33,947 bases of DNA from an uncultured bacterium (GTDB lineage: Bacteria; Hydrogenedentota; Hydrogenedentia; Hydrogenedentales; JAEUWI01): contig CAXBPH010000046.1 of NCBI GenBank assembly GCA_963977445.1, forward strand, positions 1 to 33,947, written 5' to 3'. Below the pieces are notes generated by a model. It was not told where the DNA came from, did no database searches, and worked only from the letters and a program-made list of their open reading frames with translations. The translations under genes were made by a program, and so were the position numbers. The first letter of the stretch is position 1; each line of letters opens with the position of its first letter. This document shows positions 1 to 33,947 of the stretch, in pieces.

Positions 1-76
1 TTCAAGGAAACACCGCACCGAGGAAAGAAAAGAGGCCTTAAGTAAGCGCCATTCGAGCAGTCCCCGGTGTAGTCCC

Positions 77-949
77 CTAACGCCCCAGAAACTTCACGAT
101 ATACTCGATCACTTCGTCTTTCGCGTCTTCCAGGATATAGTGGCCACAATCGGGGAAACGATGGACTTCGGCCAGGGGAAATTCATCGGTCCAACGCTTG
201 AGGAAGTGTTTGTCGAAGACGAAGTCGAGCATGCCCCAGCAGATGAGCATAGGGCGATCTTGAAACTGCTTCGCCTTGAGCTCCACTTCGGTGACAATCG
301 GATAGGCCTTGTCTTCGCCTCGGAGGGGGATATCCTGCACGAAGCGGAGTGTGGCAATGCGGTTCTCCCAGGAGTCGTAGGGCGCACAATAGGCATCGCG
401 GATCTCCTTCGACATGGGGTTGCGTTTGCAGCCGACGGTCGCGGCACCCCGTGCAAAAGCATTGCAGCCGCGAACGAGGAGGGTTCCCAGCCAGGTGTTC
501 CGGCAGATCCACAGGCCCAGGGGGAGGGGCTTGGTGTCGGGGAGGTGAAAGGCAGAGGTGTTCAGGATGACCAGTTGCTTCACCCGCTCAGGATGACGGG
601 TGGCCCAGGCCATACCAATCATGCCGCCCCAGTCATGGAGCACCAGGGTGATGTTTTCTGTGAGGCCCAAGTGATCGAGCAGCGATTCCAGATCATCGAC
701 GCGCCGTTTCAGGGTGTATTCGTATTGGTCATCATCGGGCTTGTCGGACAGACCACAGCCGATATGATCGGGCGCGATACAGCGATAGTTGTCCTTCAGG
801 GCGGTGATGAGATTGCGGTAATAAAAGGACCACGACGGATTGCCATGGACCATGACCACGGGGTCGCCCTGGCCTTCATCGACGTAGGAGTATTTGAGGC
901 CATCACGGTTGATGTGGTGGTTTTTAAAGGGGAAATCGGGGTAATGCAT
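77..949 (-). CDS. oleB: OleB, beta-lactone decarboxylase (alpha/beta hydrolase, haloalkane dehalogenase subfamily III-like)
   Basis: 290 aa. Motifs VHGNPSW, nucleophile elbow HDWGG, WGMLDFVF acid and GHYILED His. Directly downstream of oleA. Confidence 0.85.
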   Translation of the reverse strand: MHYPDFPFKNHHINRDGLKYSYVDEGQGDPVVMVHGNPSWSFYYRNLITALKDNYRCIAPDHIGCGLSDKPDDDQYEYTLKRRVDDLESLLDHLGLTENITLVLHDWGGMIGMAWATRHPERVKQLVILNTSAFHLPDTKPLPLGLWICRNTWLGTLLVRGCNAFARGAATVGCKRNPMSKEIRDAYCAPYDSWENRIATLRFVQDIPLRGEDKAYPIVTEVELKAKQFQDRPMLICWGMLDFVFDKHFLKRWTDEFPLAEVHRFPDCGHYILEDAKDEVIEYIVKFLGR

Positions 950-1060
950 AGAGGAAAAACCTTCATGAATATTGACGGCGATGTGCCGGAAAATTCTTGG
1001 TTTTGGGTACTAAATGACCCGTGGGGTCTATAGTAACTGGTTTGTTGCGGGATTTCATAC

Positions 1061-1083
1061 GTCCCATTGGTCCTATAGGTCCT
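1061..1083. repeat. Short 9-bp-period repeat (gtcccattg gtcctatag gtcct)
   Basis: Same GTCCCA-type family as 2333-2368 and 13090-13110. Confidence 0.55.
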
Positions 1084-1109
1084 GAATCGTGAGGTGAAGA
1101 CGGGTTCTG

Positions 1110-1132
1110 TTTAACCACGAATGAACACGAAC
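1110..1132 (+). repeat. TTTAACCAC-type short intergenic repeat (tttaaccacgaatgaacacgaac)
   Basis: Shares the tttaaccac start and repeated aacac units with 30307-30338. Confidence 0.45.
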
Positions 1133-1152
1133 GCTGGGACGGCGTGTTTTTC

Positions 1153-2196
1153 CTACCAGCGCAAGCCCAGCATCATACAATTCAGCCCGCTACCGATACC
1201 GAGGAAGGCCACCTCATCACCGGACTTCAAAAAGCCCCGTTCGTGGGCGATAGCGGCGGTCAGTGGCAAGGACACGGTGCCCATGTTACCGAGGTGGCCG
1301 AAGGTGGCAAAATCCTTTTCTGCTGAGACTCCAATGGATTTCAAAATGGCGTCTTTGTTCGCATTGCCGACCTGGTGACAGATGACTTTGTCGATATCTT
1401 CCACGGACCAGCCCATTTCGTCCAACAGGGCCTGCCAGGTATCGAGACCGAGTTTTACACCGTATTTCAACACGGAAACGGCGTCGGTGGACATGAATTG
1501 CTTGCGCAGGCCATCTCCGAGATGGTCGAGGCCCCAGGTGCAGAGTCCATAGTGCTCGGGGGCCGCGAGGGAGACGCCGCCGAGGAGTTGGTGCTGGGCG
1601 TCATTGCCAAAGGAGCCGTCGGTGACCAACACGGCCACCGCGCCGGACCCACCGGTGAGGGTGGCGAGGGATTCGATGTAGAAGGCCATGGTCGGGTTGT
1701 CCAACACCTTCGCGATGGTCTCTTCCACGATGTCCCGGGCGGTTTCTGCTGATACAACCAGGCCCGCGCGTATTTGACCGAGCTGGATACGGTTGGCCAT
1801 ATCCAATATCCCGTTCATTACGCCCAAACATGCGTTACTGATGTCGAAGATGGCGGTATTGCCGCCAATCTGGAAGGCAGATGCGACACGACAGGCCGTT
1901 GCGGGTTCGAAGTTGTCCCTGCCGACGCCACAGTAGACCACCGCCCCAATATCTCGCGGCGTGACCGGGGATTGGGAGAAGGCTTTTGTCGCGGCAGCGA
2001 TGGCACCATCACTGAGGGCATAGCCCTTGGGCCACCAGCGCCGTTCCTGGATACCGGTGAGGGATTCCAGTTGGCCGTGGGGGATGTGGAGGGCACTGTA
2101 GAGGGGCTCGAGTTCGTCTTCGAGTTCTTCGGAAGAAACCACGACGGGGGCCAGGGCGTAGCCGATGGTGTCTATGTGGACGTTGGTGTATTTCAT
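1153..2196 (-). CDS. oleA: OleA, thiolase-fold/KAS III-like acyl-CoA:acyl-CoA condensing enzyme
   Basis: 347 aa. TGIQERRWW, EPATA (OleA catalytic Glu), DISNACLG (Cys), CHQVG (His), GNMG (Asn), GIGSGLN. Adjacent to oleB. Confidence 0.9.
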   Translation of the reverse strand: MKYTNVHIDTIGYALAPVVVSSEELEDELEPLYSALHIPHGQLESLTGIQERRWWPKGYALSDGAIAAATKAFSQSPVTPRDIGAVVYCGVGRDNFEPATACRVASAFQIGGNTAIFDISNACLGVMNGILDMANRIQLGQIRAGLVVSAETARDIVEETIAKVLDNPTMAFYIESLATLTGGSGAVAVLVTDGSFGNDAQHQLLGGVSLAAPEHYGLCTWGLDHLGDGLRKQFMSTDAVSVLKYGVKLGLDTWQALLDEMGWSVEDIDKVICHQVGNANKDAILKSIGVSAEKDFATFGHLGNMGTVSLPLTAAIAHERGFLKSGDEVAFLGIGSGLNCMMLGLRW

Positions 2197-2238
2197 AGAA
2201 TACCTTTAAGTCTCTATTGGGAAATCTTCTTGAAGTAT

Positions 2239-2289
2239 TCGAAGCAGAGCTTCGGGGACTGCATTCCCAAGCGGAGCTTGGGAACGAGG
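2239..2289 (-). repeat. REP-like double-hairpin element, copy 1
   Basis: Reverse complement cctcgttcccaagctccgcttgggaatgcagtccccgaagctctgcttcga matches 30520-30571 nearly base for base. Confidence 0.8.
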
Positions 2290-2332
2290 AAAAGTCGGTG
2301 TTGTGGAGCCCATCGGCAACCAGTGTGTCAAC

Positions 2333-2368
2333 GTCCCACTGGTCCCACAAGTCCCACTCGTCCCACAA
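2333..2368. repeat. 4 x 9-bp tandem repeat GTCCCACNN
   Basis: gtcccactg gtcccacaa gtcccactc gtcccacaa, between pfaBC and oleA. Confidence 0.8.
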
Positions 2369-2380
2369 ATCGACATTAGT

Positions 2381-5300
2381 CTATCGCACCCGCAACGTAA
2401 AGCGTTTCATCTGGTAGATTACGCGGCCGTCCACGATGAGGAAGCCGTCGGCGTGGATCAGGCGTTGTTCATCATCCACGGACGTCACCACGGCATCCAC
2501 CGTTACGCGCTCATCGCTCGGGATGATTTGTCCGCGATAGACCCACTCGTGTTCCTGGCCCAGGGCGAGGGTTTCGAAGACCGTGTTTTCATCGACACCC
2601 CAACGCTCTTTCGCGACGATTTTCAACAGCTGCACAAAGGACTCCAGTCCCAGGGAACCGGGGCAAACGGGGTCTTGATAGAAGTGGGCCTTGAAGAACC
2701 ACGTGTCCGGCGTGACCGCCATGGTGCCCCGGATGAATCCGAGCCCATTGGGTCCGCCCTTGGGGTCAAAGACGCTGACTTCATCGACCATGCCCCATTC
2801 GCGATCGGGGAACGGCGCGGTATCGGGATAGGGGAAGGGCGCGTTGCAGGCGCACTCGCCATCGGTGGGTTCATACAACACCGCTTCGCGGATGCCCACC
2901 TGGTCGGCCAGGGCTTGCTGGGAGAAGAAACCGAAATAGGTGGTGCCTTCATAGATGCACCCGCCAGCGCCGTGGACCGCCATATGGTAGTGCTGGATAA
3001 TCATACCGCCGGAATTGGAGACGGCCGTCATTTTTACCTGCACGGTGATGGTGCCGGTGTTGTTGGTAACCGGCAAATGCTGGATGGCCTTGCCACCGAG
3101 GTTACGGAACTTGAGGTCCACGTCGCTCGTGAGGGCGGAGCCGCAATAGGCCGCGAGCCAGCCGCAGGGCTGGAGGGCCACTTCGAGCAGCACAGCGAAG
3201 GGCATCTCGGGCTGGCGGTTCGCGGCGAAGTACCACTCGTCGGCGGGGATATCGTATTGGGCCTCTACCGTCGCCCCGGCTTCGAGCACGAAGGGCTCGC
3301 CCGTGACTGCGGTTACGCGATCGAGAAACTGATAGGGCGGCTGGGGCAGACGGGCGATTTTGCGGGGTTGGCCTTCATCGAAAATGGCATAGGGCGCGCC
3401 GAAACCTTCGGAGGGATTCCCCTGGGAGTAGGCGAGGATCTTGTTGTAGTCATAGACGGCGGGCTTGGGCTGGCCGAGCTTGGGGGCAGCACCATCCCAC
3501 AGGGCTTCGAGGGCTTCGCGGGTCTGACCCTGCAGTTGGATGGCCATGTTGCCAATATCCACTATGGCCTTGCCATCGGCATACATGCGGGCATCGGCGA
3601 TAGCATAGGGCTGGGGACCATAGCCGAGCTCTTTGATGTTGACCTCGTAGGTAACCTTTTTCGTCGTCTCCAACACCTGACCGCGACACTTGAGCTTACC
3701 GGTAACGCCGGGACGGGGTTCCCAATAGGCCGTGTCCGCTTCGGCGACCCAGCCCATGCGCATGAGGTAAATGCGGAGGGTATGGAGGCAGCATTCAAAC
3801 ATGAGGGTGCCGGGCATGACCTTGTCGTCGACAAAATGGCAGGTAATAAACCAGTCATCGGGATGGATATCGGCCTCGGCCACGATTTTGCCCAGACCAT
3901 AGCGGCCACCGCCGGGGGTCAATTCCAGAACGCGGTGGACGAGATTCATTTTGCCATCGGGGATACGGACGGGATTCTGCAGGCCGAGCCCCTGGAATGC
4001 GTTGCCGAAACAGCCGACCAGGTCACCGACGCGAAGGGCGTTTACCTGGGCGTCGTTGTATTGAGCCGGGGCCATCGCTACCAAGTCGCGCCAGTCATCG
4101 GCACGGGTGCCGTGATTGTTTTGCAGGTCCAGGCGCGAGTCGACGACACCCTGCCCAGCGGCCAGGTCGGCGTCGGTGAAGAATCCCGCACAGCCGTTGC
4201 GCATGGTGAGCAGGGGCTTCCCATCTACCGTGGCATCAAAATAGAACTTGAAGAACCAGGGGTTGCCATGGCGGAAAAAATGTTCGATGTGGATGTCGTA
4301 GCGAATCACCTGACCCGCCACAGGGGTGTGATCGTGGAAGGTAACCTCCGCGTCGAGGAGGCGATACATGGCGTGGCCCTTGGTTTCGAAATCGATGCCA
4401 AGATAGGCAGAGAGAAAGAGATCGGCCTGACCGGCTTCCACCGCGACACACGTGGGAATGTGGCCCCCGTCGAGATACCAGCCATTGGGTAATACGTCGT
4501 GTTCCGTAACCACGCGGCCTGCGCCCATGGAGCGGGGCGTGCCTTCGAGCGCGGTGATGCGGTCCACGAGCATGAGGGGTTCGTCGGGAAGGCGCACGCG
4601 GGTCGGGTGATTGTCTATTTCGGCAAAGTCGGGGCCAAGCATCTTACCGATCGTGCCAATGGCAAATTCCATGCACTGGTCCCGATCGAATACCACGTCG
4701 CTACGGGCGGGCGTCTGGGGCGGAGACGTTGGCGTTGGGGTTGGGATTGGCAGTTCCATGGTGGCACCGGGCGCGGCGAGCAACTGCATCTGCCAGGAAA
4801 TTCCCTCGGCCAGCGTACCTTGCATGAGATCGGCAAAGGCCAGGTATTGGGCATGGGCGGCGGCCGTCGCGGCTTCGGCCTGGACCATGCCATCGAGCAA
4901 GGGCGATGCACTCGCGGCGATGGGCTGTAAGCCTTGGGGCATTTCGGCAGCGCGCGGTATCGTCCTTGGCGCAGGTTGGGCCGTCGTGTATGCAGGCGCA
5001 TTTCTCGGTGCAGTGTCTCTGCTGTCTCTGTTGTCCCTGCCGTCTTTCAAAACTCGGGCACTGTCGCGACGGGCTTCGGCCAGAACCGGCTCGGGTTTAC
5101 GGGCTCTCGGCACCTCGAAAGGATCACCGCCTACTTGTACACGAACCACGGGCTTGTCCGCATCGGACGTTGAGTTTACGGAAACCTCATGTCCATAAAG
5201 GGCTTCCAGATTCACCGGAATACCTTCGGCAATGAGGTGGCCGAGGGTGCGCAACACGAGCGAAGTGGCGTCCTGCCCTTTGTAACAGACGGCGCGGGCG

Positions 5301-8300
5301 AGGTGGGGTTTGTCGGCAAGGATGCGGGAAATCATGCGACTGCACGAATTGCCCGGTCCCATCTCGACGAAAAAACGGACGCCCTGTTCGTAGGCAGCTT
5401 CGACGACGGCGGGGAAATCGACGCCGTCGATGGCCTGGGCCAATACGGAGTCGGCGGCCTTTTCACGGCTGACGGGATAGGCCTTGCCCCAGGCGCCGCT
5501 GTAAAACTGGACTCCCTGCGGCGGTGTGGTGTTGAAGAGGTGTAAGTCGCGGTATTCGTCTTCCACTTCTTTCACCACGTCGCAATGGACGGTGGTGACC
5601 CCTTCGAGGGGGATAAACTGGCATTCCAGTTTGGCGATGAGTTTTTCGACCGCTTTTCGGTTGCCGCCGATGACGGTTTCCTGGAACGTGTTGGCTATCA
5701 GGGGGTAAACCTGCTTGCGCCGTTTCAGGGCTTGTTTGGCCACTTTCATGGGCCGATCGACGACGCCCAGCACCCAGTCCACCGTGTCTTTGCCAGGGAG
5801 GGACCAGGCGCGACGGGCCGCATCACAATCGCCCGCGAGTTCGTGGGTGAAGAGGCGGGAACCGGCGATACGGTCGAGCATGGCATCCCGGTCGCGCCAC
5901 GCACGGAGCGAGAAGAGTCCGGCCGTTTCGCCGAGGCTGTAACCAATGACGGCCTGGGGCTCAATGCCAAAACTGCGGACGAGATCACTGACGCCGGTGC
6001 CGAGGGAAACCTGCCCGAAGATGAGGACCTTGTGGTTGTCGCTCAGATCGCCGATATCGTTCTTCCAAAACACATCGGATTGATATTGCTGGCGGAGGAA
6101 TTTGTTTTCACGGTCCTGCTGACGGAGAATCTCCGGCCATTGGGCGAAGAGTTCCCGTCCCATGCCGGCGTAGTGATTTCCCGAACCGGGGAAGACAAAG
6201 GCGATTTTTCCAGCGGTGCCGAGGGGGGCGGGGGCGTAAAAAATCCGGTCGCGCGCCATGAGGGCGGCGGGGTGCTGGTGCATGCCACCGATGCCCTGCT
6301 CGGGAGTCGTTTCGAGATGGTGGCGAACGAACTCCAGTTGCTCCAGCAACTCGGAGGCCGAGCGGGTGATAAATGCAACAGCGCGATGTCCCTTTTTCGC
6401 GCCCAGGGGATTGCTCTTCCACCACGTGCGGGCCATGGCTTCGATGGGGGCCTTGTGGTCAAGGCCTTTCTTCAGCGTGTCAATACCACGGAGGAGGTGG
6501 GCGGCGCTTTCCCCTGCGATAACGAAGAGGGCCTCGCTGCGATTGCCCAGGGGTTGTGTGGTCTGGCAGGTGCTTGGGGCGGCTTCCAAGACGACGTGGG
6601 AAACATTGCCACCGACACTCATGGCACTCACAGAAGCACAGCGAGGACCATGGGCCCGATCGTGGAGCCAATATTGGGGACCTTCGGGGGCCCAGAGTCG
6701 ACTATTGTTTTCGGTGAGTGACTCGAGCGGACGGGTCACGTTGCGCAAGGGCGGGATAATTTCATGATGGAGGCACAGAGACGCTTTCAGGACGCTGGCG
6801 AGGCCTGCGGCCGCTCCGGTGTGGCCGATGTCGTTCTTGGTGCTGCTCACATAACAGTGCTGGCGGTCGGTTGTGGGGTCGTCGTGGGTAAAGCGGGCTG
6901 CGAGAGCCTGGGCTTCACACTGGTCTTCCTGTTCGATACCGCTACCGTGGGTTTCCACGAGGGACACCGCGCTCGTTTCACAATGGGCTTCCTGGAAGGC
7001 CCGTTCCATGGCGGCCTGATAGGGAGCGGGAGTCAGTGATTCATCGACACCGCCCTGGGAGGCGTGGCCAAGTCCCTTGATGACGGCGTAGACTACATCG
7101 CCATCGCGTTCGGCGTCGTCGAGACGTTTGAGTACGAACGCCGTGGCCCCTTCACCGAAGAGGGTGCCGTCGGAGCCCGTATTGAAGCCGGCCCCTTCGC
7201 CTGTGGGGGAATAGGGACTGTGGCGGTGGGCCGAGAGCATGGCGCGAACATCGCCTGCCAGATCAACCGCGCCGACGATGGCCTGGTTAAGTTCCTTGTG
7301 TTGGAGGGCACGAACGGCACCTTCCAATGCGCGAATGCCAGAGCATTCTTCACTGGAGATCGTAAAGCTCGGACCACCGCAGCGAAGTTCTCGTGCAATG
7401 CGGCTGGCAACCACGCTGGCCAGGGCACCCATGGTGCGGTTTGCGGAGAGGGCAGGGCCCGCGGCATCCCGCAAGGTGTCGAGGTAATTCGCCACCGCTT
7501 CGGGGCCCACATCGCCGCCCTGGGCTTTGGCCCACGCGGCGGCTTTATTCAGCAGGGACCAGCGCACATTAAAGTTGGTGGTGTTCAGGTCGAGGCCAAG
7601 GCCGATGTAGACCCCGGTTTTTGCATCGCCATCACCGGTGTTGCCTGCGTGTTCCCAGGCATTAACGGCGACCTGGAGCATGAGCAATTGCTGGGGCAGC
7701 ATCTCTTCCAGCTCGCGGGGCGGAATCTTGAATCGATCGATTCGTCCAGTAACGTCACCGATGCCATAGCCCTTGAAGGCATTGCGGCTGAGTCCAGCGC
7801 GGCGATACCACGCACTATCTTCTACACCCCACCAATGGGCGGGGGCTTCGGGCGCATGGACTTCACCACCGCCCAGGAGTCGCTCACGAACGGCATCAAG
7901 CGTTTTCCAGGGGCCGAAGTGGGCATCCATACCGACGATAGCGATGGGGCACTCGGGGCCTTCGAGGGGCTCAAAGTTACCCTTCATTTCGGCTTCGGGT
8001 GCGGTCCATTCCTCAATCAAGACGTGGGCGTTGATGCCGCCAAAACCAAAGGCACTTACGCCCGCGCGACGGGGCGAATCGGATTCCCACGGGGCACTTT
8101 CCTTGCGGACCTGGAAGGGACTCGTGTCCAGTGCCCAGCTCGACGGGGATTGCACATAACTTGCTGTAGGGGGCAGGGCCTTGTGGCGGATAGCCAGCAA
8201 TACCTTCAGCATGGCCGCAGAACCGGCGGCCGTGAGGGTGTGGCCGATGTTCGACTTTACCGAGCCCAGGGTGCACTGGCGTGACTGCCAGCCGTCGTCG

Positions 8301-9334
8301 CCCCAGAGTTCTTTGAGACTCTCTACTTCGACGGCGTCACCTACGGACGTTCCCGTGGCGTGACATTCGATGAGATCGACGGATTGGGGTGTCCACCCGG
8401 CTTCTTCATAGGCCGCGCGCATGGCACGGAGCTGGCCCTCGTTGGTGGGGGCAAGCAGACGTCCACCCACGTCATTGGACAGGCCGATTCCGCGTATGAC
8501 CCCATGAATGGCGTCCCCATCGGCGACCGCATCTTCGAGACGCTTGAGTACGAAAATACCCGAGCCTTCACCGACGACCAGACCGTCCCCGGCTTCATCG
8601 AAGGGGGTGCAGATGCCCGTGGGGGAAAGGGCCCGCAATTGGGCAAAGCCCATCTGGGTGTAGAGCGGATCGGGACGAGATACGCCCCCGGCCAGCATGA
8701 CATCGGCCCGACCGGACTGGAGTTCGTCGACCGCCAGTTTTACCGCATAGAGGGATGAAGCGCAGGCGGCATCGAGGGTGTAGGTGCCTCCACCGAGCCC
8801 GAGGGCCTTCGCCAACACCGCAGCGGGGAGTCCCGTCACATAACGATTCAGGGGATGTACAGGGGCAGGAGTTTCTGCGTCGCCCAGGAGTTTTTCTTCA
8901 AAGGTACGCCCGAGAATTTCGCGGGCCAGGGCTGACGATGTTTCCGTGGGGAGAGCAAGGTTACCGACGATAACGCCCGTCGTCTCGTGATTCCAGTTCT
9001 CCGCCTTGGCATCACGGAGGGCCATGTGCCCCGCATAGAGCAGCACCTGATAGACCGGGTCGAGGGCCTGGATGAGCTCCGGGTCAATCTGCAAGTCGCC
9101 CATATCGAGGTGGAGGGCCTCTCCATCGATAAAGCAACCCCGTTTGGAGTAGACATGATCGGCGGTGCCTACGCCGGCATCGAAGGCGTCATCGGCGGAC
9201 AAGATCCACCGGTCTGCAGGCGCTTCTTTGGCGGAGGCTTTCGCCCCGACAATGTTTTTCCAAAAGGCGTCGGGCGTGGGGGCGTCGGGAAAGATGCCGC
9301 CCATGCCAACGATAGCGATAGCAGGTTTTTTCAT
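2381..9334 (-). CDS. pfaBC: Fused PfaB/PfaC-type PUFA synthase subunit: KS - chain length factor - AT - FabA-type dehydratase/isomerase domains
   Basis: 2317 aa. Active KS (DAACASS, ECHATGT, NIGH); second KS with Cys replaced by Glu (SSEECSG); AT (FPGSG, GYSLG); two catalytic FabA motifs (CHFVDDKVMPG, AHFYQDPVCPG), each preceded by a His-less pseudo-DH. Confidence 0.92.
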   Translation of the reverse strand: MKKPAIAIVGMGGIFPDAPTPDAFWKNIVGAKASAKEAPADRWILSADDAFDAGVGTADHVYSKRGCFIDGEALHLDMGDLQIDPELIQALDPVYQVLLYAGHMALRDAKAENWNHETTGVIVGNLALPTETSSALAREILGRTFEEKLLGDAETPAPVHPLNRYVTGLPAAVLAKALGLGGGTYTLDAACASSLYAVKLAVDELQSGRADVMLAGGVSRPDPLYTQMGFAQLRALSPTGICTPFDEAGDGLVVGEGSGIFVLKRLEDAVADGDAIHGVIRGIGLSNDVGGRLLAPTNEGQLRAMRAAYEEAGWTPQSVDLIECHATGTSVGDAVEVESLKELWGDDGWQSRQCTLGSVKSNIGHTLTAAGSAAMLKVLLAIRHKALPPTASYVQSPSSWALDTSPFQVRKESAPWESDSPRRAGVSAFGFGGINAHVLIEEWTAPEAEMKGNFEPLEGPECPIAIVGMDAHFGPWKTLDAVRERLLGGGEVHAPEAPAHWWGVEDSAWYRRAGLSRNAFKGYGIGDVTGRIDRFKIPPRELEEMLPQQLLMLQVAVNAWEHAGNTGDGDAKTGVYIGLGLDLNTTNFNVRWSLLNKAAAWAKAQGGDVGPEAVANYLDTLRDAAGPALSANRTMGALASVVASRIARELRCGGPSFTISSEECSGIRALEGAVRALQHKELNQAIVGAVDLAGDVRAMLSAHRHSPYSPTGEGAGFNTGSDGTLFGEGATAFVLKRLDDAERDGDVVYAVIKGLGHASQGGVDESLTPAPYQAAMERAFQEAHCETSAVSLVETHGSGIEQEDQCEAQALAARFTHDDPTTDRQHCYVSSTKNDIGHTGAAAGLASVLKASLCLHHEIIPPLRNVTRPLESLTENNSRLWAPEGPQYWLHDRAHGPRCASVSAMSVGGNVSHVVLEAAPSTCQTTQPLGNRSEALFVIAGESAAHLLRGIDTLKKGLDHKAPIEAMARTWWKSNPLGAKKGHRAVAFITRSASELLEQLEFVRHHLETTPEQGIGGMHQHPAALMARDRIFYAPAPLGTAGKIAFVFPGSGNHYAGMGRELFAQWPEILRQQDRENKFLRQQYQSDVFWKNDIGDLSDNHKVLIFGQVSLGTGVSDLVRSFGIEPQAVIGYSLGETAGLFSLRAWRDRDAMLDRIAGSRLFTHELAGDCDAARRAWSLPGKDTVDWVLGVVDRPMKVAKQALKRRKQVYPLIANTFQETVIGGNRKAVEKLIAKLECQFIPLEGVTTVHCDVVKEVEDEYRDLHLFNTTPPQGVQFYSGAWGKAYPVSREKAADSVLAQAIDGVDFPAVVEAAYEQGVRFFVEMGPGNSCSRMISRILADKPHLARAVCYKGQDATSLVLRTLGHLIAEGIPVNLEALYGHEVSVNSTSDADKPVVRVQVGGDPFEVPRARKPEPVLAEARRDSARVLKDGRDNRDSRDTAPRNAPAYTTAQPAPRTIPRAAEMPQGLQPIAASASPLLDGMVQAEAATAAAHAQYLAFADLMQGTLAEGISWQMQLLAAPGATMELPIPTPTPTSPPQTPARSDVVFDRDQCMEFAIGTIGKMLGPDFAEIDNHPTRVRLPDEPLMLVDRITALEGTPRSMGAGRVVTEHDVLPNGWYLDGGHIPTCVAVEAGQADLFLSAYLGIDFETKGHAMYRLLDAEVTFHDHTPVAGQVIRYDIHIEHFFRHGNPWFFKFYFDATVDGKPLLTMRNGCAGFFTDADLAAGQGVVDSRLDLQNNHGTRADDWRDLVAMAPAQYNDAQVNALRVGDLVGCFGNAFQGLGLQNPVRIPDGKMNLVHRVLELTPGGGRYGLGKIVAEADIHPDDWFITCHFVDDKVMPGTLMFECCLHTLRIYLMRMGWVAEADTAYWEPRPGVTGKLKCRGQVLETTKKVTYEVNIKELGYGPQPYAIADARMYADGKAIVDIGNMAIQLQGQTREALEALWDGAAPKLGQPKPAVYDYNKILAYSQGNPSEGFGAPYAIFDEGQPRKIARLPQPPYQFLDRVTAVTGEPFVLEAGATVEAQYDIPADEWYFAANRQPEMPFAVLLEVALQPCGWLAAYCGSALTSDVDLKFRNLGGKAIQHLPVTNNTGTITVQVKMTAVSNSGGMIIQHYHMAVHGAGGCIYEGTTYFGFFSQQALADQVGIREAVLYEPTDGECACNAPFPYPDTAPFPDREWGMVDEVSVFDPKGGPNGLGFIRGTMAVTPDTWFFKAHFYQDPVCPGSLGLESFVQLLKIVAKERWGVDENTVFETLALGQEHEWVYRGQIIPSDERVTVDAVVTSVDDEQRLIHADGFLIVDGRVIYQMKRFTLRVR

Positions 9335-9404
9335 AATCTATTCCAAAATTCGGCGATGAATAGGGGGCGCTATCCCCAGGAGGTAGCGGACCACGGGCCA
9401 GGAT

Positions 9405-12400
9405 CTATTTTTTGGTCAGCGCCGGTTTTTCCAGGGTGTTGTTTTGAAAGGCCGCTTTCAGCGATGCGACCAACGTGCATTCGTAGCCATCGATGCGGGC
9501 GATCAGGTCACCCTTGACCCGATCGACAAACTCGATGTTGGCCGTGGCCTTCCGTTTGTTGTGTTCCATCACCTGAATCAGAATGCGTGCCCCTTCTTTG
9601 GGGAAGCGGTTTACATACTGACGGTATTGGCCGACGAAACTGGGGAGGCTTCCCACGCCGTAGTGCTGGAAACTCCAGAGGATCATCATCTGGAAGCTGC
9701 TGTCGAGAATAAGGGGATCGGCCAGCCAGCTGTTGCGCAGGGGCGCGTCGATCCAGTTCTTTGGCGCAGGCGCTTTGCCTACGAGTGCTACGAGAATGTC
9801 ATCGGAAGCACCATCGACCGCGTCGAGTCCCTGGAAGGCGGGGCCGTGGAAGAGATGGCCGCCGTCATAGAGACCGCCGTTGTTGTAGGCCTTTTCCTTC
9901 AAACCTTCGGGCTGAATCCAGGGCATCTCCGATGGGAGGGTTTCCACCAGATTGACCTCGGCGGACGCATGGCGAATTTCTTTGTCTCCCGTCGGGTTGC
10001 TGCGCAGCTCCACGGGAATCCAGAGGCCGCCATCGCGCTCAATCACGTCACCGGAGCAGAGTTGTACCGTGCGGCTTTCGTCGGCATCGAGGGTGACGCC
10101 TTTCAAGACCCGCAAGCCATCGAGGCCGTGGAAACGAAGGCCGGGGTGGGCATGGAGTGCCGTGTGGGCGAACCATTCCGTAATCATGGCCACGGGTAAC
10201 ACGGCCTTGTGGTTCAATACGTGGGAGGCCAGGAAAGGGAAGGCATCCACATTCAAGTCGATATCAATGAGGGGGGGGCATGTGGCCTTGGTGCTCGCGA
10301 CAATCGCCGGGGCCGTTTCGCGGACCACGGCGGTCATTTCCGGTATCTCTCCGCCCATGACCACGATCTCCACGGGGCGTTTTCCGCTCTGGGACAATTC
10401 GTTGACCACAAACTGGGCGCCGTCTTCCAGTCCGATGAGGCCGACGCCTTCGGACTTGAAGAGTTTGGCCAGATCGGGCGTGACCATGCCGCCAGCCCAG
10501 GGCCCCCAGTTAACCGCAATGACGCGGCAATTCTCGCGGGAGGTGGATTGCTGTTGGGCGGTCTTGTTCAGAATTTCATTGGCAGCAGCATAGTCGATCT
10601 GGCCTTTGCGACCGAAACGTCCGGTCGACGAGGAGAAAAGGACCATAAAGCGGACATCATCTTCGCGGGCCGCAGCGAGTAGTGCCTGGATGCCGTCTAT
10701 CTTCGTGCCATAGACTTCGTTGAATTGCGCCGACGTTTTGTCTTCAATGAGTCGGTCGGCCAGCACGCCTGCACCGTGAACGAGGCCTTTAACGGGGCCA
10801 TATTCATTGCGCACTTCGTCGAGAAGTTCGGTGACGGCATCGGCATCGCGAATATCGACGGCGAAATACTCGACCGTCGCACCAGCGGCTTCCATGGCTT
10901 CGATGTTGCGGAGTGCCGCGCGATTGCGTTCGATGGCGGAGAGGGCATCGCGGAGTTCCTTGGGTTTCATGGTGCCCGTGGCCTGTTGAAGCAGGGCGGC
11001 GCGAATTTCTTCTTCGGATTCCAGATTCTGGAGCCACCCTTGCTCGGGGGTGGGGGCATCGCTCCGCCCCAGCAGGACGAGGGTGGGTTTCCAGGCCTTG
11101 GCCATGGCGAGGGCCACCTCAGCCGTAACGCCACGGGCACCGCCGGTAACGACGACTACCTCATTCTCGGCAATCGGCGCGGTGCCTTCGCTGCTAAGTT
11201 CGAGGGGAGAAAGGCTTGGTGTACAGAGGCCGTCACGTGAGATGCCCACTTCCAGGGGGCTCTCACTCAGCAGAATATCGGTGAGTAGTGAAGGTGCCTT
11301 CTTCGTGTCGACTGCGATGTCGATGGCTTTGCAACGGACGCCGGGCCACTCGTGGTGGGCCGTTTTGATGAGTCCGGCCAAGCCACCCGCAACAGGATCG
11401 CCCTGGACACTGATGGTGCCGAATTTTCCGTCCAGCTGGGTGATGGACGCCACGAAAGATACCCGTTGGGCCTTCAGGGCGGTGCCACATTGCTGAAGCC
11501 AGGCGAAAGCCTTCGCAATAAAGAAGGGCGGGCAGCCCTCTTCCGGTGCGACCAGGACCAGTCCGGCCAGGGTCGGAGGGATGCTCTCGGCAATGGGGTC
11601 GTCGAGTCCTACAATTCGGGCAGCGTAATCTTTACCTTGAATCGCCTTCGCCAATTCGATGCAGAGCTCATTGCCGCCGTCGACAATTAAGACCGCTGCC
11701 GTGGGAGAAAATTTGAGGGCTTCGGAGTTTTTCCCATCATAGGGGGTCGTCGTGACGCCACGAAGTGACAGGGGATCGCCCAGAACTGTTGCGGCCGGAG
11801 CCGCAGACGTGACGGCGGCAGGTGCTGAGGGTACCTGCGTCGAGGGTGCCGGTGCCGGGGGTGTCGGGGCCGATACAGGAGCCGATGCACCCTGTCCCGC
11901 GATGTAAGCGACGATATCACCGAGGGTGTGAAACTGACCCAATTGATCGGGGCCAAATTCAGGAGCCTCCGGCAGTTTCTCTTTGAGCGCCGACAGTATT
12001 TCCACCCGTTTAATGGAGTCGATGCCCAAGTCCGCATCGAGGGACATGGTCAATTCCAGCATCTCGGTGGGATAACCCGTTTTGTCCGCGATGGTGGCGA
12101 GTAGGGCTGTTTCGATGGTGTTGGTATTCACTGCGCCGGTGGACGTCGCGGTCTTGGCGGGTGTCGTGGTCGTGTTCGTTTGTGCGGCGCTGGCCACACC
12201 AGCGTTTCCACTGGCGGCGATGTAGTCCACAATGTCGCCGAGGGTGTGGAACGTGCCCAACTGATCGGGTCCAAACTCGGGGGCTTCCGGCAGGGCTTCC
12301 TTGAGGGCGGAGAGGATTTCTACCCGTTTGATGGAATCGATGCCGAGGTCCGCGTCGAGAGACATGGTCAATTCCAGCATCTCTGTGGGATAGCCTGTTT

Positions 12401-15400
12401 TGTCCGCGATAGTGGCGAGTAGGGCGGTTTCGATGGCGTCGGTGTTTACGGTGCCGGTGGACGCATTGGCCGTATTGGATTGCACAGGGCTGTTGGCACC
12501 GAAGTTCCCATTGGCGGCGATGTATTCTACGATGTCGCCGAGGGTGTGGAAAGTGCCCAACTGGTCGGGGCCGAACTCGGGTGCTTCCGGCAGGGCCTCT
12601 TTGAGTGCCGAAAGGATTTCGACGCGCTTGATGGAGTCAATGCCCAGGTCGGCGTCCAGGGACATGCCCAGTTCGAGCATTTCCGTGGGATAGCCCGTCT
12701 TCTCCGCGATGGTGGCGAGGAGTGCGGCTTCGATGGCGTCGGTAGTAGCCGAGGCCGAGGCCTGAGGCGCGGCGACGGCTGTCGCGTCGAAACTTCCGTT
12801 GACGGCGATGTAGTCAACAATGTCGCCGAGGGTGTGGAAGGTGCCCAACTGGTCGGGGCCGAATTCGGGAGCCTCTGGCAGGGCTTCTTTGAGTGCCGAA
12901 AGGATTTCGACGCGCTTGATGGAGTCAATACCCAGATCGGCGTCGAGGGACATGCCGAGCTCGAGCATTTCCGTGGGATAGCCCGTCTTCTCGGCGATGG
13001 TGGCGAGGAGGGTCGTCTCGATGGCCGAGGTGTCGGTTGCGGGCGCGCTTTGCACCGCAGGGGGCGTTTGCAATGAGGCTGTTGTAGCGGTCTCATTGGT
13101 CCCATGGGTCTCAGGAATGGCTGCGACAACCGAAGGTGCCGCCTGTGCGACCGGCGCAGGTGCGACGGCCATCGGCGTCAGGGGCTGGCCCGCGAGCAAC
13201 TGCTGTTGTTGATTCAAGAGGCCCTTGAAAGTTTCCAGAGTCGCCTGCTGTCCTTCGAGGAACTGGCGGTGGAGATCGGCCGTCTGTTGCTGCATACGCT
13301 GGAGGGCTACCAGGTGTTCCTGGGCGATCTGTGCGGCACCCGTGGGCATCGTCGTGGCGACAGAGGCAGTGGAAGTCTTTGTAGATTCGTGTTTTTGCAT
13401 AGCGACGGGGGCAGGGCTCGGGTTGCTTGCCGGGGCAAGGATTGGACGGGGTGCGGCCTTCGCTTTTCGGGGCCGGGGACTAACGTGATTCGCACCACAA
13501 ATGGGCACGAGTAATTTCGCTTTGGGCTTCAGGGCTTCGGGGTCCATGGGACCATTCAGGTTCCAGGCATGGAGTTCGACACCATAGCCCAGGGCAGAAA
13601 GCTCCGCCAGGGCACGGCCGAGGTCGAGAATGCCGTTCCGTTTTCCATTCGATCCATCGATGGCAACGCAATGGTGGGGCTGGTCGCCGAGGATGGCGTC
13701 GACCAGGCCCGACATGCGGGAACCGGGACCCACTTCCAGGAAAGTGCGGACACCGTCTTCATACATCTGTTGGATTTGCGCGACGAAAGATACAGGCTTG
13801 GCGAGTTGTTCGGCCACCAGACTACGGATGGTGTCTCCGTCGGTGGGGTAGGCCGTCGCCGTTGTATTGGAATAGAGCGTCACATCCCCATCGGCCAGTT
13901 CCATACCCTGGAGGGCTTCAAGAAAGGGTGCTGCCACATGGGATACATATTCACTGTGAAAGGCCGCAGCCACGGGCAACACTTTAGTCTGTATGCCCTT
14001 CTCGGAAAATACCGTGTCGGCGTGGGCGATGGCATCGGTGCCTCCCGAAAGGACCATCTGTTCCGGCGCATTTTTGTTGGCAATGATGACGTCGAGTTTT
14101 GCTTCAGCGATGACAGCTTCGACGGCATCTTCCTGCGCACGGACAGCCATCATGGAGCCCTTGTCCCCTTCGCCCTGGCCCATAAGGGCACCGCGAAGTT
14201 TGGATAGGCGATGGAAGTCGCTCTCGGAAATCTTTCCCGAAGCGAGGAGTCCAACGATCTCGCCATAGCTGTGACCGGCGATAGCGTCGGCCTCAATGCC
14301 GAAACCTTTCACGACGTGGAGGGCACCAGCACTTACCGCACCAATGGCCGACGGGGCGACGGGCGTTGCGGTCAAGTTTTTTAGCTGCTGCCCTTCTGCC
14401 TCGGCCCCAAAAGCGGGGTGGGGATAAATCAGATCACTTAAACGGGGTGTGCCGTCAAAGACCTCATTGGCGTTGTGGAGGACCTGGAGAAATTCGGGGA
14501 ACTGGCACGCCAAGTCACCGAGCATACCCACATATTGGGTGCCCTGCCCCGGAAAGAGGAAGGCCAGCTTTCCAGGCGTGGTGCCGCTGCCGTAGTAAAC
14601 GCCGGTGGGCAGACTCCAGGCTGCTTCGCCGGATTTGGATTTTAACGTGCTCAGGGCCTGGCCCACCAGTTTGGCGAGGTCGGCGCCTTGTTCCACGACC
14701 AGCGTCACACGACAGGGGGCGGCACTATCAAAGGCTTCGCGCAATTCGATGGCCTTCAAGCGGATCGCACTCCAGCCCTCCCATTGAGGGGCTTCGGCCA
14801 CCTGGCGTTGCAGGGCCTCGGGCGTGTCGGCGGAGAAGGAAAGTATTTCCGCCGTGCCTGCCCAATCGGGAGCGGCCTTGGTGGAGCCATATTCTTCCAG
14901 CACCGCATGGAAATTGCTGCCACCGAAGCCAAGCGCGCTCACGGCCGCCCGACGGGGATGTCCCTCTCGGGAAAGCCAGGGGCGCAATTTGGTGTTGGCA
15001 TAGAACGCAGAGTCCGCAGCCTTCAAGGGGCCCAACGGTTCCGTAATTTTGATGGTGGGGGGCAGGACCTTGTTGTAGAGGGCCAGGGTGGCCTTGATCA
15101 GGGCCGCTGCGCCAGACGCCGCCTTGGTGTGTCCAATTTGTGACTTTACCGAGCCAATGGCGCACCAGGCTCCGTCTGTCGCGCTGCCATAGACTTCCGT
15201 CAGAGCATTGACTTCGACAGCATCGCCTTTGGCCGTGCCCGTGCCGTGGGCCTCCACCAGTTCAATCGTCCGGGGATCGAAGTTCGCCTGCTCATAGGCA
15301 CGCTTCAGGGCTTTCACCTGGCCTTTGGCACTGGGCGCGTAAATCGCATCGCCCTTGCCATCGCTGGATGAACCGATGCCCTTAAGCACGGCATACACGC

Positions 15401-16286
15401 GATCACCATCTCGTTCCGCATCACTCAGGCGTTTGAGAGCCACCATACCGAGGCCTTCGCCCAGGATAGTGCCATCGCCGCTCGCGTCGAAGGGTTTGGC
15501 GTTGCCCGTGGGGGAGAGTGCGGGCGTCTTGCTGAAACACATGAACATGAAAATGTCGTTGAAGGTATCTACACCGCCGCTGATGACGAGGTCGCTTTTT
15601 CCGGCCTGGAGTTCCAGCATGGCCAGATGCACGGCGCTCAGGGAACTGGCGCAGGCCGCGTCTACCACACAATTGGTGCCGCCGAGGTTCAGGTGTTTGG
15701 TGATGCGTCCGGCGACGACGTTGCCCAACAATCCCGGAAAAGAGGCTTCCTGCCAGGGAACATATTGCTCGGCCATGCGTTCGAGCACATCATCGACGGT
15801 GGCCTGATCGAGTCCGGCATCCTGGAGGGCTTGCCGCCATTTGGGATGGCCCAGACGGGCGCCGAGGGGGATGACCAGCTCAAGGGCACCTGTGACACCC
15901 ACGACCACACTGACGCGATCACGGTCGAAATCGGCATCGGGACCATAGCCCGCATCGCGCAGCGCCCGGTCGGCTGCGACCATACCCAGGAGCTGGGCCG
16001 TGTCGGTCGCTTCCAGGGCATTGGGGGGCATGCCATATTCGAGGGGGTTAAAGTCGATAGGTTCCAGGAAACCGCCGCGCTTACCATAAGTAAAGTCCGG
16101 CCGTTTCGGGTCGGCATCGTAATAGTCTTCGGGACGCCAATGGCTCTCGGGCGTTTCGATGATGGCATCGATGCCGTGTTTGATGTTGGCCCAGTAGGCC
16201 CCGAGGTGATTGGCCTTGGGGAAAAGGCAGCCCATACCGACGATAGCGATGTCGGCAGGCGTTTGGGATGACGAGGGTTTGCTCAC
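9405..16286 (-). CDS. pfaA: PfaA-type iterative PUFA synthase subunit: KS - MAT - 4xACP - KR - PKS-type DH
   Basis: 2293 aa. DAACASS/EAHGTGT/IGHTK; GHSYG and AFHS; four LGIDSIKRVEIL; TGGARGV, HGAGVLAD, YAAAN; HVLNHKAVLP. GTG start overlaps the pfaD TGA (GTGA at 16283-16286). Confidence 0.95.
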   Translation of the reverse strand: MSKPSSSQTPADIAIVGMGCLFPKANHLGAYWANIKHGIDAIIETPESHWRPEDYYDADPKRPDFTYGKRGGFLEPIDFNPLEYGMPPNALEATDTAQLLGMVAADRALRDAGYGPDADFDRDRVSVVVGVTGALELVIPLGARLGHPKWRQALQDAGLDQATVDDVLERMAEQYVPWQEASFPGLLGNVVAGRITKHLNLGGTNCVVDAACASSLSAVHLAMLELQAGKSDLVISGGVDTFNDIFMFMCFSKTPALSPTGNAKPFDASGDGTILGEGLGMVALKRLSDAERDGDRVYAVLKGIGSSSDGKGDAIYAPSAKGQVKALKRAYEQANFDPRTIELVEAHGTGTAKGDAVEVNALTEVYGSATDGAWCAIGSVKSQIGHTKAASGAAALIKATLALYNKVLPPTIKITEPLGPLKAADSAFYANTKLRPWLSREGHPRRAAVSALGFGGSNFHAVLEEYGSTKAAPDWAGTAEILSFSADTPEALQRQVAEAPQWEGWSAIRLKAIELREAFDSAAPCRVTLVVEQGADLAKLVGQALSTLKSKSGEAAWSLPTGVYYGSGTTPGKLAFLFPGQGTQYVGMLGDLACQFPEFLQVLHNANEVFDGTPRLSDLIYPHPAFGAEAEGQQLKNLTATPVAPSAIGAVSAGALHVVKGFGIEADAIAGHSYGEIVGLLASGKISESDFHRLSKLRGALMGQGEGDKGSMMAVRAQEDAVEAVIAEAKLDVIIANKNAPEQMVLSGGTDAIAHADTVFSEKGIQTKVLPVAAAFHSEYVSHVAAPFLEALQGMELADGDVTLYSNTTATAYPTDGDTIRSLVAEQLAKPVSFVAQIQQMYEDGVRTFLEVGPGSRMSGLVDAILGDQPHHCVAIDGSNGKRNGILDLGRALAELSALGYGVELHAWNLNGPMDPEALKPKAKLLVPICGANHVSPRPRKAKAAPRPILAPASNPSPAPVAMQKHESTKTSTASVATTMPTGAAQIAQEHLVALQRMQQQTADLHRQFLEGQQATLETFKGLLNQQQQLLAGQPLTPMAVAPAPVAQAAPSVVAAIPETHGTNETATTASLQTPPAVQSAPATDTSAIETTLLATIAEKTGYPTEMLELGMSLDADLGIDSIKRVEILSALKEALPEAPEFGPDQLGTFHTLGDIVDYIAVNGSFDATAVAAPQASASATTDAIEAALLATIAEKTGYPTEMLELGMSLDADLGIDSIKRVEILSALKEALPEAPEFGPDQLGTFHTLGDIVEYIAANGNFGANSPVQSNTANASTGTVNTDAIETALLATIADKTGYPTEMLELTMSLDADLGIDSIKRVEILSALKEALPEAPEFGPDQLGTFHTLGDIVDYIAASGNAGVASAAQTNTTTTPAKTATSTGAVNTNTIETALLATIADKTGYPTEMLELTMSLDADLGIDSIKRVEILSALKEKLPEAPEFGPDQLGQFHTLGDIVAYIAGQGASAPVSAPTPPAPAPSTQVPSAPAAVTSAAPAATVLGDPLSLRGVTTTPYDGKNSEALKFSPTAAVLIVDGGNELCIELAKAIQGKDYAARIVGLDDPIAESIPPTLAGLVLVAPEEGCPPFFIAKAFAWLQQCGTALKAQRVSFVASITQLDGKFGTISVQGDPVAGGLAGLIKTAHHEWPGVRCKAIDIAVDTKKAPSLLTDILLSESPLEVGISRDGLCTPSLSPLELSSEGTAPIAENEVVVVTGGARGVTAEVALAMAKAWKPTLVLLGRSDAPTPEQGWLQNLESEEEIRAALLQQATGTMKPKELRDALSAIERNRAALRNIEAMEAAGATVEYFAVDIRDADAVTELLDEVRNEYGPVKGLVHGAGVLADRLIEDKTSAQFNEVYGTKIDGIQALLAAAREDDVRFMVLFSSSTGRFGRKGQIDYAAANEILNKTAQQQSTSRENCRVIAVNWGPWAGGMVTPDLAKLFKSEGVGLIGLEDGAQFVVNELSQSGKRPVEIVVMGGEIPEMTAVVRETAPAIVASTKATCPPLIDIDLNVDAFPFLASHVLNHKAVLPVAMITEWFAHTALHAHPGLRFHGLDGLRVLKGVTLDADESRTVQLCSGDVIERDGGLWIPVELRSNPTGDKEIRHASAEVNLVETLPSEMPWIQPEGLKEKAYNNGGLYDGGHLFHGPAFQGLDAVDGASDDILVALVGKAPAPKNWIDAPLRNSWLADPLILDSSFQMMILWSFQHYGVGSLPSFVGQYRQYVNRFPKEGARILIQVMEHNKRKATANIEFVDRVKGDLIARIDGYECTLVASLKAAFQNNTLEKPALTKK
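11905..13025 (-). repeat. Four tandem, near-identical ACP domains inside pfaA
   Basis: IE(T/A)xLLATIA(E/D)KTGYPTEMLEL...LGIDSIKRVEILSALKE...FHTLGDIV repeated four times with Ala/Thr-rich linkers. Boundaries approximate. Confidence 0.93.
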
Positions 16287-17941
16287 CGGATGAATTCCTC
16301 CAATTGGGGACGTTCCAGGGGGAGATAGTTACTACAGGCCGGGGGCACCGCAATGCCCTGGCTGGAGAGTGTCGTGCTTCGGGTTACTACCGCTGCGCCG
16401 TGCAGAATATTCAGGGCGACAAGGGCAACTTCACGCTTTTCCGGGGCTTCGAGAAAGGTGCCGCGCACCCATTCATTAAAAGCACCCATGGCCGGGCCGC
16501 ACCAGACCTGAAAGTCGATTTTGCGGTCGGGAATACCCCGGTTGGCCCAAATGGAGGCCTGACCAAGGTAAGAGCGAAATAGGAGGGCCATTTTATGTTT
16601 AGGGTCTTGTTCCGCGCGGACAATCTGTTTGGGATCGCGCTGCTGGAAGAAGGCCTTGGTTTCTTCCCAAATCTGGGTCAAGGGAGCCCGAAAAAGCTGT
16701 TTTTCCAACTTGGCGCGCTCTTCGGCGGGAATTTCGTCGATATTCTTGTGGAGACGATAGAGCTCGAAGAGTCGGGCACCGCGCATGCTAAACATGGTCC
16801 CCCGTTTAAGGACCTGGACATCTACGCCCATTTCAAACATATCGGCGGCCGGGGCCATGGCGGTATCGGCCTGTCCCGCTTCGGCCAGCATCTGGCGGAC
16901 CACGTCCGAGGAGCCACTTTCCACGCAGGCCTGGTTCACCGAGCCCGTAACGATATAGGCGGCTCCCATGGCGAAGGCGGCCGCGGCGGAGGCGGGGGTG
17001 GAGATGCCACCGGCCAGGCCGACACGGGGTGCCGTGGAGTAATTGAATTTTTCTTGCATACGATTCCGCAGGGCAATAATCGTCGGGAGCAGGGCGATGG
17101 CGGGTCGGTTGTCCGTGTGGCCGCCCGAGTCCGCCTCGGCCGTGATGTCGTCGGCCATGGGGATGCGCATGGCCAGCTCGGCCTGGGCTTCCGTCAACTC
17201 TCCGTTGGCCACAAGGGGCTCCAGAAAGCGGGCCGGTGGTGGCGACAAGAACTTTTCGGCCACTTCGACGCGGGATACCTTGGCGATGACCCGATTGGGG
17301 ACGACAACCGTGCCGTCGGCGTCTTCATGGATGCCGTGAACGCGGTATTTTACGATGGCAGGCGTAAGATCAAGATAGGCCGACGCTTCCACGAGATGAA
17401 CGTCTCGTTGAATCAGCAAGGACGCCACCGCACCTTCCAGCGCTTGTTCGTTGGGACTGTGGATGAGATTGACGCCGAAGGGCCGATCACCGAGGCTTTT
17501 CTGAAGGCGATCCAGGGCCTGTTCCACCCGATCGAGGGCCAGGCCCGCCGCACCGAAGATACCCAGGAGGCCTTCCTTCGCCAGCGCTTCGACCAGTTCT
17601 TCCGAGGCAATCCCATTGGCCATGGCACCACCATAATAGGCGAATTTTACCCCGTGGTCCCGGCAGAAGGTCGCATCGCCCAGATTGGCGGCATGACAGG
17701 GGAGACCAAGGGCTACAACGGGCCGGGAATCGCTGTCTGCGCTTCCATTAGGAAGGTTGCGGCTGGCGGCCAGGGTCCTGTCGGCCCTCTGGACGATAGC
17801 GAAGGGCGTGGCCGTTTCCTGGAGCAATTGGGTGAATGCCTCGCCATTGAGGGGGATAAACGGGTGGTCGGCGGGCACACTTCCCCATAGGGAGCGGGCC
17901 AGGGGCGAGTCAATTGATTTGTCCGGGCTGAGCAACGGCAT
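16283..17941 (-). CDS. pfaD: PfaD, FMN-dependent trans-enoyl-ACP reductase (FabK/NMO fold)
   Basis: GAMANGIAS, VEASAY, EADSGGHTD, APAADMFEMG, QVWCGPAMGAFN. ATG at 17941 with AGGA upstream preferred over the track's GTG at 17968. Confidence 0.95.
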   Translation of the reverse strand: MPLLSPDKSIDSPLARSLWGSVPADHPFIPLNGEAFTQLLQETATPFAIVQRADRTLAASRNLPNGSADSDSRPVVALGLPCHAANLGDATFCRDHGVKFAYYGGAMANGIASEELVEALAKEGLLGIFGAAGLALDRVEQALDRLQKSLGDRPFGVNLIHSPNEQALEGAVASLLIQRDVHLVEASAYLDLTPAIVKYRVHGIHEDADGTVVVPNRVIAKVSRVEVAEKFLSPPPARFLEPLVANGELTEAQAELAMRIPMADDITAEADSGGHTDNRPAIALLPTIIALRNRMQEKFNYSTAPRVGLAGGISTPASAAAAFAMGAAYIVTGSVNQACVESGSSDVVRQMLAEAGQADTAMAPAADMFEMGVDVQVLKRGTMFSMRGARLFELYRLHKNIDEIPAEERAKLEKQLFRAPLTQIWEETKAFFQQRDPKQIVRAEQDPKHKMALLFRSYLGQASIWANRGIPDRKIDFQVWCGPAMGAFNEWVRGTFLEAPEKREVALVALNILHGAAVVTRSTTLSSQGIAVPPACSNYLPLERPQLEEFIR

Positions 17942-18238
17942 GCAGCAATTCCTGCAGGTAAGTCGCACGGTTTGTGCGATGTAACTATCTGTAAATAAAT
18001 CGGTTAGGTCTGATGGTGGGGCGTGCCCCGGCGTGGTGGTGTGCCCCGTATTTTTCGTGGGGTCTATCGGCGCAAATTTCCGCCTCGCGTGTCGCTACGC
18101 CGTCCGTGCCTAAAAGACCTCCATGATAGCATTGAACGGCGTAAGAAGGCCAATCGCATGGGCTTGCGCATAGGCACCCATGCGAAGGGATGGTGTCTCG
18201 CTCCTATGAGCAAAAGGGTGCGGCACGGTGTCGTGCCG

Positions 18239-18596
18239 GGGACTGCACCGACCGAGCCATGTCGTGGAGCAGGTAGATTGGTGGTGTGCCAAAGACGAAG
18301 GGACCAAGGGACGTGAACGTTAATCGTCGGGGCCGTCCCCCTGAGTGGGAATTCCCCTTGAGTGCGATTACCCTCCGCGGACAGCCCCGACCAGCCACCA
18401 CGCCCTACATACCCCCAATCGCCTTGGCACCAAGACGTCGCCCCCGCCCATCACGTTATTCGGGTCGGTACAGTCCCGTGTGACGACCTTCAGGGGGAAC
18501 AGCCCCGACCAGCAACGACACTCACTATGCCCACGTTTTCCATGGCAAAAAAACATCATTGCCTTGCCATTACATTCCCGAGGTCGGCGCAGTCCC
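18239..18596. repeat. Three ~100-bp units bounded by inverted 14-bp motifs (18239-18339, 18378-18477, 18496-18596)
   Basis: Six copies of GGGAC(A/T/G)GNNCCGAC in alternating orientation with inner gaps of 73, 72 and 73 bp. Interiors are weakly homologous. Confidence 0.75.
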
Positions 18597-18838
18597 CGCG
18601 CCGGGGCTGTTTTTTCCGAGGGCTGCCCAATACGGGAAATGTTGCGGGGCGCGGTTACCAAATAAACCACGTCCTTGAAATAGTCCCCCAGTTCGAAGTC
18701 GTTCATGATAGACTAGTTACAGATATGTTAAATCACTCGCGGTGCCACACTCAGCAGAGGATGGGCCGCAGCGTATTCGGGCAAGGTGCGAATCAAGTTG
18801 TACGATCTGCGCCCGATCACCCATCGAGGTTCACGTTT

Positions 18839-20326
18839 ATGAACGCCAATGAACCGGGGCACAATATGCCAACACCCAAAGGGGTGGAGGCCGAGGAGAC
18901 CGAGACATTACGCCTTCGTGTTTCAAAAGACATGATGCGCGTTTTGGTAGACTGTTCGCTCGACGGCAAAGATTTCGAGGAAATCGCGGGGGTGATCGTC
19001 TCAAAACTTCGATCTTTTGGAATTGCCAAGCCTCCGACGCACAACGTGGTGGTCCAATGGTTGTGTGACCAGGCCCGCATGGGGGGCGTGCTGGAAGGGG
19101 CCGTACTCGTCGAAGGGGTGCCTCTTGTTCCGCCGGTGGATGGAGTAATCGATTGGGCGGGAGACTTTTTCAATCAAGGGTTCGTGTTGGATGAGAGCAG
19201 TGATCGCGTTGATTTTCGAAATCACGCCGGCCAGCGCAATGTGAAACGTGAACAATTGCTCGCCACCATTGTGGCACCTCAGAAGGGGAAGAATGGCCGG
19301 GATGTGCGGGGCCAGATAATTCGCGCGCGGAAACCGAAGCTGCCAAAAATTCGGTTGGGGTGTAATGTGCGTGTCGATGAAGGCAGCAGCACCTATTACA
19401 GTGAAATTGATGGGCGCATCCGTTGGCACAGGAATTTCCTGTCGGTCGATGAACGATTTGAAATTGAAGGTGATGTGGGACTGGATACGGGCAATATTTC
19501 CCACTCAGGTTCGGTCATCGTGCATCGTGATGTTCTCGAAGGAGCCCGGTTAGAAGCCATCGGGGATATCGAGGTTTTTGGTGTCGTCGAATCTGCCCAC
19601 GTGCAGACCGGCGGCAGCCTGGTAGTTCATGGCGGTATCACGGGTGCTGTGGGCTCCCATATCATCGCTGCCGGTGGCGTGTCCGCCCTCTACATTATTG
19701 ATGCGAACGTACAGGCCGGCGAAGATGTTGTTGTCGATAGGGAGATCGTTCAATCTACGGTACAGACCCGGGGAGCCATCTATATGCCACGAGGTCGGGT
19801 TGTTGGGGGGCAGCTTGTCGCGCTCGGCGGCATTGATGTGGGCCAGGTGGGATCGGCGGCATCGGTGCCCACCGAAGTAATTGCCGGCGAAGACTATTGT
19901 CTCGAGGGGCAGTTGCTGTCGGTGCGTACCCGCACGAAGCGAACCGCGGCGAATGTGGAAAAAATTCATGCGACGCTGGAGCCGCTGCGCGGTAAGGTTT
20001 CGGCCCTCTCCGACGAGAAGAAAGCAGTGGTAACAAAGCTCCTGGAGCAGGTCAATATGATGGAGGCCTCATTGCGGGCTCTCGCGGGTGAAGAGGACGA
20101 ACTCAGGCGAGAAACCCAGGAACGAGAGAACCACACCGTGCTGATTCGAAATACACTTTTTTCGGACAGTCGAATCGGTGCTCACGGCGAGATGTTTGTG
20201 GCCAAAGAAACCCACAAGGGACCTGTCTCTCCCGTCAAGTCGCCTGACGGGCTCCGTATGCAGGTGACCCGACGCAAATCGATTGAGAAGGTGACGGGGG
20301 AGGAGGCCCAGGGGACCACGACCTGA
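18839..20326 (+). CDS. FapA / DUF342 family protein
   Basis: PPVDG, VDFRN, GKNGRDVRG, GDVGLDTGNI, GDIEVFGVVE beta-helix-like repeats and a C-terminal coiled coil. Start re-called at ATG 18839 (GAGGT RBS); 18866 is an alternative. The 18362 extension is not protein-like. Confidence 0.8.
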   Translation: MNANEPGHNMPTPKGVEAEETETLRLRVSKDMMRVLVDCSLDGKDFEEIAGVIVSKLRSFGIAKPPTHNVVVQWLCDQARMGGVLEGAVLVEGVPLVPPVDGVIDWAGDFFNQGFVLDESSDRVDFRNHAGQRNVKREQLLATIVAPQKGKNGRDVRGQIIRARKPKLPKIRLGCNVRVDEGSSTYYSEIDGRIRWHRNFLSVDERFEIEGDVGLDTGNISHSGSVIVHRDVLEGARLEAIGDIEVFGVVESAHVQTGGSLVVHGGITGAVGSHIIAAGGVSALYIIDANVQAGEDVVVDREIVQSTVQTRGAIYMPRGRVVGGQLVALGGIDVGQVGSAASVPTEVIAGEDYCLEGQLLSVRTRTKRTAANVEKIHATLEPLRGKVSALSDEKKAVVTKLLEQVNMMEASLRALAGEEDELRRETQERENHTVLIRNTLFSDSRIGAHGEMFVAKETHKGPVSPVKSPDGLRMQVTRRKSIEKVTGEEAQGTTT

Positions 20327-20431
20327 GGGACCCACAGGCCCGCGTCGATGCCAAAAGAGCGCTGGCGTTTCGGTGTCGCGACTACGGGGTGATATGATAT
20401 CGGGAGCAGGACACTGCACGAGGAGGATATC

Positions 20432-21166
20432 ATGGAAAAAGAACAAAATATTGCGTTACTGATTGACTGCGACAACGTGAGCTATCAGGCCATTGATGGT
20501 GTGCTCAACGAGTTAGCCAACCATGGGGTCGTCAATATCCGTCGTGCCTATGGCGACTGGAAAAAGTCGGAGCTCAAGGGTTGGGAGGGGGAGTTGCACC
20601 GTTGCGCCATCCAGCCCATCCAGCAATTTGCGTACACCAAAGGCAAAAACGCTACCGATGCGGCCATGATCATTGATGCCATGGATCTCCTGTATGGTCA
20701 GGATTTGGATGGGATCGCCATTATGACCAGTGACAGCGATTTTACGCCCCTGGTCATGCGGCTGAAGACCAGTGGTCTTCGCGTCTATGGTTTTGGAGCC
20801 CAAAAGACCCCGGACCCCCTGGTAAAAGCGTGCTCGCGGTTCATTTATACGGAAAAGATCGTCCAGAGCATGGAATTGACCCAGGAAGATGGTCGGGCCG
20901 GGGATGAACGTGAAAAAATGACCCGTCGCGAATTGCGCCAGGATGCAGCGTTGGTCAAGTTGCTGCGCAATGCGGTGGAGGAGAAGGCCGACGAAGATGG
21001 TTGGTCAAATTTCTCTCAGGTAAACCACTACATCAACAACAACACGTCCTTCTCATCCATCAACTACGGATACAAGCGGTTGAGCGATCTAATCCGGGTC
21101 TGTGATCTCTTTGATATCGAAATGCGGAAGAATAAGAGCGCCATGTATCTCAAGCCCAAAGGCTGA
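20432..21166 (+). CDS. NYN-domain (LabA/DUF88, PIN-fold) protein with C-terminal OST-HTH/LOTUS domain
   Basis: LIDCDN, RRAYGDW, KNATD, TSDSDF and C-terminal NYGYKRLSDLI. GAGGAGG RBS. Confidence 0.9.
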   Translation: MEKEQNIALLIDCDNVSYQAIDGVLNELANHGVVNIRRAYGDWKKSELKGWEGELHRCAIQPIQQFAYTKGKNATDAAMIIDAMDLLYGQDLDGIAIMTSDSDFTPLVMRLKTSGLRVYGFGAQKTPDPLVKACSRFIYTEKIVQSMELTQEDGRAGDEREKMTRRELRQDAALVKLLRNAVEEKADEDGWSNFSQVNHYINNNTSFSSINYGYKRLSDLIRVCDLFDIEMRKNKSAMYLKPKG

Positions 21167-21185
21167 TGGAGCAGGGGGCAGACTC

Positions 21186-22352
21186 CTAATTGGCCAGCCC
21201 GGCCAGTTCCTTTTCAAAATAGACGTCCAGCGCCTTGTCGGGCGTGCTGTCGAGCAGAGCACCCAGTGCGTTCAAGCCATAGGCACGGGTTTCGCCCTTA
21301 CCATTACGGGCAAGCCAGGACGCGGTCTTTACGCACGCGTCTTTTTGCGTCGGGTCCTTCAATGCGGCGTCAAAGTCGGCGCGGGCACCGGCATCTCCCA
21401 AGGCAAGACGTGCACGCTGGGTATATTCCAGCACCCGTCCCTTGGCCTTATGCTTTTCGTATATCGCCATGGAGCGCTCGAGCGCGGGCAACGCCGTCCG
21501 GGCATCCAGGCGCGCAATGGCGTTTGCAAGATAGCTTCCGATATAGGCGTGAAATCCGTAGTCTACGTGGGATAGGGGTGAATTGTTTTTCAGCCCGCCA
21601 GGCAGTTGGGAGATCATCATGGCTTCGAAGGCCGTTCGTGAGCCCAATTGTGCCTCGATGAATGGGCCAAACTCCGGATCATTGGCCCAGCGCTCATAGA
21701 GTGGCCCGAGCACGAGGCAGGCATGGCTTGGTGGGGGAAAGGCAGTACCCGGTTTGGGGGCGGCGACAAAGGCGGTCTTCATGGCAGGAATGACGAGTTC
21801 GAGGGCGGCCCGGGTCTGGTCGGTATCGCGTAGCGCGCCCATAGCAAGGGGCTTGCACACCGCGTCAATGACGTGGATATAGGTGGGGTAGCGGGGGCCC
21901 TTTTCCTCGTCGGAAAGCCCATCCCAGCGTGCAATGACCTCCTGGATAATTTCCAGGGTGACATCTCTGTTGAAGAAACCATACACATAGATGAGAGGTT
22001 CCCAGTGATTGTCGCGGTCGATGTCCTCCAGGCTGAACAAGGTTTCCAGACTGTTGTCGATGGCTTCAATGGTGGTCTCGGAGAGGGTGTCATAGATTTC
22101 GGGATCACAGTGGAGGAGCAAGGCATATTGGAAGTCGCCCTGAAGCTCGTGGGCCCGTTCCGGTGACATGGCATTCAGGTATGCCGCTATTTCCTGCAAT
22201 CGAATATCCCGGATCTCCGGGTTCAAACGTGCTTCCAGACCCAGCATGCGAATTGTCCCACCTTGGACGGGCTCGGCTGTAGTCCATGGACAGAAAATGG
22301 TGCTGAGCAGGATAGCTGCCGCAAAAAATTGAAACTTGCCGGGCATATTCAT
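21186..22352 (-). CDS. Hypothetical exported helical protein
   Basis: 388 aa with signal-peptide-like N-terminus and HEAT-like C-terminal segments (LANAIARLDARTALPALE). GGAG RBS. Confidence 0.65.
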   Translation of the reverse strand: MNMPGKFQFFAAAILLSTIFCPWTTAEPVQGGTIRMLGLEARLNPEIRDIRLQEIAAYLNAMSPERAHELQGDFQYALLLHCDPEIYDTLSETTIEAIDNSLETLFSLEDIDRDNHWEPLIYVYGFFNRDVTLEIIQEVIARWDGLSDEEKGPRYPTYIHVIDAVCKPLAMGALRDTDQTRAALELVIPAMKTAFVAAPKPGTAFPPPSHACLVLGPLYERWANDPEFGPFIEAQLGSRTAFEAMMISQLPGGLKNNSPLSHVDYGFHAYIGSYLANAIARLDARTALPALERSMAIYEKHKAKGRVLEYTQRARLALGDAGARADFDAALKDPTQKDACVKTASWLARNGKGETRAYGLNALGALLDSTPDKALDVYFEKELAGLAN

Positions 22353-22435
22353 TCTCCAGTACGTCGCGTTGCGTTCAGTACTTCATTCGGCGTCGGCGCT
22401 TACCCGTGTCACGGGTGGAGATTATGGGCAAGCAC

Positions 22436-22481
22436 AAAAAAACCGCTGTAGCGTTCGTAAATCGAGCTGCTACAGCGGTTT
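22436..22481 (-). terminator. Rho-independent terminator after tRNA-Ser
   Basis: 13-bp inverted repeat aaaccgctgtagc / gctacagcggttt running into a T7 tract on the minus strand. Confidence 0.8.
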
Positions 22482-22491
22482 GGTCATTCAA

Positions 22492-22581
22492 TGGCGGAGA
22501 GAGAGGGATTCGAACCCTCGGTACGATTTCTCGCACAATGCCTTAGCAGGGCACCACCTTCAACCACTCGGTCATCTCTCC
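22492..22581 (-). tRNA. tRNA-Ser (anticodon GCT)
   Basis: GGAGAGATGACCGAGTGGTTGAAGG...GTGCC-CTGCTAA-GGCAT, long variable arm, GAGGG-TTCGAAT-CCCTC, CTCTCC-G-CCA. 90 nt with encoded CCA. Confidence 0.97.
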
Positions 22582-22615
22582 AATGGGGCGTGGCCTTGTT
22601 GGCCACGGGAGGCAA

Positions 22616-22645
22616 AATGTATCATGAACCGGAGGGGTGGTTCAA
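22616..22645 (-). promoter_or_regulatory. Candidate sigma70 promoter for tRNA-Ser
   Basis: TTGAAC-N18-TACATT with a TG extension, on the minus strand just upstream of the tRNA. Confidence 0.4.
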
Positions 22646-22849
22646 GCTTTTTACAAAAATACGCAATGTTTCTGCATTGATGTCCGTGTCAGGTTTAAGC
22701 TCGGTGCTGCCCTGGGGTAGAATAATGCGGTCTTCAAGGAATAATCGAAGACCGGGGCGGTCAACAGGGGTGGTGTTTTGCGTTGGCCAGTCATTTTGTC
22801 ATGATGGGGCGACCGCACCTGTTCACACGACACCCTATGGAAAAGGATT

Positions 22850-23335
22850 ATGGAGTATATGATGGAAATTCCCCAGGAAATTGCCGATGCCGTGCAGCCA
22901 ATTTTCGACGCCTTGCCGTTGGAAGAGGCCATGCCGCGACTGGTTCCCAAGTCGGGTGCCCCGGCAAAGCTTCGGGCCATTCTCGGGTCGGTGCTGTCAG
23001 AAGAAGCCATTGTCTCACGACCGGCACTGCAATCGGCCCTCTGGCTCTATCTCGATGAGCTGGATCGAAGCCACAGCTTCAGCCAGGACATGGACGATAT
23101 TACGGGCTCTTACTGGCACGGAATCATGCACCGTCGGGAAGGAGATTTTTCCAACGCCCACTACTGGTTTCGACGGGTGGGGATTCATCCCGCCATGGCG
23201 AATATACCGGACTATGATGGCCACACTTTTGTGGACGACGCCGGGGCGGCCTATCCCGAGGATCCCGAAGAGCTCGTGCAGTTGCAACGGGCAGAATGGG
23301 CCAATCTATTTGCATGGTGTGCAAACAATGCGTAA
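22850..23335 (+). CDS. Conserved hypothetical protein
   Basis: Motif SHSFSQ...GSYWHGIMHRREGDFSNAHYWF. True start may be 22859 or 22862 (GGAG upstream). Confidence 0.75.
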   Translation: MEYMMEIPQEIADAVQPIFDALPLEEAMPRLVPKSGAPAKLRAILGSVLSEEAIVSRPALQSALWLYLDELDRSHSFSQDMDDITGSYWHGIMHRREGDFSNAHYWFRRVGIHPAMANIPDYDGHTFVDDAGAAYPEDPEELVQLQRAEWANLFAWCANNA

Positions 23336-23364
23336 TTGTCGATCCAAGAGTATTGTGAAATTTC

Positions 23365-24108
23365 ATGGTTGATAGCTATACGCGCGAGCTTACGGCCGAT
23401 GAGCGAGCGGATCTCTCTGAATTGGCCGAAAACCTACCCCGTCCCGGACGTTTGCTTGGCCAGTATCTGGGCATCATTGTTGTGGGTGTGCTTGTCTCCA
23501 TTGCGATGGTCGGGATCATCTTGCTCGCCATGACGGCCGGTTGGTCAGAAATGGTGATTGGATCGGTGGCCATCTTGCCGGGGGGGATTGCGCTGTTATC
23601 CCTGTTGCTGGCGGTTATGGCCGCGACATCGATACCCCGGGTCGTCATGGAGGCCCGTCGGTGCCGCGAGGAGGCCTTGTCCCTGCAGCCCGACCGCCGT
23701 GCACTCCTTGCCGCCGGGCACGTATCGGCAACCCGTGTGGAAGCCGAGGATGTTATCGAAATTGCCCTGGATGATACCTCGCTTTACCTGTTCGGGCTGA
23801 CGGACGGCACCACCTACTACTACGAAAGTGACCTGATGGAGCGCGGGCCCTGGCCCAGTGCTTGCTTTGAAATCGCCGAAGGCGAGGTTGACGGCAGGTT
23901 GGTCTGGGAACAGGCTACGGGCCTCAGCGATGAGCTGGAACCTGTCCGATTTATCGATGAACCGTGGTGCTTCGATGGTTTCGAAGGGCTCCTCCATCGG
24001 AATGAGGGGGATGATGCCTTTGTCCGGGGTGTGTATAATGAAGCTCCTGCGCAACTGCTTCACCGCCTGCTTGGTGACGACTGCACCGACGATGTAGACC
24101 CCGCGTAG
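23365..24108 (+). CDS. Hypothetical membrane protein (2 predicted TM helices, acidic C-terminal domain)
   Basis: Two long hydrophobic stretches near the N-terminus; same strand as neighbours. Confidence 0.65.
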   Translation: MVDSYTRELTADERADLSELAENLPRPGRLLGQYLGIIVVGVLVSIAMVGIILLAMTAGWSEMVIGSVAILPGGIALLSLLLAVMAATSIPRVVMEARRCREEALSLQPDRRALLAAGHVSATRVEAEDVIEIALDDTSLYLFGLTDGTTYYYESDLMERGPWPSACFEIAEGEVDGRLVWEQATGLSDELEPVRFIDEPWCFDGFEGLLHRNEGDDAFVRGVYNEAPAQLLHRLLGDDCTDDVDPA

Positions 24109-24163
24109 GCTTCATGCCCTGGCAGCCCGTTCTGTGGCTTCGGGAATGAATGTCGGCTGGAAT

Positions 24164-24192
24164 TTGTCTACATTTACAGTACGCAGTACGAT
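24164..24192 (+). promoter_or_regulatory. Candidate sigma70 promoter for the nfuA operon
   Basis: TTGTCT-N17-TACGAT in an AT-rich spacer 36 bp before the ATG. Confidence 0.4.
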
Positions 24193-24228
24193 TTACTATG
24201 CATTGACTTTTATAGATGGAGAACAATC

Positions 24229-25029
24229 ATGCCTTCCTGGTTTTCCAAAGTTTTCAAGACTGACGAAGAAGAACCCAAGGTGAGCGCGCCCGTTCCGGTG
24301 GACAACGTGGATGACGTGGATGACGACGAAGAAGAGGAACCTCTTCCGGAGCCTCGCCGTGTGGTCAATGCCCCCATTGTGGTGGGTGATGCCGAAGCGA
24401 GTGGCTATAGTGACGAAATTGTCATCAAGGCCAAGATGGAGCCCCAGTCCAACGGCTGCACCTTCCTCGTGGACCGTCCCCTGCTTGAAGGGGGCATGTC
24501 CTTCTGGGCACCCGATGCGGACACGGCCTACGCCAGTGCGCCTCTTGCCGCCGCGATTTTTGACCTGGGCGGTATTGCCACGGTCCTGATTCACGGCATG
24601 ACGGTAACGGTATCCCGGGACGGTAGCGAGTTCAGTCCCTGGGAAGAGGTGGCCAAACGGGTTGGCGGGCAGATTCGAGCCCACCTGAAAAGCGGTATGC
24701 CCGTTCTGGACCCGGAGTATCGGGACAAAATCGCCGATGAAGCGACGCTTACACAGCAACTTCAGAAGGTGATTGACGAAGAAATTAACCCGGGCATTGC
24801 GTCCCACTCGGGGGTCATCACCCTCAATCGTGTGGTGGGCAATACGGCCTATATCACCATGGGGGGCGGGTGCCACGGCTGCGCTGCGTCGACCATCACC
24901 TTGCGTTCGGGAATTGAAGGTTCATTTCGCATGGCCGTTCCCGAATTGGGTGCCGTACTCGATGAAACCGATCACACCTCGGGCACCAATCCTTTCTTCA
25001 AGGAATTGCCCGCAGAAATGGGAATGTAA
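24229..25029 (+). CDS. nfuA: NfuA/NifU-C family Fe-S carrier with Nfu_N domain
   Basis: CTFLVDRPL...SAPLAAAIF (Nfu_N); EINPGIASHSG...MGGGCHGC...TLRSGIE...DETDHTSGTNPFF (NifU CxxC domain). Confidence 0.85.
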   Translation: MPSWFSKVFKTDEEEPKVSAPVPVDNVDDVDDDEEEEPLPEPRRVVNAPIVVGDAEASGYSDEIVIKAKMEPQSNGCTFLVDRPLLEGGMSFWAPDADTAYASAPLAAAIFDLGGIATVLIHGMTVTVSRDGSEFSPWEEVAKRVGGQIRAHLKSGMPVLDPEYRDKIADEATLTQQLQKVIDEEINPGIASHSGVITLNRVVGNTAYITMGGGCHGCAASTITLRSGIEGSFRMAVPELGAVLDETDHTSGTNPFFKELPAEMGM

Positions 25030-25031
25030 GC

Positions 25032-25376
25032 ATGCCACGACTTGATACCTTTCAATTGGTTCTGCAGACGGGCGATAGTGGTCCCGGTGCCGTACCCAAA
25101 TACAGCATCAATGGTTTTCCCCTTGAGTTTGACGACTACGAAGGGGGGACAGGCCCCGGTGAAACCCTTCAGGCGGTTGCCCACCCACAGAGCTTTCCCC
25201 ACACCCTCATCCTGAGCGGTCCGGAGGAAGGTAGCTGGGATATCGTCGGTGCGGAGATCACTTACCATTGCGATGGGGATGAACCCTACAGCCTGACGCT
25301 GGGTGAAGTGATGCTCGATGATCACGCTGATCTGAACCTCTGGTATGCCAAACCTCCCAAAGTATTTGATGTATAA
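25032..25376 (+). CDS. Hypothetical small acidic beta protein, possibly PLAT-like
   Basis: Starts 2 bp after the nfuA stop. LVLQTGD and W-x-I-x-x-x-x-I patterns are only loosely PLAT-like. Confidence 0.65.
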   Translation: MPRLDTFQLVLQTGDSGPGAVPKYSINGFPLEFDDYEGGTGPGETLQAVAHPQSFPHTLILSGPEEGSWDIVGAEITYHCDGDEPYSLTLGEVMLDDHADLNLWYAKPPKVFDV

Positions 25377-25406
25377 GGTCCGATTGGACCGGAACAGGAG
25401 GAAATC

Positions 25407-25760
25407 ATGAGCAACGCCTGTGACATGTTGGCAGCGAAGGAATGTATCCCCTGTAAGGGCGGTGTAGACCCCTTGAAGGGCGATGCCCTGCGTCAACTCC
25501 ATGAGCAGTTGGGCAGCGACTGGAACCTGGTCGAAGAGCATCACCTTGAGCGCCCCTACACCTTTAAAAATTTCGTTGACGCCCTCGCCTTCACCAATGT
25601 GGTCGGAGAACTTGCCGAGGCGGCCAACCATCACCCCGATATACTTACTGCCTGGGGCAAGGTTGTGGTGACCATTTGGACCCACAAAATCGATGGACTC
25701 ACAGAAAGTGATTTCGTTTTTGCCGCTAAGGTGGAGAAAGCATTCCTCAATGCCCTGTAA
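25407..25760 (+). CDS. phhB: Pterin-4a-carbinolamine dehydratase family protein
   Basis: AEAANHHPDI, WTHKIDGLTESDFVFAAK, N-terminal CIPC. AGGAGG RBS. Confidence 0.9.
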   Translation: MSNACDMLAAKECIPCKGGVDPLKGDALRQLHEQLGSDWNLVEEHHLERPYTFKNFVDALAFTNVVGELAEAANHHPDILTAWGKVVVTIWTHKIDGLTESDFVFAAKVEKAFLNAL

Positions 25761-26202
25761 AGACGTCACGGAAGTCATCGAAGTCGTACTCGACGCGCAG
25801 GACTGTCTGAAGTCCTATAGTTTTCGTAAGCGTACCTGCGGGCAGGGGGTAGGGGTAGACACCCTCCTCATGGATGTTCTGGGGGGCATGGCCGTGGAAG
25901 AGCTCCTGGCCATATCACCCGAACAATTTATCGAGACCTGGCCCGCAGCCGAGCCCATCGAAGAATTTCTGGGGCTCAAGCACCTCATTGCATTGCAGTC
26001 GGCCCTGGAAGTGTTGCTGGGCCGCGAAGCCGGTGGTCCCGGTTCCATTTGCGCGACGGCAGAAGTCGCCTTCGACGAAGGCGACACCATCATCACTTCC
26101 GTCATTTCCCTTGATCTGGTCGAAGAAAAAATCAAGTCTTGCGGCAACTGCAGCGGTTGCGGAACGACCAGAAAAGTGAAGAAGCAGGTCATCTTCAACT
26201 GA
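25750..26202 (+). CDS. Cys-rich hypothetical protein with probable IscU/NifU_N-like fold and C-terminal CxxCxxC
   Basis: ATG at 25750 overlaps the end of phhB. CKD...TCG spacing and the following helix pattern resemble IscU; ends with CGNCSGC. Confidence 0.6.
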   Translation: MPCKDVTEVIEVVLDAQDCLKSYSFRKRTCGQGVGVDTLLMDVLGGMAVEELLAISPEQFIETWPAAEPIEEFLGLKHLIALQSALEVLLGREAGGPGSICATAEVAFDEGDTIITSVISLDLVEEKIKSCGNCSGCGTTRKVKKQVIFN

Positions 26203-26352
26203 GTAAGAGAAGAGTCATCTTGGATATTTTCCAAGAATTTCGACTGCCAGCCTTCCGAATTGGAGCTATGGAGCGCCGACGGCTCGTCGGCATTGCGTCG
26301 AAGACGTAAAAACAACGTGACTGCGGCCCGGGGCAGGTGGTCCGCCCGCCGC

Positions 26353-27366
26353 TTATTTCTCCAGGAAGGGAAAGCGATTGATGGCATTGAGGTGGGGCGA
26401 TTCGGAAAAGGCCCCTTCGGTAATCCGGGTGGTCTCGGAGCTTTCCATACTCTTCAGCGTAAACTGCTCCCAGGGCGTCCGTTTTCGCTTGCGCTTCCAA
26501 TGGGTTGACTCCTGCTGTGCCACCCCCAGACGGGTCTCGACATCCAGGTGTATTTCGCCCGACGCGCTCCCTTTGTAGGTGGCCCAATCAGATTCCTTGG
26601 GCGGCATGAATTCCGTATGGGTCTGGAGCAGATAGTGGTCCCCCTCCTGGTTGATTAATCGAACGGTCTCCACCGTGGGGAGAAAGGGCCAGGGCTTGCT
26701 TGCCTTCGACTCAATCCATTGGTCGCCGAGGCGCACATGGCCATTGGGGAGGAAGCCGTAGGCCCGGTCAAAGTGACGACGAATCGGGCGCTCATCGATG
26801 TTGCTCATGAAGACCCGTCGCCAGGCTTCCCGTTCTGGTGGGTCGAGATCCTGAAACTGGAGGTCGTGCCGACCAATGACACCGGCAAGGGCATTCTCCA
26901 GCTCGGTGAGTCCTTCCGAATCCACAACATTTCCGTTGGCATCGAGGGTAAGGGTGAAGGGGTGGTTGCGCACCACCGTCTCCGCGGTCTCGAAGAGGGC
27001 TTTCATCTGGGGAGGCTGTTTCCGAAAACCTTCGGGCGTCACAAACCAATCGTCGATGGTATAGAAGCGTGGCGTGATGGCAATGCGGGTCTCGCCGATG
27101 CGGGTGCGATGAATGGAACGCATCTGATATACAAAGCGGGTGACACCTTCAATGCGGAGTTCTTCTCCCTGGAATCCATAGCGCCCCACATGACGGGAAA
27201 GGTTCTCGACCCAATAGGCGCTATCGGACGGGAGATTCACATAGAGATGGGTTGCCGCGCCCTTGCGGAGCGGTGGGTGGGACTGGCTGCTGCATCCCGT
27301 GAGAACAGGGAGGAGCAATAATAGAGTCAGGCAAGCGATATACTGTTTCAAGCGACGGATTCCCAA
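26353..27366 (-). CDS. Putative lipoprotein, DUF6263-like
   Basis: Lipobox LTGC after a basic/hydrophobic leader; FTLTLDANGNV and FLPNGHVRLGDQW patterns. Confidence 0.6.
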   Translation of the reverse strand: MGIRRLKQYIACLTLLLLLPVLTGCSSQSHPPLRKGAATHLYVNLPSDSAYWVENLSRHVGRYGFQGEELRIEGVTRFVYQMRSIHRTRIGETRIAITPRFYTIDDWFVTPEGFRKQPPQMKALFETAETVVRNHPFTLTLDANGNVVDSEGLTELENALAGVIGRHDLQFQDLDPPEREAWRRVFMSNIDERPIRRHFDRAYGFLPNGHVRLGDQWIESKASKPWPFLPTVETVRLINQEGDHYLLQTHTEFMPPKESDWATYKGSASGEIHLDVETRLGVAQQESTHWKRKRKRTPWEQFTLKSMESSETTRITEGAFSESPHLNAINRFPFLEK

Positions 27367-27524
27367 TGGCTGGTGTTCACCGTCACACTACCCAAGGGGG
27401 GGCAAGTGAATCAAGCTGGTAAGCCTGTGCCGGTGGTCAATCATCCCATCCTTTTTATGTTCCCATGCAAACGCCACGAAGGGGGATCCCGCTATGCCCC
27501 TGGTGTCGATCTTCCATTGCTTCG

Positions 27525-28796
27525 TCACGGTGCCGAAATATCGTAGGCTACGATCACATCGCCGTGGCGTAAATAGAGGGTCCTGTCCGCGATGCTGGGG
27601 TGGGCCCAGTGGGGACCGTCGCCAGATTCTATCTTCATCGTGCCGTGAGCGACATAGCCCGATGCTGTCGCCTCGATAAGTTCCAGGCTTCCTTTTTCGC
27701 CATAGCAATAGAGCCGTTCGTCCGCATAGATGACCGAGCCCTTGCCGACGCCCCGCTCCTGCCACTGGAGGCTACCATCCGTTAGGGATAGGCACGACCA
27801 GCGTCCCTTGCTGTTTTCGCCGTAGAGACTGTTCCCGTCGCAGACGAGGCCGCCGTGGTTCGGACTAAGGATTGCGTCGCTCCATCGGGGTTCAATGTCC
27901 CGTCCATCGGCAGAAAGGCCGTAGAGAATGCCGCCCTTTCGATGGCCACTGGTCGCATAAAGAAGCCCCTCGTGGTAGATCGGTGCGATGGAGTGATTCT
28001 GCATCTCTTCCGCTTCGTCAAAGGGCACTTTCCAGATAATCGTTCCCGTAGCGGGGTCGAGGGCGATGAGGGTGGCATTGGTGAGGGTGACCAAAAGGCG
28101 TGTGTCCCCTCGTGTGATTAATTGGGGAGCACAATAGGCCGATTGGTCGCTGTGGCCCACGCTTGTCCAGCGGGTTTTTCCGGTTTTGCGGTCGAGCGCC
28201 ACGATACTCGCGTCGGGACCGCCTGGCGTGCAATAGACCAGGTCACCATCGACCAAGAGGGACTCGGCGAAGCCCATGACCGGGGCCGTGCCCCCAAAAT
28301 CGGTTGCCACGTCACGGTGCCAGCCCCGCGCGCCGGTCTTGGCGTTGAGGGTGTAAAGTACCCCATGGCCCGAGAGGAGGAAGAGCTGGCCGCCGTCGAT
28401 GGTTGGTGGATACCGCGTGCCGGGATGGGTGCCTGTCCATTCTTTGCCGTAGGGCGTCGCCCATTGAATCTCACCCGATTGATCCAGGGCGGTTACATAG
28501 CCTTCTTCCGTTTCACTGCGCAATCCAGAGACGTAGACCGTGCCGTCGACGATGATAGCGGAGGAATATCCCAGGCCCAGGCCACGTGCTGTCCAACGGA
28601 GTGGGGGGCCTTCCTCGGGCCAGGTGCGGAGGAGCTTGTTCTCACTACTCCATGCATTCCGATACAAACCGCGAAATTGAGACCAATTCTCCGAGAAAGA
28701 TGATTGATTAATAAAAAATAGGTTAATAACAGATGTGATAAGTAAAATGTGTCTGTGGATGGTTTTTGTTGGGTTGGCTCGGTTCTTTGTCCTCAT
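27525..28796 (-). CDS. Secreted PQQ-binding-like (BamB-like) beta-propeller repeat protein
   Basis: NWSQFRG, WPEEGPPLRW, repeated ALDxxTGxxxW and C-terminal WAHPSIADRTLYLR. ATG 28796 with GGAG RBS. Confidence 0.88.
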   Translation of the reverse strand: MRTKNRANPTKTIHRHILLITSVINLFFINQSSFSENWSQFRGLYRNAWSSENKLLRTWPEEGPPLRWTARGLGLGYSSAIIVDGTVYVSGLRSETEEGYVTALDQSGEIQWATPYGKEWTGTHPGTRYPPTIDGGQLFLLSGHGVLYTLNAKTGARGWHRDVATDFGGTAPVMGFAESLLVDGDLVYCTPGGPDASIVALDRKTGKTRWTSVGHSDQSAYCAPQLITRGDTRLLVTLTNATLIALDPATGTIIWKVPFDEAEEMQNHSIAPIYHEGLLYATSGHRKGGILYGLSADGRDIEPRWSDAILSPNHGGLVCDGNSLYGENSKGRWSCLSLTDGSLQWQERGVGKGSVIYADERLYCYGEKGSLELIEATASGYVAHGTMKIESGDGPHWAHPSIADRTLYLRHGDVIVAYDISAP

Positions 28797-28940
28797 CAAG
28801 ATGGCTCCCTACGCAGGGTGTTGTGCTATGGTGCCCGTCACCCTGATCGTCTACCGGTCTCCTGTCGGGAATTATCATACCCGGAAGGTCGTAAAACGAC
28901 AATAGGCTCCGCGGACCGGGGGCGTATTGGGCGACATGTC

Positions 28941-28970
28941 TTGCGCAACACTCGGAGCCACGCGTATCAT
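28941..28970 (+). promoter_or_regulatory. Candidate sigma70 promoter for ispG
   Basis: TTGCGC-N18-TATCAT about 90 bp upstream of ispG. Confidence 0.4.
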
Positions 28971-29059
28971 ATACAAGCTGGTGATGGCCCGTGAGCGGCT
29001 TGGCAGTGCCCCGTTGTGCCGTCCCCCATTAGATACCTACCCACAGGAGTTGGATTCCC

Positions 29060-30286
29060 ATGGTCTTAGACCCGAGAAAGCATAGTATTGGCGTTGACGT
29101 AGGTGGCGTGCAGGTTGGAGGTGGTGCCCCGGTCGTGGTTCAATCCATGACGAACACCGACACGGAAGATGCCCCTTCCACGGCGTCGCAGATAATTGCA
29201 TTGGCGGAAGCCGGTTCTGAATTGGTCCGTATCACCGTTAATACACCCCGTGCCGCCGAGGCAGTGGGGGAGATTATCCAGCGCATGCACGATGCCGATT
29301 GTTACGTGCCCGTCATCGGAGATTTTCATTACAACGGTCATCGGCTCCTTGGCGGCAACGAAACCTGCGCCCAGGCCCTGGCGAAATATCGCATCAACCC
29401 CGGTAATGTGGGGAAGGGCAATAAGCGGGATGAACAATTCGAAACCATCTGTAAAATAGCAAAAGACAATGATAAACCCGTGCGTATCGGCGTAAACATG
29501 GGCTCCCTGAATCAGGAATTGGTCATGGAGCAAATGCAGGCCAATACCGACAAAAACCTCGGAAAAACCTCCGAAGAGATTGTCAACGATTGTATGATTC
29601 TGTCCGCCCTCCAGTCTACGGAGTTGGCCATCGAATCGGGCCTACGGGAAGATCAGGTCATCATCTCCTGTAAGACCAGCGTGCCCCAATACCTCATTCA
29701 CCTCTATCGCGAACTCAGTACGAAGACCCGCCAGCCCCTCCACCTCGGACTCACCGAAGCGGGCATGGGCATGAAAGGACAGATTTGGTCGGCCGCCTGT
29801 ATGGGGGTGTTACTGGCCGAAGGTATCGGCGACACCATCCGGGTTTCCCTCACACCCCAACCCGGCGGCGACCGGCGCGAAGAGGTCTACGCCTGTCAGG
29901 AATTGTTGCAGTCTCTCGGCATCCGCCAGTTTGCCCCGAGCATCACGGCCTGCCCCGGTTGTGGTCGCACCACCAGCACCACCTTCCAGGAATTGGCCTC
30001 CGAGACCCAGGACTACGTCCGCCTCCGCATGCCGTCGTGGCGCAATGAGTTCGACGGCGTCGAAGGGCTCAAGGTGGCCGTCATGGGCTGCATCGTGAAT
30101 GGTCCTGGGGAATCCAAGGCGGCCAACATCGGTATCAGCCTGCCCGGCAATGGGGAAGACCCGGTCTGTCCCGTCTTTGTGGATGGCGAGAAGTACGCCA
30201 ACTACTCGGGGACGAAAGACGAGCTGGCGAACCAGTTTCGGGTCTTGCTGGAAGAGTACGTGGGGCGGACTTATAGCCGGAAGTAG
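29060..30286 (+). CDS. ispG: (E)-4-hydroxy-3-methylbut-2-enyl-diphosphate synthase
   Basis: VQSMTNT, RINPGN, RIGVN, LHLGLTEAG, GIGDTIRVSL, ACPGCGRT, VMGCIVNGPGE. Confidence 0.97.
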   Translation: MVLDPRKHSIGVDVGGVQVGGGAPVVVQSMTNTDTEDAPSTASQIIALAEAGSELVRITVNTPRAAEAVGEIIQRMHDADCYVPVIGDFHYNGHRLLGGNETCAQALAKYRINPGNVGKGNKRDEQFETICKIAKDNDKPVRIGVNMGSLNQELVMEQMQANTDKNLGKTSEEIVNDCMILSALQSTELAIESGLREDQVIISCKTSVPQYLIHLYRELSTKTRQPLHLGLTEAGMGMKGQIWSAACMGVLLAEGIGDTIRVSLTPQPGGDRREEVYACQELLQSLGIRQFAPSITACPGCGRTTSTTFQELASETQDYVRLRMPSWRNEFDGVEGLKVAVMGCIVNGPGESKAANIGISLPGNGEDPVCPVFVDGEKYANYSGTKDELANQFRVLLEEYVGRTYSRK

Positions 30287-30306
30287 TTGACGGTTGAGCG
30301 GGGAAT

Positions 30307-30338
30307 TTTAACCACAAAGAACACAGAGAACACAAAAG
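30307..30338 (+). repeat. TTTAACCAC-type 9-bp-period repeat
   Basis: ttta accacaaag aacacagag aacacaaaag. Confidence 0.6.
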
Positions 30339-30342
30339 TTCC

Positions 30343-30426
30343 GTCATCCTCGCGAACGGGGGGATCCAGTAACGCGAACACAGAAACCGATGTAACTCGC
30401 TGGATTCCCGCGTTCGCGGGAAAGAC
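30343..30426. repeat. Inverted REP doublet of the GTCATTCCCGCG...GGGAATCCAG type
   Basis: 27-bp arms at 30343-30369 and 30400-30426, 22/27 complementary and each internally palindromic. Confidence 0.8.
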
Positions 30427-30519
30427 GTGCTGCCGGTGTTGGTGAGGTTAAAACAATGCGAACCTCGACAAGTGTTGATCGCAAACAAACACAAATCTCA
30501 CCATAGAACGCATTGTTAA

Positions 30520-30571
30520 CCTCGTTCCCACGCTCCGCTTTGGGAATGCAGTCCCCGACGCTCTGCGTCGA
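30520..30571 (+). repeat. REP-like double-hairpin element, copy 2
   Basis: cctcgttcccacgctccgctttgggaatgcagtccccgacgctctgcgtcga, an inverted near-copy of 2239-2289. Confidence 0.8.
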
Positions 30572-30644
30572 CGCGTCCAGGCCGACGCCGCGATTTTAAA
30601 TACCATCTCACCGCGCCATAAACAATGCAGAAAGAATCGATTTC

Positions 30645-32423
30645 ATGTACATACCATCCCGCCGCCTGGCCCTGTTTTTCGTCCTCATCCTGAGTGTCGC
30701 TTTGCCCCGGCCCTGCGCCGCCGATGACCTGGAAGTCCGCGGTCTCTTCCTCGCATCCACGGGCCCGCGCTCGGAGTTCGCCGAGAAATTCTGGTGGGAG
30801 CAGTCCGCTGAAGAACTCAGCGCTTATGTGGAGCGCCTGCAGGCCGGTGGCTTTAACGAGCTCTATCCCAGTGTCTATGGCCACGGTAACTACTTCTTCA
30901 AGACGGAGCACGCCGCGTTTCCCAAGGGTGTCGTGCCCGACCGGCTACCCATCGATCCCCTGGCCGTGCTTATCGCCGAAGCCCACAAGCAAGACATGAA
31001 GGTCATACCCTTTTTCCCCTTCCTCGTGGCCGGCGGTGCGCCCTATGTGAAACAGAGCGCGGGGGGTGAACTGCCCAACCCCGATTGGTTTTGTGTGGAC
31101 TCCGAAGGCGAGTCGGGGAAGACCCTTTCCTTTGACCCGGCCAACCCCGAGGTGCGCGCTTACCTGGGCCATCTGGTAGAAGACCTGCTGGATTACGACG
31201 TCGACGGAATTATGCTCGACTACATCCGCTATCTCGGTTCCCACATGGGCTACACGCCCCTGGCCCGGGAGAAATTCGCGGAAAAACACGGGGCGGACCC
31301 GCTGGACCTGCTTTGTCACCCCGAAACCTTCAGCAAGAACCTGGTCTATTGCCTGAAGCCGACGAGCTGGACGGGGCGGCCCTGGTATCTGTCTACACTC
31401 ATTACCGTGCTGAATGACCTCCATGTACCCTTTAAGCTGGTGGATGAAGCGGAATTCGACGCATCGGCCTTACCCGCGAATGGCACGCTCCTTATCGGGT
31501 CCTTCTACGATGTGGCCGCGCCCCTGATTGATGCGGTCAAGACCTTCGTTGAAGGGGGCGGCAATGTGGTCTTCCTCGATGGCCCCACCACGGCCATGAA
31601 GAAACACGAGGCCGCTCTGGGGGCCATCATCGGCATGACCAGTGCCAGCCGTTACGCCGCCCGACAGGAGCGGACCCTGTCCATCGAGGGGGACCATCCC
31701 ATGACGGCCGGCGTGGAAGGGGGTACCCTCTTGTGCTCCGCCAATGCCCTGACCGAAATTACGCCCGAAACCGCCGAGGTGTTCGCCCGCTTTGACGACG
31801 GCACGCCTGCGGTCGTTTTCAATCGCCTCGGCGCGGGCCACGGCATCCTGTTTAACTTCGAGATGCTCCTCAAGTACCACGGCGATGGAGGCCACCAACT
31901 ACTCGGCAATGCCCTGCGCTGGAGTCTTGCGACGGCCGGGGACGACCCAGGCGCCACAAAACTCGCCGCCTTGAACGCCGCCTGGACCCAATGGCGTTGT
32001 GACCAGGTGACCGAAGTCGTGGGGATGGTCCGTGGCATCGTGGACGAGAAGAAGCCGGGCTTCCTCCTTGGTGCCGCAGTGACGCCCGAGCGCCTCAACG
32101 TGACGACGGTTTTCCAGGAATGGAAAACCTGGATGAAGCGGGACTACATCCAGCTGGTCTATCCCATGGACTACTTCGGCGACGACCTCGAACTGAAATC
32201 CGCCCTCGACTGGCAACACAACGGCGTAGACCCCAAACGTATTGTGCCCCTGTTGGCCTTGTATCAGCGGGTGGACGGAAAAACGGTCCCCGTGACGTCA
32301 GAGACGCTCACTCACCAGTTGGACGTGCTGGTGGAGTATGGCGTGAAGGGGACAGGGCTTTTTTCGAATCAGCGCTACGCGCCCGAATTGGAGTCCGCGC
32401 TGACGACGCGGTGGGGGAAGTAG
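30645..32423 (+). CDS. Secreted GHL10/DUF187-like glycoside hydrolase with an inserted GATase-like (beta-galactosidase trimerisation-type) domain
   Basis: Signal peptide; EVRGLF, DPLAVLIAEAH, DPANPEVRAY, DVDGIMLDYIRY, WTQWR, QEWKTW, VYPMDY. Insert has FVEGGGNVVF and PAVVFNRLGAGHG. Confidence 0.78.
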   Translation: MYIPSRRLALFFVLILSVALPRPCAADDLEVRGLFLASTGPRSEFAEKFWWEQSAEELSAYVERLQAGGFNELYPSVYGHGNYFFKTEHAAFPKGVVPDRLPIDPLAVLIAEAHKQDMKVIPFFPFLVAGGAPYVKQSAGGELPNPDWFCVDSEGESGKTLSFDPANPEVRAYLGHLVEDLLDYDVDGIMLDYIRYLGSHMGYTPLAREKFAEKHGADPLDLLCHPETFSKNLVYCLKPTSWTGRPWYLSTLITVLNDLHVPFKLVDEAEFDASALPANGTLLIGSFYDVAAPLIDAVKTFVEGGGNVVFLDGPTTAMKKHEAALGAIIGMTSASRYAARQERTLSIEGDHPMTAGVEGGTLLCSANALTEITPETAEVFARFDDGTPAVVFNRLGAGHGILFNFEMLLKYHGDGGHQLLGNALRWSLATAGDDPGATKLAALNAAWTQWRCDQVTEVVGMVRGIVDEKKPGFLLGAAVTPERLNVTTVFQEWKTWMKRDYIQLVYPMDYFGDDLELKSALDWQHNGVDPKRIVPLLALYQRVDGKTVPVTSETLTHQLDVLVEYGVKGTGLFSNQRYAPELESALTTRWGK

Positions 32424-32430
32424 GGGGGAT

Positions 32431-32769
32431 TTATGGGACTCAGATATTTCTGTCTGAGAAAGGAATGAGCAAGGTGGAGAATAGCTCGGGTTCGTGGCAA
32501 GAAGGCCTGTATTTTTAACGTGGCTATTTTGTGGATTTGCGGTGTGTTGTGCCGGTTCGTCGGGCCCTTGGGTGTTTGCGTGGGCTTATGGGACTCAGAC
32601 ATTCCTGTCTGAGAAAGGGTTGGTCAAGGTCGTGAAGCGCTCGGATTCGTGGCAAGAAGGCCTGTATTTTTAACGTGGCGACTTTGTGGATTTGCAGAAT
32701 GATGTGGCGGTTCATCGGGCCCTTGGGTGTTTGCGTGGGCGTTGTCTCAGACAGGAATGTCCGAGTCCC
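32431..32769. repeat. 155-bp tandem duplication (32431-32585, 32586-32740) with three 25-bp palindromic REPs
   Basis: REP gggactcaga(c/t)att(c/t)ctgtctgaga at 32435 and 32590 (direct) and 32745 (inverted). Units share long identical blocks such as ttcgtggcaagaaggcctgtatttttaacgtggc. Confidence 0.9.
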
Positions 32770-32865
32770 GGTGATTTCGACGCCGAAGATTGACAACACG
32801 TTTATCCGCTGGCACCATGGGAGGCTTGTTGTACTTGGAAAAAACATCCTTCTCTGGGGAGAGTT

Positions 32866-33750
32866 ATGCATACCCTTTTTATCGCCCTGTTTTCATTGAC
32901 CTTCACCCTCGGCGCGGTTGCCGATGACCACTTCGCCTGGGACTCCATGGGTGGGACACTGGCACGGGATCATCAGAGACGTGCCATCTACCATGAGGGC
33001 GAACATCGCCGCACCTATGTGGCCTATATGGACCACTCCTTTTTTGCCCGTATTACCTACTACGATCATGACACGAAGAAATGGTTGTCTCCGCCCGTAT
33101 TGTTGGACGACTGCATCCGGCCGGACCGGCGGATGAACAACGCCTATAAGGACGGGCACAACGTGCCCAATTTGTTTGTTGGCGGCGATGGGATTATCCA
33201 CGTTTTTTATGGCGCCCATGGCACGTCCTTTCGCTATGCACGGACGAAAACGCCGGAAGACATCGGGGCGAACAATTGGGAGCTGGACCGGCGTGTGGGG
33301 ACCGATGGGACCTATTCCTTCTTCTCCGAGCCGCGTCCGGGCAACGTCCATGTCTTCTACCGCTATTCGCCCCAGGGGGGCTACAAGAACCCCTTTCTCG
33401 GCCTGCGGACCACGACGGACGGTGGGGATACGTGGAGCGACGTGGTGAAGCTGGCGAGTTTTCCAGAGGCCTGCAAGATTTACCGGGGGGCCTACGATGC
33501 TGCCAGCGACCGGGTTCATTTGCTCATAAGCCCGCGTGGTCCGTTGGGCGGCAGAGCGGGGGCGGTACACTGCATGTATGATCTGGAAAGCGGCAAGCTG
33601 CTGTCCCTCACGGGGGCGGAACTCGGGCCCGTCGGCACGGTGGAGACGTTCCAGGGAAACATGCCGAAGATTTTTGAGGGGCGCGTCGACTTTGTGTTGC
33701 ACGACGGCACGCCGTATTTTTTCTATCAAAATCTTGACTCCAATTTATAA
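32866..33750 (+). CDS. Secreted BNR-4 repeat (Asp-box) beta-propeller protein, probably C-terminally truncated
   Basis: Signal peptide; DGHNVP, DGIIHVFYGAH, GTY, Asp-box TTDGGDTWS. The last codons fall in the low-GC segment. Confidence 0.7.
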   Translation: MHTLFIALFSLTFTLGAVADDHFAWDSMGGTLARDHQRRAIYHEGEHRRTYVAYMDHSFFARITYYDHDTKKWLSPPVLLDDCIRPDRRMNNAYKDGHNVPNLFVGGDGIIHVFYGAHGTSFRYARTKTPEDIGANNWELDRRVGTDGTYSFFSEPRPGNVHVFYRYSPQGGYKNPFLGLRTTTDGGDTWSDVVKLASFPEACKIYRGAYDAASDRVHLLISPRGPLGGRAGAVHCMYDLESGKLLSLTGAELGPVGTVETFQGNMPKIFEGRVDFVLHDGTPYFFYQNLDSNL

Positions 33751-33947
33751 TACCACTATATGCTGGAACCCAATCATCTAAATCACCAGCAGTCAACCCG
33801 TGCCAACCCACGTTACCCATATCTGCCTTAAACTCTGGTGCGGCAAGAATATCTTCTGTAAAATCTAATGCATTATTTCTATTCGAGATTCGTTTCATCT
33901 GCATCATATAAAATTTAAGTGGATCGCCAACTCCCATGTCGTCCATG
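33720..33947 (-). other. Low-GC segment with an open frame entering from the window edge (unknown protein fragment)
   Basis: Hand count gives about 89 G+C in 227 bp (~39%). Frame reads MDDMGVGDPLKFY...WSQDFDRK. Confidence 0.5.

Follow-up and report, generated by a model that had tools for sequence, protein, structure and literature searches.

Among the repeat systems closest to the locus described here are the REPs of E. coli, which are self-palindromes of 35–40 nt with a GTAG tag and are in this respect unlike the present units. BIMEs offer a nearer likeness in outline, sharing with these units the arrays of alternating orientation, the two kinds of unit end and the fixed linker lengths. REPINs are described as pairs of inverted conserved ends at a fixed distance around a less conserved spacer, are extragenic and flank a transposase gene (PMC3116915). 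The REP tag is given elsewhere as GTAG, or CGTC, at one end (PMC3733652). TIRYT or TIRtron systems are portrayed as RAYT-like genes flanked by inverted repeats that form repeat families with the motif GGGGWSAS (PMC3733652; PMC6006769), and the TIRYT repeats are characterized as moderately abundant families in dimers or clusters (PMC3733652). No work on REPIN-, RAYT- or TIRYT-type repeats or on extragenic repeats in Hydrogenedentota was among the literature matches listed.

The units reported here, each bounded by one A-end and one B-end of 14 nt, resemble the REPINs described for Pseudomonas fluorescens SBW25 in several respects: inverted ends at a fixed start-to-start distance (71 bp there, 86–89 here), ends that pair in single-stranded DNA around a spacer less conserved than they are, an extragenic position as solo copies or ordered clusters, and a Y1 HUH gene flanked by the same elements (PMC3116915). 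As far as the SBW25 account of repeat structure extends, the units differ in that the 14-mers are non-palindromic, GTAG is absent and the two ends differ at two fixed positions, and unlike the long hairpins given for Pseudomonas REPINs, the interiors do not extend the hairpin and are far more diverse. The transposase clade is also multi-paralogue here, with its own variant ends in most cases, unlike the situation outlined for SBW25. With TIRYT and TnpA_Y1 subclass 2.1 the units share terminal inverted repeats, rather than palindromic REPs, that flank RAYT-like genes (PMC3733652; PMC6006769). The GGGGWSAS motif, in the form in which these sources give it, is fitted exactly by an A-end variant, GGGGACAG, and at 7 of 8 positions by the gene-proximal B-end GGGGACTG. 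On the TIRYT features set out there, the differences are the high copy number (79–161 units per genome), a repeated entity that is a two-ended unit of fixed length rather than a single TIR, and transposases in which no HTH domain was detected. The dispersed family is a new REPIN/TIR-repeat plus RAYT member, and a pfa-specific role for it is not supported.

The array upstream of pfaD

The window, that is the whole stretch of 33,947 bp that was analysed, is contig C46 of a 7.1-Mb assembly (G000; 464 contigs, 94% complete). The array lies in an 870-bp divergent intergenic stretch. It is flanked on one side by the gene for a PfaD-like enoyl reductase (16283–17968, minus strand) with NMO and FabD_helical_ins domains, which is the first gene of the pfa-ole operon, and on the other by a FapA-family gene (18840–20326, plus strand), whose start is taken as the ATG at 18840. 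The other minus-strand neighbours encode PfaA-like and PfaC-like synthases and an OleA-like thiolase, and the pfa-ole context proposed in a first-pass annotation of this DNA was in this way recovered by domains. An ORF that opens at a GTG at 18362 is a 5' over-extension of the FapA-family frame, since FapA_N begins at residue 184 and an ATG is available at 18840. The stretch from 18239 to 18613 is non-coding.

The 14-mer GGGACNGCNCCGAC, with at most one mismatch, is found at exactly six sites in the window, all of them within 18239–18596 and alternating in strand: 18239(+), 18326(−), 18378(+), 18464(−), 18496(+) and 18583(−). The chance expectation is 0.42 sites (sd 0.59, largest 2), and none of 100 dinucleotide shuffles reached six. 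These are the same six alternating sites that had been reported, and the reservation that shuffled controls might yield similar numbers does not hold. With two mismatches, 17 matches were found in the window against 6.9 expected, and the 11 additional ones are scattered and look like chance matches.

The six sites are arranged as B>73<A 38 A>72<B 18 A>73<B, which reproduces the three units of 101, 100 and 101 bp with inner gaps of 73, 72 and 73 nt. Each unit has a single GCCCCGAC-type end and a single ACTGYRCCGAC-type end, the per-unit ends of the array being GGGACRGCCCCGAC (A) and GGGACTGYRCCGAC (B). When the units are oriented by their ends, TGGCA occupies the same inner position in all three; unit 1 is therefore a plain inverted copy, in keeping with the polarity and reversed landmarks first noted for it.

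Unit 1 (18239–18339, minus strand, 101 bp, ends located by motif search) has its B-end GGGACTGCACCGAC at 18239–18252 and its A-end at 18326–18339, where the plus strand reads GTCGGGGCCGTCCC. Its reverse-complemented interior belongs to subfamily cluster 7, a cluster of 26 that holds 25 other units of the same genome. The A–A junction that follows (18340–18377) contains the A-side flank motifs of both adjoining units, CCTGAGTG at 18340–18347 and ACCCTCCG at 18370–18377, which correspond to the family consensus CCCTCRGG beside the A-end; at 38 nt it is longer than the usual 22–25 nt. Unit 2 (18378–18477, plus strand, 100 bp) has the A-end CGGACAGCCCCGAC and the B-end GTCGGTACAGTCCC, each with one mismatch to the consensus, and its interior forms a singleton cluster placed next to clusters 25 and 28. 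Unit 3 (18496–18596, plus strand, 101 bp) is bounded by the A-end GGAACAGCCCCGAC and the B-end GTCGGCGCAGTCCC, and its interior falls in cluster 25 (17 members). The degenerate seventh motif that had been placed at 18600 is a decayed A-type end of the GCCCCG type on the minus strand (18600–18613), in which 18602–18611 pairs with 18498–18507; it is either the remnant of a fourth unit or an additional right end of unit 3. This end and the unit 3 B-end make up a terminator-like hairpin that is followed by a T run, and three overlapping terminator-like sites were located on the plus strand at 18584–18610. A sigma-70 promoter scan of the array region found none. Integron attC sites and CRISPR arrays were set aside as unlikely, since neither cassettes nor spacers separate the abutting units and the neighbourhood has no integrase or cas gene.

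A dispersed extragenic family

The genome holds at least 123–140 units at about 73 loci, the count of 140 being obtained with two mismatches and a spacing of 84–91. At one mismatch or fewer, GGGACNGCNCCGAC matched 337 times genome-wide, compared with 100 times when the genome was reversed; in 109 plus/minus neighbour pairs the start spacing is 86–89. A canonical T..A end stands opposite an R..C end in 120 of the 140 units, and the unit orientations in the genome are even (71 vs 69). Because many arrays are located at contig ends, the genome probably contains more copies than these. Each unit of the family has one GGGACRGCCCCGAC end and one GGGACTGCACCGAC end, is 99–104 bp long and has a highly variable interior. 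The A-side flank CCCTCRGG is conserved, and solo copies as well as the three units of the window have it. The B side continues with CG(G); the element is about 101 bp, or about 110 bp with the conserved A-side flank.

When 135 polarity-aligned units were compared, their interiors fell into 31 clusters at 55% identity around near-invariant ends, so that the conservation of ends and length over drifting interiors, first seen in the three local units, holds throughout the genome. The length of 99–104 bp is kept over at least 67 diverged unit lineages in this genome and 77 in sister genomes, and information profiles revealed a weakly conserved central GCCA-type motif at a fixed distance. Unit detection needs intact ends, which biases the ends towards apparent conservation; an interior-only BLAST search for copies with decayed ends returned 24 further places, about ten with one bad end. 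Interiors that are at least 93% identical were seen in only five pairs whose units lie on different contigs, one pair being due to a duplicated segment. Recent movement of units is barely visible and few copies look young, which counts against a REPIN-like reading.

The loci comprise 39 solo units, 20 doublets, five triplets (the window array among them), five arrays of four, three of five and one of six. The A–A junction is 22–25 nt long in 21 of 31 cases and the B–B junction 2–3 nt in 7 of 12. Alternating orientation is the usual array pattern across the genome, and the flipped unit of the window is therefore not special.

The A- and B-ends pair with each other at 12 of 14 positions by Watson-Crick matches in at least 121 of 131 distinct units, with mismatches at position 6 (127/131) and position 9 (123/131) and compensatory changes at stem positions 10, 12 and 13. 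Of 135 units folded as DNA, 103 have this terminal stem in their minimum-energy structure. Interior folding does not exceed that of shuffles (z −0.29 and −0.26), and an Rfam scan of 17900–18900 at E up to 10 returned six weak matches, of which the best reached 17.7 bits where the gathering score is 90. An array of structured RNA modules in the pfa leader, one of the candidates of the first-pass annotation, finds no backing in an interior z of about −0.3 and the lack of any Rfam match near its gathering score. By direct reading, GGGACTGCACCGAC and GGGACGGCCCCGAC are not self-complementary; pairing is end to end, and palindromes appear only at the B–B and A–A junctions of arrays. The GTAG tag is absent from either end of the consensus; CGTC lies within the complementary strand of the A-end and does not form a terminal tag. 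Target-site duplications of 4 bp or more were not enriched at any of the 20 boundary settings tried, and a search for longer elements with these ends facing outwards gave none. Both results fit a Y1 rather than a DDE enzyme.

The units are extragenic. Only 5 of 135 lie more than 50% inside confident ORF bodies, as opposed to 67% of random 101-bp segments, and 3.9% of unit bases fall in such bodies, which were defined from ORFs, not by a gene finder, as ORFs of at least 200 aa from which the first 240 nt were removed. When all ORFs of at least 100 aa were used instead, 68 of 135 units came out with more than half their length inside an ORF; this cruder test was misleading, since frames of 100–170 aa cross the repeats and real genes receive false 5' extensions, and it was replaced. 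Thirty-six of the 73 loci could be typed, as 22 tandem, 8 convergent and 6 divergent, a mix much like that of the background intergenic regions (2296 tandem, 636 convergent and 665 divergent); the other 37, mostly at contig ends, were left out of this typing. Relative to the flanking genes, arrays are on the downstream side in 61 relations and on the upstream side in 48. Arrays precede 47 genes, two of them in the window, and these genes are functionally unrelated. They include genes for a CheB/CheR fusion, a CHASE kinase, an integrase, GDSL lipases, a cytochrome c, a GH38 mannosidase, a fumarase and a Ser/Thr kinase, and among the 45 tested outside the window no polyketide or fatty-acid gene was found and 19 have no Pfam family. 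Enrichment before pfa or envelope genes would have spoken for regulation; the 47 preceded genes are without a common function. What emerged is the other outcome that the first-pass annotation had envisaged, a scattered, extragenic family without a link to gene function.

Associated transposases and distribution in relatives

Within 135 genomes of the phylum, the exact-end pattern occurs only in three members of a single genus, namely this genome (83 matches), G065 (71) and G066 (91). Its reversed form gave 0; the 126 phylum genomes of other genera contain no exact-end match. In a scan of one genome per species, the exact two-ended pattern was found, among the matches listed, in Candidatus Hydrogenedentota bacterium genomes. 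With three mismatches allowed, the counts rise to 123 units in G000, 127 in G065 and 161 in G066. G064 carries 79 units with co-varying end variants (GGGACAGCCCCGCC with GGGACTGCCTCGCC), which extends the family to four species, and the remaining five species of the genus have 0–3 units each.

In G066 (L115), a 209-aa Y1 gene lies between full units whose B-ends point towards the gene. The same bracketing of a Y1 gene is found in G064 (L117) with its own variant ends, the proteins being 209–210 aa long, and linkage of the units to a Y1 HUH gene is therefore observed in two genomes. The enzyme gene is bracketed by two perfectly matching B-ends. A paralogue in G066 (L121) is flanked by units with a third, matching end variant. 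Across the genus, inverted brackets of the GTCCC/GGGAC type surround 10 of 12 paralogues, eight with a GGGACTG or GGGACCG core; of the remaining two, one is bracketed on one side only and one has no bracket. The distal parts of the brackets match within a paralogue in most cases and covary, and they differ between paralogues. Two to six paralogues are present in eight of the nine genomes of the genus; in the ninth, G065 with its 127 units, no homologue of the enzyme was found at E 1e-20 or better.

These proteins match Pfam Y1_Tnp at 42–49 bits (cut-off 23). Their only NCBIfam match is the REP-associated tyrosine transposase NF047646, at 57–76 bits and below the curated cut-off of 80; the sub-cut-off scores were counted against a REPIN-like reading. 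The sole PDB match of the sister-genome enzyme is E. coli TnpA_REP (4ER8). This match is weak (E 0.0047), and the NHVHLV and AYVEVNPVRAG motifs align to the HUH and catalytic Tyr (Y-x3-NP) regions of 4ER8, a likeness to the E. coli REP/BIME system with its TnpA_REP. A C-terminal HTH (Bac_DnaA_C, HTH_23, HTH_28) was sought in four proteins at Pfam E up to 1 and Y1_Tnp alone was found; the transposases end in a C-terminal tail of about 70 aa without a Pfam domain.

The genome that contains the window has 16 Y1_Tnp (PF01797) matches, none with canonical ends within 1.5 kb, and several of its other Y1 genes are flanked by unrelated repeat families of their own with 10–50 copies. A tblastn search with the G066 and G064 enzymes recovered from this genome paralogues of at most 59% identity and fragments on contigs C363, C153 and C173, the last of which adjoins an array. 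The best relatives of the G066 enzyme here are on C184 (58.6% identity) and C68 (53%), each with related variant ends. No transposase gene lies between inward-facing B-ends 300–1500 bp apart in this genome, and the only sizeable insert bounded by B-ends, at C147:176–1010, encodes a membrane methyltransferase-like protein as judged by sequence reading. Two sequences common to two gene-proximal regions, TTACAGATA and CATGATAG, are not over-represented in the genome and were dropped for that reason. The first-pass annotation had remarked that no recombinase is encoded alongside the array, which is true of the window; the associated enzyme shows up only in the sister genomes. Assembly gaps at repeats may explain the missing cognate gene, as a 630-bp gene boxed by repeats would easily be lost from short-read bins, and loss of the gene is equally possible. 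The absence of a cognate transposase from the fragmented G000 assembly, and of a homologue from G065, was counted against a REPIN-like reading.

At the pfaD locus itself, PfaD is 87% identical in G066 and G065, and neither genome has units within 1.5 kb upstream of the gene. Units upstream of pfaD are likewise missing in G069, G062 and G063, while G064 has two about 1.24 kb upstream. Intergenic homology is limited to a unique block of 55 nt (18112–18167) that is 89–91% identical in G066, G065 and G063; homology to the relatives ends at 18167, and unit 1 begins 72 bp further on. The gene upstream of pfaD in G065 is not of the FapA family and, by residue reading, has a prepilin-type N-terminus. 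The proposal of phased operators for pfa thus falters on the two relatives without units upstream of pfaD and on the 47 unrelated genes that arrays precede.

Five public runs contained at most 12% of the sampled words, and four of them gave short low-depth contigs, none of which spans the array. No inversion joint was seen in these contigs, a result that carries no weight at such depth. A low-depth contig from an RNA library of a related organism contains both flanks and skips 18224–18342, and with it unit 1, carrying eight other letters instead. In a low-depth contig from another run a B-end starts directly after 18202, and a third loses homology at 18167. These contigs hint weakly at turnover at the site upstream of pfaD, and mis-joining of contigs at repeats may also account for them.

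Origin and role of the units

The units are very likely a REPIN-like, TIR-type miniature family that is tied to a clade of RAYT-type transposases and stands at pfaD by chance. The three window units are ordinary copies of a genome-wide family, and the sister genomes keep copies beside a tyrosine transposase; for these reasons they most likely represent selfish mobile DNA rather than a control element made for the pfa-ole operon. The A-end GGGACRGCCCCGAC and the near-complementary B-end GTCGGTGCAGTCCC are predicted to form a 14-bp stem with two fixed mismatches around a variable interior of 72–76 nt. By analogy with what has been proposed for REPINs, the RAYT-type transposase would spread and maintain the units through single-stranded DNA intermediates, presumably by recognizing the GGGACTG core and the mismatched stem. 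The position upstream of pfaD would then be an accident of insertion or rearrangement, with at most local side effects on transcription such as those of the terminator-like hairpin at the right edge of the array. The family departs from the REPIN and TIRYT families, in the features by which their sources define them, through its non-palindromic ends, the lack of a GTAG tag, the lack of a detected HTH tail and the unstructured interior. Two classical REP features fail here, as the 14-mers are not palindromes and bear no GTAG tag, and this was counted against the REPIN-like reading. The near-invariant ends with scrambled interiors also tell against it, since they could reflect host selection.

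Such selection is the core of the view that the units are structural elements kept by the host like the BIMEs of E. coli, for example because they serve as insulators, as hairpins at transcript ends or as sites for protein binding or the nucleoid, with the transposase as a domesticated maintenance enzyme. It would account for a constant length across so many diverged lineages, for the fixed A–A and B–B junctions, the weakly conserved central GCCA at a fixed distance, the scarcity of young-looking copies and the terminator-like hairpin at the edge of the local array. It is improbable all the same: no units stand at the orthologous pfaD locus of the closest relatives, the cell does not need them, as five species of the genus get by with 0–3 units, orientations are equal, intergenic types are as in the background, and the detection method itself makes the ends look conserved. 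Of the four candidates in the first-pass annotation, an old MITE family comes closest to the evidence in that the family is scattered, extragenic and at least 123 units strong. Terminal inverted repeats of 14 bp, a size of about 100 bp and many extragenic copies would also suit a classical MITE that descends from a DDE-type insertion sequence and is mobilized in trans by the transposase of that element, an origin that is nevertheless highly improbable given that target-site duplications of 4 bp or more are lacking at every tested boundary, that no longer element with the same ends was found, and that the sole gene seen between these ends is a Y1 HUH gene.

Regulatory readings must be set against the same distribution. 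That the units are phased operator pairs or DNA-looping sites for the pfa-ole operon or the divergent FapA-family gene was suggested by their place in a divergent intergenic region and their regular spacing of 100–101 bp; with units at about 73 loci, 0 of 45 tested preceded genes concerned with polyketides or fatty acids, pfaD free of units in G066 and G065, the conserved block 18112–18167 outside the units, and divergent loci making up just 6 of 36 as in the background, this has next to no probability and is close to refuted. Very little credence attaches to an array of structured RNA modules, or to substrates of a site-specific invertase with one unit flipped. The compensatory changes in the stem, the inverted unit and the RNA-library contig overlapping the region are what such a reading would draw on, yet the interiors fold as shuffles do, the best Rfam match stays far below its gathering score (17.7 vs 90 bits), the orientation to neighbouring genes is mixed, alternating orientation is normal throughout the genome and no invertase is nearby.

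Within the REPIN-like reading, the transposase clade might recognize a composite stem made from the two ends rather than a small REP hairpin, with the mismatches at positions 6 and 9 (6 and 10 in the G064 variant) marking the strand and a loop of about 73 nt carrying the central GCCA; this is a tentative idea and rather unlikely as it stands. If true, the enzyme would measure unit length, and paralogue-specific stems would define separate co-evolving replicator lineages within one genome.

What the family offers on the pfa-ole operon is a negative result: these repeats do not act as its operator, and regulation is therefore to be sought in the conserved unique block at 18112–18167. Repeat families of this kind break Hydrogenedentota assemblies, and they give rise to spurious ORFs of 100–170 aa and to over-extended 5' ends like the one that starts at 18362. 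For the REPIN-RAYT field, they provide a genus from an uncultured phylum with several co-resident transposase paralogues and matching end variants, in which the fixed mismatches, the fixed length and the paralogue-specific ends deserve specialist attention. The species of the genus with and without a repeat population form a natural comparison set.

A conserved block and differing gene order upstream of pfaD

The pfaD gene, the first of the pfa-ole cluster, is preceded by a unique 55-nt block (window 18112-18167) that lies 143 nt upstream of its start. This block is found at an equal distance from pfaD in three relatives (G066, G065 and G063) with 89-91% identity, and the intergenic DNA around it is not alignable with any of the three. 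Judged from sequence, this block is a better candidate than the repeats for a site that controls the pfa-ole operon at its promoter or leader. The upstream neighbour of pfaD varies from one species to another: in the window it is the FapA-family gene (18840), whereas in G065 it is a gene encoding a product with a prepilin-type N-terminus (locus L131, 3842 onward). The repeat array therefore coincides with a break in synteny, which might instead be a join made during assembly.

Hairpins at the edges of the repeat array

Three overlapping hairpins of terminator type, with a T run after them, are predicted on the forward strand at 18584-18616, upstream of the FapA-family gene. Their sequence comes from the decayed seventh motif together with the unit 3 B-end. 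These hairpins might insulate the FapA-family gene from upstream transcription. At the other edge, a small perfect hairpin read from the sequence (GGCACG-GTGT-CGTGCC, 18222-18237) immediately precedes the B-end of unit 1, and the RNA-library contig in which unit 1 is missing has its breakpoint inside this hairpin.

Y1 transposases and repeat families of the source genome

The closest intact homologue in the source genome of the RAYT-type enzyme of the sister genomes is encoded on contig C184 (locus L004, 700-2006). It is flanked by segments of approximately 100 nt, in direct and not inverted orientation, that terminate in the B-like GCCGGTACAGTCCCC, and a tandem array of related units, 258 bp long, lies next to it. 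RAYT-type genes have also left remains, frameshifted or fragmentary, at C363:65-590, C153:14531-14668 and C173:3741-3866, the last of which adjoins a four-unit array. At least four other Y1-transposase genes are present in this genome, each flanked by its own unrelated inverted-repeat family of approximately 20-58 copies (at C11:31560-31840 and 32470-32720, C157:8340-8760 and 9590-9790, C435:1960-2160 and 2930-3104, and C48:15440-16000). Many separate REPIN-like systems are resident in this genome.

Repeat-derived reading frames

The repeats give rise to open frames of 100-170 aa, and real genes gain false 5' extensions through them. Examples of such frames or extensions occur at window 18362-18839 and in many arrays, such as C256:3-485 and C343:2-532. 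Phantom proteins of repeat origin are likely present in the automatic annotation of these genomes.
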